From: an uncultured Acidobacteriota bacterium | Lineage (GTDB): Bacteria > Acidobacteriota > UBA6911 > RPQK01 > JAPXNP01 | Assembly: GCA_963777605.1 (NCBI GenBank) | Contig: CAVZRV010000007.1 | Location: forward strand, 352,001 to 416,000 | Reading direction: 5' to 3' | Length of the DNA: 64,000 bases | Part shown: positions 1-64,000 of the stretch, piece by piece | Position numbering within the stretch: position 1 is the first letter of the stretch | How the letters are laid out: the number at the start of each line of letters is the position of its first letter | The notes under the pieces: generated by a model | Databases searched by the model: none | What the model was told of the DNA's origin: nothing | Seen by the model: only the letters and a program-made list of their open reading frames with translations | Position numbers and translations under genes: made by a program

Positions 1-2041
1 CCGACATCCGCTCGGCTTCGACCACCCGTTCGTAGGCGATGATTCCCGTGTCAGAGGTGACGACTATGTACCCGTCAACAAAGTCTTCGAAATCCGCCTC
101 CGAGAACAGCCCGTCGACGACCGTATCGTCCGGATTGGTATCGCGCGCCCAGGTAACGAAAACGGTACGCGAAGCCATCTGCCGGTTCGTACTGTCGATT
201 GCCACCCCGTCAGGTCCGTACAGGGTAATCGTGGCCGTCATCGTCTGGCGGTTCTTGTTCAAAAGCACAAGTTCAGTCTGCCGGCCGTCCAACACCTGGA
301 TTTCGGGAATCACGACCTTCTGGGAAGTTCCTGGAGAAGCGACCGCACCGTCCAACCGCGTCAGGAGCCGGTCCCCGGTCAGGAAGAAGCTCTTCAAGCC
401 GGCGACATCGCTGTCCACGTCGAACCAGCCTTCAATATCTCCGCCCGCCGCACTCTGCAGGATCTCGTCGGCTGTCTCCGCAAACTGGGTTTCGGCCGGG
501 ATCGCTACTTCACGAGGGTTGACGTATTCCACAACGTCTTCGGTGGCCGTGTCGTCCTGAAACTGGCCACCCGAGTTGCTGAAACCGGTGATCACGACAC
601 TGGCATCGTCAGGTTCCGGGTTGGTGATCGCTACCCCAGTGAACCAGGTGTTGTCGGAAAGCACCCGCTGGATCGAAAATTGGGTCGAGCTTTCGACAAA
701 CTCGAGGGCGTTTGCATTAAAGTCGGCCACCACCAAAGTCTGCCCGTTTGGAGTGAATCCGATTTGCAGTGGCGCCGAAGAAACAAACGTTCCGTCGGCC
801 CGCTCGACCGCCCCGCCCATCTGCGTGTAGCGCGGTACCTCGTTGGTTTCCAGGTTGTACGAAATCAACTCGTCTGAAATCGGAGTCGCCAGATACATCC
901 ACACCCCGTCCGCAGAAAAGGCCGGCTTCGAACGAGGCCGGAACTCACTCCTGAGCGGCGTGAACTTACGGGATTCGCCGGTTTCCGGGTTGATGAAGTA
1001 GAGTTCCAGGCTGCAGATGACGAGAAACTCGTTTTTCGGGGTCCAGTAAACTCCGGTAGCCGCCCCTCCTACCCAGTAACGGGCAAACTCCTCGGTTTCC
1101 AGGTCGAGCACCCAGAGTCGATCGGTCGCCAACTCGGGCACCTGCGACGTCGAACTGATCAGCTGGTCAGTGATGGCCAGATAACGTCCGTCCGGAGAAA
1201 TGATCATCGAGGTCGATGCCGAGAAGTCCTGATAGGGCTCACCGGTGGCGGCTCCTGTTTCCGGCGCATATTTCTTGGTGAGGGTAAAACTCTCCCGGTC
1301 AACCACTGCAATCGAATCCGGCGTTGCCACCTTGTCCAGGTAGTACGACCCGACCAGGGAAATGGCGATGAAGCTTCCGTCCGGCGCCATAGCCAGCCAT
1401 TGTGGCCTGGTCCCCTGGACGAACTGGACCCGGGGGGCAATCTCTTCGGCAGTCTCGAGGCTGAAGCGAATCAACTGGTCGGTTCCGGCGGATGCCACGT
1501 AACCAATCTTGCCGTCCGGAGAAAAGACGATGTTGTTGGCGAAAGAGAGAAACGTGTCGGCAAGATCGACGGTTCTCACCTCATTGGTGTCCATATCGAT
1601 CAGGGCAATCCGGGCAACGTTCTCACCGATGAAGTTGGGCGGCTCAGGGATGTTCCGCCTGAGGAGGAGGCAGGTGACCACGATGGTCTTGCCGTCCGGC
1701 GCCAAAAAGAGCTGATTGGGGTTGTCGCCGACCGTGATGAAATCGAGGATTTCTCCCGAGACCGGGTTGAACACCATGACCTTGTCCGACCCGGAGATGC
1801 TGATGAACGCCCTCGTTGAATCGGGGGCAAACACAAGGTTGGGAGCAAAATTCAAGTCGGTCGTCGAAGAAGATCCTGTTTTCGAGATTTCCAGGTTTCC
1901 CGAAACCACCGGGAGGAGATTGGTGTCGAAATGTAGAGTGTCATCTACATCGGCCAGGTTTACGTGCTCGTAGACTCTCTGACCATACAGGGGACCGATA
2001 CTCAGGAAAAGAGCTGCCGCCAGCAGCCATCTCAAAGCCAT
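1..2041 (-). CDS. Secreted YncE/YVTN-like beta-propeller surface protein, 3' end runs off the window
   Basis: Missing from the ORF track because no stop lies in the window. Manual translation from ATG 2041 gives MALRWLLAAALFLSIGPLYGQ (signal peptide) followed by propeller-like blades (FAPDSTRAFISISGSDKVMVFNPVSGEILDFITVGDNPNQLFLAPDGKT). The antisense shadow ORFs at 39, 576, 1509 and 1716 all share one frame, consistent with an unbroken gene. Confidence 0.8.
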   Translation of the reverse strand, partial: MALRWLLAAALFLSIGPLYGQRVYEHVNLADVDDTLHFDTNLLPVVSGNLEISKTGSSSTTDLNFAPNLVFAPDSTRAFISISGSDKVMVFNPVSGEILDFITVGDNPNQLFLAPDGKTIVVTCLLLRRNIPEPPNFIGENVARIALIDMDTNEVRTVDLADTFLSFANNIVFSPDGKIGYVASAGTDQLIRFSLETAEEIAPRVQFVQGTRPQWLAMAPDGSFIAISLVGSYYLDKVATPDSIAVVDRESFTLTKKYAPETGAATGEPYQDFSASTSMIISPDGRYLAITDQLISSTSQVPELATDRLWVLDLETEEFARYWVGGAATGVYWTPKNEFLVICSLELYFINPETGESRKFTPLRSEFRPRSKPAFSADGVWMYLATPISDELISYNLETNEVPRYTQMGGAVERADGTFVSSAPLQIGFTPNGQTLVVADFNANALEFVESSTQFSIQRVLSDNTWFTGVAITNPEPDDASVVITGFSNSGGQFQDDTATEDVVEYVNPREVAIPAETQFAETADEILQSAAGGDIEGWFDVDSDVAGLKSFFLTGDRLLTRLDGAVASPGTSQKVVIPEIQVLDGRQTELVLLNKNRQTMTATITLYGPDGVAIDSTNRQMASRTVFVTWARDTNPDDTVVDGLFSEADFEDFVDGYIVVTSDTGIIAYERVVEAERMS

Positions 2042-2091
2042 AAGCTCACCATTATACAGACTTGATGTCCATTCAATATCAGCGGGTCAAA

Positions 2092-2379
2092 TTATGATTG
2101 ACGGGCTGCGATTCGAATTCTTTCAACAAGGCCACAACCCCAGAATGCATTCACCCGCCCAGCGATCATGGGAGCCAAATCGGCACAGGACGCCCATCCC
2201 TCGGCTTTTGCCTCCAACGTCAGGCGCCCCCCTTCCAGTGCGACCGGAACAAGGTTCCCGGCCAGTCGCTCTCCCACTATTTCAGGCCACAGTTCCTGGA
2301 GCAGGATCAGCGCAAGTTCAGGCTTTCGAGCTACCTCTCTTAAGATTGAAGGAAAACAGTCACGGAGTGGACGCATCAC
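2092..2379 (-). CDS. DciA/DUF721 family protein
   Basis: 95 aa with the WPEIVGERLA...PVALEGGRLTL...W pattern and a terminal VERIRI strand, typical of DUF721. Confidence 0.75.
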   Translation of the reverse strand: MMRPLRDCFPSILREVARKPELALILLQELWPEIVGERLAGNLVPVALEGGRLTLEAKAEGWASCADLAPMIAGRVNAFWGCGLVERIRIAARQS

Positions 2380-2380
2380 T

Positions 2381-3277
2381 TCAGTTCCCGGCTGGAAGTC
2401 GCCTTATTCGGTCGCCAAAGAATTCCGACTCCGGAACCTTCGCGTTCATCTCGATCATGTCCGGCTTGTAAGAAACAATCTTCCCAGCCGAATCAAGCCC
2501 CACCACCAGGCGCCCGAGAAAGCGTCCTCTTTCGACCGTATTCAGGACTACGGCATTCTGTACCTGGCTCGGGCGAGCCAGGAAGAACCGTCGTTCCATC
2601 GCGATTATTACGTAGATTTCGGGGTTGGCGTCCGCCAGTCTTTTCAGGACGTCACCGGGTAGATCGGCCAGCACTACGAGGAAGTCAGCTTCTTGAAGAA
2701 CCTTTTCCTTGATCCGGGCAACGGCTTCCAGAGGATCGATTCCCGAAAACCCCGAACGTGGAGGAACCCGGGCCGTGTCCGCCAAACCCAAAAACCCAAT
2801 CCGAACATCGGCATCCCCGACCCTTACCGTCTTGATTGCGTAAGGGGCCGGCGCAGCGGCGGAAGACGGGGCCTTCAGGTTAGTCGAGATCACCTCCGCC
2901 CTGGTGAGCATCACCTGCGACAAGGTGGGCCAGTAGTGGAGATCGTCCGCCGTGAGGTTGAAAACATCGACCGGGATCCTGTCCAGGGCCTCGGTCATGA
3001 GTTCGTTAATGGGAGTGGAGGCCGGGCCCGCAGGCCTGAAATAGCCTCCGGCGTCAACGCTGATCACCGGCCCCGCATGCTCCTGCCTGTAGTTGTCGAT
3101 GTAGCCGGCTCTCCGAGCCAGTCCCCCGGTGGGGTTGACCTTTCACCCACAAGGTTCGTGTGCGCCATGGACGTAGCCGGTAAAGAAAAGGGTGAGCTCA
3201 CCCTGCCCGAACAGGCTGCTTCCCGAGCCCACAACAAACAGGCCGACGACCAACGAAACCAGGAAACGAATCCGCAT
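2381..3277 (-). CDS. Secreted UshA/5'-nucleotidase-like probable selenoprotein (in-frame TGA at 3143-3145 read as Sec)
   Basis: ATG 3277 gives MRIRFLVSLVVGLFVVGSGSSLFGQGELTLFFTGYVHGAHEPCG*KVNPTGGLARRAGYIDNYR..VISVDAGGYF, in frame with ORF 2381..3067. The EPCG-U...GGLARR...VDAG pattern matches the UshA-like (seleno)protein N-terminus. Confidence 0.88.
3105..3142 (-). promoter_or_regulatory. Candidate bacterial SECIS element
   Basis: Downstream of the TGA lie GTC-AA-CCCC-ACC-GGGG-GAC and then the hairpin CTGGCTC-GGA-GAGCCGG, whose G-starting loop is 28 nt after the TGA. Confidence 0.55.
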
Positions 3278-3377
3278 CACGTTGGAGATTCTAACGGAAT
3301 CTGTCCCGCCTGGTCAGATATTCTCTTTACAAAGAACACGGCGGTTAGGTAAAACTCGGAGATCCGGAGCGCACTTT

Positions 3378-3893
3378 ATGCACCAGACCCTGTTGCTCAA
3401 TGCGACCTACGAACCGTTGCAGATCGTTTCATGGAAGCGCGCCGTCAAAATGCACTTTCAGGAGAAGGTTGAGATCCTGGAGCACCACAACCGCGAAATC
3501 CGAAGCGTCCGGATGTCGATGAAAGTCCCATCGGTGATCCGCCTGGTCAGTTATGCGCAGATTCGCCGTCGCCACGTCGCAATTCGATTCTCGCGTCAGA
3601 ATCTCTTCGCCCGCGACAAGTTCCGCTGCCAGTATTGTGGCAGCCGTCTACCCTCTTCCGACCTCACCTACGACCACGTTTTACCGGTTGCCCGCGGCGG
3701 CCGAAAAACCTGGGAGAACATCGTCACATCCTGTATGCGCTGCAATCGGGAAAAGGGCAACCGCACCCCTGAGGAAGCGGGGATGCGCATCCTGAAGCGG
3801 CCCTCCGCCCCTCTCGGCTTCCCCGCGAAGATCCAGCTTCTTTTCCATCGGATCCAGGCTCCCGAGAACTGGCAAGCCTACATTTTCAGCTGA
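3378..3893 (+). CDS. HNH endonuclease (McrA-like/HNH_5)
   Basis: LLLNATYEPL N-terminus, then SRQNLFARDKFRCQYCG, DHVLPVARGG..WEN, CMRCNREKG. Start re-set to ATG 3378. Confidence 0.92.
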   Translation: MHQTLLLNATYEPLQIVSWKRAVKMHFQEKVEILEHHNREIRSVRMSMKVPSVIRLVSYAQIRRRHVAIRFSRQNLFARDKFRCQYCGSRLPSSDLTYDHVLPVARGGRKTWENIVTSCMRCNREKGNRTPEEAGMRILKRPSAPLGFPAKIQLLFHRIQAPENWQAYIFS

Positions 3894-4619
3894 ATGGGTC
3901 GAGCAGTGATCTATCCCATTACGCTGGCACTGTTTGCAAGGTATCCTCGCCTTGGAGAGGTCAAGAGCCGGCTTGCCGCGCGAATTGGTGAAGTTGCTGC
4001 ACTTCGAGTTTACCGTGCGCTCCTTTCCGACTCAGTGCTTCACTTCGGGAGTCTTCCTGCAGCTCGAAAGGTCCTTTACTTGACCGGCTGCAGCCGAGAA
4101 GAGGCGGACCGGTTCCTGTCGGAGGAGCCAAACGCAGCCGGCTTCAAAGTAGACCTGCAAGGCGAGGGCGACCTGGGTTCCCGGATGTGCGCGGTCGCCG
4201 ATACTGCCCTCCGTGAGTCGGGTGGGATCGTCTTCCTCGGCAGCGACAGCCCCACCGTTCCCCTTCCCTACCTCCGGCGAGCACTCGACGAGGTGGCAAG
4301 AGGGACTCCAGTCGTCCTCGGGCCGTCCTGCGACGGGGGGTATTTTCTGATCGGACTCTCGCGGCCGCGGCCTGAACTCTTTCACGACATCGATTGGGGA
4401 AGCGACCTTGTTCTCAGCCAAACCGTTGGCCGAATCTCGAGCGAAGACGTTCTCCTTCTTCCCTACTGGTACGACATTGATCAATGGGAAGACCTTGCCC
4501 TCTTGCGCCTGGACATCTCTCGAAGCCCCGCCTCCACCTTTCCCGGACTGCGCTCGCTCATGATCGATGACGGTGTCCCGTCCGGGCCGAAACCATGTGA
4601 TTCAAAGCGGATCTGGTAA
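3894..4619 (+). CDS. TIGR04282/DUF2064 family glycosyltransferase-like protein
   Basis: FARYPRLGEVKSRLA, QGEGDLGSRM, GSDSP, LGPSCDGGYFLIGL and DID motifs. Confidence 0.88.
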   Translation: MGRAVIYPITLALFARYPRLGEVKSRLAARIGEVAALRVYRALLSDSVLHFGSLPAARKVLYLTGCSREEADRFLSEEPNAAGFKVDLQGEGDLGSRMCAVADTALRESGGIVFLGSDSPTVPLPYLRRALDEVARGTPVVLGPSCDGGYFLIGLSRPRPELFHDIDWGSDLVLSQTVGRISSEDVLLLPYWYDIDQWEDLALLRLDISRSPASTFPGLRSLMIDDGVPSGPKPCDSKRIW

Positions 4620-4739
4620 ACCGCTTGTGATACTTTTAGTAAGGATGTGCCATCTACTATTCATGGGTGCCGATCAAGTTGACCGGCCCAAGTTAGGACT
4701 CTTTAGAATCATCGGGTTGACGAGAGGGAACGCTGACTG

Positions 4740-5597
4740 ATGTCCGACGAGCAACAGACGCTCTTCGAAAAAGTCAAGAATGGGCTGGAGAACCTTCTGG
4801 CGTTGAAGGTAACGGATGCGGAGCGGGTTCGCTACGCGGACGACCCACTCAACGTTTTCGGGGAGGATTTTTCCAACCAGCGACCGCTGAGAGTCGCCGC
4901 CACCCTGGCTATTCTGTTCCACATCCTGCTCTTTCTGGTCAGCCTTCCTTTCCTGCAACGGCAGATTTTCGTCCCGACCAAGGAGGTCCTGCCACTTCGC
5001 CAGTTGGCGCTTCCTTCACTTCCCAAAGGCGGAGGGCCGCCCGAACCCCAGGTTCCGAAGCCAAAACCGGAACAGGCCGTCCCGAAGCCTAAACCAGTTC
5101 TCGTGCCAATCCCTGATCCGACTCCGCTCGAACCCGAACCGATCCAGCGCGAGGCCGTTGTGGACACTCCCAAGGTCCTTGACGAAGTTGCGTCGGAGTT
5201 GAGCATGGGTGACATCAGTGCGCCGGCCGGACACGGCCAGGGCGTGGAAGGGACCGGGACCGGGATGTCGAGCGGAGAAGGCCCCGCCGCCGGTGCGGGT
5301 GACGGCGTCTACACGCTGGGCAGCGGAGTGACGAATCCCGTTCCGATCAAGCAGACCACCCCCAGTTACACGGATGAAGCGATCAAGGCCAAGGCCCAGG
5401 GTGTAGTTCTCCTGCAGGCGATCATCCGAAAAGATGGTCGGGTAACCGATTTCAAAGTCATCAGAGGCCTGGGTTTCGGGCTGGAGGAAAAGGCAATCGA
5501 AGAAATCGCTTCCAACTGGAGGTTTCGCCCCGGGACACTGCAAGGCAGACCCGTGGACGTGCTGGCGACGATTGAAGTTCAGTTCAATCTGCGCTGA
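4740..5597 (+). CDS. Energy transducer TonB family protein
   Basis: TM helix with His (ILFHILLF), Pro-rich spacer, C-terminal PSYTDEA..GVVLLQAII..DGRV..GLGFGLEEKA..WRFRPG domain. Confidence 0.9.
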   Translation: MSDEQQTLFEKVKNGLENLLALKVTDAERVRYADDPLNVFGEDFSNQRPLRVAATLAILFHILLFLVSLPFLQRQIFVPTKEVLPLRQLALPSLPKGGGPPEPQVPKPKPEQAVPKPKPVLVPIPDPTPLEPEPIQREAVVDTPKVLDEVASELSMGDISAPAGHGQGVEGTGTGMSSGEGPAAGAGDGVYTLGSGVTNPVPIKQTTPSYTDEAIKAKAQGVVLLQAIIRKDGRVTDFKVIRGLGFGLEEKAIEEIASNWRFRPGTLQGRPVDVLATIEVQFNLR

Positions 5598-5642
5598 TTC
5601 CGAGTTCTCTCTCTTGCGATCTCTCGTTTCCGACTAAAATTC

Positions 5643-6758
5643 ATGCACAGACTGGCGTTTACTGTGGGCGCGGGCGTTTTCCTGTTCGACTTTCTCACCA
5701 AGTGGATCGTCAAGAACACGCTGGCACTCCATTACTATCCCATCATCAACGGCTTCGTAACCCTTCAGTACGTCCGCAACGAAGGTATTGCGTTCGGCAT
5801 GTTCCGCAACCTTCAGAACGACTGGAAGCCGGTGATTCTGTCTGCAATAGCGGTCATTGCGATCGCTGTCGTCTGCTACTACATCCTTTCCCTGCCCCGC
5901 ACCGATCGGCTCATGTTCCTGGCGCTCGGACTCCTGCTGGGAGGAATCGCAGGCAATTTTCTCGACCGTGCGATGCACGGATACGTGGTTGATTTCGTCA
6001 CACTCCACATCTATGACTGGTTTGCCTGGCCAACCTTCAACCTGGCTGACACTGCGATTACCTGCGGTGTATTCCTGATCCTCATTCAAACATTCATGTT
6101 CGAGGACGAGCCATCGTCGAACCAGGGTCACTCCGCCGGCGCCTTGTTCCTTCCCCTGCTGCTTCTCTCGCCCAGCCCAGTCGCTACCGACCAGATCGTC
6201 CACCAACTGCAGCGGGAGTATGAACACATCCACTCCTTTCGGGCTGACTTCCGGCAGATCTTCAGGAGCCGGGGGATTGAGCAAACCGAGACCGGGATTG
6301 TTATGATGAAGCGTCCCGGAAAGATGTACTGGGAGTACAAAGAACCGAAACTCAAGATCTTCGTAGCTGATGGCAAAAAGACTTTCTTCTATGTTCCTGC
6401 TGACAAACAGGTGATTGTTTCCAGCCTCGACCTTGAAAACAGTGACTCTCCATTGCTTTTCCTGCTCGGCATGGGAAATATCGAGCGTGACTTCCTGGTT
6501 TCCCTCGAATCGGAGGACGGTCCAGAGGCCGCAGATACGCTCCTGCTCCGTTTGACGCCGAGAACTCCCCAGCCTGAGTTCTCTTACCTCTTGGCTGCGG
6601 TGGAGAAAGAGAAATACTGGATTCGCCGACTGACCGTGGTTGAGCCAATCGGGCAGGAGAACGAATACGTGTTGTCGAACGTCGAGCAGAATGTAGACAT
6701 TCCCGACAAGAGATTTCAATTCAAGATACCTTCGAACGCCGAAGTCATACAGCAGTAA
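5643..6758 (+). CDS. lspA-lolA: Fused signal peptidase II (LspA) and outer-membrane lipoprotein carrier (LolA)
   Basis: The N-terminal ~150 aa carry DFLTK, NEGIAFG, GNFLDR, VVDF and FNLAD (LspA). The C-terminal part carries SFRADFRQ, KRPGKMYWEYKEP, VADGKKTFFYVP..KQV and a terminal FQFKIPSNAEVI (LolA). No stop lies between them. Confidence 0.9.
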   Translation: MHRLAFTVGAGVFLFDFLTKWIVKNTLALHYYPIINGFVTLQYVRNEGIAFGMFRNLQNDWKPVILSAIAVIAIAVVCYYILSLPRTDRLMFLALGLLLGGIAGNFLDRAMHGYVVDFVTLHIYDWFAWPTFNLADTAITCGVFLILIQTFMFEDEPSSNQGHSAGALFLPLLLLSPSPVATDQIVHQLQREYEHIHSFRADFRQIFRSRGIEQTETGIVMMKRPGKMYWEYKEPKLKIFVADGKKTFFYVPADKQVIVSSLDLENSDSPLLFLLGMGNIERDFLVSLESEDGPEAADTLLLRLTPRTPQPEFSYLLAAVEKEKYWIRRLTVVEPIGQENEYVLSNVEQNVDIPDKRFQFKIPSNAEVIQQ

Positions 6759-6768
6759 GGGGTGCAGG

Positions 6769-7764
6769 GTGGTCAGAAAGCGCGCTTATATTTCGTCGTT
6801 GGGAATGCATGTTCCGGAAAACCGGGTCACGAACCGGGAGTTGTCAATGCGGGTGGAAACTTCCGACGAGTGGATTCGTGAACGGACCGGTATCTGTGAG
6901 CGACGGATCGTATCCCCCGGTCAGAGCAACAGCGACCTTTCGGCCAAGGCCGCCCAGAAATGTCTTGCTGCAAGCAAGTGGAAACCGGAAGACATCGACC
7001 TGGTCATCGTAGCGACGGTCACGCCCGACATGATGTTCCCTTCGACTGCATGCCTCGTCCAGGAGAAGATCGGAGCGCTGAATGCCTGGGGCTTTGACCT
7101 CTCAGCCGCCTGTTCGGGATTCATCTTCGCGATGGCAACAGGGAGCAGCTTTATCGAGAGCGGTGCGCACCAGCGTGTTCTGATCATCGGAGCTGATGTC
7201 ATGTCGAGCATCGTCAACCCTGACGATCGCGCAACCTGCGTACTGTTCGGAGACGGCGCAGGTGCAGTCCTTCTTGAGGCCACCGAAGACCCCAACACCG
7301 GCATCGTGGACTCGATTCTTCGAGGGGACGGCTCGGGCGGGAAATTCCTGTTCATGCCGGGAGGTGGGTCCCGCAACCCGGCGTCGAAGGAAAGCATCGA
7401 ACAGGGCATGCACTTCGTTCACCAGGACGGACGCAGCGTTTACAAGTTCGCCGTCAAACACATGTCCGATATCTCCTCGGAGATCTTGCAGAGGAATGGG
7501 ATTCCCGCGGAACAGCTCAAGCTCTTCGTCCCGCACCAGGCAAACCTCAGGATCATCCGTTCCACCGCTGAGCGGCTGGGATTGCGGAAGGATCAGATCG
7601 CCGTCAACATTGATCGTTTTGCCAACACGACGGCCGCAACCATCCCTATATGCCTGACCGAGAGCTATGAATCAGGCCGACTCGCCAAGGGAGACACTGT
7701 CCTGCTCTCCAGTTTCGGGGCCGGGTTCACCTGGGGCAGCATTCTTCTCAGATGGGGAATCTAG
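6769..7764 (+). CDS. fabH: 3-oxoacyl-ACP synthase III
   Basis: AACSGF catalytic Cys, FGDGAGA, PHQANLRI, NTTAA and GAGFTWG. Confidence 0.96.
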   Translation: MVRKRAYISSLGMHVPENRVTNRELSMRVETSDEWIRERTGICERRIVSPGQSNSDLSAKAAQKCLAASKWKPEDIDLVIVATVTPDMMFPSTACLVQEKIGALNAWGFDLSAACSGFIFAMATGSSFIESGAHQRVLIIGADVMSSIVNPDDRATCVLFGDGAGAVLLEATEDPNTGIVDSILRGDGSGGKFLFMPGGGSRNPASKESIEQGMHFVHQDGRSVYKFAVKHMSDISSEILQRNGIPAEQLKLFVPHQANLRIIRSTAERLGLRKDQIAVNIDRFANTTAATIPICLTESYESGRLAKGDTVLLSSFGAGFTWGSILLRWGI

Positions 7765-7767
7765 TGG

Positions 7768-8289
7768 TCAGATAAAAAGGTCGTCCTCCGGGTTATCGCG
7801 AACCGGAGTGTGCTCTGTCTTTCTGGAAAACAGGTAGTCAACGCCTACCTTCAATCCTCTGATCACCGAAGAGATCTCGACGATCGGCCGCAGGAGGTCC
7901 TGCTGGACAATGTCGGTGGTTTGACGGAACTTCGCCACGGTATCGCCGACCGTCTCGTCGACTTTGTCGGCCTGTCGTTTCCCCACTTCCACGAAGCGAT
8001 CGACGAGTTGATCCAGATCCCGGGTCCTGGTCTCCACCATCCGGTTGACATCCTCCGCCCGGTTGGAGAGGTTCTCGAAGACTGACTTGAGATGCTCCAA
8101 ACCCGAGACGATGTCCTGCAACCGGGTGAGTACATCCCGGGCATCCTGCTCCAGGTCAGTGGATAATCGGCTCAGACGACTTACCGCATCGCCAGTAGAA
8201 CGCATCGTGCGCCAGACAACAACCGCCTGGGCCACAATCGAGAGGGCCGTAACGCCCACGAAAATTACAAGTAGGACCTCGACCGTCAA
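7768..8289 (-). CDS. Membrane-anchored coiled-coil protein (DUF948/YtxG-like)
   Basis: N-terminal TM followed by heptad-rich helix; lies downstream of the YtxH gene. Confidence 0.65.
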   Translation of the reverse strand: MTVEVLLVIFVGVTALSIVAQAVVVWRTMRSTGDAVSRLSRLSTDLEQDARDVLTRLQDIVSGLEHLKSVFENLSNRAEDVNRMVETRTRDLDQLVDRFVEVGKRQADKVDETVGDTVAKFRQTTDIVQQDLLRPIVEISSVIRGLKVGVDYLFSRKTEHTPVRDNPEDDLFI

Positions 8290-8317
8290 GGCAACTTCCC
8301 CTTACTCACACAGAAAC

Positions 8318-8662
8318 TTAACCTTTTCCGCCGGCTTCAGGCTCCAGCTTGTCCTTCTCTGACTGGTAGGCCTTTTTTCCCGCATCGATCGCCGAGGAAA
8401 TTTGCTCACGCTGATGGTCCACGAGTTCGCGTCCCCGCTCCACAGTCGTGTTCAACTTTTCCCCAAGGTCCTGTTTGACACCGGAGACATAGCCCCGACC
8501 CGACTCGACTTTGCGCTTCACATCGTCAACACCGGTTCGATAGCGATCTCCCAGCAGATCGCGGGTTTCCTGACCCGATTTTGGAGCGAAGAGAAGAGCG
8601 ACTGAAGCCCCCACAAAACCGCCAATCATGAAGTACAAAAGCTTCTCACCACTGTCCGCCAT
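8318..8662 (-). CDS. YtxH domain-containing protein
   Basis: FMIGGFVGASVALLFAPKSGQETR signature. Confidence 0.92.
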   Translation of the reverse strand: MADSGEKLLYFMIGGFVGASVALLFAPKSGQETRDLLGDRYRTGVDDVKRKVESGRGYVSGVKQDLGEKLNTTVERGRELVDHQREQISSAIDAGKKAYQSEKDKLEPEAGGKG

Positions 8663-8740
8663 TATATCTCTCCTTCCTGGAACGTATCCGAATCAAGAGT
8701 TGGTTCGTCTGATCGAAGTTCAAGAGTATCATAAGTTTCG

Positions 8741-9565
8741 ATGGAGCGAGAAGAATCGACCAGGAAGCGGAGCAAGATTCCCAGAGCCCTCACCATCGCC
8801 GGATCCGACAGTGGAGGCGGTGCCGGAATTCAGGCCGATCTGAAGACTTTCGGAGCCTTGGGGGTCCACGGAATGAGCGCCATCACGGCGGTGACGGCAC
8901 AGAATACCAAAGAAGTGCGAAGCATCTTCGGAATTCCCCCCGGGATCGTTCGAGACCAGATTGACGCGGTGGCCGAAGACATCGGTGTCGATGCGGCCAA
9001 GACCGGGATGCTGCACTCATCCGAGATCATCCTGTCCGTCGCTGAAGCCGTCGAGATGCACCAGATTTCACTGCTGGTAGTTGACCCCGTGATGATATCG
9101 ACATCGGGAGCCCGACTGATCGAGGAAGACGCGGTTGAAGCGCTGATAAGAGCACTATTGCCGCTTGCTCTTATCATCACGCCCAACCTCCCGGAAGCGG
9201 GGCAACTGGTTGGGCGCCGATTGGAAGAGGACCACCAGATCTGGAAGGCTGCCGAAGAAATCCTGAGCATGGGCCCTCGAGCCGTGGTTATCAAGGGCGG
9301 GCACCGGCAGGATCCGGCCCGATCCCAGGACTATTACCTCGACGAAGAAGGGCCAGTCCTGCTGGACGCACCCAGGATAGCGACGTCGAACACCCACGGA
9401 AGCGGATGTACCTTTGCGGCTGCGGTCACTGCCTTCCTGGCCCAGGGGCACACTTCCCGGGAGGCCTGTCGGCGCGCCAAGAACTACGTGTCCGAGGCAC
9501 TCCAAAAATCCTTGTCGATCGGCGCGGGACACGGTCCGCTGGGGCACTTCTGGGAGTGGTGGTAG
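8741..9565 (+). CDS. thiD: Hydroxymethylpyrimidine/phosphomethylpyrimidine kinase
   Basis: LTIAGSDSGGGAGIQADLKTF, VDPVM, TPNLPEA and THGSGCT. Confidence 0.96.
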   Translation: MEREESTRKRSKIPRALTIAGSDSGGGAGIQADLKTFGALGVHGMSAITAVTAQNTKEVRSIFGIPPGIVRDQIDAVAEDIGVDAAKTGMLHSSEIILSVAEAVEMHQISLLVVDPVMISTSGARLIEEDAVEALIRALLPLALIITPNLPEAGQLVGRRLEEDHQIWKAAEEILSMGPRAVVIKGGHRQDPARSQDYYLDEEGPVLLDAPRIATSNTHGSGCTFAAAVTAFLAQGHTSREACRRAKNYVSEALQKSLSIGAGHGPLGHFWEWW

Positions 9566-9583
9566 ATCTCCGCCGAGCCTGCT

Positions 9584-10273
9584 TCAGATCGTCCGGCTGC
9601 TCCGGCCATGCTGTTTCGACTTCTGCTCGGCGTAGTAAGGACACAAGTCAGCCAGGAAACAGCTCTCACAGCGCGGATTCTGGGCCTTGCAGGTCTTTCG
9701 TCCGTGGAGAATCAGTCGGTGGGAATAGGCGATCCACTCCTCCCTCGGGACTTTGGCCATCAGGTCTTTTTCGATCCGGGTGGGATCACTGTAGGAAGTG
9801 AATCCCAGCCGCCGCGACAGGCGGCTCACATGGGTATCGACCACCACACCGTCAGCGATTCCGAACCAGGTACCGAGTACAACATTGGCAGTCTTGCGCG
9901 CGACACCGGGAAGCTCGAGCAGATACTCCATAGAGTCCGGAACCCGTCCCTCGAATTTCTCCAAGATGGCACGCGAGGCTCCAATCAGGTTCTTTGCCTT
10001 GTTGCGAAAGAAACCCGTGCTTCGGATCACTTCCTGGAGCTCCGTTTCCTCGGCGTCCGCCATTGAAACAGGATCGGGATACCTGCGAAAGAGATCGGGG
10101 GTCACCTTGTTAACGCGATCATCCGTACACTGGGCCGAGAGTATCGTGGCGACAAGCAACTGGAAGGGATTCTGGTGAACAAGGGCACAGTCGGCATCGG
10201 GAAATTCGCCCTGAAGCCTGGACAGGACCTCTTGAATACGCTCTCTTTCAGCCCGGCTGGATGTTCGCGGCAC
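9584..10273 (-). CDS. nth: Endonuclease III
   Basis: LVATILSAQCTD, HhH LPGVARKTANVV, VDTH and the C-x6-C-x2-C-x5-C [4Fe-4S] motif. Confidence 0.97.
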   Translation of the reverse strand: MPRTSSRAERERIQEVLSRLQGEFPDADCALVHQNPFQLLVATILSAQCTDDRVNKVTPDLFRRYPDPVSMADAEETELQEVIRSTGFFRNKAKNLIGASRAILEKFEGRVPDSMEYLLELPGVARKTANVVLGTWFGIADGVVVDTHVSRLSRRLGFTSYSDPTRIEKDLMAKVPREEWIAYSHRLILHGRKTCKAQNPRCESCFLADLCPYYAEQKSKQHGRSSRTI

Positions 10274-10344
10274 GGACTCATCTTAGCATTCCAGAAACCT
10301 CGATTGTGCAACTCGTCCCCCTTTTTCGAATCCTTACTGGTGTG

Positions 10345-10596
10345 ATGAAAGTGTCGGGGATCGCTGTATTCGCCCTCCTCGGGGGCTTCTTCCTACTGCT
10401 GATGGCCGGAATGGACAACGCTCAGGCCACCCTCAAATACAAGAAAGAGACCGGGAAGAAGTGTACCTTCTGCCACAACCAGATCCCCGAACCGGGAGAT
10501 GAAGACCCCCGACTGACCAAAGACGGGAAGAAGTTCAAGGAGAATGGTCACAAGCTGACCGAAGAACAGAAGCAGAGACCGGACTCAGTTCACTAG
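10345..10596 (+). CDS. Small secreted monoheme c-type cytochrome
   Basis: Signal peptide ending AQA and a single CTFCH heme motif; start re-set to ATG 10345. Confidence 0.78.
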   Translation: MKVSGIAVFALLGGFFLLLMAGMDNAQATLKYKKETGKKCTFCHNQIPEPGDEDPRLTKDGKKFKENGHKLTEEQKQRPDSVH

Positions 10597-10650
10597 TGTC
10601 CTGTCACGCATCTTATGACGCTTTCAGAGCCCCGCATACGTGACAGGAGA

Positions 10651-12369
10651 TTAGAGCTGCTTTTCCCCTGACACCGCCCGAGGCCTTTTTCCATTCCTGT
10701 TGCGCGCTGACGAGTGGTCCCGCAATGCCACTGCCAGCCCGGCCAGTAAGACACCTGCCAGGAGACCGACAAGCACGGATATCCACGAGAAGCCTCCGCC
10801 GAATTCCGGCAGGAGCCCGGCCGGTTGAACCTGAAAGTAGTACCCGTCGAGGGGGACCTTCTGTCCATTTTCATCGATCAGGTGCAGCTCCAGGCTAACC
10901 ACCTCGCCCTCCCCGGGTGTCCCCGCGAGGCTCCACTGCCACTCCGCCTCTTCGCGAGGAGCCGCCGACTGAACCGCATCTCCCTTCGTCAAGGTTCCCT
11001 TGAGAGATGGCGAAGAAGATCGCAACTGGGCCTCCAGCTTGAGGGCTCCCCCCAGGGATTGATAGAGGCGCCTTTCTTCTTCAGTGAACTGGACCGTATT
11101 GGGAGAGGCGGTTTTCAATCGCAGGACGGTGGCCTCCTCAGGAGACTTCGAGGGCACGACTTCGAGCGTTCCGATCGGCTGGGAAAGGAGGTTGATCTCT
11201 CCCAGCTGAACCGGCTCGTCGCCACCTTCCTCTGCCTTTCGCCTGACCGAAAGTGCCTCCCCGAGGCGCTCGGCCAACTCCAGCTTTTCCTTTGACTCCT
11301 TAGTAGCCAGGTAGGTGGCCTCCAGGCTGCCGCGATCCGAAGTCACGGCTTTGAGATTTCCCTGGAGCTTGTCGGCCCGGCGACGGGAATCGGCCAACTC
11401 CTGGCTCAACTCAGTGACCTTGCGCTCCAGGTCGGATACCTGACCGCTGAGCCGCACCTTGTCCTGGGAAAGCATGTCGATATTGCGAGTCAGGCTGTCT
11501 ACCTGGCGACCAAGCTGAGAATTCGAGTCAAGCTGAACGTTCAGCTTCGAGGCAACCGCCTGGACCTGATCGCGGAACTTGGCATTCTCGGCCTTAACCC
11601 CGGCCAATTCCTGGTCCAACTGGTTCCGCTCCCGCTGCAGGCTGTCCCGTTCCTGGCGAAGCGTAGTAACCGACTCGCTGGCGCCCGCCAACCCAGAACG
11701 CACTTCCTGCAGCTGCATTTCGAGGTTCTTGCGGGAACTCCGTTCCTCCGCGAGTGACGCCTCCGTCTGTGTCAACCTCTGTTTGGCCTGGTCGAGGTCT
11801 TTCTGGATTTTCGCGTATTCGGGCTGGCTCTCCAGAATCGCCTTGTTCACGAATTCGGTCGAAGCGCCGGTGGTGTCGGAGAACTGTCGAACCGTCCGGT
11901 TGTACTGGTCCGTGATGTACTGCTCCTTGGCCTTGTCCAGTTCCTTGTAGCTCAGTCCCTCGGAGAATGTCTCTTTGAGTGCGGCATCAAAGGCGGAACG
12001 GCGGTGAAAAGTGTAGGTCAACGATTCACCGAAGTCGAAAATCACGGAAGCCTTGCGGGTCTGATCGATCGAGGCCAGCTTGAATTCGATGCTTGAGTCG
12101 TTGAAGTCGATCGCAGTGATCCTCACCTGCTCTCCCACCCGGAACGTCAGTGGGCTCTTGAGGCTCTCAGGGTCGTCCACGAGCAGGTTTCCGCGAAGAT
12201 GGATCGTCTCCCTCTCCCCGTGCACTGGCCGCTGAAGAAAGAGCGCCCGGTTCTCATATTGCTGCCTGTATTCCAGCTGGACCTCTTTCCCGACACCCGC
12301 CCAAACGGTCGAGCCTGCCAGGAAAGACAGGCAAATTGCCACGAGCATCGAGCCGATTCTGGAACCCAT
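10651..12369 (-). CDS. Secreted long coiled-coil protein with C-terminal membrane anchor
   Basis: Signal peptide (..STVWA), long central heptad region, C-terminal TM followed by a basic tail. Confidence 0.75.
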   Translation of the reverse strand: MGSRIGSMLVAICLSFLAGSTVWAGVGKEVQLEYRQQYENRALFLQRPVHGERETIHLRGNLLVDDPESLKSPLTFRVGEQVRITAIDFNDSSIEFKLASIDQTRKASVIFDFGESLTYTFHRRSAFDAALKETFSEGLSYKELDKAKEQYITDQYNRTVRQFSDTTGASTEFVNKAILESQPEYAKIQKDLDQAKQRLTQTEASLAEERSSRKNLEMQLQEVRSGLAGASESVTTLRQERDSLQRERNQLDQELAGVKAENAKFRDQVQAVASKLNVQLDSNSQLGRQVDSLTRNIDMLSQDKVRLSGQVSDLERKVTELSQELADSRRRADKLQGNLKAVTSDRGSLEATYLATKESKEKLELAERLGEALSVRRKAEEGGDEPVQLGEINLLSQPIGTLEVVPSKSPEEATVLRLKTASPNTVQFTEEERRLYQSLGGALKLEAQLRSSSPSLKGTLTKGDAVQSAAPREEAEWQWSLAGTPGEGEVVSLELHLIDENGQKVPLDGYYFQVQPAGLLPEFGGGFSWISVLVGLLAGVLLAGLAVALRDHSSARNRNGKRPRAVSGEKQL

Positions 12370-12533
12370 CACACCCTCCGCCAAATTCTGTCTAGCTCCT
12401 GTCCTCACGCGCATCAGCATACAGCACACCCATGCCTCCCTGCCGACTCCAGTAGGGTTTCATCCAAAAGGCTTCTCCGGAAAACGCGAGAGGCCCCACC
12501 GGCTCCAGCCAATCTCCGGCGTCCGGTACGGTC

Positions 12534-13547
12534 TCACCACCACTGTGCCCGCACCTTTCCAACCAGCCTGCCCCGGTCCCCCGAGAGATTCATTCCGAAG
12601 ATCAGCAGGAACGCAACCAGGGCCGGCGCCCACTTCCAGTGCTGAGACAGAAGTGCCTGCAGGGAGGCAGCATCCCGAATCAGCAGCCCCAGACTGACCG
12701 CCGGCTCCTGAACTCCAACGCCGAGGAACGAGAGGCTGATTTCAGCGACCAGGAAGAGAGGCAGGAAAAACGTTGCCTGGACAACGAGGACACTGCGGCA
12801 GAACGGCAGAACGTGGCGCACGAGGATCCTGAAATCGGAGGCTCCGATCGACCGGGCCGCCAACACGTGTTCCCGTTCCCTGATGGCCAGTACCTGTCCT
12901 CGAACGACCCTCGACACGGTCGCCCACGAGATCACCACGAAAATGACCACCATCATCATCATGGCTTCCAATGGAGAGAGGTTCACAGGGTAAAGAACGC
13001 GCAGTCCCAGGATGAAGAAAAGCCCGGGAACGGCAAGGAAGAGATCACTGACCCGCATGATGATCCGGTCGGCCCAACCTGAATAGTAGCCGGAAAGAGC
13101 CCCGGCCAGGGTTCCGATCAACAGCGTAAAAATGATCGCGGTCAGTGAGGCCAGCAAGGAAAAGCGGACGCCGCTGAGGGTCCGCGAGAAGATGTCTCTC
13201 CCCAGAGAGTCAGACCCGAGCAGAAAGACCGGCTGGGCACAGTCAGCAGTTCCCCAGATCCGGAACGGAATCCAGGATCCCCCCAAAACCCCTTCCTGCC
13301 GGCACTCCGGGAACCATGTAAGGGGCACCCGAAGACGGCTGGAAGAAACGCCAGGCTCTCGCTCCAGGACGGCGAAGATCGGGAGCCTCGAGCCCCCAGC
13401 CCAGCCGAAGGTCAGACGGGAAGGAGGCTGGTTCGGCCACTCTCGAAACTGATAGTCGGGAGGTTGAGGAGCAAGCATCGGGAGCAGGAAGAGTCCCAGT
13501 AATCCAAGACCCAGCCCCAGACCTGTCCAGATAGCTCCCCGCGTCAT
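12534..13547 (-). CDS. Oligopeptide/dipeptide ABC permease (OppC/DppC-like)
   Basis: LGSDSLGRDIFSR, AARSIGAS EAA-like loop, SLSFLGVGVQEP. Confidence 0.92.
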   Translation of the reverse strand: MTRGAIWTGLGLGLGLLGLFLLPMLAPQPPDYQFREWPNQPPSRLTFGWAGGSRLPIFAVLEREPGVSSSRLRVPLTWFPECRQEGVLGGSWIPFRIWGTADCAQPVFLLGSDSLGRDIFSRTLSGVRFSLLASLTAIIFTLLIGTLAGALSGYYSGWADRIIMRVSDLFLAVPGLFFILGLRVLYPVNLSPLEAMMMMVVIFVVISWATVSRVVRGQVLAIREREHVLAARSIGASDFRILVRHVLPFCRSVLVVQATFFLPLFLVAEISLSFLGVGVQEPAVSLGLLIRDAASLQALLSQHWKWAPALVAFLLIFGMNLSGDRGRLVGKVRAQWW

Positions 13548-14470
13548 GGTTCTCTGACCCTCGGGTCGTTCAGACAGAGCACGATGTCGGCGATCAAACC
13601 GGCGCACAAAACCGCGACCGCGGCCGTCAGAACGGCAAATAAAGCTACGTAAAGGTCCCGTGACTGAATGGCATCGACAGTCAGGGCACCGAGGCCTGGC
13701 CAGCCAAATACTTTCTCGGCTACAACAGCGCCGCTCATCAGGCCGGCAAGGGTGACCCCTGCCATGGAGATCAATGGATTCGCGGCATTCCTCAATGCCT
13801 GGAACAGGATCCGATGTCGCGGAATCCCACGGGCAGCCGCGGAAGCGATGTAAGGCTGAGACAGGACATCCACGAGCTCTAGCCGCAGGATTCGCAGGAA
13901 AACTGCTCCGGAAGGTATGGCCAGAGTCAAAGCCGGCAACCAGACCTGGTAGATGTGTTCGCTGTCAAGGAAAGGTGACCAGCCCGACCAAATCGAAATC
14001 CCGAAGAGGAGGACCGCCGAGAGTACCGACGGCAACGACAGGGCGACGAGGGAGAGCACCAGGATCACCCGATCGAGCAAACCGCCGATCAGGGCCGCTG
14101 AGACACAGGCCAGGGGAACCGACCAGGACAAGCTGAAAAGGAGTGCCACCCCGGCCAGGAACAGAGTGAATTTCAGGCGCTCGATCACGAGTTGGAAGGC
14201 CGGGCGGTGCTGGGCAAACGAGTAGCCGAAATTGCCCCGAACTACCTGAGATAGCCACGCCAGGTACTGAGCCGGAAGAGCCTTCCGAAGGCCGAAATCC
14301 TCCCGGAGTTTCTCAACGGTCGCCTTCGATATGGTCGGGTTCAGTTCCATTTCGGTCAAGAAGTCCCCGGGGACGGAGCTGAAGAAAACGAATACGAGGA
14401 CGGAAAGGAGGAAGAGGGCGGGAATTGCTTCGAGAAGACGTCGTAAGACGAAACGAAGGATCGATTTCAC
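13544..14470 (-). CDS. Oligopeptide/dipeptide ABC permease (OppB/DppB-like)
   Basis: GTG start at 14470 overlaps the SBP stop (GTGA). ILRFVLRRLLEAIP..PGD, GNFGYSF, AAARGI and EKVFGWPGLG motifs present. Confidence 0.9.
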   Translation of the reverse strand: MKSILRFVLRRLLEAIPALFLLSVLVFVFFSSVPGDFLTEMELNPTISKATVEKLREDFGLRKALPAQYLAWLSQVVRGNFGYSFAQHRPAFQLVIERLKFTLFLAGVALLFSLSWSVPLACVSAALIGGLLDRVILVLSLVALSLPSVLSAVLLFGISIWSGWSPFLDSEHIYQVWLPALTLAIPSGAVFLRILRLELVDVLSQPYIASAAARGIPRHRILFQALRNAANPLISMAGVTLAGLMSGAVVAEKVFGWPGLGALTVDAIQSRDLYVALFAVLTAAVAVLCAGLIADIVLCLNDPRVREP

Positions 14471-16264
14471 GGCTCCGCCCTTGAGATCTTCCAGGACCGC
14501 GCCCACGCATAAGGAAACACCGATGCCACGTCGATGCTGCTCAGCCCCGGACTCCGCGCCAGCAGAATGTCTCGATGGACGAGCGGGATCAGGGGAACTT
14601 CCTCCGCCAGCAACCGCTGCACGCGGGAGAACAGCTCCACCTGGCGCCCTCGATCGACGGTAGCGCTGAGCTCTTCCATCACCTGGTCGATCTTCGAGTT
14701 CCCACTCGGGCGCCTCGCTCCGGTCCAGCCTCCAGACGTGCATGGCCCCGTCGGAGAGGAGCAGATCGCGCATCTGGAACGGTTCCAGCGGGAGGTCCAG
14801 GTTCATGATCGCTACGTCGAAGTCATGCGATCCCATAACCCGAGAAATCACCGAGCGGAGCTCCTCCTGGCGAACAGAGACCTCAATCCCGACTCGTGCA
14901 AGGTCCTGCCGGATCAGGCTGGCAATACGACCCTGGACGTCACCGGCCGAGGTCACCAGTTCGAACCGGACCGGGTTCCCCGCGGAGTCAACCAGCCTAA
15001 TGCCGCCTTCTATCCCGTGGAAAGAAAAACCTGCCTGGCGGAGAAGCTCATGTGCAACCTCAAGGCCGCTCTTCTCTGCCTCGGCAGGCAAATACCAACG
15101 GCTGTTGGCGGGGGAGATCAGCCGTTTCGCCTCGGTCGCCAGCCCAAGATAAACGTTGCGGACAATCGAAGATCGGCTCACGGCTGCGCTCAGCGCTCGA
15201 CGGAATCCCCGTTTCGAGAACCAGCTGTACCGAATCCTTGCATCCTCCTTCGTGGGCTGATTGAGGTTAAGACAGAAGAAGGTGACATTGCTGGAGGGTC
15301 CGAGTTCCCGGGTCACACAGACCTTGCGCTCTTCCAGTAACCGGAAGTCCTCAGGTCGAAGAAGCTGGTCGATAAGATCGAGCTGGCCCAGGTTCAGCCT
15401 CAAGACCTGGGCGTTACGGTCTTCGAGATAGAGCAACCTGACTTCATCGAGGTAGGGCAACTGGGCTCCGGACGAATCTGTCTTCCAGTAGTAGGGATTG
15501 CGCTTCAGAGTAGTGCCGATTCCCGGCTTGTGTTCGGCGACCATGAACGGACCGAGGCCCGCCATCTCGACAGGGTCGGTGCCGAGGGTCCACTTTTCCT
15601 CGATCGGTGAATCGCCTTCCTCTGATTCCAGCAGGTGCCGCGGAAGTACCGGGATGGTCGAGAGCACCGACTCAATCCCGGAAAAGGGTCGCGGCCAGCG
15701 CAACTCGATCTCTCCCGATGGGAGAACGGAAAATTTCAGCGGCTCGCCATAGATATAAGCCGAGTCTTTCAGCACGTTGGAGGACGCCGGGTCAAGAATA
15801 TTCTCCAGAGTGAACACCACGTCTTCAGGGCCGACCAAGACGCCGTCGGAAAAGCGCAGGCCCTGCCGCAGGGCTAACCGAGCACTGGTCCCGTCGGATC
15901 CAAATATGGCGTCGCAAACTCCAGGACCAACGGTTTGTGCGACGGGATCAAATTCCAGCAGGGTGCCGGTTGTCAGCATGACCAACAGCCGGGAACGGGA
16001 TTCTGAGGCGGCAAGATAGTTGAAGGTGTTGGGCTCACCGGCCAGCGCGTACCGCACGCTCCCACCGGGACGGCCCTGACAGGAGACTTCGAGCGCCCCT
16101 GCAGGAACCTCTCCCCGCCGGTCTGCTTCCGGAGGTCCTTCCGAACCGTTCCTTTCTCCGGAACATGCCCCCAGCAACAGAACCAGGATCAGCCAGCCCA
16201 GGACTGTTCCTGAAGGCCCCCACGGCAACCGAAGCTTTCGTGGCGGAGCCAGTGAATGTGTCAT
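14467..16264 (-). CDS. Family 5 ABC substrate-binding lipoprotein with a +1 frameshift near 14695 (probably a sequencing error)
   Basis: Lipobox LLGAC, EPNTFN, FSDG, GLGPF and RNPYYWK. The true C-terminus (IDQVMEEL..QRLLAEEVPLIPL) is in ORF 14467..14682. Confidence 0.88.
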
Positions 16265-16315
16265 AGTCGCAAAAGCATCGCTACTCTTCCCAGGCACCAG
16301 ACTGCGCCGACACCG

Positions 16316-16774
16316 CTATTTGATCGGTGGGGGCTTCAACCAGTCATAGCCGATCACGGGGTCGTCATGAGCAATCCGGCCTTCGTCATCCGGGTCGTAA
16401 GTTCGGGACGTGATGTAAAACAGGTTGGCAGGTCCGGACATGCACTTGCAGCCGTGGGCGACCCCAGGGGGGATCTTGAGAAGGATCGCATCTTGCCCTT
16501 CGCCCATCATCAACTCCATCAACTCTCCATGAGTATCGGAGTCCGGACGGTTGTCATACAAGGCCACCTTCAACACTCCGCTCCCCACATACCACCAGTC
16601 CACCTGTCTGGCATGGATGTGCCAGGCCTTGATCACACCCTGGTACATCAGGGAATGGCTCCACTGGCCAAATCCCTCTGAAAAGATGTCGTCGTGAACA
16701 CGGACGATCTCGCGAAAGAACCCCCGCTCGTCCCGGTGTGTCTGCAATCCGCGAATCTCAACCCCGTCGATCAT
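16316..16774 (-). CDS. dTDP-4-dehydrorhamnose 3,5-epimerase family (RmlC-like cupin)
   Basis: HRDERGFFRE, IKAWHIH and IPPGVAHG. Confidence 0.88.
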   Translation of the reverse strand: MIDGVEIRGLQTHRDERGFFREIVRVHDDIFSEGFGQWSHSLMYQGVIKAWHIHARQVDWWYVGSGVLKVALYDNRPDSDTHGELMELMMGEGQDAILLKIPPGVAHGCKCMSGPANLFYITSRTYDPDDEGRIAHDDPVIGYDWLKPPPIK

Positions 16775-16814
16775 TCAGTCTCACTCCTCTTCGAAACAGT
16801 ATACCGTCCGCCAG

Positions 16815-16865
16815 GGGTTCGATGACCGGCGTCATCGAGCCCGCTCCAATGGTTCGATGACCGGC
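16815..16865. repeat. Hairpin plus 15-bp direct repeat at the 3' end of the CRTAC1 gene
   Basis: Hairpin GGGTTCGATGAC-CGGC-GTCATCGAGCCC at 16815-16842. GGTTCGATGACCGGC occurs at 16816-16830 and 16851-16865. Confidence 0.7.
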
Positions 16866-18568
16866 TTTCGCCCCTCCTCCACCAGATAGTGCCGATTAAC
16901 GTCCAGGTTCTCAAACTCCTGTTCCCGGCCGCTCGGCCAACGAACGTGGAGCCTGGTCACCTTCTTAGCCACGCCCAAGCCAAAATGGGCCCTGGGATCG
17001 CTGCCGGAGTAAATCGAACCGGCACTCTTGACTTCCCACCACTGTCGCATTCCGCCGGCCTCGACTTCGATTCGTGTCCCGTACCCGTCACGGTTGCTCC
17101 GGGTTCCGACCGCCCGCACCATGATCCAGTTATTGGCGTCTCTCCGGTCGGTTCGAAACAGGACCGGCTTCCCGTTCAGGTTCACCACCAAGAAGTCAAA
17201 GTCTCCATCGTTATCGTAATCCGCGAAGGCGACACCACGGCCCAGGACGGGCTTCTGAAAATCCTCCCCTACCATCCGGGCAGCGTTCATGAAAGTGCCG
17301 TCTCCCCGGTTGGCGTAGAAGCTCATCGGCTCGTCGAATTTCTCGTCGAGACCCGCGTCGATCAGGTAGGGGTAGACGTGCCCGTTCGAATGAACAATGT
17401 CCTTCCAGCCGTCGTTGTTGAAATCAATCAACTTCACACCCCAGCCGACCAGTCCGATCTCGGCCTGAAGAAGCTGGGCCCGGGCCGTGATATCGCGAAA
17501 CTGCAGTTCGCCTTCATTCCGGTAGAGTGTGCTGTAATCATCGGCGAAGTGGGTGAGGTAGACATCGAGCAGGCCGTCGTTGTCGAAGTCTGCGGCGTCC
17601 ATACCCATGCTGGCCTGCTCGCGGCCTTCTGCGTTGACCGCCAACCCACTGAGGAGACCGTCTTCCACGAAATGTCCGTCTCCCTGATTGACGTACAGTA
17701 GATTCGGAGTCACGTCGTTCCCGACATAGAGATCCTGATCGCCGTCGTTGTCCAGATCCGCCCACATCACGCCCAATGAATAAAAGCGCTGGGAATCTGC
17801 CGCGCCGACTTCTTCGGAGGCCTCAGTAAATGTCCCGTCCCCGTTGTTTCGATACAGACTGTTCCTGGCTCCCGGCAAACCGGTCGGACCGCAAAGGACA
17901 ACCGCCTCCCGGTGACGGCAGACCTTCGGAGGAAGCGCGTCGAAATTGATGTAAAGGTAGTTGGCCACGTAGAGGTCGAGATCCCCGTCACCGTCGCAGT
18001 CCCCGAAAGCAGCCGAGGTACTCCAGCTCGGATCGCCTACGCCGGCGACGTCGGTAACCTCCTCAAATGTCCCGTCACCGTTGTTCCGAAAGAGCTGATT
18101 TGGCCCGAGCCGGGTGATGTAGACATCAGGATCGCCGTCGTTGTCATAGTCGCCGAAGGCCACTCCCATCCCCCATCCTTCGGAGATGAGACGCGACTTC
18201 TCGGTCACATCCTCGAAAGTGCCATCGTGCCGGTTCCGATAGAGGGCTCCTCGCGGGTTCTTCCCGGAGCGGTATCGTTCAACAGTCGATCCCTGCACGA
18301 GAAATAGATCGGGCCAGCCATCTCTGTCGTAGTCGAAAAAACCGGCACCGCCACCCTTGGTTTCAGGGATGAAGTTCTTGACCGTTCGCTCGCCGTTGAT
18401 CTGTTCGAATGTGATCCCCGAAGTGCCGCTCACATCGGTGAACCGGGGAAGCGAGTTCCGCAGGGACTCGTCCGAGGCTCCCAGCAGTACCGGCGACAAA
18501 GCCACTATAGACACCAGCACAGGCAACAGCCGGCAAAATCCTAACCTGTCTGGCAACAGTGATCGCAC
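16832..18568 (-). CDS. CRTAC1 family protein (FG-GAP/VCBS repeats plus ASPIC-UnbV)
   Basis: Repeated DYDNDGDxD motifs, GxRSNRDG.G and a HFGLG..VRWPSG C-terminus. Confidence 0.95.
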   Translation of the reverse strand: MRSLLPDRLGFCRLLPVLVSIVALSPVLLGASDESLRNSLPRFTDVSGTSGITFEQINGERTVKNFIPETKGGGAGFFDYDRDGWPDLFLVQGSTVERYRSGKNPRGALYRNRHDGTFEDVTEKSRLISEGWGMGVAFGDYDNDGDPDVYITRLGPNQLFRNNGDGTFEEVTDVAGVGDPSWSTSAAFGDCDGDGDLDLYVANYLYINFDALPPKVCRHREAVVLCGPTGLPGARNSLYRNNGDGTFTEASEEVGAADSQRFYSLGVMWADLDNDGDQDLYVGNDVTPNLLYVNQGDGHFVEDGLLSGLAVNAEGREQASMGMDAADFDNDGLLDVYLTHFADDYSTLYRNEGELQFRDITARAQLLQAEIGLVGWGVKLIDFNNDGWKDIVHSNGHVYPYLIDAGLDEKFDEPMSFYANRGDGTFMNAARMVGEDFQKPVLGRGVAFADYDNDGDFDFLVVNLNGKPVLFRTDRRDANNWIMVRAVGTRSNRDGYGTRIEVEAGGMRQWWEVKSAGSIYSGSDPRAHFGLGVAKKVTRLHVRWPSGREQEFENLDVNRHYLVEEGRKPVIEPLERAR

Positions 18569-18614
18569 GTCACCCTCGTCTGTAGAGGACTGGAAAGAAA
18601 TGACAACGGGAAAT

Positions 18615-20687
18615 TCAGGCCCGCCGCCTGCGGGCGGCCAATTTCTCGTGTGTCAGCACCTCGATAATCCGACCGCTGCCGGGCCGGGAAAGGTCCAGCC
18701 GGCGCTCTTCACGTTCCTCAGTCCCATCCTTCCTGAGTTCCACCTGGACAACCGGTCGAGAGAGATTCTTGGGATGGATTCCAACCACCCGGACGACCTC
18801 TCCGGAACTGAGCAACAGTATCTCATTAAACGGGAACAAGCTTACTGTCAGGGCAAGAGCGCGAACAACGGCCTGGTCGAATTCCCCGTCCCGGGACAGT
18901 TCGTAGAGAGCCTGGTAACCGGTCATGGGGTTTCGATAGGGGCGCGGATGGATGCAGGCTTCGAAGAAGTCAACCACACCGATCAGTTTGGCCTCCGGGC
19001 GAATCTGCTCTGATTTCAGCCCGAGCGGGTGACCGAGTCCATTTTCCCGCTCGAACACCTGGCCGACGATTTCGCTGACGACACCAAACTCCCCCTGGAG
19101 AACACGGGCAGAAAAGAGGGGCCGCTTGCGAAGAGTCTTCAACTCCGCCTCAGTCAGGGGAGTTTCCTTGAACACCAGCTTTTCGGGGAGCTTTACCACC
19201 CCGATCTCGTGGAACAACGCGGCCAGGCCGACCCGCTGCTGAAACTCACGGCTCCGCTGGCGGATCTGGGCAACTCGAATTGCCAGCACCGCCACGTTAA
19301 CGCTGTGGCTGCTAACCGCGAAACTTCGCTCCCGGTCGGCTGACTGGATGATCAACTGGTCCGAGGCTCCAGGCAGTTCGATCAGCCGGTCTACGAGTGC
19401 TTCAGCCCGTGCCAAGTACGGGACCCCACCGACCGCCGCCCTTCTGATCGAGCGAAGCACGAAATCCTGTGCCTCCTCATAAAGTGAATCGAATCGGCCC
19501 ACGTGTTCGGTTTCATCGAGGAAAGCAGACAGAAACGACTGGCGGGCAAAACTCGTGAATTCCTCTGCCTTGATCTTGTTTCCCGCTGGTTCAGCCAGAT
19601 CGACACCGAGCCGGGTGAGCAGTTCCGAGTCAAATTCCAAAGCCGTTTCAGGTTCTGCGACCGGAATATCTTCGGTCGTGTCCTGAGCCCAAACAGGCAG
19701 TGAGGTCGGCACAGCTTTCGACGAGTCTCCTCGTCCATCCGGTGCGACCGGTTCAACCTCTCGCTTGCCCAGACGGCGAAACTCGGAGCGGTACTGTTCC
19801 AGGGCTTCAAGGGCACTCGTGCGATCGAGTTCGACGACTTCGTCTTCTTCTTTAGCTGCCATCGCTACCATCCCGGTTGAGACGGGGGACACTTTCTTCG
19901 GCGCCGGGCCGCTCCGCTGAGGATGGAAATCGAGCAGGGAACCGCACTCGAGCGAACGCGCGGCGGCCACCTTCTCTTCCACCTCCAGTTCAGGCAGGTC
20001 AGCATCCGCCAGCGCCGCGGAGAGCCTCAGCCTTCGCTCAACCTGACTGAGGCAATCGGTAAACTCCGACATCAACTTTCGCATCCGTCCAAGCGACTCG
20101 CCCACCGCCTCCGGCGCTTCTTCCTCGGACGGCTCCTCACTTTTCGCGGCAAGCGTCTCCGCCTCTGCTACAACCTTGCGCAACGACTCCACCGCCCTCT
20201 CCTGCCTTTCCCCTGTCTTGCCGCGCTGGCGGGCCAGGTTCAGAAGGCCGATAACACGACTTTCAAACTCGGGAACCGAAATGGGCTTCTGGATGTAGTC
20301 GTTTGCGTAGGTTTCGTGGCCGATAAGCCGATCCGGGGTCTCCCCTCCCTCAACAAAGAACATGCAGGGGATGCTCTCGGTCGATTTATCCTCCCGCAGC
20401 TTCTGAACCAGCATGTAGCCGTCCATTTGCGGGAGATGCAATGAAACCAGAACCAACACCGGTCGATGCTTTCGGACGAGGGTCAGGGCCGACTTGCCGT
20501 CCTGCGCCGTGAGAACGTTGAAATTGAGATTCCTGAGGATTGAAGCCACATGGTCCAAGTCCGAAGGATTGGCCTCCGCGACAACGACCTCTCCCAGATC
20601 CTGCTTGTTCGTACGTCCCCCTCTCTCCCAGGATGACCCTGAGACCTCTCCATACCGGCGAAGCAGGAAACTATTCGTAAAGCTCAT
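18615..20687 (-). CDS. Receiver-like domain plus degenerate HD-GYP domain protein (start uncertain)
   Basis: REC fold (AQDGKSAL..P.LVLVSLHLPQMDG..DYIQKP) and C-terminal HSVNVA..ALFHEIG..GHPLGL..RPYR. Confidence 0.85.
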   Translation of the reverse strand: MSFTNSFLLRRYGEVSGSSWERGGRTNKQDLGEVVVAEANPSDLDHVASILRNLNFNVLTAQDGKSALTLVRKHRPVLVLVSLHLPQMDGYMLVQKLREDKSTESIPCMFFVEGGETPDRLIGHETYANDYIQKPISVPEFESRVIGLLNLARQRGKTGERQERAVESLRKVVAEAETLAAKSEEPSEEEAPEAVGESLGRMRKLMSEFTDCLSQVERRLRLSAALADADLPELEVEEKVAAARSLECGSLLDFHPQRSGPAPKKVSPVSTGMVAMAAKEEDEVVELDRTSALEALEQYRSEFRRLGKREVEPVAPDGRGDSSKAVPTSLPVWAQDTTEDIPVAEPETALEFDSELLTRLGVDLAEPAGNKIKAEEFTSFARQSFLSAFLDETEHVGRFDSLYEEAQDFVLRSIRRAAVGGVPYLARAEALVDRLIELPGASDQLIIQSADRERSFAVSSHSVNVAVLAIRVAQIRQRSREFQQRVGLAALFHEIGVVKLPEKLVFKETPLTEAELKTLRKRPLFSARVLQGEFGVVSEIVGQVFERENGLGHPLGLKSEQIRPEAKLIGVVDFFEACIHPRPYRNPMTGYQALYELSRDGEFDQAVVRALALTVSLFPFNEILLLSSGEVVRVVGIHPKNLSRPVVQVELRKDGTEEREERRLDLSRPGSGRIIEVLTHEKLAARRRRA

Positions 20688-20697
20688 ATCCAGGAAA

Positions 20698-21483
20698 TCA
20701 AACGACGTATTTAAATACGTCCCCATCAACGATCTTCATCTCGCGATTTGCCGATTCCAACAAACAAAGATCCGCCAGGTTGTTTATCCGGCGAGGCACG
20801 CCATTGGAAATCTTGTGAACCAGGTAGAGGGCCTCCTCGGTGAACAGTTCCCGTTTGCAGCCCGCAATTTTGAGGCGGTGCCGGACATAGGAGGCACTGT
20901 TCTGATGATCAAACCGGTGCAGATGCCATTTCACCGCGATTCTCTGATCAAGTTGGGGGTACAACATGATTTTCTCGCGAAGCTCAGGCTGCCCAACCAG
21001 AAGAACGTTAATCAAAAAGCGGTCTTCCAGCTGGATGTTCAAAATCAGCCGAAGTTCCTCAAAAACTTGGGGATCATCAATAATTTGGGCCTCATCGATA
21101 ATGAGTAAATTGATCCTTCCTCCCGTCACATTGTCGAAGAAAAACTGCGATAGATCCCGAAAGATTTCGATCCTTGGACGCTCTCCCGGATCCCGCCCAA
21201 ACTGGTGCGCCACCTCTCTCAAAAAGGTGGTCCGGTCGAAAAATGGATAATTGATAAGCGCGATTTCGTAATTGCTGAGGTCCAGCGAACTGATCAGGGT
21301 CCTGACCAGCACCGTCTTGCCACAGCCGTACTCGCCGCTGAGCATGGCGCAACCCTTCTCATTGTGAACGGCGTATTGCAGACGCGATAATCCCTCACGG
21401 TGGTTCTCGGAAGGGTAGAGAAACCGCCGATCAGGGGTGTTCTCAAAGGGCTTGTCGTTCAGATCCCAATATTCCAAATACAT
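20698..21483 (-). CDS. ExeA/GspA (MshM-like) AAA ATPase
   Basis: MYLEYWDL..KPF..TPD, Walker A GEYGCGKT, IIDEAQ, LVGQPEL and SNGVPRRIN. Confidence 0.93.
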   Translation of the reverse strand: MYLEYWDLNDKPFENTPDRRFLYPSENHREGLSRLQYAVHNEKGCAMLSGEYGCGKTVLVRTLISSLDLSNYEIALINYPFFDRTTFLREVAHQFGRDPGERPRIEIFRDLSQFFFDNVTGGRINLLIIDEAQIIDDPQVFEELRLILNIQLEDRFLINVLLVGQPELREKIMLYPQLDQRIAVKWHLHRFDHQNSASYVRHRLKIAGCKRELFTEEALYLVHKISNGVPRRINNLADLCLLESANREMKIVDGDVFKYVV

Positions 21484-21689
21484 CCGGCCCACTCCTGCCT
21501 GGATCCTCAGAAAATGGCCACTGCAGAGTCACACATTGCGCAACCGCAGTTATAGCACAGGCTTCTGTAAATCCATCTTTAAATGAAGAATGGGCTTCCT
21601 GGGCACCGCAGTCAACGCAAAATCCGGCGGGAAATTGTCCATCCATGGATCTCTTCCGCTACATCCTGAAGGCCGGCCTGAAACTCCGA

Positions 21690-22415
21690 TCAGTTACCGA
21701 CCCGCTTCACTTTTCCATCTCTGGTCAAGATGAAACCCTCCGGGAGCGATTCCTCAACTGCCGGACGGAATCCGCGTACACTCCACCCGTTCTCCATGAA
21801 AAATTCCAGGATCTGGTTCCGAACCCTGGGACGGTCTTCCGACCCGAGATAACATTCGAGGACGGCTTCCCTAGCCTCCTCTTCAGGACGACCCATCAGG
21901 TACTGTATCGCCGACAGTCGAACGTCGTCATCTTCGTCGTCAAGAAACTTGGCGACCGTCTCCTGGAGACTCGGAGAGGACAACTCGCCGAGCGCTCGCA
22001 ACAGTTGGGTCTTGGGTATCGGGCTGGCGGGGGGATTCTTCCAGAGAAACTCGAGAAGCGCCTGAAACTGCTCCGCCTGCTCTTCCGGACTCAAAATGTC
22101 CTGCAATGCCTTGGCCGGCCAGTAAACGAGCCTCTCGGTCTTGAGGTATTCCATCAAAGGCGGGATCGCCTCTTCTCCCAGCCCGACAAGCCAGCGGTGG
22201 ACCTGATGCTTCTCCTGCTCGTCCTGTACCGACGGGGAAACGCTGATAGTGTAGCGGTCCAGCAGTGCACGAATCGCGGGTTCCGTCCCCATCTCAAACA
22301 GGCGCTGGGCGGCATTCTGACGAACCGAGGCGTCGCCGTGCGGTTCCTTGACCTTCTTCCGCAAGCGTTCGATTTGTCGTTCAGGTGATCGTTGAAAAAG
22401 CGCCCATAAATCCAT
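21690..22415 (-). CDS. HEAT-repeat protein
   Basis: VRQNAAQRLFEMG..AIRALL, LGEEAIPPL and DEDDDVRLSAIQYL helical repeats. Confidence 0.8.
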   Translation of the reverse strand: MDLWALFQRSPERQIERLRKKVKEPHGDASVRQNAAQRLFEMGTEPAIRALLDRYTISVSPSVQDEQEKHQVHRWLVGLGEEAIPPLMEYLKTERLVYWPAKALQDILSPEEQAEQFQALLEFLWKNPPASPIPKTQLLRALGELSSPSLQETVAKFLDDEDDDVRLSAIQYLMGRPEEEAREAVLECYLGSEDRPRVRNQILEFFMENGWSVRGFRPAVEESLPEGFILTRDGKVKRVGN

Positions 22416-22675
22416 TCAGGAGTCCTTGATCGATCTAGTCTCTCGAGTCGAAAATTGGCACACAGGTGCATGCAGATTTCCGACTCGCGACACTAGCCAA
22501 CTGTACACAGTTCACGCCAAATATTCAATCACTTTCGGGCTGTTCCACCCTCACGATCTTGATCGTTAAACATTATCAGCAAAAGAGTTGCAGCTCGTGT
22601 TTACACCTGATCATTTACAAGGAAATACACTCTCTGCACAGGCTTTCCGGGGCCTGAGAGAGATATCATAAACCT

Positions 22676-23659
22676 ATGAAAGCGATCGCGATCACGGAAC
22701 CCGGAGAGGCAAATGTCCTGCAAATGAGAACGTTTCCCGATCCTGAGCCCAAAAGGGGAGACCTATCCATCCAGGTCAAGGCAACCGGCATCAACCGGGC
22801 TGATCTCCTCCAAAGACGAGGGTTTTACCCCCCGCCGGCGGGTATCGAACCATCCATCCCGGGACTGGAGGTGGCCGGAATCGTAGACCGTTCGGAGGAT
22901 CCCAGTGGACGCTTCAAACCGGGTGACCGGGTAATGGCCCTCGTGGGTGGAGCAGGATATGCCGAGAAGATCTCGGTGCCTGCGGCGCACTGCCTCAAAA
23001 TCCCGGAGCTGCTCTCGTTTGCAGAGGCAGCGGCAATTCCAGAAGTCTTCCTGACCGCCTACGATGCATTGTTCAGACAGCTTGAGATTTCCCTCGGCGA
23101 GTCCCTCCTGATCCACGCTGTTGGCAGCGGTGTCGGGACTGCTGCGCTCCAGCTCGCCCGGGTTGCCGGAGTCCAGGTTGTCGGGACCAGCAGGAACTCC
23201 GGCAAGATCGAACGAGCCGGCCAACTCGGCCTGACCAAGGGAGTCACAACAAGCGATTCGGATTGGCCGGCGCGAGTCCGAGCGGCAACGCCGCAAGTGG
23301 GAGTCAACGCAATTCTGGACCTCGTCGGAGCCGCATATTGGAAAGAGAACCTGGATCTGCTGGCTCCCCTGGGCAGGATGATCATCGTCGGCCTGGTTTC
23401 GGGTTCGCGAGTTGATGCCGACCTTTCGACGCTCCTGCGCAAGCGGTTGCGTCTCCTCGGTACAGCCTTACGTTCCCGAACGGTCGAAGAGAAAGGCGAG
23501 CTGATCTCCGAGTTCGGCAACCGTTGCCTTCCCTTGTTCCAGTCTGGAACCATCCGACCGGTCCTGGACCAGGTTTTTCCATGGGACAAAGTTGTCGAGG
23601 CTCACGACTGCGTGGAGAGCAACCGAAACTTTGGAAAGATCGTTCTTGCCGTCGAGTAG
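22676..23659 (+). CDS. NAD(P)H-quinone oxidoreductase, PIG3 family
   Basis: GINRADLLQRRGFYPPP, PGLEVAG, AAAIPEVFLTA and GKIVL. Confidence 0.93.
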   Translation: MKAIAITEPGEANVLQMRTFPDPEPKRGDLSIQVKATGINRADLLQRRGFYPPPAGIEPSIPGLEVAGIVDRSEDPSGRFKPGDRVMALVGGAGYAEKISVPAAHCLKIPELLSFAEAAAIPEVFLTAYDALFRQLEISLGESLLIHAVGSGVGTAALQLARVAGVQVVGTSRNSGKIERAGQLGLTKGVTTSDSDWPARVRAATPQVGVNAILDLVGAAYWKENLDLLAPLGRMIIVGLVSGSRVDADLSTLLRKRLRLLGTALRSRTVEEKGELISEFGNRCLPLFQSGTIRPVLDQVFPWDKVVEAHDCVESNRNFGKIVLAVE

Positions 23660-23700
23660 AACGGATACCGGGCCTCCACGTTTGCTATGATCCTTCGACG

Positions 23701-25110
23701 ATGTTGAATAGAGGAGATCTCATCGAGGTCACAATCGAATCGTCGGCTTTCGAGGGAACGACTGTTGCCCGGTTGGACGGCCTGGTGGTGTTCGTACCGT
23801 TTGGCGTGCCCGGAGACCGAGTTCAGGCCCGGATCGTCCGCAAGCGAAGAAAATATCTCGAAGCGGTGATCGAGTCCGTTCTCGAACCCTCTCCGCTCCG
23901 GCGCGAGCCGCGCTGCATCCATTTCGGGACGTGCGGGGGATGCCGGCTCCAGAACCTGGAGTACGATCGGCAACTGGAGTTCAAAGGCGAACAGGTTGGA
24001 TCTCTCCTGGAACGCATCGGCGGTCTAAGCAACCCTCCGCTGCTCCCGGTCCTGCCTTCGCCGCGGGAGTACCACTATCGGAACAAGATGGAGTTTTCCT
24101 TTGGGAACAGCCGCTGGCTGACCCGCGAGGAGATTGCCTCTCGGGAGGATCTGCAGCGGGACTTCGCCCTCGGGCTGCACGTCCCTGGTCGCTTCGACAA
24201 GATCCTGGATCTCCACGAGTGCTACCTTCAGGACGAGTTTTCCATCAATTTGGTCAATCGACTGCGGACACTTGCACTGGAGCGGGGTTGGGCGCCTTAC
24301 GACACCATTCATAACACCGGCTACCTGAGGAACCTGGTTATTCGCGTCGGTCAAAACACCAGTCAGGTCATGGTTGTGGTCGTAACCACGTCGCATGAGC
24401 CCGACCGGATGGCACGGATAGTCGAACTGATCAGGGAAGTCATCCCCTCGGTCACCACCGTCGTCAACAGTGTGAACAGTGGCCGGTCCCCGGTTGCCGC
24501 GGGAGAAGAGATCGTCTGCCTCGGCGAAGGCTTTATCCACGAACGGATCCGTGACCGACTCTTTCAGGTCACGCCGACCGCCTTTTTCCAGCCCAACACT
24601 CTCCAGGCCGAACGGCTGATGGGAACGATCCTGGACTACAGCACCTCGTCTGACTCCCGAGGTCTGATGTTCGATCTCTTTTGCGGACTCGGGACGATTG
24701 GACTCATCCTGGCCGATCACTTCGACCAGATCTTTGGTATTGAAAGCCACCCCGAATCGATTCGCCTGGCCCGAATCAACTCGCAACTCAACCAGGTCCG
24801 AAACGCCCATTTCGTGCAAGGCGACGCCGCCCAGGCGCTTCGGCCGGATTCACTTCGCCAGACCGGCGTACCGGACGTTCTCGTACTCGACCCCCCCCGG
24901 GCCGGGCTCCATCAGGATGTCGTCTCCGGTGTTCTGAAATGCGAACCACGCCGGATCGTCTACACGAGCTGCAACCCTGCGACTCTGGCCAGGGACCTCA
25001 AACTGCTCAGTGAAAGCTATGAGGTCGAAGCGGTCCAACCTATCGACATGTTTCCTCAGACCTATCACATTGAGTGCGTCACGGCACTGCGGTTGCGGAA
25101 GCAGCAATAG
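23701..25110 (+). CDS. rlmD: 23S rRNA (uracil1939-C5)-methyltransferase
   Basis: TRAM domain, C..FGTCGGC Fe-S motif, FFQPN, DPPRAG, SCNPATLARD and DMFPQTYHIE. Confidence 0.93.
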   Translation: MLNRGDLIEVTIESSAFEGTTVARLDGLVVFVPFGVPGDRVQARIVRKRRKYLEAVIESVLEPSPLRREPRCIHFGTCGGCRLQNLEYDRQLEFKGEQVGSLLERIGGLSNPPLLPVLPSPREYHYRNKMEFSFGNSRWLTREEIASREDLQRDFALGLHVPGRFDKILDLHECYLQDEFSINLVNRLRTLALERGWAPYDTIHNTGYLRNLVIRVGQNTSQVMVVVVTTSHEPDRMARIVELIREVIPSVTTVVNSVNSGRSPVAAGEEIVCLGEGFIHERIRDRLFQVTPTAFFQPNTLQAERLMGTILDYSTSSDSRGLMFDLFCGLGTIGLILADHFDQIFGIESHPESIRLARINSQLNQVRNAHFVQGDAAQALRPDSLRQTGVPDVLVLDPPRAGLHQDVVSGVLKCEPRRIVYTSCNPATLARDLKLLSESYEVEAVQPIDMFPQTYHIECVTALRLRKQQ

Positions 25111-25171
25111 GCAGGAAAGCAGGAATCCCAGGAGCACCCGTGAGTCGCAGAGCTGCGACGACAGCTGGGGT

Positions 25172-25732
25172 CTAAGGATTGAGCCAGGGCTTCAGCTCCT
25201 CTTCCAGCAATGCCTTGCTGTAGGCGGCTCCCTTTTTCAGGCCCCGGTTCTGAAGCCAGAACGTCGGTTCGGGAAGGTTGCTCTTCCACACCAGACCCGG
25301 CTTGTAGAAAACGAACATGTCCCAGGCTTCGAGCGTGGGAATTCCAAACTCTTCCGAATAGACCCGACTCCCGAACCTCCAGAGGTCCCAGAAGTGGACC
25401 GCCCGGCGATCGGGAAGATAAACCGACGCCCGCTGAGCCGTTGCCTGGCTGTCACTGTGCAGATAAGGCGCCCAGAGCAGGAACACCTGAATCGGGGCCG
25501 AGGGATACTTGATCAGAATTTCCTGAATTTCAGAACACGCCTGAAGACAGTGCCCTCAGGTCGGAGACATGACCGCAACCAGGCGAGGCTGATTCGAAGC
25601 TGCGTTGAAGGCATCCTTCAATCCCCGGGCGTCGAAAGCCAGCGGTGTGACCGGCAATTCCGCCAGATATTGTGCAGACAACACACTGAAAAGGCACGCC
25701 AGACTTACGAGAGAGATCAAGAACCTGCGCAT
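25172..25732 (-). CDS. Secreted thioredoxin-fold probable selenoprotein with U-x-x-C motif (TGA at 25556-25558)
   Basis: ATG 25732 gives MRRFLISLVSLACLFSVLSA..LKDAFNAASNQPRLVAVMSPT*GHCLQACSEIQEIL..VFLLWAPYL..HFWD..AWDMFVFY. ORFs 25556..25933 and 25172..25486 are in the same frame and separated only by this TGA. Confidence 0.88.
25529..25555 (-). promoter_or_regulatory. Candidate bacterial SECIS element
   Basis: After the TGA: GGGCACTGTC, then the hairpin TTCAGG-CGTGT-TCTGAA. The loop starts after a 16-nt spacer and has G in position 2. Confidence 0.45.
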
Positions 25733-25775
25733 TATTTTAAACAAGGATACTGAATCTGGAAATTGCAGTTCAAGA

Positions 25776-25955
25776 TTCGTCGCCCCCTCGGAACTTCCAC
25801 GCGTGAAAGCGGTGGTGTACGACGCCGATCCCAACGCCTTCCTCGTCGTCAATCCAACCGAGGAGGTGCTTGGGGGCGGATTTGGGGATCTTCGTCCCAA
25901 GTGGAGAAAGAAGATGACGAAGAAGCCGGACAAAGACTCCGAGCGGTCCGAATGA
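25776..25955 (+). pseudogene. Orphan C-terminal fragment of a YitT/DUF2179-type protein
   Basis: FVAPSELPRVKAVVYDADPNAFLVVNPTEEVLGGGF resembles the DUF2179 end (..L..IV.EIDPNAF......EV.G.GF). There is no room for the TM part upstream. Confidence 0.6.
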
Positions 25956-26008
25956 ACAAATTCTCCTCCCGTTTCGTACAGATTAGTTAGAGAAACGGAG
26001 GAAATGGG

Positions 26009-26284
26009 ATGGGAGAACTGGCACTGCTCTTTGGCGTGATGGTTTTCGTCGGCATCGTAGTGGTTTTGGTCAAACTTGGCCTGCTTCTGGTATTCGTGCC
26101 ACTGAAGATCGGATTCGTACTTGTGAAACTGGTGCTGTTGATCGTTCTGGGACTACCGCTCATGGCAATCGGGCTTGCCTTGCTGGTCGCAGCGGTGCCG
26201 GTTGCCCTGGTCGCAGTTCCAGTCGTTGCTGTCCTGGCACTGCTCGCGCTGCCCTTCGTGCTGGTACTGAAGCTGGTCTTTTGA
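26009..26284 (+). CDS. Small, extremely hydrophobic membrane protein
   Basis: RBS GGAGG upstream; 91 aa almost entirely V/L/A/G/F/P. Confidence 0.75.
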   Translation: MGELALLFGVMVFVGIVVVLVKLGLLLVFVPLKIGFVLVKLVLLIVLGLPLMAIGLALLVAAVPVALVAVPVVAVLALLALPFVLVLKLVF

Positions 26285-26287
26285 AGA

Positions 26288-27427
26288 TCAGCGGACCGCC
26301 AGGTCAATGATGTCGCTCAAGACCCCGGCCGCAGTGGCAGGAACACCCGCTCCTCTCCCCTGGATGACCAGAGGGTGGGGATCGTAAAGACGAGTGTATA
26401 TTTCAATCAGGTTGTCGTTTCCCCTCAGCCGACCCAGCGGAGTTTCCAGAGCAACTTCTTCCGGGCCGACCCGACACTTGCCGTTCTCAATCACGGCCGC
26501 GTAGCGAAGAACCCGGCCATGCTTTTGAGCGGATCGGACCCGCACCGAGAAGTACTCATCAAGGTCCCCGGTACGGGCAAGGAACTCGTTCACGGGGAGA
26601 TTGTCGAGTTCTCCGGGCAACAAACCCCTCACTTCAACATCAGCGAGATTGAGTTGCCAGCCGATCACCCGCGCCAGGATCAGGCTCTTGCGGGCCACGT
26701 CGGTGCCCGCCAGATCTTCCCGCGGATCGGGTTCGGTGAATCCCGCTTCATAAGCCTGGCGGATCAAACGGCTGAATGGGACTCCCTCCTGGAGGCGGGT
26801 CATCAGGAAACCCAGGGTGCCGCTGAAAGTGCCGGCGATTCGCTGGACCTCGTCACCACTCGCCATGATTCGGGAAAGCGCTACCATGATCGGCAGACAG
26901 GATCCAACGGTGGTTTCCCACCGACAGGCCGTCGGATCACCGGTGAGCGCCTGGAAGAGAGACAGGTCGCCTGCCAGCGGCTTCTTATTGGCCAGCACCA
27001 CGCGTCCCGCGCGCGCCAGGGAATCCAGCAGAGCGGGAGCCGTATCGGAGCTGGCGGTTGCATCCACCAAGATCGAGCCCGGACCGATAAATTGGGCGAC
27101 CAGTTGCATGCCGCCCGGGTGCGGAACGGCTCCGGGTTGCTCAAGAAACGCACGGCCCTTCAGCTTCCCCTCGATCAGGGATCGAATCACCTCATCCGAA
27201 ACCGGCAAATCTCCCTGCCCAGCGAGGTATCCTTCGCTGCCGGCGATACAGACCAGATCAAGCGTCAGATTGAACCGATGGAGGTGGAAATCACGATTCT
27301 CGAGGATATGTCGAAGCAGCGCCCGACCGACTCCTCCAACGCCCAAAAGGACCAGAGGAACCCTCCGCACACCCCCGACCGATGACGGCCGACTTGCCGT
27401 GAGAAACTTAAGTTCCTGTTCCATCAA
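26288..27427 (-). CDS. Homoserine dehydrogenase (stand-alone, ThrA/MetL-type domain)
   Basis: GVGGVG, ANKKP, ETTVG, FSGTLGF, GFTEPDPREDL.G.DVARK and GAG..TAAGV. Confidence 0.92.
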   Translation of the reverse strand: MMEQELKFLTASRPSSVGGVRRVPLVLLGVGGVGRALLRHILENRDFHLHRFNLTLDLVCIAGSEGYLAGQGDLPVSDEVIRSLIEGKLKGRAFLEQPGAVPHPGGMQLVAQFIGPGSILVDATASSDTAPALLDSLARAGRVVLANKKPLAGDLSLFQALTGDPTACRWETTVGSCLPIMVALSRIMASGDEVQRIAGTFSGTLGFLMTRLQEGVPFSRLIRQAYEAGFTEPDPREDLAGTDVARKSLILARVIGWQLNLADVEVRGLLPGELDNLPVNEFLARTGDLDEYFSVRVRSAQKHGRVLRYAAVIENGKCRVGPEEVALETPLGRLRGNDNLIEIYTRLYDPHPLVIQGRGAGVPATAAGVLSDIIDLAVR

Positions 27428-27520
27428 ACCGTCTCAGCCCAACGGTGTGCATTTGTATCACAAACCAGACAAACAAAGCTTCGGGTTCCGGACAATGCTC
27501 AATGTGATAAGTTAACCGGA

Positions 27521-28147
27521 ATGAACATTCGGAGCACTTTGGGCCCCTTTGTTACATTGTCGCTTACCCTGCTTGTCTCCTGCTCTTCCGGAACAACAGC
27601 CAGCCCCCCAACTACCGAACTCGATGTTCTTTACGACGCTCCTGCTTTCCAGTTCACCGACAGCACGGGAGCCCAGGTAAGTCGCGATTCCCTCAAAGGT
27701 CGGGTGTGGATCGTCGATTTCATCTTTACACGGTGCGGTGGACCCTGCCCCCTGATGACCCAACGGATGCACAAGCTGCAGGGACTCCTGGCCGAGAAAG
27801 GCTATTCGGGAGACGCATCACCGGTCGTGTTGGTCTCCATCACCGTTGATCCCGAATACGACACGCCTCCGGTCCTGGCGGACTATGCCAAGCTCTGGGG
27901 AGCGGACACCTCGAATTGGCACTTCCTCACGGGCCCTCCGGAGATCGTCCTCCAGACCGTCCGTGAAGGCTTCAAGGTAACAGCCTCGAGGGAAGGTTCC
28001 GGTACCGACATGCCAGATATCCTCCACAGCACCAACTTCCTGCTCGTGGACCAGGAAGGGCGGATCCGGCGGATTGGCCACCTCGACGAAGAAGATCTCG
28101 AGCCGTCCCTGGTGGCAGACGCGGCAAAACTCCTCAACGCCTCCTGA
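27521..28147 (+). CDS. SCO1/SenC family copper chaperone lipoprotein
   Basis: Lipobox LVSC, FIFTRCGGPCP, VDPEYDTP, WHFLTG and HS..F.LVD. Confidence 0.94.
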   Translation: MNIRSTLGPFVTLSLTLLVSCSSGTTASPPTTELDVLYDAPAFQFTDSTGAQVSRDSLKGRVWIVDFIFTRCGGPCPLMTQRMHKLQGLLAEKGYSGDASPVVLVSITVDPEYDTPPVLADYAKLWGADTSNWHFLTGPPEIVLQTVREGFKVTASREGSGTDMPDILHSTNFLLVDQEGRIRRIGHLDEEDLEPSLVADAAKLLNAS

Positions 28148-28273
28148 GAAAGCATCCTCTTTCAAAGAGGTTCCTGCTTCAACAGGTCTGGCCCGCGATG
28201 GGACTCGGCGGTATGCTAGATACCGTCATGAGATGGTTCTCGTACTGCACTCAGCTCGACATGAGAGGTGACC

Positions 28274-31200
28274 ATGGCTGTCAGCCTGAAGGAACTTCAG
28301 TCTTACATTGAACGGTTTTCCAGCGGAGACAACGCACGCCTCCTCCAGAATCTCGCGACGGTAATCTTCGAGGAAGCCGCTCCCGAATTCCTCGAACTCT
28401 TTTCAGAGGCCGATCTCCTGGCTGTGACTCTGGCGGCGCTCGAATTCATTGACGAGCGACGTCTGAAGAGCTACCAGATCCGTTGCTTCAATCCCACTCC
28501 GGAAACCCACGGATGGACGAGCGCCCACACCGCGATTGAGATCAGCGTGCCCGACCGTCCGTTCCTGGTTGACTCGGTCCGGCTGCAACTGAAGCGCAAA
28601 GGAATCGCTCTCCATCACCTGCTCCATCCAATCCTTAGCGTCGAGCGGGGTTCGGAGGGTGAGGTCAAAGAGATCTTCCAACGGCAGTCGGAAGCGTCCA
28701 TCGCCGAGTCCTATGAGCTCTACCTCATCGACCGCATCGACGACCCGGCAGGGCTTGAGGAACTGGAAGCGGACCTTTCGCGAATCCTGGGACTGGTAAC
28801 GGCGGTGACCGACGATTTCACGGCGATGCGTGGAAAGGCTCGGGAAATCGCCAATGCTCTTTCCAAGGCGATTGCCGATGCCGGTTCGCTTCGGTTCCCG
28901 GATTCGGCCTCTGCGATCGCCGAATACGCCGAGTTCATGCGGTGGATCGACGCCGAGAATTTCGTCTACCTTGGTTACCGCGAGTACGAGGTATACGAGG
29001 AAGGCGGCCGGGAGTTCGCCCGAATTCGGGGCAACTCCCGCCTCGGCATCCTCCGCGACGTTGATTCGAGCCGGTTCGCCCAACCGGTGGCTGTCGAGGC
29101 CCTTCCGGCCAAGATTCTCGACCAGATGGCCGGGGTCCCTCTCCTGCTCGTCGCCAAGGCGAATACGGAGTCGCCGATTCAGCGGAGCGGGATGATGGAC
29201 TACATTGGGCTCAAGGAGTTCGATGAGCAGGGGCGATTTGTCGGAGAAAGGCGCTTCCTTGGCCTCTTTGCGTCCCACGCCTACACAACGGCACCGACGG
29301 AGATCCCGATCCTCAGGGAGAAGCTACGGAAGGTTCTGGAACTGGATCGAGCGCGAGCTGCTTCTTACGACTACAAGCAGATCGTCAACATTTTCAATTC
29401 CATCCCCCTCGGGGAACTCTTCGGCCTGAGCGCCGTGAATCTGCACCGCGATATCCGGGACATTATGTCGATCGAAAAGGAGCGCGGCGTTCGTCTCCAG
29501 ATCAGACTCGATGCCATGCAGCGGGGCTACTCGGTCACGGTTATCATGCCGAAAGAGCGTTTCAATTCCCAGGTGAGATTGAAGATTCAATCACACCTGG
29601 AGGCCAGGCTGGGCGCTACGTACTCGAATTATCGGCTGGCAATGGTGGGGACAGACGAAGAACGAGTCCGGTTTCATTTCTTCTTTTCTTCCGCGATGAC
29701 CATGGATGAAATCAGCTTCGGCGAACTCGAGCGCGAAGTAGCGGAACTGACCAGTACCTGGGATGACCGACTGGGAGAGGCTCTGGAGGAGAAATTCGGC
29801 GACTCGGGCCGAAACCTGGCCCGGAAGTATTCCCGAGTGTTTCCCGACGGCTACAAGGCCGAGGTGCCGATCGAGAACGCCGTCCGGGATGTCCCCAACC
29901 TGGAGGCGCTGGGAAATCGAGATTTCCTGATCGACCTGATCAACCCGATAAAGACGCGCTACAAGGAGAAGACGACTCACCTGCGGATCTACCATCCAGG
30001 GACGCTGGTCCTCGCTGAGATCTTCCCGGTTCTCGAAAACCTGGGGCTCAAGATATTCGAGCAAATCTCCTATCAACTGGAACTCAGTCCAGGACGACTG
30101 GCCTCGGTCGATATCTTCCGCGTACAGGACAGCGATGCTTCTCCGATCCATATCGAGAACGACGGGTCACGTCTCAGAGAAGCACTGGTCTCTATTCTCA
30201 CCAACTCCGCCCGCAGTGACCGGTTGAACCGCCTCGTCCTGTCGGCGGGGCTCTCGATCCGAGAGGTCGCCCTCCTCAGTACCTGCCGCGGACATCTCTT
30301 TCAACTGGTTCCGTCTGCCAGTCTGACATTCATTACTGAGACTTTCCTCAACTACCCCGAATGCTGCCAGAAAGTGCTCCGCTTCTTTGAATGCAAGTTT
30401 GATCCGTCACTCGAAGGCGATCGCCAGGCTCTGGCTGCCGCCGCCCACCGGGAAGCAATGGAAAGTCTCAACAGCGTATCTACCCTTCCCGAAGACACGA
30501 CTCTCCGATGTCTGATTGACCTGGTTCACTCGACCCTGCGGACGAACTACTTCCTCAACAAGACTCACATCAGCATCAAGGTCGAGTCAAACCGTCTGAC
30601 CTGGATTGTAGAACCCAAACCCCTCTACGAGATCTTTGTCTGGGGTCCCAACCTGGAAGCGGTCCACCTGAGGGGAGGTGCAATCGCACGAGGGGGCCTG
30701 CGCTGGAGTGATCGCCCTGACGATTTCAGGACGGAAGTGCTGGGTCTGATGAAGACGCAGATGAGCAAGAACGCCCTTATCGTCCCCGAAGGCTCCAAGG
30801 GAGGGTTCGTACTGAAGAACGCCCCGGTGGAACGCAATCGACTGATCGAGTACGTGAAGACGCAGTACCGGACGTTTATTCGTGGTCTCCTCGACGTCAC
30901 CGACAACATCATTGACTCGAAGCCGGTCCACCCCGGAGATCTGATTGTCTATGACGGCTACGATCCCTATCTCGTGGTCGCCGCGGACAAGGGCACGGCA
31001 ACTTTCAGTGATTTGGCCAACTCGATCAGCCGGGAATACGGTTTCTGGCTCGGTGACGCGTTCGCTTCCGGCGGCTCCAACGGTTACGATCACAAGAAGG
31101 AGGGGATCACCGCCAAGGGCGCTTGGGAGTGCGTGCAGCGACACTTTCGAGAACTGGGCATGGATCCTCACAGGGAAGAGTTCACCGTCGCCGGCATTGG

Positions 31201-33100
31201 TGACATGTCGGGGGACGTTTTTGGGAACGGGTTGATCTTCTCGGACAAGATCCGACTCGTCGCCGCCTTCAACCATACCCACATCTTTCTCGACCCCTCT
31301 CCCGACGCGCCTGCAAGCTTCCAGGAGAGGTTGCGGCTTTTTGCCGACCCCTCCTTGTCCTGGGAGGATTACGACCCGTCCCTGATCAGTTCGGGCGGCG
31401 GAGTCTTTCTCCGTAAATCCAAGGCTATCGATCTGTCCACGGAAGCTCGGGAACTCCTGGGACTGGACGAAGAGTCGGTCAGTGGCCAGGAGATCGTCCG
31501 CCGCATTCTCCAGCTGCCGGTTGACCTGCTCTGGAACGGAGGCATCGGCACCTATGTCAAAGCGACCACGGAGAATCATTCCGACGCGGGGGATCTCAAT
31601 AACAACGGCGTTCGAATCGACGCTCCGCAACTCAGGGCCCGTGTCGTAGGAGAAGGAGGCAATCTCGGCTTTACACAGCTCGCCCGGATCGAGTACTCGC
31701 TAAACGGAGGGCGGATGAACACCGACGCAATCGACAATTCGGGCGGCGTCGACATGAGTGATCACGAGGTCAATCTCAAGATCCTGCTCAGCCCGGCTGT
31801 CCGATCCGGCAGGATCTCCGCAGACGATCGCAATCAGCTACTGGTCCGGATGACCGATGAAGTCAGCAGTTTGGTCCTCGCCAACAACTACTCCCAAGCC
31901 CTCTGCCTGTCTCAGGCCGAGCACCTCGGAGTCGAAGGCATCGACACTCTGGAATCGCTCCAGAACCAGCTTTCCTCCCACAGCCGTCTGAAGCCGAATG
32001 TTGAGTTTCTACCTAGCTCCCGGTCTCTCGAACAGCGACGTCGCAACGGCCAGGGATACTCCAGGCCGGAACTGGCGATCCTGCTTGCGTACGCAAAAAT
32101 GGACCTCAAGAGGTCGCTCCTGGCAAGCACTCTGCTGGCCGCCGAAGTCCTGGAACGTCACCTTTTCGAATACTTCCCCCACCTGGTGAGAGGCGAGTTT
32201 CCCGAGGAAGTCCGTAGTCACCAGCTCAAACGGGAGATCGTTGCGACTCGTCTAACCAACCTGCTCATCGATCGCTTGGGGATTGCCTTCATTCATGGCA
32301 TCGCGGAGGACACTCAGGGACAGCCGGACGAAACCCTGAGTGCGGTACTGGCCACGCACGAAATCCTGCAACTGGACAAGTTGTTCGATCGTCTTTTCGC
32401 CCTGGACAAGTCGGTTGCGGCCACCGCCCAGTACCGCTCGATGGCCTGTCTCAACTCAGCAGCCAAAGGGATTGTCCACTGGCTCATCCTCAGTGGTGCA
32501 AGGGAAGAAAGTCTGGAGTCTCTGGTGTCCAAGTACCGCGAGCCGATGCGCGAACTGCGCGCCCGGCTCGACCAGTTCCTCCCCCCGTCCAGTGAACGCA
32601 AGCGCTTCCTCAGCCGCAAAAAAGAATCTCTTGACGCCGGGTACCCGGAGGATCTCGCAACCGACATTGCCGCATCCGGTTACTGGGCCAGTTGCATGGG
32701 GGTTGCGGACATCAACGTGCGCACGTCGGTCGAGCTCGACCGGGCGGCAAAACGCTTCTATGCCATTGGAGACCTCTTTTCACTCGGATGGATTCGGGAT
32801 GAGTTGAGCAATTTCCGGGCAAACTCAAGATGGGAAGCGGTAGCTCTGAACGGAATAATCGCCGACTTGCGCCATCTCCAGCGACAACTCACGGTGATCT
32901 CATTCGCAGCAGGAAAGGATCGCGACTGGAAAACCGGCCTGCTCGACGCGCAGCCTGTCCTTATCAATCGGATCAACGCGACAATCGGCCGCTTCCGGGA
33001 ACAAAATACCGTCGATTTGTCGGCGGGCAGCGTATTCGCCCGGCTGATGCTGCAACTAATCCGGAGACTCGAGTTGGAGCACTCGCCAGTGTCGAACTGA
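28274..33100 (+). CDS. gdhB: Large NAD-specific glutamate dehydrogenase (~180 kDa type)
   Basis: ARGGLRWSDR.DDFRTEVLGLMK.Q, YLVVAADKGTATFSD, GIGDMSGDVFGNG and GEGGNLG. Confidence 0.95.
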   Translation: MAVSLKELQSYIERFSSGDNARLLQNLATVIFEEAAPEFLELFSEADLLAVTLAALEFIDERRLKSYQIRCFNPTPETHGWTSAHTAIEISVPDRPFLVDSVRLQLKRKGIALHHLLHPILSVERGSEGEVKEIFQRQSEASIAESYELYLIDRIDDPAGLEELEADLSRILGLVTAVTDDFTAMRGKAREIANALSKAIADAGSLRFPDSASAIAEYAEFMRWIDAENFVYLGYREYEVYEEGGREFARIRGNSRLGILRDVDSSRFAQPVAVEALPAKILDQMAGVPLLLVAKANTESPIQRSGMMDYIGLKEFDEQGRFVGERRFLGLFASHAYTTAPTEIPILREKLRKVLELDRARAASYDYKQIVNIFNSIPLGELFGLSAVNLHRDIRDIMSIEKERGVRLQIRLDAMQRGYSVTVIMPKERFNSQVRLKIQSHLEARLGATYSNYRLAMVGTDEERVRFHFFFSSAMTMDEISFGELEREVAELTSTWDDRLGEALEEKFGDSGRNLARKYSRVFPDGYKAEVPIENAVRDVPNLEALGNRDFLIDLINPIKTRYKEKTTHLRIYHPGTLVLAEIFPVLENLGLKIFEQISYQLELSPGRLASVDIFRVQDSDASPIHIENDGSRLREALVSILTNSARSDRLNRLVLSAGLSIREVALLSTCRGHLFQLVPSASLTFITETFLNYPECCQKVLRFFECKFDPSLEGDRQALAAAAHREAMESLNSVSTLPEDTTLRCLIDLVHSTLRTNYFLNKTHISIKVESNRLTWIVEPKPLYEIFVWGPNLEAVHLRGGAIARGGLRWSDRPDDFRTEVLGLMKTQMSKNALIVPEGSKGGFVLKNAPVERNRLIEYVKTQYRTFIRGLLDVTDNIIDSKPVHPGDLIVYDGYDPYLVVAADKGTATFSDLANSISREYGFWLGDAFASGGSNGYDHKKEGITAKGAWECVQRHFRELGMDPHREEFTVAGIGDMSGDVFGNGLIFSDKIRLVAAFNHTHIFLDPSPDAPASFQERLRLFADPSLSWEDYDPSLISSGGGVFLRKSKAIDLSTEARELLGLDEESVSGQEIVRRILQLPVDLLWNGGIGTYVKATTENHSDAGDLNNNGVRIDAPQLRARVVGEGGNLGFTQLARIEYSLNGGRMNTDAIDNSGGVDMSDHEVNLKILLSPAVRSGRISADDRNQLLVRMTDEVSSLVLANNYSQALCLSQAEHLGVEGIDTLESLQNQLSSHSRLKPNVEFLPSSRSLEQRRRNGQGYSRPELAILLAYAKMDLKRSLLASTLLAAEVLERHLFEYFPHLVRGEFPEEVRSHQLKREIVATRLTNLLIDRLGIAFIHGIAEDTQGQPDETLSAVLATHEILQLDKLFDRLFALDKSVAATAQYRSMACLNSAAKGIVHWLILSGAREESLESLVSKYREPMRELRARLDQFLPPSSERKRFLSRKKESLDAGYPEDLATDIAASGYWASCMGVADINVRTSVELDRAAKRFYAIGDLFSLGWIRDELSNFRANSRWEAVALNGIIADLRHLQRQLTVISFAAGKDRDWKTGLLDAQPVLINRINATIGRFREQNTVDLSAGSVFARLMLQLIRRLELEHSPVSN

Positions 33101-33182
33101 TCAGAGCCGGGTCCCTACCCAGTGGAGTCAGAAAAACCTGACCAACCGCAGGCAGCAAACACGGGCGCCCTTCAGAAAGGCT

Positions 33183-35246
33183 CTACTTCAACCATTTGGC
33201 AAGCCAGGCCAGCACCTCGTCGTGCCATTGGATGCTGTTCGCGGGCTTCAGCACCCAGTGATTCTCGTCGGGAAAGTAGAGAAATCGACTTGGGATCCCC
33301 TGGCGCTGGAGGGCAGTGAAGGCACCCAGTCCCTGCCCCAACGGTACCCGATAGTCTCTTCCCCCCTGAATGACGAGCATTGGGGTCTTCCAGGACGAGA
33401 CGTGAAGGGCCGGGTTGAACTCCTCATGGCCCTGCGGGTTGTCCCAGTAGGTTCCTCCCTGCTCCCACTCGGGAAACCAGAGTTCCTCGGAAGTGAAGTA
33501 CATCGACCTCATGTCGAACACGCCGTCGTGGTTGACGAGGCATCGGAAGCGATCATTCCACATCCCGGCGATCCAGTTGATCATGTATCCCCCGTAGGAC
33601 GCGCCGAGAGCCCCGACCCGGTCCCCGTCCATCCAGGGGTACTTCTCCAGCGTGGCGGCCAAACCCTTCTGAAGGTCGAAGAGTGGCTTGCCTCCCCAGT
33701 CCCGGCTGATTGAATCGGTGAATGCCTGGCCGTATCCGGTTGAACCGTGGAAGTCGACCATCACGGCCGCGTACCCCGCTCCACTGTATGCCTGTGGATT
33801 CCAGCGGTAGTGAAAATGGTTCCCGAATGAACCCTGCGGTCCGCCATGGATCAGAAATGCTACCGGGTACTTCTGATTCGGATCGAAATCGACCGGCTTG
33901 ACGATGTAAACGTAGACCGGCTCACCGTTCCACCCCTTGAAACTGAACTGCTCCGGTTCTCCCATCCGGACCTTGGCCAGCTTCTCACCGTTGATATCTG
34001 TGATCTGGTAAAGATCGGTCCCGTCCAGCCGGACGGAGAAAAGCTCGACCGGCGACCTGAGATTATCCAGAGCAAAGAAAACCCGCCCGGAATGAACTAC
34101 CGGTGATCCGACTGTCCCCTGCTCTTGCAGCACCTGGACCGCCGCGGTGGCCACGTCGATCGAGAACAGGGAACTCTGTCCCAGGTTGTCCGCAGTGACG
34201 ATGAGCTTGGTCCCATCGGAACTCCAGGCCAGGGAACCTGGAGAACGGTCCCACTCCGGCGCCACTTCCCGTTCGGTACCGTCTATTAGAGATCGCAACA
34301 TGACCCGGAATCGGTCAGCCTCGAAACCAGGTCGTGACATCGCCAGGTATGCCAACCATTGCCCGTCGGGAGAAAATGCCGGAGTCGTGTCCCACGCCTT
34401 GTTTACCGCGGTGAGCGATTCCGGCGCCGCGCCGCCGCCAATGGGAACCGAAAAGATGTCAAAGTTGGTCGACCAGGCTTCCCTTCTCCCCACGTCCTTT
34501 GCCGTGAAGAGGACACGCGCACTATCCGGGCTGATCGCGACCTCTTCCATTCCCCCGAACGGCTTCGACGGGCAGTCGGCATCCATTCCGGGCATCAGAT
34601 CGCCCAGGTTCTCACCGTCGAGAGACAAGGAGAACAGGTGTGAACGGCGGCCATCCTCCCAGGTATCCCAGTGGCGCACAAAGAGTTGATCGTAGGCCTG
34701 CCCGGACGCCTTCTCCTCCTCCAGCTTCTTCAGGCGTTCCGTCGTGCAATCAAGGGACTTACAGGCAGGGAACACTTCCATCGAAACGATCAAATGGCGG
34801 CCGTCAGGGGATACGATCAGGTTCTCCACGCCGAGCGGAAGGTGGCTTACCTGCTGTGCCTCACCCCCCTTGAGATCGATCTTCCAGACCTGCATGGATC
34901 CCGATCGACTGGACAGAAACCAGATCAGATCTCCACTGGGATCCCACCGTGGGCTCGCATCCGTAGCGTCGCTGGTGGTCAATCGTCTGAGATTCTTCCC
35001 GTCGGCTCCCACGATCCACAGATCGGTAGTGCCCCGGTTATGGTCCAGATCAGTCTTCCGGAGAACGAACACAATCGTTGCCCCGTCCGGCGAGACCTCG
35101 TGGTCACTGATCCGATCCATCGCCAGCATGTCGTGAACCGTGAACGGATGCGTGTCTTGAGCGGCTACGTTCGTTACCAAAAGCATCCAGAAAACCCCGA
35201 CTCCCATGAATTTGAAGGTCCGAATCAAACCGGGCCGATTAACCAT
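33183..35246 (-). CDS. Secreted S9 family dipeptidyl/acylaminoacyl peptidase
   Basis: PD40-like propeller, IHGGPQG, GASYGG, D.RVP and DENHW triad; RBS GAGGAGG. Confidence 0.95.
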   Translation of the reverse strand: MVNRPGLIRTFKFMGVGVFWMLLVTNVAAQDTHPFTVHDMLAMDRISDHEVSPDGATIVFVLRKTDLDHNRGTTDLWIVGADGKNLRRLTTSDATDASPRWDPSGDLIWFLSSRSGSMQVWKIDLKGGEAQQVSHLPLGVENLIVSPDGRHLIVSMEVFPACKSLDCTTERLKKLEEEKASGQAYDQLFVRHWDTWEDGRRSHLFSLSLDGENLGDLMPGMDADCPSKPFGGMEEVAISPDSARVLFTAKDVGRREAWSTNFDIFSVPIGGGAAPESLTAVNKAWDTTPAFSPDGQWLAYLAMSRPGFEADRFRVMLRSLIDGTEREVAPEWDRSPGSLAWSSDGTKLIVTADNLGQSSLFSIDVATAAVQVLQEQGTVGSPVVHSGRVFFALDNLRSPVELFSVRLDGTDLYQITDINGEKLAKVRMGEPEQFSFKGWNGEPVYVYIVKPVDFDPNQKYPVAFLIHGGPQGSFGNHFHYRWNPQAYSGAGYAAVMVDFHGSTGYGQAFTDSISRDWGGKPLFDLQKGLAATLEKYPWMDGDRVGALGASYGGYMINWIAGMWNDRFRCLVNHDGVFDMRSMYFTSEELWFPEWEQGGTYWDNPQGHEEFNPALHVSSWKTPMLVIQGGRDYRVPLGQGLGAFTALQRQGIPSRFLYFPDENHWVLKPANSIQWHDEVLAWLAKWLK

Positions 35247-35404
35247 TGCAACCTCCTCACATATCGGTGGCAAAGAGCGCTATGAGATTTCTCAAAAGGC
35301 AGGAGTGAAGTCAAGTCCACCCGGGTGTTGGAGCACCGAGTGGGGTTGGAACACAGTGGAAGAGGGGGCGCGATCGCTGAACCCGTGGAAGCATCCATCT
35401 TCGA

Positions 35405-36187
35405 TTAGGGAAGAAGGAAGCAAGGAGCCATTCCCGTCCGGGTCTCCTCCCATTCTTCAGCCGCCGGATTGGCGTCACCTTCAGCGACAGCAGTCGCTTG
35501 AGTTGCGGGCGGGAAGACAGCTTCGAGAGGCTCGACGAACCATTTGAGATTCGGGAGGGCCAGTTCATTGCGGTCGGGGACTATCCGTTCCACGAATACT
35601 CTGCCTTCTTTCGGAGTGACAGGAGTCGGGCTGTCAACCCAGCCTTTGCCGGATGGGTGCCGACGCAGTACTCTCCTCAGATCCAGGTAGGGCCAACTCG
35701 AGGGATACGTGAGATTTAACCGGAGCAACCAGTCGAGCCTTCTCTTGTCTTTAATCCGGAGCAACTGGGACCACTGGACCGTAGTTCGGGCTTTGAACGC
35801 CTGGATCCGGTCGGCACCAAGCAGGGCCCCGTATAGAATTGCCCCGAATCCGCCCATGGAATTGCCGAAACAAACGATCCGTTCAGCCGATGCTCTCGCA
35901 GCCAACACCTTGAGATTGGCGACCGATTTTCGGACGGTGTCGCCAAGTCCGGGAATCCCGGCGAGGTAGAACTTCTTCAGGGGATCTTTCAGCATGATAC
36001 GGTTGACCCGCAGATCACTCGTGATGCGGTTGGACTCAAACTCGCGCATCCCCAACTGACCGGCAACTCCACCAAAGCAAAGCAAGAGGGTCCTGCTGTC
36101 ATCGTTGGGGATGAACCGATACGCTGGTTCGTCGGTCAGCACTTTCGCTTTACCTGACATTTCCCCACCAAGAGCCGTATTCACCAC
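35405..36187 (-). CDS. Alpha/beta-hydrolase-like protein, apparently truncated or chimeric at the C-terminus
   Basis: LLLCFGG and the nucleophile elbow GNSMGGFGAILYG; no recognisable Asp/His half after YLDLRRVL. Confidence 0.65.
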   Translation of the reverse strand: MVNTALGGEMSGKAKVLTDEPAYRFIPNDDSRTLLLCFGGVAGQLGMREFESNRITSDLRVNRIMLKDPLKKFYLAGIPGLGDTVRKSVANLKVLAARASAERIVCFGNSMGGFGAILYGALLGADRIQAFKARTTVQWSQLLRIKDKRRLDWLLRLNLTYPSSWPYLDLRRVLRRHPSGKGWVDSPTPVTPKEGRVFVERIVPDRNELALPNLKWFVEPLEAVFPPATQATAVAEGDANPAAEEWEETRTGMAPCFLLP

Positions 36188-36268
36188 TCCTTAAACCGCC
36201 GCCCGCCCGTTCCGCCCTGGATTGGCCTGCAGCCATGCTGTCTTTCAACTACCCTGACTCTCGGGGAA

Positions 36269-37627
36269 TCAGCTTTCCAACAATCGTGCGGCGGTGTCGT
36301 CGTCCTTCAGGTAACGCACCCCCGGTTCCCGCAGCAGTGACTGAAACTCTTCGGAAGCGAGATCGGACCGAATCGCCACCTCGAGAGGATCCCCGTAGAA
36401 CAACTTCCGGTTGAGAGTGTCGAGCAGCGAGTTGATCCGCAGATAGTGGTTCGCCTTCGGCGCTTCCAGGACGACCGTCAATCGGTTTCCACTCACCGTG
36501 ATCGCCATGACCTCCGGAATGGGGGAAATCCTGTTCACAAAACGTTGAACCATGCGCGCCCGGCGGTTTCGTATGTAGCGATAAACCGGAAGGCCTATAA
36601 GACCCAACAAGACCAGGCTCCCGACCTCGACCTTGTTGATGATGAGGTACGTCACCAGGCCGAGCACCGCGACGATGACAACCGCCCCGGTCACTCCGAG
36701 GGGCAGGGAGTACTGCACCCATTCTTTCAGGCGATCGACGCGTTCCCTTAACGTCACCGGACGCTGGGACCCGGTCTCAAGAACATCCTTGAGTTCCTTG
36801 AGGTCGCTCAGGAGAACTTCAGCAGACTGATAACGGTCTTCAGGGCGTTTTCTCAGGCAACGTGAGACAATTCTTTGGAGATCAGGAGGTACATCCCTGC
36901 GGACCACCGTGACCGGGCGAACCTCCTCGAAGGCGATCGCGTGCATCGTATCCAGCGCGCTCTGCCCGCGAAAGGGCAACTCCCCGATCACCATTTCATA
37001 GAGAAGCACTCCGAGCGAAAAGAGGTCGGTTCGGTGATCAATCTCTTTGGCCCGGGCCTGTTCCGGACTCATGTAGGCCACTGTCCCGAGAACCGTCCCA
37101 ATCTGGGTCGCAGCCACTGTCTCGATCGACGATGCGGAACCCAGGGAGGCGCCGGCGTCCATCAACTTGGCCAAACCGAAGTCCAGGATCTTGACTCGCC
37201 CTTCCGGCGTCACCATGATGTTGTCCGACTTGATGTCCCGGTGGACGATGTTCCTGGCATGCGCCTGAGCCAGCCCGTCGGCTACCTGGATCGCGATTTC
37301 CACCGCCCCGAGGAGATCGATCTCACGGTTCGCAATCAGCCTGCGCACAGTCTGCCCCTCGACGTATTCGAGCGCCATGTAGAGCATGCCGTCGACTTCG
37401 TCCACCTCGTAAACCTGGGCGACCGCGGGATGGCTGATTTGAGAGGCTGATCGGGCCTCCCTGAGAAACCGCTTCTTCAAATCGGGATTCTCGGCGATTT
37501 CCTCTTTGAGCACTTTGAGAGCTACGGGGCGGGACAGTCGGGTATCGATCGCTTTGTAGACGACACCCATTCCCCCCTTCCCGAGGAGTTCAACCACTTC
37601 ATAGTGCTTGACCTTCTGCCCAATCAT
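36269..37627 (-). CDS. Hanks-type Ser/Thr protein kinase with two TM helices
   Basis: LGKGGMGVVY, VALK, HRDIKSDN, DFGLAK and GTVAYMSPEQ. Confidence 0.96.
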   Translation of the reverse strand: MIGQKVKHYEVVELLGKGGMGVVYKAIDTRLSRPVALKVLKEEIAENPDLKKRFLREARSASQISHPAVAQVYEVDEVDGMLYMALEYVEGQTVRRLIANREIDLLGAVEIAIQVADGLAQAHARNIVHRDIKSDNIMVTPEGRVKILDFGLAKLMDAGASLGSASSIETVAATQIGTVLGTVAYMSPEQARAKEIDHRTDLFSLGVLLYEMVIGELPFRGQSALDTMHAIAFEEVRPVTVVRRDVPPDLQRIVSRCLRKRPEDRYQSAEVLLSDLKELKDVLETGSQRPVTLRERVDRLKEWVQYSLPLGVTGAVVIVAVLGLVTYLIINKVEVGSLVLLGLIGLPVYRYIRNRRARMVQRFVNRISPIPEVMAITVSGNRLTVVLEAPKANHYLRINSLLDTLNRKLFYGDPLEVAIRSDLASEEFQSLLREPGVRYLKDDDTAARLLES

Positions 37628-37702
37628 CGTGTGTTCCGTTATTACAACACCTTCACACGGACAAGAGAAAAGATGATGAATAAATTTCTGCTTGTCGCGT
37701 AG

Positions 37703-37732
37703 TGCTATCGAAGTGATATCATATCGGTATCA
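37703..37732 (+). promoter_or_regulatory. Candidate RHH operator: three TGATATCA-like octamers at 11-bp period
   Basis: TGCTATCG (37703), TGATATCA (37714) and CGGTATCA (37725), immediately upstream of the SPFH-RHH operon. Confidence 0.6.
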
Positions 37733-37759
37733 TCGAGTCGTTTCCGCCTAAGGAGGAGA

Positions 37760-38632
37760 GTGATGATTAAGGAAAGATCTGCACAGACAATGCCGGGACT
37801 GGTTCTGCTTCTGCTCCACGTTCTCGTGCTGGGGATGGTGATCTACTGGTTCGTGGTTTCCATCCAGCAAACAAGGCCGTTCTCCATCATCGTTGCTTCT
37901 ATTACTATGGCCGTAGTTCTGATCGGATTCGCCGGTTTCTTTATCGTCAATCCAAACGAAGCAAAGGTTCTCCAGCTTTTCGGAGCCTACCGGGGAAGTG
38001 AACTCTTGGACGGCCTGCGGTGGGCCAACCCCTTCTACAGCAAGAAGCGCGTGTCGGTGAGGGTTCGGAACTTCGAAACCGGCAAGCTCAAGGTTAACGA
38101 CAAGGCGGGTAACCCGATTGAGATTGGCTCCGTGGTGGTCTGGAAGGTGATTGACACGGCGGAAGCGGTCTTCGAGGTGGACGACTTTGAGAACTACGTG
38201 CACGTACAAAGCGAAGCGGCGCTGCGAAATCTCGCCACCGGCTATCCCTACGTCGCTCACGAAGACGAGGGAATTTCAATGGTCACCCACACGGCTGAGA
38301 TCTCCGACAAGCTCAAGGTCGAGATCCAGGAACGGCTTTCCCGGGCAGGCGTCGAAGTCCTTGAGGCCCGGATCAGCCACCTGGCCTACTCGCCGGAAAT
38401 CGCCGCTGCGATGCTCCAGCGGCAGCAGGCAAGCGCGGTGGTCGCCGCCCGGCAGAAAATTGTGGAAGGAGCGGTCGGAATGGTGGAAACAGCACTCGAA
38501 ATGCTCTCAGCGAAGAAGGTTATTGAACTCGACGAAGAGCGGAAAGCGGCCATGGTGAGTAACCTACTGGTGGTACTTTGCAGCGATCGTCATACCCAGC
38601 CGGTTGTGAACACCGGCACGCTTTACAACTGA
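37760..38632 (+). CDS. SPFH domain (band 7/stomatin-like) protein
   Basis: Two TMs, [25 protein letters not shown] and [18 protein letters not shown]. Confidence 0.95.
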
Positions 38633-38634
38633 TC

Positions 38635-38847
38635 GTGTCCAAACGAAAGGCTTTCCTGCTCCGAATCGACCCGGCTCTTCTGGATGCACTCCAGGACTGG
38701 GCCCAGGACGAGTTTCGGAGTCTCAATGGACAGCTCGAGTTCCTGTTGCGTCGGGAACTGAAAGAAGCGGGTCGGCTCCCCCGGAAGGGTCGGCCCGATC
38801 GATCTCGAACGCCAGGAAACACGCCTGCTTCCGAAAACGAAACCTGA
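38635..38847 (+). CDS. Arc/ribbon-helix-helix DNA-binding protein
   Basis: GTG 38635 gives MSKRKAFLLRIDPALLDALQDWAQDEFRSLNGQLEFLLR. Confidence 0.88.
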   Translation: MSKRKAFLLRIDPALLDALQDWAQDEFRSLNGQLEFLLRRELKEAGRLPRKGRPDRSRTPGNTPASENET

Positions 38848-38951
38848 GCCCGGATCCAACGCGATTTCCTCATCACAGCCTCCCTTGACAGGTGAATACG
38901 CCCCCAAAAACCGCTAGAATCATTTCACTTAGACAAAGAGTGGGAGGCTCG

Positions 38952-40601
38952 ATGAGCAAGGCGCAGTTGAAACTGCTGGACCCCGGTGGCCAGCAGCCGG
39001 TGTTTGAGCTGGGCAAGGACGAGTTGGTGATCGGCCGCCTGTCCGACTCCGATATTGTCATTACAAACCCCTACGTGTCGCGCAAACATGCGAAGATCAT
39101 CTGTCGCGGCAACACTTACTTCGTCTGCGACCTCAACAGCACCCACGGGACTTTTGTCAACGGCTCACGGGTTTCCGAACAGCGTCTCCTGCCAGGGGAC
39201 CGAATCTCTCTCGGTCACGACCAGGTCCAACTTTTGTTCCAGGGAGCAAACGAGGTCCAGGAGCCCCAAAAAACGCGGCTGAGCCAGGGTGACATGGAGA
39301 AGTCGGTAATGCAGCTGACTTCGGTCATTCCAATGGCTCACACTGAAGCTTCTTACCTGGAGAAGATTTCACACATTCTTGATTTCCAGGTTCACTGGGA
39401 ACAGAGTTTCTCCCCGGAGGACACTTTTCGGCAGATCATTGAGGCCGCGCTCAAGCTGAGTGGCGCAGAACGCGGGTACATCCTGCTGAAGGAAGATCCC
39501 AGCTTCAAATACATCGTCGGCATGAACGGCAACGGTGACCTGCTCAAAGAACAGGACTTCCGCACCAGCCAGACGGTAGTCCAGGAGGTTGTTTCCGGAG
39601 GCCAACCGGTCCTCATGACCCAGAACATCGACCAGGCCTTCGCCCAGCAGCAGAGCATCCTGGCCATGGACCTCCGCGCCGTGGCCTGCATGCCGCTGCG
39701 CTGGATCTCCCCCGACTCGGAAAAGCCGGATGTGCGCGGGATTCTTTACCTCGACAGTACGAAGACGATGCACGCGCTGACCGGACTCGATCAGAAGATC
39801 CTCAACAAACTGGCGGACGAGGCTGCCAACGTCTTCGAGAAACTGGAGATGATCCAGGCGTTCGAGGAGCGAAAGGCCTTCGAAAAGGAACTTGGCCTGG
39901 CCCGCGAGACGCAGACAACGCTGCTTCCAGCGGAACTCCCCAAAATCCCGGGTTTCGAACTGGCGGCATTCAGTCAGCCGACCCGTTATGTGGGCGGTGA
40001 CTTCTATGATTTCCTGCCCCGAGAGGCCTCCGCTATCACCGGTGTCCTTGCCGACGTTTCGGGAAAGGGAATATCCGCTGCTTTGCTTAGTTCACTGGTT
40101 CAGGGTGCTCTCCAGGTCGAATGCCGCTCGGGAAAACCGCTCAATGAAGCGGTGCAACTCGTCAACCTGTACCTCTGCGAGAAGTCGCGCTCGAACCGAT
40201 TCGTCACCCTGTTCCTGTTTAGCATCGCTGGCAACGGGAAGGGTGAATTCATCAGCGCGGGACACAACCCCGCTTACCTCTTTCGTGCCTCGAAGGGGAC
40301 CGTCGAGGAACTTTCATCCCAGGGGCTGATTTTGGGGGCATTCAGCTTCGCGGCCTACTCTGCCGAACCCGTTGAAATGGCCTCCGGCGACATCCTGGTA
40401 GTCTACACCGATGGCATTACGGAAGCGATGAACCCGAAAGACGAGATGTTCGGAGAAGAGCGCCTGGTAAGCTTGATCAGAGAGAATTCGCGAAAGGGCT
40501 GTCACGAATTGGAGCGAATCATCCTGAAAGCCATACAGGATTTCACCGAGGGACGGGCTCAGACTGATGACATGACCATGGTCATCGTCCAGATGAAATG
40601 A
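38952..40601 (+). CDS. FHA-GAF-SpoIIE (PP2C) phosphatase
   Basis: FHA (IGR..VSRKHA..DLNSTHGTFVNG), GAF (GILYLDS) and PP2C (VGGDFYD, DVSGKG, YTDGITE, DDMT). Confidence 0.94.
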   Translation: MSKAQLKLLDPGGQQPVFELGKDELVIGRLSDSDIVITNPYVSRKHAKIICRGNTYFVCDLNSTHGTFVNGSRVSEQRLLPGDRISLGHDQVQLLFQGANEVQEPQKTRLSQGDMEKSVMQLTSVIPMAHTEASYLEKISHILDFQVHWEQSFSPEDTFRQIIEAALKLSGAERGYILLKEDPSFKYIVGMNGNGDLLKEQDFRTSQTVVQEVVSGGQPVLMTQNIDQAFAQQQSILAMDLRAVACMPLRWISPDSEKPDVRGILYLDSTKTMHALTGLDQKILNKLADEAANVFEKLEMIQAFEERKAFEKELGLARETQTTLLPAELPKIPGFELAAFSQPTRYVGGDFYDFLPREASAITGVLADVSGKGISAALLSSLVQGALQVECRSGKPLNEAVQLVNLYLCEKSRSNRFVTLFLFSIAGNGKGEFISAGHNPAYLFRASKGTVEELSSQGLILGAFSFAAYSAEPVEMASGDILVVYTDGITEAMNPKDEMFGEERLVSLIRENSRKGCHELERIILKAIQDFTEGRAQTDDMTMVIVQMK

Positions 40602-42003
40602 CTTCCCCGTTATGGGGAGCGTGAGTGTAAACGAGCCTATCCAGCACCCGCGAGAAAAGGCCGAGCCCAAATTTGAAATCCTCGACGGAAATCCGCTCAT
40701 TCCGGCCATGAATTCCCCGCCCGTATTCGGCCACGTGCCGGAAAGGCGAGAATCCGTATGCTGGAATGCCGCGCTCGCGGAACAGCCGGCTGTCGGTGAA
40801 TCCGGGCGAGACGGAGGGACCGACTTCCGCGTCGAGTCCAATCTCTTCGAGAGACTGGGCAATCGCCCGCACGAGTTCGACTTTCTCGGGCGACCGACTG
40901 GGATGGACTTCCAGCAGCGGCTCCAGCTCAATGGCTGGATCATCTATGACCACCACCAACTCCCGGAGGAACTCCCCCGGGTCGGTACCGGGAAGAAGCC
41001 TGCAGTCAAGTTCGGCCCATGCCAGTGAAGGAATGCTGTTCACCGTGTCTCCGGCTCTGAGTACCGTCGTATGCACTGTGTTCTGCAGGAGCGCCTGAAA
41101 ATAGGGTCCAAGGCGAAAAGGATCGAACTCAGGGTTGAGAACCGCAGAACGGATATCCTGAAGAATCGGCCTTATCTCCCGGGGCTCGAAGCGGGCGATT
41201 CTCCGGAAGAAGCGCTCCACCGTGGGCTCGACTCGCAGTGGTGGCCGGTATCTCCCGATCCGCTCGAGTGCCCGAATCAGCCGATCGACCGGCGAATCGG
41301 CTGAGGCCAGAGCCGCGTGCCCACCGACACCTCTCACCGACAATCTCAACCAGAGAGGGGCTTTCTGCGCGACCTCGATTCCAACGTAGGAAAGGCTCCC
41401 TGAGTTCTCGACGTTTGATCCGCCTTCGTTCAAAACCAGCCCGGCCTCCCGAAAGCGATCGAAGTAATTGTCCAGCAGCCAGGCGGTTCCCAGGCGGCTG
41501 CCGGCCTCCTCATCTGCGGATGCGATCAGGATGACGTCGCGAGAGAGAGGCATTCCGCTGCGCTTGAGGCGGAGAAACGACATCAGGTGAACGACCCCGA
41601 GGCCTTTCATGTCGAGCGCCCCACGTCCCCAGATGGCACCCTCCCGGATCTCTCCCGAAAAAGAGTCTTCATCTCCCTCGGCCGGCGGGACGACGTCGAG
41701 GTGCTGGAGCAGAATCAGTGGCCGGCGTTCATCACTCCCCTTGAGGCGAGCGATCAAAGTCGCCCTGCCCGGCACGGGTTCAAAGATCTCGTAAGGGATC
41801 TGCTCCCGGTCCAGGACATCCGCGATATAGAGGGCGGCCTCGAGTTCGTTCCCGGGAGGGTTGGAAGTGTCGATCTTCAGGTAACCAGAAAGGACGTCGA
41901 TCCCTTCCTTTGCAAATGCAGCATCCAGCGTCGGGCGCTGGGCAACCAGCAAGCCCAAATGGAAGCAAAAAGTAGTTAGCCCGACAACAAGAATTCGGAA
42001 CAT
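40582..42003 (-). CDS. Secreted M20/M25/M40 family metallopeptidase
   Basis: HLDVVP, GRGALDMKG, DEEAG, NEGG and HGRNERI. Confidence 0.92.
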   Translation of the reverse strand: MFRILVVGLTTFCFHLGLLVAQRPTLDAAFAKEGIDVLSGYLKIDTSNPPGNELEAALYIADVLDREQIPYEIFEPVPGRATLIARLKGSDERRPLILLQHLDVVPPAEGDEDSFSGEIREGAIWGRGALDMKGLGVVHLMSFLRLKRSGMPLSRDVILIASADEEAGSRLGTAWLLDNYFDRFREAGLVLNEGGSNVENSGSLSYVGIEVAQKAPLWLRLSVRGVGGHAALASADSPVDRLIRALERIGRYRPPLRVEPTVERFFRRIARFEPREIRPILQDIRSAVLNPEFDPFRLGPYFQALLQNTVHTTVLRAGDTVNSIPSLAWAELDCRLLPGTDPGEFLRELVVVIDDPAIELEPLLEVHPSRSPEKVELVRAIAQSLEEIGLDAEVGPSVSPGFTDSRLFRERGIPAYGFSPFRHVAEYGRGIHGRNERISVEDFKFGLGLFSRVLDRLVYTHAPHNGEVISSGR

Positions 42004-42058
42004 CACCCCATCCGGTCCGCGATAGATCTCATTATATGGCAAGGCTGGTCGGGCCGAT

Positions 42059-42550
42059 TCACCTACCGGAGAAGAGATCGATTTGGCGGGCCGCTTCGTA
42101 AGCCACAATTGCTGCCGCGCTCGACAGGTTCAGGCTGCGCACTCCCGAGCTTCGCATCGGAATTTTCCGGTGGCTGGCCGAATAGTTGGCAAGCAACCAG
42201 TCAGGCAACCCCTTGGTCTCACTACCAAACACGAGATAATCACCCGGCTTGTACCGAACCTCGGCGTACGAGACCGCCGCCCGCTTCGTCAAGAGGTGAA
42301 CATCCTCCGGTGCCAGCCCTGCAAAGAAGGCCTCCACATCCGGGCAGACATTCACGTCTACGAGATGCCAGTAATCCAATCCGGCTCGCTTCAGATAGCG
42401 GTTGGAAATCTCGAATCCCAGTTCCCCGACCAGGAAAAGGGGGACCTGGAGAGCTGCACAGAGTCTCGCCACGTTCCCCGTGTTGGGCGGAATCTGCGGC
42501 TGAACCAGTACAATCTTGGGCCCGGCTTTCATTTTCTTCCCCGATTTCAC
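42059..42550 (-). CDS. trmL: tRNA (cytidine34-2'-O)-methyltransferase
   Basis: PQIPPNTGNVAR, KRAGLDYW, FGSETKGLP and RSLNLS. Confidence 0.95.
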   Translation of the reverse strand: MKSGKKMKAGPKIVLVQPQIPPNTGNVARLCAALQVPLFLVGELGFEISNRYLKRAGLDYWHLVDVNVCPDVEAFFAGLAPEDVHLLTKRAAVSYAEVRYKPGDYLVFGSETKGLPDWLLANYSASHRKIPMRSSGVRSLNLSSAAAIVAYEAARQIDLFSGR

Positions 42551-43470
42551 AATCTGACGTCAATCCCGACAACTTCCCGGATACGGTCTTCGAGAATGCA
42601 ACTCCTCCCGCTCGCGATCAATCCCAGATCGACAGCAGCGTTTCCAGGCAGGGCAGCACGGGGAGCCAGACCAACGATCTCAGAACCGAGCACCTCAAGT
42701 CCCGAACCTGCCGCCAACCGCCGGACAGCACGCAGAGCTTGCAGGGGAGCGGTTCGGCGAAACTCAACCAGGTTCATAGAAATTTGCGAGAGTTGGCGGT
42801 TGGTCAGTTGAAGACCGAGGGCCCTCACACCAGGAAGCCCTCCGGTACGCTCGCGAATCTGCCTCGCGATCAGCCGGAGGAGCGGCAACTCGGCCAGTTT
42901 CAGAAACACGTTAAAGGCAATCAGCACATGACGGGCACCCACGATCGTCGCTCCGGCCGTTGCATGGACGTGGTCCGGCCCGAAGTCGGGTTGCCTCAAA
43001 CCGGTCAGCCGGCCCTCCGCCTTGAGCCCCTCGAACTGGCCACGGCGTATCTGGGAAAGTTCTGTCCGATCGCCTCGCCTCGAAGCGAGTCCGTAGAGGT
43101 AGACAGGAACCGCCCACTCGGAAGCGAGCCGTTCTGCGAACTCGAGCGACATATCGACGCAATCACTCACTGTGACACCCTGCAACGGGATGAACGGGAC
43201 GACATCAACGGCTCCGATTCGCGGGTGGACTCCCTCGTGGAGATTCAAATCAATCGATTTCACTGCAGCGACGGCCAGCCGATAGGTCCCCTCCAGGACC
43301 TCCTTGGGCGCTCCAACTACGGTAAATACTCCTCGATTATGGTCGGCATCGCGATGAACATCGAGCAGGAAACAGCCCGGCACCTGTTCGACGGCGTCAC
43401 GGAACCGCGCGATCGCGCCCGGATCCCGTCCTTCGCTCAGATTCACAACAGATTCAACCAGAGGACTCAT
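42547..43470 (-). CDS. ftcD: Glutamate formimidoyltransferase
   Basis: VE.V.N.SEGRD, D.DHNR, HEGVHPRIGAVDVVPF and IRRGQFEGL. Confidence 0.9.
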   Translation of the reverse strand: MSPLVESVVNLSEGRDPGAIARFRDAVEQVPGCFLLDVHRDADHNRGVFTVVGAPKEVLEGTYRLAVAAVKSIDLNLHEGVHPRIGAVDVVPFIPLQGVTVSDCVDMSLEFAERLASEWAVPVYLYGLASRRGDRTELSQIRRGQFEGLKAEGRLTGLRQPDFGPDHVHATAGATIVGARHVLIAFNVFLKLAELPLLRLIARQIRERTGGLPGVRALGLQLTNRQLSQISMNLVEFRRTAPLQALRAVRRLAAGSGLEVLGSEIVGLAPRAALPGNAAVDLGLIASGRSCILEDRIREVVGIDVRL

Positions 43471-43599
43471 TGCAGTGACTTCCCAGTCGCCCGCAAAAAT
43501 ATATCGAGAGCAGAAAGGCCGTCCCCGAGATCTCTCCGATCAGGGCAGTTTCGACCCTGATCGACACCGCGGACTTCGGCCGGATGTACACCCGGAACC

Positions 43600-44922
43600 T
43601 CATCCCTCCGGAACCACCTCGAGCGAGAGATCCAGAATCTGGAGATTTTTCATCCCCACAACCCGCACCCGGTAGTTGCCCGCCACCACGACTTCGTCTC
43701 CGACCTTCGCCGTCCTCCCGAGAATCATCATGACGTGGCCCGCGATAGTGTCGTTTTCATCATCATCGAATTCAATCCCGAGTTCGTGACTCAAGTCGTC
43801 GAGAAGAGTCCTTCCGTGCACCAGGTACTGTCCTTCGCCCGTCTTCTGAATCATTGCCGGGGGTGCTTCCACATCGAACTCATCCTGGATTTCTCCGACC
43901 AGTTCCTCCAGGATGTCCTCCAACGTGACGATGCCGATCGCTGAACCGAACTCGTCCACGACAATCGACAGATGCGTCCGCGTCTTTCGAAATTCGGGAA
44001 GCAAGGACTTGATTAACTTGCTCTCGGGAACGAATCGAACCGGACGCTTGATCAGCTTCAGTTCGAAATCCGGTCCCAAGTCCTGATATCTCCAGAACAG
44101 ATCTTTGACGTGCACCAAACCGACGACTTTATCCAGGCTCCCTTCGCAGATGGGGTAGCGGGTGTGGCGACGGGTTCGGGCCGTCCTCAGGTTTTCCTCA
44201 AAGCTCAATTCCGTGTTCAAAAAGACAACCTCACCGGACGGGACCATTATTTGGCGGACCGACCGGTCTCCGAATTCGAAAACCCGTTCGAGCATTTTCT
44301 GCTCTTCCAGATCGAGAATTCCCTCCTGGCTGGAATGGGCCAGAATCATCCTCAACTCTTCCTCTGAGTGAGCCGCCTCAGACTCGGTGGCAGGCTGAAC
44401 GCCGATGAGTTTCAATAGGCCGTTGGCGGCCGAGTTGAGGGACCAGATGAAAGGGTACGAGATCTTGTAAAAAAGGATCAAAGGCCCAGCCGTCCCGAGG
44501 ACAACCGGTACTGGCTTCTGGATCGCCAGCGATTTGGGAGCCAGTTCACCGAGGACAATATGAAGAAACGTGATCAGGGCGAAAGCCGCACCGGCGGCCA
44601 GGCTGTGTGTCAAGACCGGCTCGAACCAGCCGGTGAATTCGAACAACGGAGCGAACAACTCGGCGAATGCGGGTTCTCCAAGCCACCCGAGCCCGAGACT
44701 GGTAAGAGTGATCCCCAACTGCGTTGCGGAGAGATACTCGTCCATCTGAGTAACCAGAAGGTGGGCGCGACGCGCACGAGGTTTGCCCAGACGGATAAGT
44801 TCTTCGATCCTGGTGGCGCGGACCTTCACGATCGAAAACTCGGCAGAAACGAAAAAACCGTTGAGGAAGACCAGCGCCATGGCGGCAGCAACGAGAAACA
44901 GCTGGTTCGAAAGGTGGTCCAT
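43600..44922 (-). CDS. Hemolysin family CNNM/CBS/CorC protein
   Basis: NGFFVSAEF, QLGIT, GELAPK and VVDEFG..GIVTLEDILEELVGEIQDEFD. Confidence 0.95.
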   Translation of the reverse strand: MDHLSNQLFLVAAAMALVFLNGFFVSAEFSIVKVRATRIEELIRLGKPRARRAHLLVTQMDEYLSATQLGITLTSLGLGWLGEPAFAELFAPLFEFTGWFEPVLTHSLAAGAAFALITFLHIVLGELAPKSLAIQKPVPVVLGTAGPLILFYKISYPFIWSLNSAANGLLKLIGVQPATESEAAHSEEELRMILAHSSQEGILDLEEQKMLERVFEFGDRSVRQIMVPSGEVVFLNTELSFEENLRTARTRRHTRYPICEGSLDKVVGLVHVKDLFWRYQDLGPDFELKLIKRPVRFVPESKLIKSLLPEFRKTRTHLSIVVDEFGSAIGIVTLEDILEELVGEIQDEFDVEAPPAMIQKTGEGQYLVHGRTLLDDLSHELGIEFDDDENDTIAGHVMMILGRTAKVGDEVVVAGNYRVRVVGMKNLQILDLSLEVVPEG

Positions 44923-45041
44923 GGCCGTGGATTGTACAGCACTTGGCCGAAAGCTCGCGCTTGAACCATTTGAACACTTCACGCATCTTTGTGTATTGTG
45001 CGGAACGTTGTCATGGAATGAGAGATCAGGAGGTTACCCGT

Positions 45042-45902
45042 ATGATTCACAGAACTGCTGTCTTCGTTTGCCTCCTGGTCCTGTCATCCCTGCCGACGCT
45101 GGCCCAATCTGGTCAGAACTCGGATCGTCCCGCTCCGGCACCCCGCCCGACTTCTCGTCCAACTTCGCCGGTAACTCCCTCCGTCGGCCAATCCGGGCCT
45201 ATCGTCGGACGAACAGTGCCCGGCTTCGGCCGGGCAACAAGCCGCACCATTCCCGGCATATCGGGTGAGGACTTCGGCGCTTCCAAGCCAGCCGTTATGC
45301 CTACTCAAACCTACGGATGGGGTTCCTTCATCGACTACCACGGATGGTACCGCTGCAACCTGTTTTTGGAGCGGCTGTACGGCCTCTACTCATTTCTGCC
45401 TGTGAATGACTACCTCTGGCGATACGCACAGGGGGACTCCGCGTTGACTCCCGAGGCCGTTCGCTTCGCCCTGCGTGATTCTGTGACGGCGTCAAGCAGC
45501 CTCCAACAACTGGGCCAGGATCTCGATGATCTGATCGACGCCTACTCCCGCGGAGACATGACCCGGGAAGAGTTTTCAGAGCAGCTGTCTGCCACGACCA
45601 AAGAGATCAGGAAATCGGCCAAGAAGATCCGCAAAGACCGCTTCCTCGACTACCTGGACCAAGGTGCCTCCCGCGACGTCCCAAACTATGCCCAGGCGAG
45701 GAGCCTTGCACAACTGCGATCCCTCAGCGCGGCGCTCCAGCAGACCAGCGAGCAGATCGGCGACACGCTGGCCGATTACCTGGCACGGGATCGCACTCGC
45801 GTTGTCTCGGTGGACCAGCTTCAGTCCATCTCGACTGAGACCCTCTCCAAGCAGGTGGACCAGATGGCCAAGGCAATCGAAAAGTCCGGTCGAACTCTTT
45901 AG
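45042..45902 (+). CDS. Secreted hypothetical protein
   Basis: RBS GGAGG, signal peptide (..PTLA-Q), Pro/Ser-rich linker, helical C-terminus. Confidence 0.75.
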   Translation: MIHRTAVFVCLLVLSSLPTLAQSGQNSDRPAPAPRPTSRPTSPVTPSVGQSGPIVGRTVPGFGRATSRTIPGISGEDFGASKPAVMPTQTYGWGSFIDYHGWYRCNLFLERLYGLYSFLPVNDYLWRYAQGDSALTPEAVRFALRDSVTASSSLQQLGQDLDDLIDAYSRGDMTREEFSEQLSATTKEIRKSAKKIRKDRFLDYLDQGASRDVPNYAQARSLAQLRSLSAALQQTSEQIGDTLADYLARDRTRVVSVDQLQSISTETLSKQVDQMAKAIEKSGRTL

Positions 45903-45918
45903 AGAGATAGCGGGGAAC

Positions 45919-46665
45919 TCACCCATATCGGACGCTGGCCCGGGCCACGGTGAGGACTCCAACCCACTCACAATGTCTCCGTTTGAGGAGTGATGCCATT
46001 TCGGCCACCGTCGTTCCCGTAGTCAGTATGTCATCGACCAGGAGATACCGATGCCCCGAAAGATCGGAGTCGCCATCCAGGGTAAATGCTCCTTTGAGAT
46101 TGCGACGCCGTGAAGCAGGATCGAGCCCGTACTGAGGGCGAGTGTTGCGGTTCCTCCGTACCGGCTGTTCGATTGGCAGGTCCAGTATCTTCGAGAGTTT
46201 CCAGGCAAGGGCAAGCGTCTGGTCGAATCCCCGCTCGCGGACCCGGCGGGAATGGATCGGGACAGGAACAAGTCCGCTAACCCCTGCATCCATGAACTCC
46301 CGGGAGAAGCTCTCGGACAGGAGTTCGGCAAGAGGGCCGTCCAGACGGCGACTTCCACGGAACTTGAATTCCCACAGGAGCGTCCTCAGAGATCCCTCGT
46401 AAGGCCCCCAGGACGCCGCCTTGTCGAACGGATAGTTCTCGACCCTGCAACGCGAACAGGGATTGCCGACACTCAAAAGATCTCCCGGAACGGGAATTCC
46501 GCAGTACGGACAGGTGGGGAGCCAGTGACCCCGGAGTTCCGAGTTGCAGGAATGACAAAGGGGCCGACCATCTGGCTCAACAGTCCACTTCCGGCAAAGG
46601 ACACAGGACTGAGGATAAAGAAAGCCGAGAAACAGGCGTCTGCATCCATTAAGCCAGGTCATCAA
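45919..46665 (-). CDS. comF: ComF family protein (double zinc ribbon plus PRTase)
   Basis: Four CxxC pairs, VPVP, RGFDQ and LVDDILTTGTT. Confidence 0.9.
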   Translation of the reverse strand: MMTWLNGCRRLFLGFLYPQSCVLCRKWTVEPDGRPLCHSCNSELRGHWLPTCPYCGIPVPGDLLSVGNPCSRCRVENYPFDKAASWGPYEGSLRTLLWEFKFRGSRRLDGPLAELLSESFSREFMDAGVSGLVPVPIHSRRVRERGFDQTLALAWKLSKILDLPIEQPVRRNRNTRPQYGLDPASRRRNLKGAFTLDGDSDLSGHRYLLVDDILTTGTTVAEMASLLKRRHCEWVGVLTVARASVRYG

Positions 46666-46820
46666 CCTGTATTAACGAATGAGGGTCACACAAGTGCGAG
46701 TCGAAGTTCCCCGGAGAGTGCCACCCGATGGGCTCGAAGAAAACCGGGGACCGGCTGGCCTGCCCGTTCGCCGGATCAGCCCAAGCCGAACCGTCCCACT
46801 CGTTCTCGCAACAACCCTGC

Positions 46821-47177
46821 CTAGAATCGCCTCCGCTCTTCCCGTTCCTGTGCCTTGACACTGAGCTTGGCCCAAGGCACCGCTTCCAGACGCTTCTTGT
46901 CAATGGGCTCCCCACTATGAAGACAGATCCCGTAGGTCCCCTCCTCAATCCGCTTGAGCGCCGCCTCAATTTCCTGGAGAACCTTGCGATCGACACTGCT
47001 CAGGCTGAAGAGAAACTCTTTCGTATAGGTACTCGCCGCCTGGTCGAGCGGATCCATGGTCTCATCGGCGGTGTCACTGTCTCGCCCGTAGCTTTCTGTC
47101 TTGCGAACCCTACTTAGAACTTCGGCCCTGGCCGCCAACAGCTTCTCTTTGAAATGCTCAAGATCAAGCTCTTCCAA
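46821..47177 (-). CDS. dksA: TraR/DksA family regulator lacking the 4-Cys zinc finger
   Basis: Coiled-coil tip DPLDQA and ALKRIEEGTYGICLHSGEPI..RLEAVPWA.LSV. Confidence 0.88.
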   Translation of the reverse strand: MEELDLEHFKEKLLAARAEVLSRVRKTESYGRDSDTADETMDPLDQAASTYTKEFLFSLSSVDRKVLQEIEAALKRIEEGTYGICLHSGEPIDKKRLEAVPWAKLSVKAQEREERRRF

Positions 47178-47189
47178 TCTCTTCCTCCG

Positions 47190-47660
47190 TCAACGGTGAT
47201 AGGGCAGCCCCTTGAGAATCGACAAGGCCCGGTAAACTTGTTCGAGCAAGACCACTCGAGCCAGTTCATGGGGCAGCGTGAATCGACTCAGCGAGAGTCG
47301 AAAGTCGCTCTGACCCAGCAACTGACCAGAGAGTCCGAGATGACCGCCACATACAAAAGCAACCTCCTGAACGGGACCAACCAGCATTTCATTCAGGAAG
47401 TCTGAAAACTGCACGCTGGTCAATTCTTTGCCCGACTCGTCCAGTGCCACCAGATAGGTCCCATCCTTGAGCTTCCGACGTACAGCACCAAGTTCCCGGT
47501 TCAAGCCGGAACTGTGTGCCCGAGGATCGGTCTTCCTGGCTTCGCGAATCGAAACTTGCTCACACGGAACGCTCCGCCGAATTCGATTCAGATAATCCTC
47601 TTCGGCACTCGCATAGCAGGAATTTCTGGTAGCGCCAACCCACAGGAATTTTAACTGCAC
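47190..47660 (-). CDS. rlmH: 23S rRNA pseudouridine1915-N3 methyltransferase
   Basis: SLSRFTLPHELARVVLLEQVYRA..PYHR. Confidence 0.95.
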   Translation of the reverse strand: MQLKFLWVGATRNSCYASAEEDYLNRIRRSVPCEQVSIREARKTDPRAHSSGLNRELGAVRRKLKDGTYLVALDESGKELTSVQFSDFLNEMLVGPVQEVAFVCGGHLGLSGQLLGQSDFRLSLSRFTLPHELARVVLLEQVYRALSILKGLPYHR

Positions 47661-47732
47661 GTCAGAAAAAGATTCCCAAATCTACACAATTCGCACATCC
47701 AGAGCAACCCTGAACAGAACTTTTCCACTGTC

Positions 47733-48087
47733 CTATACGGTCAAAGCAGCCGGTTCGAGACGAACTCCATCGTGCCAGAGGCGTTCCAGTTTGTAGTAGT
47801 TTCGAGCGTCCTGCGAGAAGATGTGCACCACACAATCGAGGTAGTCCATGAGAATCCATTCGGCTTCCTGGTACCCTTCAACGTGAGCAGGGCTGGTCTG
47901 CTCATCCTTCTTCAGCCGTTCTTTGATCCCATCGCAAATGGCCTGATTCTGGCGTTGATTGTTCCCGCTGCAAAGGACGAAGTAGTCCGCGAAAGAGGAG
48001 ATTTTCGAGATGTCCATTACGACAATGGACTCGCCCTTCTTCTCTTCGATGGCGTCGCAGACCTTTTTCAGCATTTCCTTCCTGTTT

Positions 48088-48095
<8 letters not shown>
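47733..48095 (-). CDS. rsfS: Ribosome silencing factor
   Basis: ADYFVLCSG, WILMDY..VVHIF..R.YY.LERLW; follows nadD. Confidence 0.95.
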
Positions 48096-49766
<1,671 letters not shown>

Positions 49767-49780
49767 CTAACCGGGGCAAC

Positions 49781-49817
49781 AAAAAAGGCCGCGAGGAACG
49801 AACGTCCCCCCGCGGCC
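49781..49817 (-). terminator. Intrinsic terminator after rpmA
   Basis: On the minus strand, a GGCCGCG...CGCGGCC stem is followed by TTTTTT. Confidence 0.8.
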
Positions 49818-49836
49818 CATAAGGCGCGCCAATGTC

Positions 49837-50094
49837 CTAGTTGATCGACTCAACCAGAACGAACTTGCCCATCCGGCCTCGCCGCTGAAACTTGACGTAG
49901 CCGTCAACCAGTGCAAAAAGCGTGTCATCTTTTCCACGACGAACATTCAAGCCGGGCTTGAACGGTGTTCCCCGCTGCCGTACCAGAATTGAACCTGCGG
50001 TGACGAACTGCCCGTCGAACCGCTTAACCCCAAGCCGCTGAGACTGGCTGTCCCTCCCGTTCTTGGAGCTTCCGAGACCTTTCTTATGTGCCAT
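49837..50094 (-). CDS. rpmA: 50S ribosomal protein L27
   Basis: [21 protein letters not shown]. Confidence 0.99.
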
Positions 50095-50184
50095 GGTTCG
50101 TTACCTCTCTTGATCTGCCGGCACTCGTCCCTGCGGAATCAGCCCTCCGGCATCAAAGGCCGCGACTTTGCTGTCGGCAGCAGC

Positions 50185-50523
50185 CTACGCCTCACCCTCA
50201 GTCGATCCCTCGGGGGCACGAATCTCCTCAATCCGCACCCGGGTCAAAAACTGACGGTGGCCGTTCTTTCTCCGATACATCTTCCGGCGCTTAAACTTGA
50301 AGATGATGACCTTTTCACCCTTGCCCTGTTCGAGGATCGTGCCCACCACCCGGGCCGACGGGACAGTCGGGCGGCCAACTACCGGAGTCTCACCATCTTC
50401 CAGGAAGAGCACCTGGTCAAAAACCACTTCGTCTCCGACGTCACCCGCGAGCTTCTCAACTTCAACCACGTCGCCCGCTTTGAGCCGGTACTGTTTGCCA
50501 CCACTATTGATAACTGCGTACAT
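50185..50523 (-). CDS. rplU: 50S ribosomal protein L21
   Basis: MYAVI.SGGKQY..GHRQ..T. Confidence 0.99.
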   Translation of the reverse strand: MYAVINSGGKQYRLKAGDVVEVEKLAGDVGDEVVFDQVLFLEDGETPVVGRPTVPSARVVGTILEQGKGEKVIIFKFKRRKMYRRKNGHRQFLTRVRIEEIRAPEGSTEGEA

Positions 50524-50588
50524 CAGATTACCTCGACCGTCAAGAAGCCGTACCTTCTCTATTCACCCGTATGGGCCGAAAGGTGCAG

Positions 50589-50618
50589 ATTATAACGACA
50601 ACCTGAACGCGGTGTCAA
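50589..50618 (-). promoter_or_regulatory. Sigma70 promoter of rplU
   Basis: Perfect TTGACA-18 nt-TATAAT on the minus strand. Confidence 0.85.
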
Positions 50619-50670
50619 AGAGAGTCGCTGACCCGCGATCAAACTTTCCTCGACAACCGGAACAGTTGCC

Positions 50671-52122
50671 CTACTTCCGCCAGAACATGGGCGTGAACAC
50701 CACGAGAACTGTGTAGTACTCAAGGCGACCGGCCAGCATGCAGAAGCTCAGCACCCACTTTACTACGAAAGGAAGATGAGCGTAGTTGTCGGCTGGTCCA
50801 ACGTCGCCAAGCCCCGGGCCAATGTTGAACATGCAGGCCGCGACTGCAGTGAAGGCGGTAACCAGGTCAACACCAAACGCCGTCAAAATGAGGCACGCGC
50901 CGAAATTGATCAGAAATGCCAGGTAGACCAGGTTCAGGACACTGGCGATCGAATTTTCGGCAACCGCCCTTCCCTGCAGTCGAATCGCGAAGACACCCCT
51001 TTTTTCGACCATCTTCCGAAACTCGCGACCAATGACCTTGAGCAGCATGACAATACGTGCCACTTTCATGCCGCCGGCCGTCGAACCGGTGCATCCGCCG
51101 ATGAACATCAGCACCAGGAGAAGAAAAGTCGCAAAAGAAGCCCACTGTTCAAAATCGACCGACGAGAACCCGGTCGTCGTCATGATGGAAACAACCTGGA
51201 ACGCGGCCAGGCGAAAGGACTCCTCCAGGGAGTACCCGGCGCCGACCAGGAGGGTCGCGCCAACAGCAAGGGTTGCCGCCGCCGCGATTGCCACGTACGC
51301 ACGAAGTTCCGGGTCGGTGAAAAAGGATCGTGGTTCTCTCTCGACAAAGAGCCGGTAGTGCTGGGTGAAATTCATCCCCGCCAGCAGCATAAAGAGGATT
51401 ATGATGTATTCAATGGAGGGACTCTGGTACGCCTCGATGCTCACCGCCCGGGTCGAAAAGCCTCCTGTCGCCATGGTCGCAAAGGTGTGGCAGACGGAGT
51501 CAAAGCTCGACATGCCGGCAATCCTTAGCGCAACGTACTCCGCCAGGCTGAAAGACACGTAAATCTTCCAGAGCGCCAGCGCCGTCTCTCCAATTCGGGG
51601 TTTGAGTTTCTCCGAGCGGGCCCCGGAGAACTCCGCCCGGTACAGTTCCATCCCCCCGGTTCCCAACAGCGGAAGGATCGCGATCCCGAGAACGATAATC
51701 CCCATTCCGCCCAGCCAGTGGGTCATCGCCCTCCAGAGGAGCAGGCTGCGGGGAAGTCCTTCGATGTCGGTCAGGATGGTTGCCCCGGTCGTGGTGAAGC
51801 CGGACATCGACTCGAAGAAGGAATCGGTGAAACTGGGGACGTAAGGAGAAAAGTAATAGGGAAGCCCGCCCAGAATACATCCGGCGACCCACGCCAGGGC
51901 CACCAGCAGGATTCCCTCCCGGCGGTTGATTTCGTGCGCTTCGGAGGGGAGGAGCAGCCATGCCAGCCCCCCTGCAAGCGCCCCTATCCCAAACGTCGTC
52001 AGCAGGGGAAACAGTCCGGGATCCTGCTCCCAGAACGCCAGTCCGACACAGGGCAGGAGGCTTGCTGCAATCGCCCAGAGGAAGAACCCCAGAACCCTCA
52101 GAAGTGCCGGCCAACTTATCAC
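50671..52122 (-). CDS. trkH: Trk potassium uptake membrane protein
   Basis: FESMSGFTTTGAT, WLGGMG, TGGFS, GSTAGG.K and NIGPGLG. Confidence 0.96.
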   Translation of the reverse strand: MISWPALLRVLGFFLWAIAASLLPCVGLAFWEQDPGLFPLLTTFGIGALAGGLAWLLLPSEAHEINRREGILLVALAWVAGCILGGLPYYFSPYVPSFTDSFFESMSGFTTTGATILTDIEGLPRSLLLWRAMTHWLGGMGIIVLGIAILPLLGTGGMELYRAEFSGARSEKLKPRIGETALALWKIYVSFSLAEYVALRIAGMSSFDSVCHTFATMATGGFSTRAVSIEAYQSPSIEYIIILFMLLAGMNFTQHYRLFVEREPRSFFTDPELRAYVAIAAAATLAVGATLLVGAGYSLEESFRLAAFQVVSIMTTTGFSSVDFEQWASFATFLLLVLMFIGGCTGSTAGGMKVARIVMLLKVIGREFRKMVEKRGVFAIRLQGRAVAENSIASVLNLVYLAFLINFGACLILTAFGVDLVTAFTAVAACMFNIGPGLGDVGPADNYAHLPFVVKWVLSFCMLAGRLEYYTVLVVFTPMFWRK

Positions 52123-52131
52123 AAGCGCTAC

Positions 52132-53487
52132 CTAGTAAATAAAGGCCTTTTCCAGCTTGGGGATCACATTCTCGAGGCAAAAGAAAATCACGCGGTCGTC
52201 GAGCCGAATCACCGAGTCACCCCCGGGCACCTCGACGGCTCCTGTCGGGCGGACGATCGCTCCGACAAGAGCGCCCCGGGGCAACGCCACGTCTTTAAGA
52301 GCTTTCCCGACGTACTTGGATCCCGGAGTGGCGACCAACTCGATGGCCTCGGCCTCGTCCTCTCGAAAGGTAGTCACGGAAACCACGCGCCCCTTCCGGA
52401 CATACTGCAGGATCCGATCGACCACGATCAGGCGCGTGCTGAAGGTCGAATTGATTCCGAGCAACTGGGTCATCGGAAGAAAGTCGATCCGGTTGACGAG
52501 TGCGACCGCTTTTCGCGATCCCATCCTCTTGGCCAGCAGGCAGGCGATGATGTTGACTTCGTCATCCCCGGTCAAGGCCAGGTAGGCATCGGTGCCCCGG
52601 ATGTTTTCTTCCGCAAGAATCCTCTGGTCGGTCCCGTCGCCGTGGACAACGACCGTCTTCTTCACGACAGTCGCAATCTTCTGGCATCGTTCCAGGTCAC
52701 GCTCGAACAGCTTCACCTGGACACCGTCAGCTTCCAACCGGAGAGCAGCCTCAATCCCCAACTGCTTTCCACCCAGGACGAAGACCCGCTGAACCCGCTC
52801 CTGCCGGGGCAGGTCCAGGAACTGGAACGTGCTGTTCAACTGGGCTTCCGGAACGACTACGTAAATGTGATCGCCTTCCCTGAGTTCATCGTCCCCGTGG
52901 GGAATGATCACCCGGCGTTCCCGGAAGATCATGGCAACCAGGAAGTTGATGTCACCGGAAGCCGAGTCGAGTTCCGAGATGCGCCGTCCAGCCAGCCCGC
53001 TGCGCGCCTCCACCGTCATCCCGAACAACTTCACCCGCCCGTCGGCAAACGGAAGGATCTCGGAGACCCCCGGCAAACCGACGACCTGGAGTATTCTCTC
53101 GACCGTTTCACTGTCCGGGTGGATAACCAGGTCCACTCCCATCAACTTGCTGGAACAAATCGAACGCCATCGTTCGACTTCGTGGGTCCGAAGTCTCGCT
53201 ACCTTGATCCGAATATTCGAAAACGCCTGGGCAATCAGGCATCCCAGTACGTTGGTCTGATCGTTGGAAGTAACGGCGATCAGCATGTCCGCGCTGATCA
53301 ACCCGGCCCGTTCCAGAGCCTTGATGCTGGAAGCATCGCCGTGGACGATCTTCGCATCCAGGACATTTTCAAGTTCGGCGCTGCGGTCATCACTCGACTC
53401 GACGATGGTGACCTCGTTCTTTTCCCGAATGAGCCTTTGGGCCACCAGAGTACCGACAGCACCTCCGCCCAGAATCAACACTCTCAT
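52132..53487 (-). CDS. trkA: Trk potassium uptake NAD-binding subunit
   Basis: Two RCK_N/RCK_C pairs (GGGAVG; GDGTD). Confidence 0.96.
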   Translation of the reverse strand: MRVLILGGGAVGTLVAQRLIREKNEVTIVESSDDRSAELENVLDAKIVHGDASSIKALERAGLISADMLIAVTSNDQTNVLGCLIAQAFSNIRIKVARLRTHEVERWRSICSSKLMGVDLVIHPDSETVERILQVVGLPGVSEILPFADGRVKLFGMTVEARSGLAGRRISELDSASGDINFLVAMIFRERRVIIPHGDDELREGDHIYVVVPEAQLNSTFQFLDLPRQERVQRVFVLGGKQLGIEAALRLEADGVQVKLFERDLERCQKIATVVKKTVVVHGDGTDQRILAEENIRGTDAYLALTGDDEVNIIACLLAKRMGSRKAVALVNRIDFLPMTQLLGINSTFSTRLIVVDRILQYVRKGRVVSVTTFREDEAEAIELVATPGSKYVGKALKDVALPRGALVGAIVRPTGAVEVPGGDSVIRLDDRVIFFCLENVIPKLEKAFIY

Positions 53488-53517
53488 CAGCTCAACCGTT
53501 CCGTCGGAGAAGTTCCG

Positions 53518-54096
53518 TTACCGCCTGCTTGTCTGCCCATTGTCCGGCTTGGGCGCCGGAGCCGGCAAATCACGCAGAGCAGGCAGATCCACCCATTCAA
53601 ATGAAGACAAGATCGTTTTCAACGCCGGCAGTGCAGCCGTCACGCCATCAGGCTGCTGCGAACTCAATGAAAAGACCACAAAGTATCGTGAGAAAGGCCC
53701 TGTCGCAACCAGTTCCTGCCGAACTCCCGGACAATGATAGTCCTCAAGCTTGAAAGGCTCAATGGAACTCATATGCGCGTCTTTGTAGGGTTGGACCTCG
53801 CCGAAGGGACAGGCGTCGAGAAACTCCTTCCGGCTGGAGTTCATGAACCCTTCCAGCCCCTGGTTTCCGTCCCGCCGAATGAACCGGGCGACGATCAGAG
53901 ACTCCGCCCTCCTCCAGTCCTGACCTTTCGGGTGGAAAATGAAATTGGCGATCTGGGGAGCTGCCCCGGTATCCAGTTCCCATCCCTCCGGTTCCATGAC
54001 TTGGAAGGAAAACCCCCGACCGTAGAGATGTACCACCCGGCCCTCCGCTGAAACGGGCGAAAGCAAACCGAGGAGGAGGGTCAGGAAGAGCACCAT
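53518..54096 (-). CDS. Secreted hypothetical protein
   Basis: MVLFLTLLLGLLSPVSA signal peptide; start re-set to ATG 54096. Confidence 0.65.
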   Translation of the reverse strand: MVLFLTLLLGLLSPVSAEGRVVHLYGRGFSFQVMEPEGWELDTGAAPQIANFIFHPKGQDWRRAESLIVARFIRRDGNQGLEGFMNSSRKEFLDACPFGEVQPYKDAHMSSIEPFKLEDYHCPGVRQELVATGPFSRYFVVFSLSSQQPDGVTAALPALKTILSSFEWVDLPALRDLPAPAPKPDNGQTSRR

Positions 54097-54171
54097 TCGG
54101 ATGAGTCTAGCACGCAGCTGCCAGACAGTTAACCCGCATTTTCGCCAGGGTCGATAGCCAGGCCGAGGAGA

Positions 54172-54274
54172 GGCGGAAGGCCGCAAGGCGCATGACGAAG
54201 GACCCAGAAGGCTCACTTGACGGTACGTCAACAGAGCCAGGAAGTGCAACGCAGCAGATGCCAGTCTATCCGCC
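54172..54274. repeat. Structured intergenic palindromic element (REP/MITE-like or ncRNA)
   Basis: Nested stems GGCGGA/TCCGCC and GGCTC/GAGCC around TTGACG-GTA-CGTCAA. Confidence 0.5.
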
Positions 54275-54361
54275 GCCGCAGTAGAAGTCCGGTGAGTGAT
54301 GACGCGTAAGCCTTCACCCGGGACCTTCGCGGAAGGAGACGAACTCACCTATAATAGACTC

Positions 54362-54592
54362 ATGCCCATTTTCGAATATCGCTGTTCCCGCTGCGCCTCG
54401 AACTTCGAGAAGATCGTCTATGGAAAGGAGTCCGTACCCGCGTGTCCCAATTGCGGAGAAACCGACGTCGAGAAGCTCCTCTCCAGCTTTGCGGTGCATG
54501 CGGAACAGGCGCGCCCGTCGAAAGGCGAATCCGGTTCCTGTCCCTGCCCGTGCGGTGCGGCTGAGCGGGGGCAGTGCCAGATGATGTCCTGA
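54362..54592 (+). CDS. FmdB family zinc-ribbon protein
   Basis: MPIFEYRCSRC..FE..CPNCG..KLLS.F. Confidence 0.92.
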   Translation: MPIFEYRCSRCASNFEKIVYGKESVPACPNCGETDVEKLLSSFAVHAEQARPSKGESGSCPCPCGAAERGQCQMMS

Positions 54593-54611
54593 CGACCGGC
54601 TTCGCGGGTTC

Positions 54612-55535
54612 CTAATTGAGGCCCAGGCGTTCGCCGACAGATCGGCGGGAAATCTCCCCGGCGTCTTCCCTGAACGGTATCCCCCGGGTCGCGGCAACCC
54701 GGTCGATGAAGCTCAAACCGAGCGGTCCCACGTAGGTTTCTTCGCTCTGGTAAGCCGGATCCTCGAGAGCTTTGTCGACGGTGATGAAGGAGTATCCCCG
54801 TTCCTTCAGGAAACGCAGAATATCCGGCATCAGATTGGCCGTGCCTACCCCCAGGTGCAGGCGCAGAATCTGCGCGATGTTCCTTTCGAATACGAGTTCG
54901 GACTGCTGCTCGGCGTAATCGAGAGCGTCTCCCAGATATCCCAGGTAAAGGTCCTTGAAGCGGTTCAGCGACTCGTCTGAGGCCGCCGCCTCGTCATAGT
55001 AGTAATTGAACTCGTAGTCGGTCATGATCACGGTCGCAGGAACGATGATGAAGCCCGCCCTTCGCAGCCGGTTGGCAACGTCGTGCTTCTTCGATTCGGT
55101 ATTTCCTTCGTGGAGTTGCGGGAAGCGAAAGTAACGGCGAATGGGCCGGACCATCCGAAGCGCCCGTCGCAGGTATTTTTGACCGTCTGAAATGTGGGTA
55201 AGAAAATCCTTGGTATTCAGCTCATTCAGATCGACATAGCCGTAGGTCAGGTTGCCCAGCGACTGCCCGTGCTCGACCCAGTCATTGAGAATGATGTAGG
55301 TCTCGGGATGGTCGTCGATCTTCTCCTCGACCACGAACCCAAGTGCCGGTGCCGTCTCCGCTTCCAGCGCCCGCAACATGAGGTTGCTCAATTCACGGGG
55401 AGTCCAGAAGCCCAGAGGTTCCATGAAAGGCAGCTTGTCAAAAGTGAGCGCAATCTGCTTTTCCTGGGCCAGGCACGGAGAAACCACCAGGAAAGCCACC
55501 GAGAGCAACAGGAGCAATCTGTGCTTCATCATCAC
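54612..55535 (-). CDS. Secreted polysaccharide deacetylase (CE4)-like protein, degenerate active site
   Basis: IALTFDKLP, GNLTYGY, YFRFP and GYSFIT..AL.DPAY. Confidence 0.8.
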   Translation of the reverse strand: MMMKHRLLLLLSVAFLVVSPCLAQEKQIALTFDKLPFMEPLGFWTPRELSNLMLRALEAETAPALGFVVEEKIDDHPETYIILNDWVEHGQSLGNLTYGYVDLNELNTKDFLTHISDGQKYLRRALRMVRPIRRYFRFPQLHEGNTESKKHDVANRLRRAGFIIVPATVIMTDYEFNYYYDEAAASDESLNRFKDLYLGYLGDALDYAEQQSELVFERNIAQILRLHLGVGTANLMPDILRFLKERGYSFITVDKALEDPAYQSEETYVGPLGLSFIDRVAATRGIPFREDAGEISRRSVGERLGLN

Positions 55536-55539
55536 CTAC

Positions 55540-56508
55540 TCAGACCGTCAGGACCACTTTCCCGACCGTTCGGCGGCCTTCCAGCCGACGGTGGGCCTCC
55601 GCCGCCTCGGCCAACGGGAGCTGTTCACCAACGACAACTTCGAGATCGTCACTGCGGACGAGGTCCAGAACCTCACCGGCCCGCCGCGAGAACTGCTGCC
55701 GGTCGGCGACGTAGTGTCCCAGGCTCGGCCGAGTCAGGAAGAGCGAACCCTTCTGGTTCAGGATTTGTGGATCGAGCGGCTCGACCGGGCCACTCGACTG
55801 GCCATAAAGGACGACATAACCCCTTGGTTTCATACACTCGAGACTGCGGGCAAACGTGGTCTTTCCCACCGACTCGTACACCACCTCGACCCCGGCTCCG
55901 CCGGTAAACTCCTTAACCGCCTCGAGAAAATCTTCGCGAGAATAAAGAACAACCCGATCGGCGCCCATCCGGCGCGCCAGTTCCGCCTTCTGCTCGGTGG
56001 ATACTGTCCCGATCACCCGCGCGCCTGCGCGTTTCACCATCTGCACGAGGAGGCTCCCCACGCCGCCGGCCGCAGCATGAACCAGGGCCACCTGCCCGGT
56101 CTGGACCCGAAAGCAGTCGGTGACCAGGTAGTGGGCCGTCATCCCCTGGCACATGGCTGCAACGCCCGCTTCCGGAGAGACTTCGTCCGGGAGCCGCACG
56201 CACTTCCACGCCGGGACCGCCACCAACTCGGCATACGCTCCCATCGCCAGGCAAAACACCACCCGATCGCCACAACTGAAGCCCTCAACATTTGAACCGA
56301 CCTCTTCCACGACACCGGCTCCCTCGATTCCGGGTACCAACGGCAACGGCAGCGGGTATAGACCGGTCCGGTGATAAGTGTCAATGTAGTTGACCCCCGC
56401 AACCTCGACCCGAACGAGCAGTTGGTCGGAGCCTGGCCGGGGATCGGGCATCGAATCAAACTTCAACTCCTCGGGGCCACCATAGCGGGAAACTCGAATC
56501 GCTTTCAT
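55540..56508 (-). CDS. qor: Quinone oxidoreductase (zeta-crystallin)
   Basis: GVNYID...RTGLY, QGMTAHYL, HAAAGGVG and KGSLFLTRP. Confidence 0.93.
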   Translation of the reverse strand: MKAIRVSRYGGPEELKFDSMPDPRPGSDQLLVRVEVAGVNYIDTYHRTGLYPLPLPLVPGIEGAGVVEEVGSNVEGFSCGDRVVFCLAMGAYAELVAVPAWKCVRLPDEVSPEAGVAAMCQGMTAHYLVTDCFRVQTGQVALVHAAAGGVGSLLVQMVKRAGARVIGTVSTEQKAELARRMGADRVVLYSREDFLEAVKEFTGGAGVEVVYESVGKTTFARSLECMKPRGYVVLYGQSSGPVEPLDPQILNQKGSLFLTRPSLGHYVADRQQFSRRAGEVLDLVRSDDLEVVVGEQLPLAEAAEAHRRLEGRRTVGKVVLTV

Positions 56509-56729
56509 AATCGCTAACATACACCGGCCTCACAAAGGAGCTCAAACCTTCGCCGCAGCAGCGGTCGTCCCGGATTCGAACGGCTCGTTCGGAATTAGCC
56601 TTTTGGGGGATTATTCCCTATCATTGCTTGGTATATGATGAATTGGCTGCTGCACCGGGTTCATCCGGTGAAGAATCAGCCAATCAGGGGGCTCTTAGAA
56701 AGCTAGCGAGCGAGGGGATAAGGATTTAC

Positions 56730-57693
56730 ATGAAACGACTAATTGCTGCAATGGTGATCATGTTGGGGCTGGCCTTGGCCGCCTGCACCGGTCCGACCGA
56801 ACCGGCAGAGCCGGCTGCGGTTTCTTCAGACCAGTTCCTCGGACGCTGGGACATGACGATTCAGGGGAAGGACGTGCCTTACCCGTCGTGGTTCGAACTT
56901 CAGGACGAAGGTGGACAGCTCAAGGGGCAGTTCGTTGGACGTGTTGGGAGTGCCCGCCCGATTCAGACAATCTCGGTTGAAAACGGGACCCTGACCTTCA
57001 GCCTGCCCGTTCAATACGAGTCCCATCCGACCGACATGAAGTTTGTCTGCTCGCTGGCCGGAGACAAGCTCGAAGGCACCACCAACGCCGAAGATGGTTC
57101 AGAACTGCATTGGACGGCGGTAAGGGCTCCCAAGCTGGACCGTTCGGGCGAACCCAACTGGGGTGAACCGATCAGCCTCGTCAGCGGGAACCTCGATGAT
57201 CATTGGAAGCTGCGTTCGCCGGACGAGCCGCAAACCTGGAAACTGACTCCGGATGGCGTGCTCGAACAACACGGCAAAGGGTTCCGACCTGGTGACCAGG
57301 CAGGAATTCAACGATTTCAAGTTGCACATCGAATTCAATTATCCCGAAAACAGCAACAGCGGCATCTACCTGCGCGGTCGGTACGAGGTTCAGATTGAGG
57401 ACGGGGCCGGCAAGGAACCTCACAGCCGTTCAATTGGCAGCGTTTACGGGTTCCTGACCCCCACCAAGGATGCCGCCAAGCCAGCCGGAGAATGGCAGAG
57501 TTACGACATCACCCTGGTGGGACGCCGGATTACAATCGTCCTCAACGGGGAAACGGTGGTAGACAATCAGGAAATTCCGGGAATCACAGGTGGGGCGCTG
57601 AATTCCAATGAAGGTGACCCCGGCCCCCTGATGCTTCAGGGTGACCATGGCCCTATCACTTTTCGGAATATCAGCATTACGCCTGCTCAATAA
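56730..57693 (+). CDS. DUF1080 (3-keto-disaccharide hydrolase-like) lipoprotein with a +1 frameshift near 57265
   Basis: Lipobox LAAC. The DUF1080 motifs (DLVT..F.DFKL..EF, NSGIYLRGRYEVQI, LQGDHG..FRNI) continue in ORF 57253..57693. Confidence 0.88.
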
Positions 57694-57740
57694 ACCAATT
57701 TGTGGGAGTGCAGGGAATAACGAGCTTGAGGGGGTAAGAC

Positions 57741-58238
57741 ATGAAGAACGTGATTCTGACTTTTTGTTTCGTGGCCGTGTTAGGGATGTTGATCGTGAGT
57801 CCCACAATTGCTCAGGATCGAGCCACCATGTCTGCACCAGTCATCCGCGCTTCGGGTGACGAAATCGCCTTCAGCGTCCGATTTGAGAACTGTTCTCCAG
57901 ATCGGAGCTATAGAATCGGCTTTGGTGCGAAGGGCGAGGCCGTTCCGAATGTTCAGGTCGCACTCTCCAGCGAAGACAGGGACTTGGCCCTCGAACCGAT
58001 GGACTTCGTTCAGGGCAACACCAGCGGCTGGTGGAAAATTGAACAGGTCGGGGCAACAGGTTACACCTTCGGAAAGTCAGAAATTCCTGAAGCGGGCAAG
58101 GTTTTGACCTTCAAGGTGACCGTACCTCGGGAAGTTGCCGACAGCTACGAAAAGCTCTACCTGTTCGTGTCACGGGATTACGGCTCGGGCCGCTGGTATC
58201 TCGAAGACGGTTCGGAAATCGACAAGAGTGATTGGTAA
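57741..58238 (+). CDS. Secreted hypothetical protein
   Basis: RBS GAGGGG, signal peptide, beta-rich body. Confidence 0.7.
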   Translation: MKNVILTFCFVAVLGMLIVSPTIAQDRATMSAPVIRASGDEIAFSVRFENCSPDRSYRIGFGAKGEAVPNVQVALSSEDRDLALEPMDFVQGNTSGWWKIEQVGATGYTFGKSEIPEAGKVLTFKVTVPREVADSYEKLYLFVSRDYGSGRWYLEDGSEIDKSDW

Positions 58239-60755
58239 TTGAAACCTTACTGGACGTCTTTGGACGTTTCGAGGGCTTGGAGAACCGGGAAGCAATCCGG
58301 TTCCTGAGCCCTTACCGGAGGAGGGTTCTCACCTACCGGGAAGTCTCACTTCGGGTGGGTGCCTTCTCACACTTCCTTTCCAAGATCCCCGTCGGGCCAG
58401 GAGACCGAGTGCTGTTTTGGGGAGAGAACTCTCCCGACTGGATCATTGCTTTCTGGGCCTGCCTGAATGTGGGTGCACAGGTTGTTCCCGTCGATCCCGG
58501 GGCCTCCCACGGGCTCGTTTCTCGAATCCTCGAGCAAACCGCGTGCAAGCTCGGCATCGTCGATCCAGACGGCAGGGAAGCAGGCCTTTCCATTCCCACC
58601 ACCCCATTTGACAGCCTGGATCGTGTCCCCATGAAACCGCCGCCGTCTTCGGCCCGAGCCGACGACATCGCCGAGATTCTCTTCACTTCGGGGACGACGG
58701 GAACCCCAAAGGGAATCGTCCATCGCCACAGGACCATGGCGGCCAACCTGCGCCCCTTCGCCGCCGAGTTCGAACGCTACCGGCGCCTCGCGGCCCCCTT
58801 TCAACCGGTCCGGATCATGAGTCTCCTTCCCTTGAGCCACATGTTCGGTCAAGCGATGGGGATCTTCATTCCGCCGCTGCTCGGAGGAGCGGTGGTGTTG
58901 CTCGACTCGACCAACCCTGCCCGAGTCGTTCCTTCCCTTCGCAGTGAGCATGTTTCGGTTCTGGCAACCGTCCCCAGGGTCCTGCACCAGTGCGAGAACG
59001 CGCTCAGACAACGATTCGGAGAACCAGCCTCGGAGACCCGATTCCGAGGCGTGCCAGGGATTGTTGAGCGATGGTGGCATCATCGCCGGGTTCATTCCTG
59101 CCTGGGCTGGAAATTCTGGGCGGTAATCTCCGGGGGCGCCGCCCTCGATCCGTCCCAGGAGCGCTTCTGGTCAGACCTGGGGATTGCAGCACTGCAGGGA
59201 TACGGACTCACCGAGGCGGGTCCCGTCATCAGCGTCAACCATCCCTTCAAGTCCCGCACGGGCAGCGTGGGAAAGGTCCTCGCCGGACAGGAAGTACGCC
59301 TCGCGGACGACGGAGAGATCCTGGTGAGCGGCGACAGTGTGAGTTTCGAAGTTCTCGACGGACAATCCGGGGCTGACAGCGACGGCGAGACGCCCTGGTT
59401 CAGGACCGGAGATGTCGGCTCATTCGACGCGGAAGGGAATCTCCATTTCAAGGGACGCAAGAAAGATGTCATCGTGACTTCGGATGGAATGAACGTCTAC
59501 CCCGAAGAGGTAGAAGCGGTCCTGCTCAGTCTCCCCGGAGTTCGGGATGCCGCCGTGGTTGCGGAGAAGACGGCATCCGCCGAGGTCGTTCATGCCGTGC
59601 TGGTCCCCGATGGCGGACCGGGTGCGGACTGCTCGGAACTCGTTGGCGCTGCCAACCACCTCCTTGAGCCCCACCAGAGAATTCGACGCTGGTCAGTCTA
59701 TCCCGAAGCTGAGCTTCCCCGCACTCCTTCTACGCTCAAACTTCGCCGTTCGGCGATCCGGGAGTGGCTTTCCCGCTCCGCCCCCCCTCCCGACACGGCC
59801 GCCGTGGCAACCGTGGAATTGTTGCTTTCCCGGCTGGCAACCCAACGGCCCGAATCGATCACGGCGACAACCCGGATTGACACGGAACTAGGGCTGACAT
59901 CGCTTGACCGGATCGAACTTCTCCAGGAACTCGAAAACCTCCAGGGAACCGAACTCAATGAATCCGAATTCTCCCGCCTCCACACGGCAGGTGAGATCCG
60001 AGACTGGCTGGCCCTGGGTTCGGACCGAACAGGACCGGTCGGGCCAGCCGACCGGTCGGTCCCTGCCGATGCCTCACTGGAACCTGTCCCCGCCTTTTCG
60101 ACTGCTTCGGGCTGCGATTCAACGTGGAATCATTCTCCCTCTCTACCGGCACTACATTCCGACCCGCGTGATTGGGACTCGGAACCTGCCTTCCGTTCGT
60201 GATCACCCGCTGATCGTCGCGGCCAATCACCAGAGCCACATGGACACAGTTGCACTTCTGGCGGCCCTGCCTCGGGAAGTCCGACTGGCGCCAGCTGTCA
60301 GGTACGAACGTTTTGTCGAGTACTTCGAGCCCCATTCGGCAAGCGTCTGGACGAGGGCGCGGTTCGGCCTGGAGTACATGGCCGCCTGCCTGTTGTTCAA
60401 CGCGTTCCCTCTGCCGCAGCGGACCTCGGGCATCCGGCAGACCCTCCACTTTGCCGGGGAACTGCTCGATCGCGGATTCAGTCCGCTGCTCTTTCCCGAA
60501 GGCAAGCGGAGCTCGGACGGCGAACTCCAGGAGTTCAAGCCGGGGACAATTCTGATGAGTCGCGAGTTGGGAGTCCCGATCCTGCCGGTTCTGCTCGAGG
60601 GCCTTGACCGAGTGCTGCCGATTGGCGCGCACCGGCCGCAATCCCACCCAGTCACGGTAACGATCGGAACACCCTTCGATGTCAATGAAGGCGAAGACCT
60701 GGACGCCGCCCGCTGTCGTCTCCAGGAGGTGTTCCGCGACCTGAAATCCGCCTGA
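58232..60755 (+). CDS. Acyl-CoA synthetase/ACP/lysophospholipid acyltransferase multidomain protein with a +1 frameshift near 60020
   Basis: FTSGTTGTPKG, GYGLTE and RTGD (AMP-binding); LGLTSLDRIEL (ACP); NHQSHMD..FPEGKRS (PlsC) in ORF 59904..60755. Confidence 0.88.
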
Positions 60756-60795
60756 AGGGCAGGCGCGCGGCACCTGCTCCTCCGGCGACCGAAGA

Positions 60796-61752
60796 TCAGT
60801 TCTTGACGGTGTCTCCGACCTTGATACCCGAACCCGATACGACGGTGGCTTCCGAGGAAGCAGGGTCAGCTTGGGTAACCCGAACCGTGGCGACTTTCTC
60901 GGTCAACTCTCTCAGGACCTTTCCTGTGGCAGGATCCTTGATCGTCCTTGTAACTCTTTCGACCGACAGTTCCATCCCCACCTGAACCCCCTGGTCCGAA
61001 CCGATGTTGAGGATGACCATCCCGTTTTCGGCATAGGCCACCAGTCCCGAGAGTTCGACATTGCGGGTCGGGATCTTGTTGCGCGACGAAGCCACTCCAT
61101 GGGCTACCTGCTGGGCGGCTTCATAGGTCGCCTCACCAAGGATCGTGTCGCGAAAGCCACTGCTGCGCATGTCGATCTCGCCCGATCCGAATCCACCATG
61201 CCCTCCACCGCTACCGCCCAGCAGGAGTCCGCTGCGGGACGATTCCCCCTGGCCTCGGGACACGGCCAGGATTTCGCCGGTATCCACGTCAACGACCCGT
61301 GCGTTGATCGCCACGTTGGCTTTCCCTTCCGAGGTCCCCACCTTGGCCCCTCCAAATCCACCCCAATTGCCGCCCAACCCTCTGATACTGCGGTCTTTCT
61401 GTTCGGCACCAAACTGGGTGATCGAACCAATCACGATTGCGTCCACACCAAGAAGTTTCCCAATTTGCGAAGCCGACGACGGGTCGGCGCGATTGCTGTT
61501 GTTGAATTCCTGTTCCGCCATTACCTGATTGATCGCCCGGCGTTCAATCACACTGAAGCTGCCTTCCTCAACAAGATCGTTGATCACGATGTCGGCGATT
61601 CCCGCTCCAATGTCCCAGTTGTTGCCTCCCCACCACTGTTGTACGCCCGCAAAGTCGAAATCCAGAACCGCAATTCGCTTGCGTGGACCTGCAGCTCCCA
61701 AATTCAAGGTGAGCCCAACCAGAGGAACCAGTAATAATGCAATCCGTTTCAT
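60796..61752 (-). CDS. CsgG/HfaB family protein with FlgT-C-like terminal domain
   Basis: KRIAVLDF, FSVIER, GKLLGVDAIVIGSITQFG, TGEIL and C-terminal LNIGSDQGVQVG..DPATG.VL. Confidence 0.88.
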   Translation of the reverse strand: MKRIALLLVPLVGLTLNLGAAGPRKRIAVLDFDFAGVQQWWGGNNWDIGAGIADIVINDLVEEGSFSVIERRAINQVMAEQEFNNSNRADPSSASQIGKLLGVDAIVIGSITQFGAEQKDRSIRGLGGNWGGFGGAKVGTSEGKANVAINARVVDVDTGEILAVSRGQGESSRSGLLLGGSGGGHGGFGSGEIDMRSSGFRDTILGEATYEAAQQVAHGVASSRNKIPTRNVELSGLVAYAENGMVILNIGSDQGVQVGMELSVERVTRTIKDPATGKVLRELTEKVATVRVTQADPASSEATVVSGSGIKVGDTVKN

Positions 61753-61945
61753 CGACGATCCTGCCTCCCTTCGAGATCAATCCCCGCCAGAGAAGGAACT
61801 CCCGGCGATTCGACCAAACGCCTAAAGACTATCAATCTTTAAAATACACAAAAAGAGCAACTACCGCCTTCTTTCAAATGCCATCTCGAATCCCGATGGT
61901 TGGTCCGGCTCGACCTTTCCTGCAGAAGCCACTAAGCTGTTGCGA

Positions 61946-63322
61946 ATGCCGGAATTCAACCTCTTCGAAAACGGAATCACAAGGCTCCGGGCCGAAATTT
62001 CGGCGGGGCACATCAGTGCGGAGGTTGTGGCCACCTCCTTTCTAGAAAGGATCCACCGATTCGATCCGATCTTCAACTCATTTATCGAGGTGAATGAGGA
62101 AATCCTGACTCAAGCAAGGGAGATCCACACCGACGACCCCCGACCTCTGGCCGGAATCCCGATTTCGATCAAGGACTTGATCCTGACCCGGGACCTGCCC
62201 ACGACAGGGGGATCCAAAGCACCGCTGCCTATTCCGCAAAACGGGCGGGATGCACGAGTTGTTCGCGCACTCCGCAATGCCGGGGCGCTCATCATCGGGA
62301 AAACCAGTCTCCACGAGTTTGCCTTTGGGGTCACGAATGAGAATGCCCATTTCGGACCGGTTCGCAATCCCTGGAACCCGGAACGCGTTTCCGGAGGATC
62401 CAGTGGTGGGTCAGCGGCATCGGTGGCACTTCGAATGTCTGCGGGTTCCATCGGTACCGACACCAGGGGATCAATTCGCATTCCCGCTTCGTGCTGTGGA
62501 GTCTGCGGCTTCAAGCCCACGCGAGGAGTCGTTTCAACCGCCGGCGCAGTGCCTCTCAGCTGGACCCTTGATCACGTCGGCCCCCTCGCTCCCAGCGTCG
62601 ATGACTTGAAGATCCTCTTCGACGTGATCCGAAGGAGAAGGACTGTCGCGCAAGCGCCGGCAAAGGAACCTTCGGCCTTCCGCCTGGCTACAATTCCGTA
62701 CTACCAGGAGCGGATCGACCCTCAGGTTCTACGGGCCGTGAAGTCGGCTATCGACGTCTTCCGCTCCGAAGGACATGAAGTCATAGAAATTGAACTCCCG
62801 GGTTTGAGAGAAGTCGTGGACGCATCGGACGTCATCTCCCGGGCCGAAGCAGTCACGGTTCACAACGAAGGACTGACCCGGTGGCCCGAGCTTTATGATC
62901 CCGGAGTGAGGGAACGCCTCAGCACCGGATATCAGCTCTCGGCGATGGAGCTGGTCCGAGCGGAGCGACGGCGCGTCGCCTTGACCTCGTCTTTCCAGAC
63001 CGTCTTCCGCAAGGCTGACTGCTTCGTCGCGCCGGCGCTCCCGGTCGTCGCGCCGCCAATCGGAACAACGTCGGTGGTAATCGGCGAAAAACAGGAGAAC
63101 CTCGTCACCTGCTTCGTCCGGCTGATGGCGATTCAAAACATGGCAGGCCTTCCCGCACTCTGCCTGCCCTGCGGGTTCAGCTCCGACAACATGCCGATAG
63201 GAATGCAGTTGATCGGTCCAAGGGGAGCGGATGATGCCATCCTCTCTCTCGGTGCCCGTTTTCAGCAACTGACTTCATGGCAACGGCGCGTCCCGACTGA
63301 ACTGCGGGAGAGGCTGAGTTGA
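61946..63322 (+). CDS. Amidase signature family (GatA-like) enzyme
   Basis: PISIKD, GGSSGGSAA, GTDTRGSIRIPA and GFKPT. Confidence 0.93.
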   Translation: MPEFNLFENGITRLRAEISAGHISAEVVATSFLERIHRFDPIFNSFIEVNEEILTQAREIHTDDPRPLAGIPISIKDLILTRDLPTTGGSKAPLPIPQNGRDARVVRALRNAGALIIGKTSLHEFAFGVTNENAHFGPVRNPWNPERVSGGSSGGSAASVALRMSAGSIGTDTRGSIRIPASCCGVCGFKPTRGVVSTAGAVPLSWTLDHVGPLAPSVDDLKILFDVIRRRRTVAQAPAKEPSAFRLATIPYYQERIDPQVLRAVKSAIDVFRSEGHEVIEIELPGLREVVDASDVISRAEAVTVHNEGLTRWPELYDPGVRERLSTGYQLSAMELVRAERRRVALTSSFQTVFRKADCFVAPALPVVAPPIGTTSVVIGEKQENLVTCFVRLMAIQNMAGLPALCLPCGFSSDNMPIGMQLIGPRGADDAILSLGARFQQLTSWQRRVPTELRERLS

Positions 63323-63459
63323 AACTTCAAAAGCCGGAGACAGGAGACCGACACAGAGCCGGGGTTGAGGCGCAGCCGCGGCCCCGGGTTCGTCGAGCGA
63401 AGGTTCACACTCTGAATGATCCGGCAGCGGCCGGGGGCCCGGCTGAGTTGAAACTTCAA
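63312..63459 (+). repeat. 19-bp direct repeat flanking 110 bp at the amidase 3' end
   Basis: GGCTGAGTTGAAACTTCAA at 63312-63330 and 63441-63459. Confidence 0.85.
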
Positions 63460-63614
63460 TTTGGATGAACTGGAAATTCTGGATGATTTGGACGCGTCTG
63501 GATGGGGATTGAGGCGATCGGTGAAGAGCCAGGGACGCGATTATCGGCTGGATCCTGGTTCCTGGTCCGGCGCCAGACGTGGATGAGTGATGATCACGGG
63601 ATCGGCGCCGGGCT

Positions 63615-63700
63615 GGCCCCTGAAGGGGGCCTGTTTCCAGCCCAGGCATTTGCCTGGGTTTACGGTTCCACCCATCAAGAATCCAGCCCTGAAAGGGCTG
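63615..63700. repeat. REP-like hairpin cluster
   Basis: GGCCCC-TGAAG-GGGGCC (63615), AGCCCAGGC-ATTT-GCCTGGGTT (63639) and CAGCCCT-GAA-AGGGCTG (63684). Confidence 0.65.
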
Positions 63701-63768
63701 CACAGCTCTCCGGACGTGAAGAATCGGCGCGACCTTACAGGCCGCGATCGCAATGCCGGGACCACAGA

Positions 63769-64000
63769 GGGGCTGTATCAAAAGTCCCCCTCCTCAAAGC
63801 GTCAAGCAAGGTCAGAATTGTCACCTAAGTATAATAAAATGATAGGGTAACGAAGATTTTGGAGGTGTTTTCGTGCCCTTTCGTCCCAACCATCAAAAGC
63901 AGTTGCTGCTCCTGCCGCCCGACCTGGAATCGATGGTCCCGGAGAAGGATCTGGTGCGGGTGGTGGACGAATTTGTGGAGACCCTGCCGAGGCGGATGAT
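63769..64000 (+). mobile_element. IS1182-family insertion sequence, left end (continues beyond the window)
   Basis: Candidate IR GGGGCTGTATCAAAAGTCCCC, TATAAT at 63830, RBS GGAGG at 63861, then the transposase start. Confidence 0.75.
63873..64000 (+). CDS. IS1182-family transposase, N-terminal fragment
   Basis: GTG start gives MPFRPNHQKQLLLLPPDLESMVPEKDLVRVVDEFVETL, resembling the Q..LLP..L...IP..H.VR.VDE.VE N-terminus of this family. Confidence 0.78.
   Translation, partial: MPFRPNHQKQLLLLPPDLESMVPEKDLVRVVDEFVETLPRRM

Follow-up and report, generated by a model that had tools for sequence, protein, structure and literature searches.

A probable UshA-like selenoprotein gene, interrupted by an in-frame TGA, in an uncultured Acidobacteriota bacterium

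The 64-kb stretch of DNA analysed here, hereafter called the window, carries on its minus strand (2381..3277) a genuine gene that has been mis-annotated, and whose internal 'stop' is almost certainly a selenocysteine codon. With high confidence, this UGA is predicted to be decoded as selenocysteine by means of a downstream SECIS element, yielding a putatively exported protein of 298 aa that consists of an N-terminal 5'-nucleotidase-fold domain only and is devoid of CxxCH motifs. The annotation is corrected accordingly: gene callers retained a 228-aa fragment deprived of both the signal peptide and the putative active site.

Results

The frame starts at an ATG (3277-3275, minus strand), opens with MRIRFLVSLVVGLFVVG...LTLFFTGYVHGAHEPCG and reaches at codon 45 an in-frame TGA (3143..3145) within H-E-P-C-G-*. 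It continues for 253 more codons up to a final TGA (2383-2381). The earlier note had described a secreted UshA-like C-G-U selenoprotein split by a TGA at 3143-3145 and continued for about 250 codons, and frame, motif and continuation were all confirmed. Read-through produces 298 aa, compared with 285-342 aa across the 52 aligned sequences described below. The P42-C43-G44-U45 motif (3143..3154, minus strand) contains the only Cys and Sec residues of the protein. A probable Sec-pathway signal peptide covers aa 1 to ~24 (3206..3277, minus strand), as judged from hydropathy and from low pLDDT values for aa 1-25; the N-terminus reads MRIR followed by a hydrophobic stretch, and such a stretch was found, on a hydropathy basis, in 49 of the 52 aligned sequences, window protein included. 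ORF calling with table 11 delivered just the 228-aa downstream ORF, the same fragment being deposited in the protein database (P0002), where a relative with 85% identity (P0003) is similarly shortened. No clear Shine-Dalgarno sequence was seen upstream of the start, and about 8 nt separate the end of a sigma-70-like site (3317-3288, minus strand) from the GTG/ATG start, which together suggest that the mRNA may be leaderless. This promoter-like site is a chance-level match, as is a terminator-like site at 3204-3189, and neither was retained.

As the earlier note had proposed, homologues were aligned and inspected at the TGA column. The protein search returned 91 matches, of which 51 near-full-length close ones were aligned with the window protein (52 rows), after exclusion of the self hit, five N-truncated, two C-truncated and 32 distant matches. 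Position 45 was Cys in all 51 close homologues, and full-length forms in protein databases were all of the Cys type. GTDB genomes were also scanned with a DNA pattern leaving the third base of the column codon free, which gave at least 120 loci; the codon was TGA in 103 of the 120 loci listed, TGC in 14 and TGT in three (17 Cys codons), and TGG (Trp) in none. These loci form a biased sample because the pattern fixes the spacing and several residues, and the invariance of PCG[C/U] among them is built into the search. One of the three TGT matches (L081) scored 14 bits and is probably due to chance. Judging by their record titles, TGA forms among the listed loci came from Myxococcota, Acidobacteriota (20 of the 24 loci of this phylum), Eiseniibacteriota, Fidelibacterota and others. 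An acidobacterial orthologue with 43% identity (L072) has TGA at the same codon followed by the same hairpin, and a TGA shared with a syntenic gene argues against sequencing error or recent decay. Additionally, the N-truncated database proteins P0104 and P0115 were near-exact matches of the TGA loci L100 and L112, respectively. Selenocysteine is nevertheless dispensable, since most full-length close relatives use Cys.

Within the window, 78 of the 636 TGAs are Cys-adjacent and by eye only that of codon 45 looked gene-like. Neither selA, selB, selC nor selD was detected among the 47 ORFs scanned in the window, nor any tRNA (ARAGORN), and Rfam gave no match over its full 64 kb. Likewise, ARAGORN found no tRNA-Sec in the 60 loci scanned out of the 120 listed. 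At least one acidobacterium has been listed as Sec-utilising (PMC12013277).

A candidate SECIS hairpin is located at 3105..3121 (minus strand), its loop starting 28 nt after the UGA. It reads CUGGCUC[GGA]GAGCCGG, with a 7-bp stem, a GGA loop (3114-3112) and an energy of -12.7 kcal/mol, and is of the family's '+28' type. According to the accessible text of PMC13188914, the bSECIS model allows a loop of 3-9 nt, a stem of 4-16 bp, a G within the first two nucleotides of the loop, a spacing of 16-37 nt and an MFE <= -7.5, and the window hairpin lies within these limits (loop 3, stem 7, GG, 28 nt, -12.7) according to a custom script, distinct from bSECISearch. Folding z-scores ranged from -0.14 to -1.9, and 24 of the 78 Cys-adjacent TGAs of the window, codon 45 counted, passed the same test, so the hairpin alone constitutes weak evidence. 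It is the covariation seen among homologues that sets it apart from a chance match.

Among the listed loci, with L081 dropped, the bSECIS limits were respected by 100 of the 104 TGA genes, that of the window among them, and by six of 16 Cys genes. Two hairpin types could be recognised in the 104 TGA genes, with the loop at +18/19 in 65, at +28 in 36, at both in one and at neither in two, whereas either type fitted just one of the 16 Cys genes; because the same data served to define the types and the relatives are non-independent, a p-value for this contrast would not be meaningful. In the 36 TGA genes that have CGG as the loop codon and lack the +18 signature, pairs involving third codon positions were Watson-Crick in 36/36, 31/36 and 27/36 cases, versus 24.7, 12.6 and 11.4 after shuffling. 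For 13 hand-picked plus-strand sequences, 95% of the cells were paired versus 28-53% in slid controls, with changes on both sides in four of eight stem pairs; two count-of-pairs covariation measures on these same 13 sequences did not beat shuffles (92/500 and 73/500). The earlier claim of a hairpin with a G-starting loop 28 nt downstream of the TGA is upheld, with its GGA loop, its energy and its synonymous-site covariation. The two alternative hairpins are 10 nt apart and both are embedded in the stretch coding for GGLARR (first 40 nt past the UGA, L001-L120). The UshA-like CxU family encodes two alternative SECIS hairpins within a single conserved peptide.

Two other readings of the TGA were considered. 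It could be a true stop, in which case the gene would be a pseudogene, an artefact of sequencing or the relic of a selenoprotein whose host no longer has the Sec machinery. The 228-aa database ORF would fit this, as would a 21-39 A.C mismatch in the window hairpin at a position that is paired in most relatives. However, the recurrence of TGA at this codon in the listed loci, acidobacterial ones included, the parallel shortening of P0003, a downstream frame that is intact at family length and a short end branch (0.08) make a true stop very improbable. Genome-wide reading of TGA as Trp (or Gly) can be regarded as next to excluded. Its one favourable indication is the presence of PCGW in three of 143 further representatives, which are known as annotated proteins only and may reflect TGA translated under code 4; it is opposed by the complete lack of TGG at this codon in the listed loci, by the Cys column of the 51 close homologues and by the terminal TGA of the gene itself, which falls at the normal end of the family, 1 nt before dciA. 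Selenocysteine insertion, which the earlier note had put forward, is by contrast supported by the Cys/TGA column, a covarying SECIS and a syntenic TGA orthologue.

The structure model had a pLDDT of 90.7, the short C43-U45 loop being at ~70. Its fold matched that of 2z1a (Z 30.6, rmsd 2.4, 265 residues aligned to 2z1a residues 28-327), for which a sequence match was also obtained (E 9.5e-6), and SoxB was matched as well (2wdc, Z 27.7, rmsd 3.0, 265 aligned). Pfam had no match for the selenoprotein. The substrate-binding C-terminal domain is absent, the protein ending at 298 aa (fold comparison, TMt 0.46). The eight residues that we take to be the canonical ligand and catalytic set of 5'-nucleotidases (DxH, DxGD, GNHE, H, GHxH) map to Y35, H37, G78, A110, D111, D205, E228 and R230 by alignment to 2z1a and 3ivd, and only one of the eight, H37, is kept. 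On the minus strand, Y35-V-H37 (3167..3175; column His in 2 of 52 rows) replaces the D-x-H metal motif, D75-A-G-G78 (3044..3055) replaces DAGD, F106-N-L-T-A-D-D-L113 (2939..2962) stands in the sequence alignment for xxxGNHEF, D205 (2663..2665; Asp in 50 of 52 rows) for the ligand His, and E228-R-R230 (2588..2596; Glu in 42 and Arg in 34 of 52 rows) for H-x-H. The motifs DAGGYF (aa 75-80) and FNLTADDL (aa 106-113), noted earlier as degenerate metallophosphatase motifs, are indeed so, and the loss of ligands is family-wide: metal-ligand columns were variable and both Cys/Sec positions fixed in 79 family members listed from the DNA scan. Both Cys positions were also invariant in 40 Cys-type fusions not picked by the DNA pattern. 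At the levels of sequence and modelled fold, the protein has lost both its dimetal centre and the C-terminal domain that binds the substrate, and it is predicted not to be a nucleotidase.

Four CxxCH motifs follow the UshA-like domain in 37 of the 80 listed loci with long flanks. Among 77 complete genes from the listed loci, 34 had TGA and hemes, 33 TGA without hemes, three Cys and hemes, and seven Cys without hemes. The heme domain of these relatives resembles cytochrome c554 (1bvb, E 4.6e-22; Z 10.3, rmsd 2.8, 121 aligned). Cytochrome c554 has one five-coordinate heme. The relatives' domain has three conserved His besides its four CxxCH; three distal His for four hemes suggest that one heme may be five-coordinate and open. 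Three database proteins of ~1200 aa (P0112, P0119, P0122) contain four heme motifs alongside CxC UshA-like domains, which were matched over two stretches in each protein.

The window protein, with no CxxCH, groups on a short end branch in a well-supported clade of ~300-aa proteins (support 99 in the 78-row tree, 100 in the 36-row tree), almost all heme-less and mixing TGA and Cys forms. Since the heme-bearing P0115/L112 is sister to this clade in the 78-row tree and nested within it in the 36-row tree, the 'loss' of the cytochrome is an inferred event. Neither the window nor the surroundings of 42 of the 43 heme-less loci listed contained a stand-alone c554-like gene, the exception (L008) being an N-gapped fusion. 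At 10261-10596 (plus strand), 7 kb from the selenoprotein gene, the window encodes a small secreted protein that has one CxxCH and may be a monoheme cytochrome. Seven loci (L013, L019, L026, L071, L087, L118 and L050) bear Enterobacteriaceae or Comamonas labels; five of them (L013, L019, L026, L071 and L050) group with myxobacterial sequences in the tree, so these labels may be wrong.

The gene is followed after 1 nt by dciA (2092..2379, minus strand), a linkage that recurs in six acidobacterial loci (L004, L024, L042, L069, L072, L032); given this recurrence and proximity, a failure to insert Sec could have a polar effect on dciA. A gene for a secreted beta-propeller protein (2..2041, minus strand) that runs off the window is syntenic in L072 and L032, and a divergent HNH endonuclease gene (3378..3893, plus strand) is syntenic in L072. 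Altogether, gene order is conserved between L072 and the window over five genes (tonB-like, HNH, selenoprotein, dciA, beta-propeller), with 36-58% identity. Around the 80 listed loci, of which 36 cluster representatives were scanned, neighbours were lineage-specific housekeeping genes (dciA, lptD/HU, ruvX/mltG, tsaD/secA, chemotaxis), and no redox or sulfur operon recurred in the 36 gene clusters scanned. Housekeeping neighbours that change by lineage suggest vertical inheritance and give no pathway.

Some peculiarities of these loci deserve mention. In L032 (8914-10092, minus strand), the UshA-like frame continues into dciA, probably through an assembly indel, and in L049 (1213-3008, minus strand) the upstream genes resemble proteins of what is presumably a His-Xaa-Ser system. 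In the window, a 371-aa ORF (5643-6758, plus strand) scores above the LspA and the LolA cut-offs of NCBIfam; either signal peptidase II and LolA are fused here, or an error has joined two separate genes. A 917-aa ORF (13544-16297, minus strand) similarly looks like a peptide ABC substrate-binding part joined to an OppB-like permease (aa 614-916).

Discussion

Selenocysteine marks redox-active positions. Our preferred interpretation, held with moderate confidence, is that the protein acts as a periplasmic Cys/Sec redox catalyst for which an inactive nuclease fold provides the scaffold; relatives would be wired to their fused cytochrome, and the window protein to a partner in trans. After its predicted export to the periplasm, the C43-G-U45 loop would be the working site. 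The selenolate of U45 would attack an oxidised sulfur or selenium compound or a disulfide substrate in that compartment, C43 would resolve the adduct into a selenenyl-sulfide, and an electron carrier would recycle the latter. This carrier may be the fused c554-like tetraheme domain in roughly half of the family members; in the heme-less acidobacterial clade, a stand-alone cytochrome or a Dsb-type relay could serve in trans. The earlier note had presumed that the fold is used for redox or metal chemistry. The tetraheme cytochrome fused in relatives, which the window sequence alone does not reveal, tilts this presumed use towards redox. Counting against a redox role are the heme-free state of the window protein and neighbours that belong to neither redox nor sulfur operons.

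CxC pairs can bind metals. The C-G-U motif could accordingly bind soft metals or metalloids such as Cu, Hg or As, in which case the selenoprotein would chaperone, sense or scavenge them in the periplasm. Metal binding would suit both the variable middle residue of the Cys forms (CGC, CDC, CEC, CPC, CSC) and the frequency of the heme-less form, seen in 33 of the 67 complete TGA loci listed. However, no metal-resistance or metal-transport genes recurred among the 36 gene clusters scanned, and the tetraheme electron carrier fused in 37 of the 80 loci is a better fit to electron transfer; we consider metal binding unlikely. A remodelled hydrolase or transferase appears equally unlikely. Its cleft would be lined by D75, D205, E228, R230, R250 and R252, and Sec would be the covalent nucleophile towards a phosphoester or S-sulfonate, in a SoxB-like manner without dimetal centre. 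The fold matches to UshA and to SoxB (2wdc) are in line with such an activity, as is the conservation of D205, E228, R250 and R252 in the close subfamily (50, 42, 50 and 51 of 52 rows). Yet these sites vary in the wider family (A20/H18/Q13 at position 205 and H32/G11 at position 228, among the 78 listed), the substrate-binding C-terminal domain is lacking, and hydrolysis needs neither a resolving Cys nor heme fusions.

Under the preferred redox interpretation, a bolder and tentative extension is that these proteins may form an unrecognised class of periplasmic selenoenzymes, in which a C-G-U redox centre, borne by a dead nucleotidase scaffold, is presented to a tetraheme wire resembling c554, either fused or in trans. 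If so, the class would reduce or oxidise sulfur or selenium species as a second solution parallel to MccSep, and would occur widely among myxobacteria, acidobacteria and candidate phyla; its minimal heme-free catalytic module would be represented by the gene of the window. As orthologues in the clade are small, heme-free, naturally Cys-containing and easily expressed, function is directly testable.

The UshA-like selenoprotein (COG0737, CxU) was tabulated by Zhang & Gladyshev in 2008, whose accessible text (PMC2398784) counts 76 Sec sequences in the GOS data and places the family among the 20 commonest marine selenoprotein families; the available portions of PMC9312934 and PMC13188914 list it too. 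UshA is not mentioned in the main text of PMC1976440 and PMC13326102. Acidobacterial sequences may already stand in the supplements of the published family lists. The window protein shares with the family so defined UshA homology, the CxU motif and the coexistence of Sec and Cys forms. No definitional difference was apparent in the accessible text of these three sources, which gives no detail on function, architecture or SECIS; the assignment to this described CxU/CxC family made in the earlier note was right. Our literature search, with most subscription journals outside its reach, found no functional study of the family.

Among NCBIfam models, the best match was the equivalog NF041198 (UshA_like_PCGU, 519 positions), which shares PCGU and aligns over profile positions 16-272 (E 2.9e-28), with a score of 98.7 bits that is below the cut-off of 275. 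Its positions ~349-519 match the tetraheme domain of relatives, a domain absent from the window protein, and only two of 11 relatives scanned, both heme-fused, passed this cut-off. NF049981 (UshA_like_Sel_2, 262 positions) is of similar length and of the same fold family (E 2.6e-10); the score of 40.2 bits is below its cut-off of 140, and its motif is CxxU, according to the accessible text of PMC13188914, instead of CxU.

The fold is shared with the N-terminal domain of 5'-nucleotidase/UshA (2z1a, 1ush, 3ivd) and with SoxB (2wdc), at Z values of 27.7-30.6, and the GGxARR, DxG, SxN and GxxLG elements are common to 5'-nucleotidase/UshA and the window protein. In contrast to these enzymes, the latter has its dimetal ligands replaced, no C-terminal domain and an added CxU loop. 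With the multiheme selenoenzyme MccSep/ExtKL, the resemblance is a functional analogy only, based on catalytic Sec and c-type hemes: in the accessible part of the report (bioRxiv 10.1101/2025.11.18.688581), a Sec nucleophile attacks sulfur or selenium substrates, a precedent for the chemistry proposed here, and the scaffold is different, with five hemes including a Cys-ligated one, unlike the heme-free window protein. The similarity of MccSep/ExtKL to the heme domain of relatives is weak (E 0.004). The UshA-like selenoprotein family itself has been listed since 2008 and is modelled in NCBIfam; the window protein is a selenoprotein of this known kind, and its heme-less acidobacterial variant is one that current NCBIfam models do not catch.

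Follow-up and report, generated by a model that had tools for sequence, protein, structure and literature searches.

A gene fusion of signal peptidase II and LolA in three families of an Acidobacteriota order

In an uncultured Acidobacteriota bacterium, signal peptidase II (LspA) and the lipoprotein carrier LolA are encoded by one gene, and this is a real, inherited gene fusion found in 29 genomes from three families of a single Acidobacteriota order. In Gram-negative bacteria both proteins are essential and serve as targets for antibiotics, and to our knowledge they have always been described as separate proteins. A first-pass annotation of the window (the whole stretch of 64,000 nucleotides that was analysed) had read them as a single frame of 371 aa, and had left two readings of the product open, a membrane-tethered LolA and a polyprotein released by signal peptidase I. 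The results presented here confirm the fusion, both domains passing curated cut-offs, while as to the product the evidence favours the polyprotein, short of proof.

The fused gene, its two halves and its host

The ORF list gives a single frame that starts at an ATG and, as had been proposed, holds both halves complete (LspA at aa 11-151 and LolA at about aa 183-371; Table 1). The LspA half matched PF01252 (Peptidase_A8; aa 11-151, 1.6e-36, 126 bits against a cut-off of 25) in Pfam and the lspA equivalog TIGR00077 in NCBIfam (112.3 bits, cut-off 73.95), and in a PDB sequence search it aligned end to end with the solved enzymes 6RYO (3.9e-17), 9EMZ and 5DIR. Four helices (residues 2-25, 62-83, 89-112 and 134-152, pLDDT about 83-95) make up this part of the AlphaFold2 model. 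The catalytic motifs VVDF and FNLAD were rightly recognized at the outset, and their aspartates, D117 and D136, did not vary among 73 fused homologues. Alignment to 9emz/5dir matched them to D124 and D143, the dyad of P. aeruginosa LspA according to text excerpts of PMC8048626. By the family cut-offs and the Asp dyad, this half is an ordinary member of the LspA/Peptidase A8 family, with a predicted activity on diacylglyceryl-prolipoproteins and a predicted sensitivity to globomycin. It shares with stand-alone LspA (MEROPS A8; 5DIR, 6RYO, 9EMZ) the full-length alignment, both catalytic Asp, the four TM helices of the model and a score above the equivalog cut-off but, in contrast to the stand-alone enzyme, the fused protein runs on past TM4, where a linker and then a hydrophobic span lead to LolA.

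Judged by the same kind of curated cut-offs, the LolA half is an ordinary member of its family, with 96.3 bits for PF03548 (aa 195-361, 2.1e-27, Pfam cut-off 23.6) and 136.3 bits for the NCBIfam equivalog TIGR00547 (lolA, cut-off 112). LolA proteins have an open beta-barrel with a helical lid; for this half AlphaFold2 gave eleven strands plus short helices with high pLDDT, and the best sequence match to a solved LolA had a value of 3.2e-12. In the PDB sequence alignment, residue 6 of mature E. coli LolA (1iwl) pairs with residue 189 of the fused protein, so mature LolA should begin at about residue 183-184, just past the hydrophobic stretch. The fused protein therefore has in common with stand-alone periplasmic LolA (TIGR00547; 1IWL, 2W7Q) a complete domain above the equivalog cut-off and an N-terminus at the start of mature E. 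coli LolA. It differs in that its LolA has no separate start codon and that the signal peptide is not N-terminal but internal, after TM4 of LspA.

Table 1. Features of the lspA-lolA fusion gene, in window positions
Feature	Position	Strand	Basis
Whole lspA-lolA fusion ORF (371 aa plus TAA stop)	5643..6758	+	ORF list; full-length homologues with both Pfam domains in 82/109 clusters
LspA (Peptidase_A8) domain, aa 11-151	5673..6095	+	Pfam; NCBIfam; PDB sequence matches 6ryo/9emz/5dir; AlphaFold2 model
Catalytic Asp117 codon (VVDF)	5991..5993	+	Invariant in 73/73 fused proteins; aligns with D124 of P. aeruginosa LspA
Catalytic Asp136 codon (FNLAD)	6048..6050	+	Invariant in 73/73 fused proteins; aligns with D143 of P. 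aeruginosa LspA
Polar linker aa 153-165 (FEDEPSSNQGHSA), presumably cytoplasmic	6099..6137	+	pLDDT <50 at aa 156-164; conservation; unfused kin
Hydrophobic core aa 166-175 (GALFLPLLLL), h-region of the retained LolA signal peptide	6138..6167	+	Core lengths; AlphaFold2 helix only at 166-174
c-region aa 176-182 (SPSPVAT), presumed signal peptidase I site near A181/T182 or T182/D183	6168..6188	+	1iwl alignment; P0002/P0003
Mature LolA domain, aa 183-371	6189..6755	+	TIGR00547, 136.3 bits; PDB LolA 2w7q, 3.2e-12; pLDDT about 85-95

Could a sequencing or assembly error, peculiar to this assembly, have deleted the stop of lspA or caused a frame shift? Relatives in other families are just one base or one codon away from a fusion. 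However, the same open frame is present in independent assemblies, namely 82 clusters (ENA, JGI, NCBI and Logan) and 28 other genomes, and a 248-nt contig from a related strain, obtained in another study, spans positions 6096-6343 with 27 substitutions and no gap. Moreover, both alternative frames stop inside lolA, and our frame scan recovered the very positions, 6221 and 6304, that had been given for a frame shift at the junction. We consider such an artefact very improbable, and the earlier view that a one-base error is a poor explanation is reinforced by the recurrence of the architecture across 82 of 109 clusters and 29 genomes. Among public sequencing runs, two DNA runs matched with small shares (0.05 and 0.04), yielding short pieces from relatives, and no RNA runs matching the locus were listed.

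Upstream of the fusion gene, at a distance of 45 nt, lies a gene for a TonB-C-domain protein (window 4740-5597, +). Downstream, FabH (KAS III; GTG start, window 6769-7764, +) follows after only 10 nt, so that the fusion gene may be co-transcribed with a fatty-acid synthesis gene.

The host genome (6.73 Mb in 53 contigs, 96.7% complete) contains no Peptidase_A8 match other than the fused gene, which is also its only LolA above the TIGR00547 equivalog cut-off (112). Since it is the sole copy of both essential functions, we infer from established knowledge of the pathway that both halves must be functional. The search for other lolA, lolCDE and lnt genes that the first-pass annotation had recommended yielded one LolA paralogue below the cut-off, one LolCE-like permease (341 bits, just under the cut-off of 362) and one Lnt gene (292 bits). 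There are two genes for signal peptidase I (LepB), and LolB was not found in this 96.7%-complete genome. The paralogue is a stand-alone protein of 231 aa encoded outside the window (locus L002, 1465-2160, minus strand; contig C7 of the host genome G000, about 22.4-23.1 kb), near a FtsX/MacB-type permease (C7:24131-25174), and it scored 63 bits with TIGR00547 (cut-off 112) and 58 bits with LolA2_flexi. Across 41 genomes, weak LolA-like matches of this kind occurred in 12 of 21 with the fusion and 14 of 18 with separate genes, two more genomes having such a match only. Being present in both fused and unfused genomes, the paralogue is not a companion of the fusion. As a separate observation, the host carries three Lgt paralogues above the Pfam cut-off (C11:421958-422713, C27:228123-228836 and C28:79215-79913) versus one LspA and one Lnt.

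Distribution of the fusion and its origin from a neighbouring gene pair

A homologue search in 5.8 billion proteins matched 109 clusters, 82 of which (P0001-P0082; ENA, JGI, NCBI and Logan assemblies) carried both Pfam domains, down to about 42% identity; the other 27 had LolA only (25) or LspA only (2). The source records assign the homologues to Acidobacteriota, and the automatic annotation of JGI already labels some members 'lipoprotein signal peptidase/chaperone LolA'. In fused proteins of the type found in family f3 (P0043-P0066, 411-435 aa), LolA is followed by about 12 to 60 further residues with little conservation. Two versions, P0046 and P0072 (about 530 aa), terminate in an Arg/Ser-rich segment that occurs twice and resembles read-through into repeated DNA.

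In the sampled genomes, a full-length match was present throughout the window's family (f1, 15/15, a count that includes G013, where the match is a contig-end fragment) and in two more families of the same order (f3, 3/3; f12, 2/2). The open-frame lengths reported by the genome search can span single stops and would have been misleading for 19 of 20 fetched loci, which were therefore re-checked with our own ORF scan. Across 38 loci, our ORF and HMM scan showed one uninterrupted frame in 21, the window's own and those of 20 relatives (f1 15/15, f3 3/3 and f12 2/2). A class-wide sample of 121 genomes, with matches in 114, added seven f3 genomes, whose full-length matches without internal stops come from the genome search alone, and one f12 genome (G113), for which the ORF scan agrees, bringing the total to 29. 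Four further candidates (G033, G062, G085 and G117) were rejected as fused, as each has at least one stop between lspA and lolA (TAG in G033), and G018, an unpublished genome, enters the tallies solely as one unfused relative. Separate genes in all close relatives had been named beforehand as a finding that would speak against the fusion. What we found is that the window's family is fused in 15 of 15 genomes, and that most other families of the order and the class do have separate genes.

Beyond this clade, no distant LspA-LolA fusions appeared among the best 150 of 25,519 matches in a library of 1.84 billion representatives, where the only LspA-LolA forms were P0071, P0077 and P0112; weaker cases could rank below those 150. 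The same search returned two other unusual proteins. P0137 (797 aa) combines a BlaR1-type peptidase M56 (18-308), a GWxTD domain (437-527) and LolA (616-782), a different kind of membrane-anchored LolA fusion, and P0124 (358 aa) is a tandem LspA-LspA with two Peptidase_A8 stretches (255 bits in total).

The loci without the fusion indicate where it came from. In all 36 (17 in the same order plus 19 from the class sample), lspA lay immediately upstream of lolA on the same strand. Other public genomes, mostly of Terriglobia and Vicinamibacteria, gave a different picture, since of 80 loci 67 had lolA with no lspA within 3 kb, seven had lspA only, four had the pair and two a fusion. The adjacency of lspA and lolA is a trait of this Acidobacteriota class. 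The ATG of lolA overlapped the TGA of lspA (ATGA) in 7 of the 17 unfused loci checked in the same order, and in the other ten the candidate lolA starts were between 14 nt before and 37 nt after the lspA stop. The two genes were in the same frame in 13 of the 36 loci, 11 of them with a single stop between the genes and two with several. As this share matches the chance expectation, we make no claim of programmed read-through. After the stop, the unfused kin encode a LolA precursor of the usual kind, in which a basic n-region precedes a hydrophobic core and a c-region of small residues; in locus L150, for example, the TAG directly abuts an ATG, with a typical n-h-c signal peptide after it. Compared with these pairs, the fusion has the same gene order, strand and n-h-c segment before LolA, with a domain identity of 39-58%, and the difference is that in the pairs the genes are kept apart, either by a stop codon or by lying in different frames with an ATGA overlap, and LolA is an ordinary secreted precursor. 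Among stand-alone LolA proteins of related families, P0092-P0097 have signal peptides with a conserved Cys followed by F(Q/P). The VAAC context in P0093 resembles a lipobox, and the others have V or L at -1, which does not fit one.

Given the ATGA overlap or the single in-frame stop seen in the kin, the fusion is reachable by one small mutation: a one-base indel at the overlap or the loss of the stop could have been the route. In three families of one order the boundary between lspA and lolA was lost, which joined the genes and left the export signal of LolA in place as a linker inside the protein. In a tree built from both domains in concatenation (43 rows, 349 columns), the fused genes formed three groups, made up of f1 (15 rows; support 98/99), f3 together with two public MAGs (five rows; support 83/88) and f12 (two rows; support 100/100). 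Its backbone was unresolved, the minimum number of changes was two and the AU test did not reject a single clade (p 0.354), so that one to three fusion events are possible.

The segment between the domains and the fate of LolA

The linker noted in the first-pass annotation, EDEPSSNQGHS (aa 154-164), is followed by AGALFLPLLLLSPSPVA (aa 165-181). To judge from the unfused kin, the polar part (aa 153-165) corresponds to the tail of LspA plus the n-region of the ex-LolA signal peptide, this n-region being acidic in the window's own protein. On the same kind of evidence, the hydrophobic stretch is the signal peptide that LolA formerly had at its N-terminus: we have an internal n-h-c segment that comes after a span with a cytoplasmic end, shares homology with the signal peptides found on unfused LolA and equals them in core length and spacing. 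The h-core had a median of 10 residues (9-14) in 73 fused proteins and 11 (9-14) in 24 stand-alone LolA precursors, and the median spacing from the h-core to helix 1 of LolA was 16 (11-21) in the fused proteins, 15 (12-24) in the stand-alone ones and 16 in the unfused kin. The fraction of the commonest residue was 0.25-0.41 in linker, core and c-region (0.26 in the linker) versus 0.63-0.74 in the TM helices of LspA. Considering this preserved geometry and poor conservation, we conclude that the segment in all likelihood still behaves as a signal peptide.

It is stated in the text excerpts of PMC8048626 that LspA has four TM helices and that its N- and C-termini are both cytoplasmic; the membrane orientation used here is taken from that literature on homologues. 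The join fits such a topology, because LspA ends in the cytoplasm, where a signal peptide begins. The earlier suggestion that the extra hydrophobic segment returns LolA to the periplasm is thus supported, at the level of an inference from the cytoplasmic C-terminus of LspA and the homology to unfused signal peptides. According to the model that we propose, TM1-4 of LspA would insert and the polar linker would remain inside. The old LolA signal peptide (h-core GALFLPLLLL) would cross as a fifth span, carrying the LolA domain into the periplasm, and signal peptidase I would cut near A181/T182. The freed soluble LolA could then take lipoproteins over from the LolCE-type transporter and bring them to the outer membrane, while LspA would be left with one more short span at its C-terminus. 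What such an arrangement would bring is obligatory 1:1 co-expression and co-translational export, with no new enzymatic mechanism; the origin from a translationally coupled gene pair also points to co-expression, and not to a new mechanistic coupling. We believe that cleavage of the polyprotein by signal peptidase I, with release of soluble LolA, is the probable outcome, since a LolA confined to a distance of about 10 residues from the inner membrane would be unable to deliver lipoproteins to the outer one. In favour of a free LolA, too, is that the fused gene supplies the only canonical LolA of the genome, in which two signal peptidase I genes are present.

Two sequence measures were of no use in this respect. 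The (-3,-1) rule for cleavage sites was satisfied in 68 of 73 linkers, but also in 70/73 TM1 and 73/73 TM3 controls and in about 61/73 shuffles, and it was rejected as evidence for cleavage because the controls satisfy it equally often. Similarly, Kyte-Doolittle hydropathy over 19 residues failed to set the linker segment apart from TM3 and TM4 of LspA in the 73 fused proteins (median 1.42, compared with 1.45 for TM3, with overlap for both helices). As the segment is no less hydrophobic than TM3, a stable fifth span is possible.

Accordingly, the segment might be an uncleaved fifth TM helix that anchors LolA to LspA at the inner membrane and couples signal-peptide removal to lipoprotein hand-over. 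This is a reading that we regard as rather unlikely, even though the architecture has been maintained in three families and 29 genomes and the hydropathy of the segment overlaps that of TM3 and TM4. A proline at -3 is unfavourable for signal peptidase I, and the c-region of the window's protein, SPSPVA-T, has one at -3 of the homologous cleavage position; P0002 and P0003 read AVG/T and AIG/T where it reads PVA/T (the slash marks the candidate cleavage point). The acidic n-region of the window's protein also counts against the polyprotein reading. An anchored LolA would, we suppose with similar reserve, need another carrier or a short-range, contact-based relay to complete delivery, and the unfused LolA-like paralogue could in principle serve as the soluble carrier. 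However, that paralogue is not tied to the fused genomes (12/21 compared with 14/18 with separate genes). Furthermore, the spacer between h-core and LolA fold has not been lengthened (16 residues, against 15-16 in free precursors) and, being so short, would presumably keep an anchored LolA from the outer membrane. The segment is also as variable as a signal peptide. AlphaFold2 modelled the full protein with a mean pLDDT of 83.3 and both domains near pLDDT 90, the segment forming only a low-confidence helix of nine residues (166-174) with flanks below pLDDT 50; the pTM of 0.51, with domains that are themselves well folded, means that there is no confident packing of LolA on LspA. A complex prediction for LspA aa 1-160 and LolA aa 181-371 scored 0.01 against a mark of 0.32, and counts neither way. 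Finally, it is established that Lnt and LolCDE act between LspA and LolA in the lipoprotein pathway, and these intervening steps weigh against a direct hand-over.

Another way to obtain two proteins from one mRNA would dispense with proteolysis, LolA being made from an internal start or by re-initiation and the fusion protein being a minor or non-functional by-product. The ancestral genes were translationally coupled, and the linker does contain two in-frame start codons, ATG 6096 (aa 152) and TTG 6144 (aa 168). They are the only ones, and neither is preceded by a purine-rich stretch, which agrees with the original remark that lolA has no plausible start of its own. Besides, M152 is not conserved (V occupies the position in the nearest homologues, P0002 and P0003), the product of ATG-152 would have an acidic n-region and LspA, with no stop codon after it, could even then be produced only in the form of the full-length fusion. 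Internal initiation is therefore improbable in our opinion, and we retain release by signal peptidase I as the working interpretation.

Precedents and biological meaning

The first-pass annotation knew of no characterised example, and a full-text literature search of main texts likewise found no paper on an LspA-LolA fusion. In the text excerpts of PMC9963962 the words 'fused' and 'fusion' do not occur, nor does 'Acidobacteri' in those of PMC9963962 and PMC13721041.

The closest precedent known to us is FbcH of Bradyrhizobium japonicum, reportedly described by Thony-Meyer and colleagues in about 1991 as a cytochrome b-c1 polyprotein that is cut by signal peptidase after export. In FbcH, as in LspA-LolA, a membrane protein of several spans whose C-terminus is cytoplasmic reportedly continues into an internal signal peptide and then a periplasmic partner. 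The two cases differ in that FbcH belongs to the respiration pathway and its processing is reported to have been shown by experiment, whereas the cleavage of LspA-LolA is a prediction. What is new is the union of LspA and LolA and the class-wide, overlapping lspA-lolA pair behind it; the halves themselves are ordinary.

Three families have maintained the fusion with no second copy of either function, which makes it a natural experiment. If the protein is cleaved, it would be a rare bacterial polyprotein of a membrane enzyme and a periplasmic protein, and would illustrate how overlapping genes can become fusions at no topological cost. If it is not, LolA need not diffuse to work, and the textbook model of the Lol pathway would change: lipoprotein maturation and extraction would be physically coupled, and delivery to the outer membrane would take place without a freely diffusing LolA. 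The pairing of lspA and lolA across the class, with its ATGA overlaps, is in itself a new operon-level link between the maturation of lipoproteins and their trafficking.
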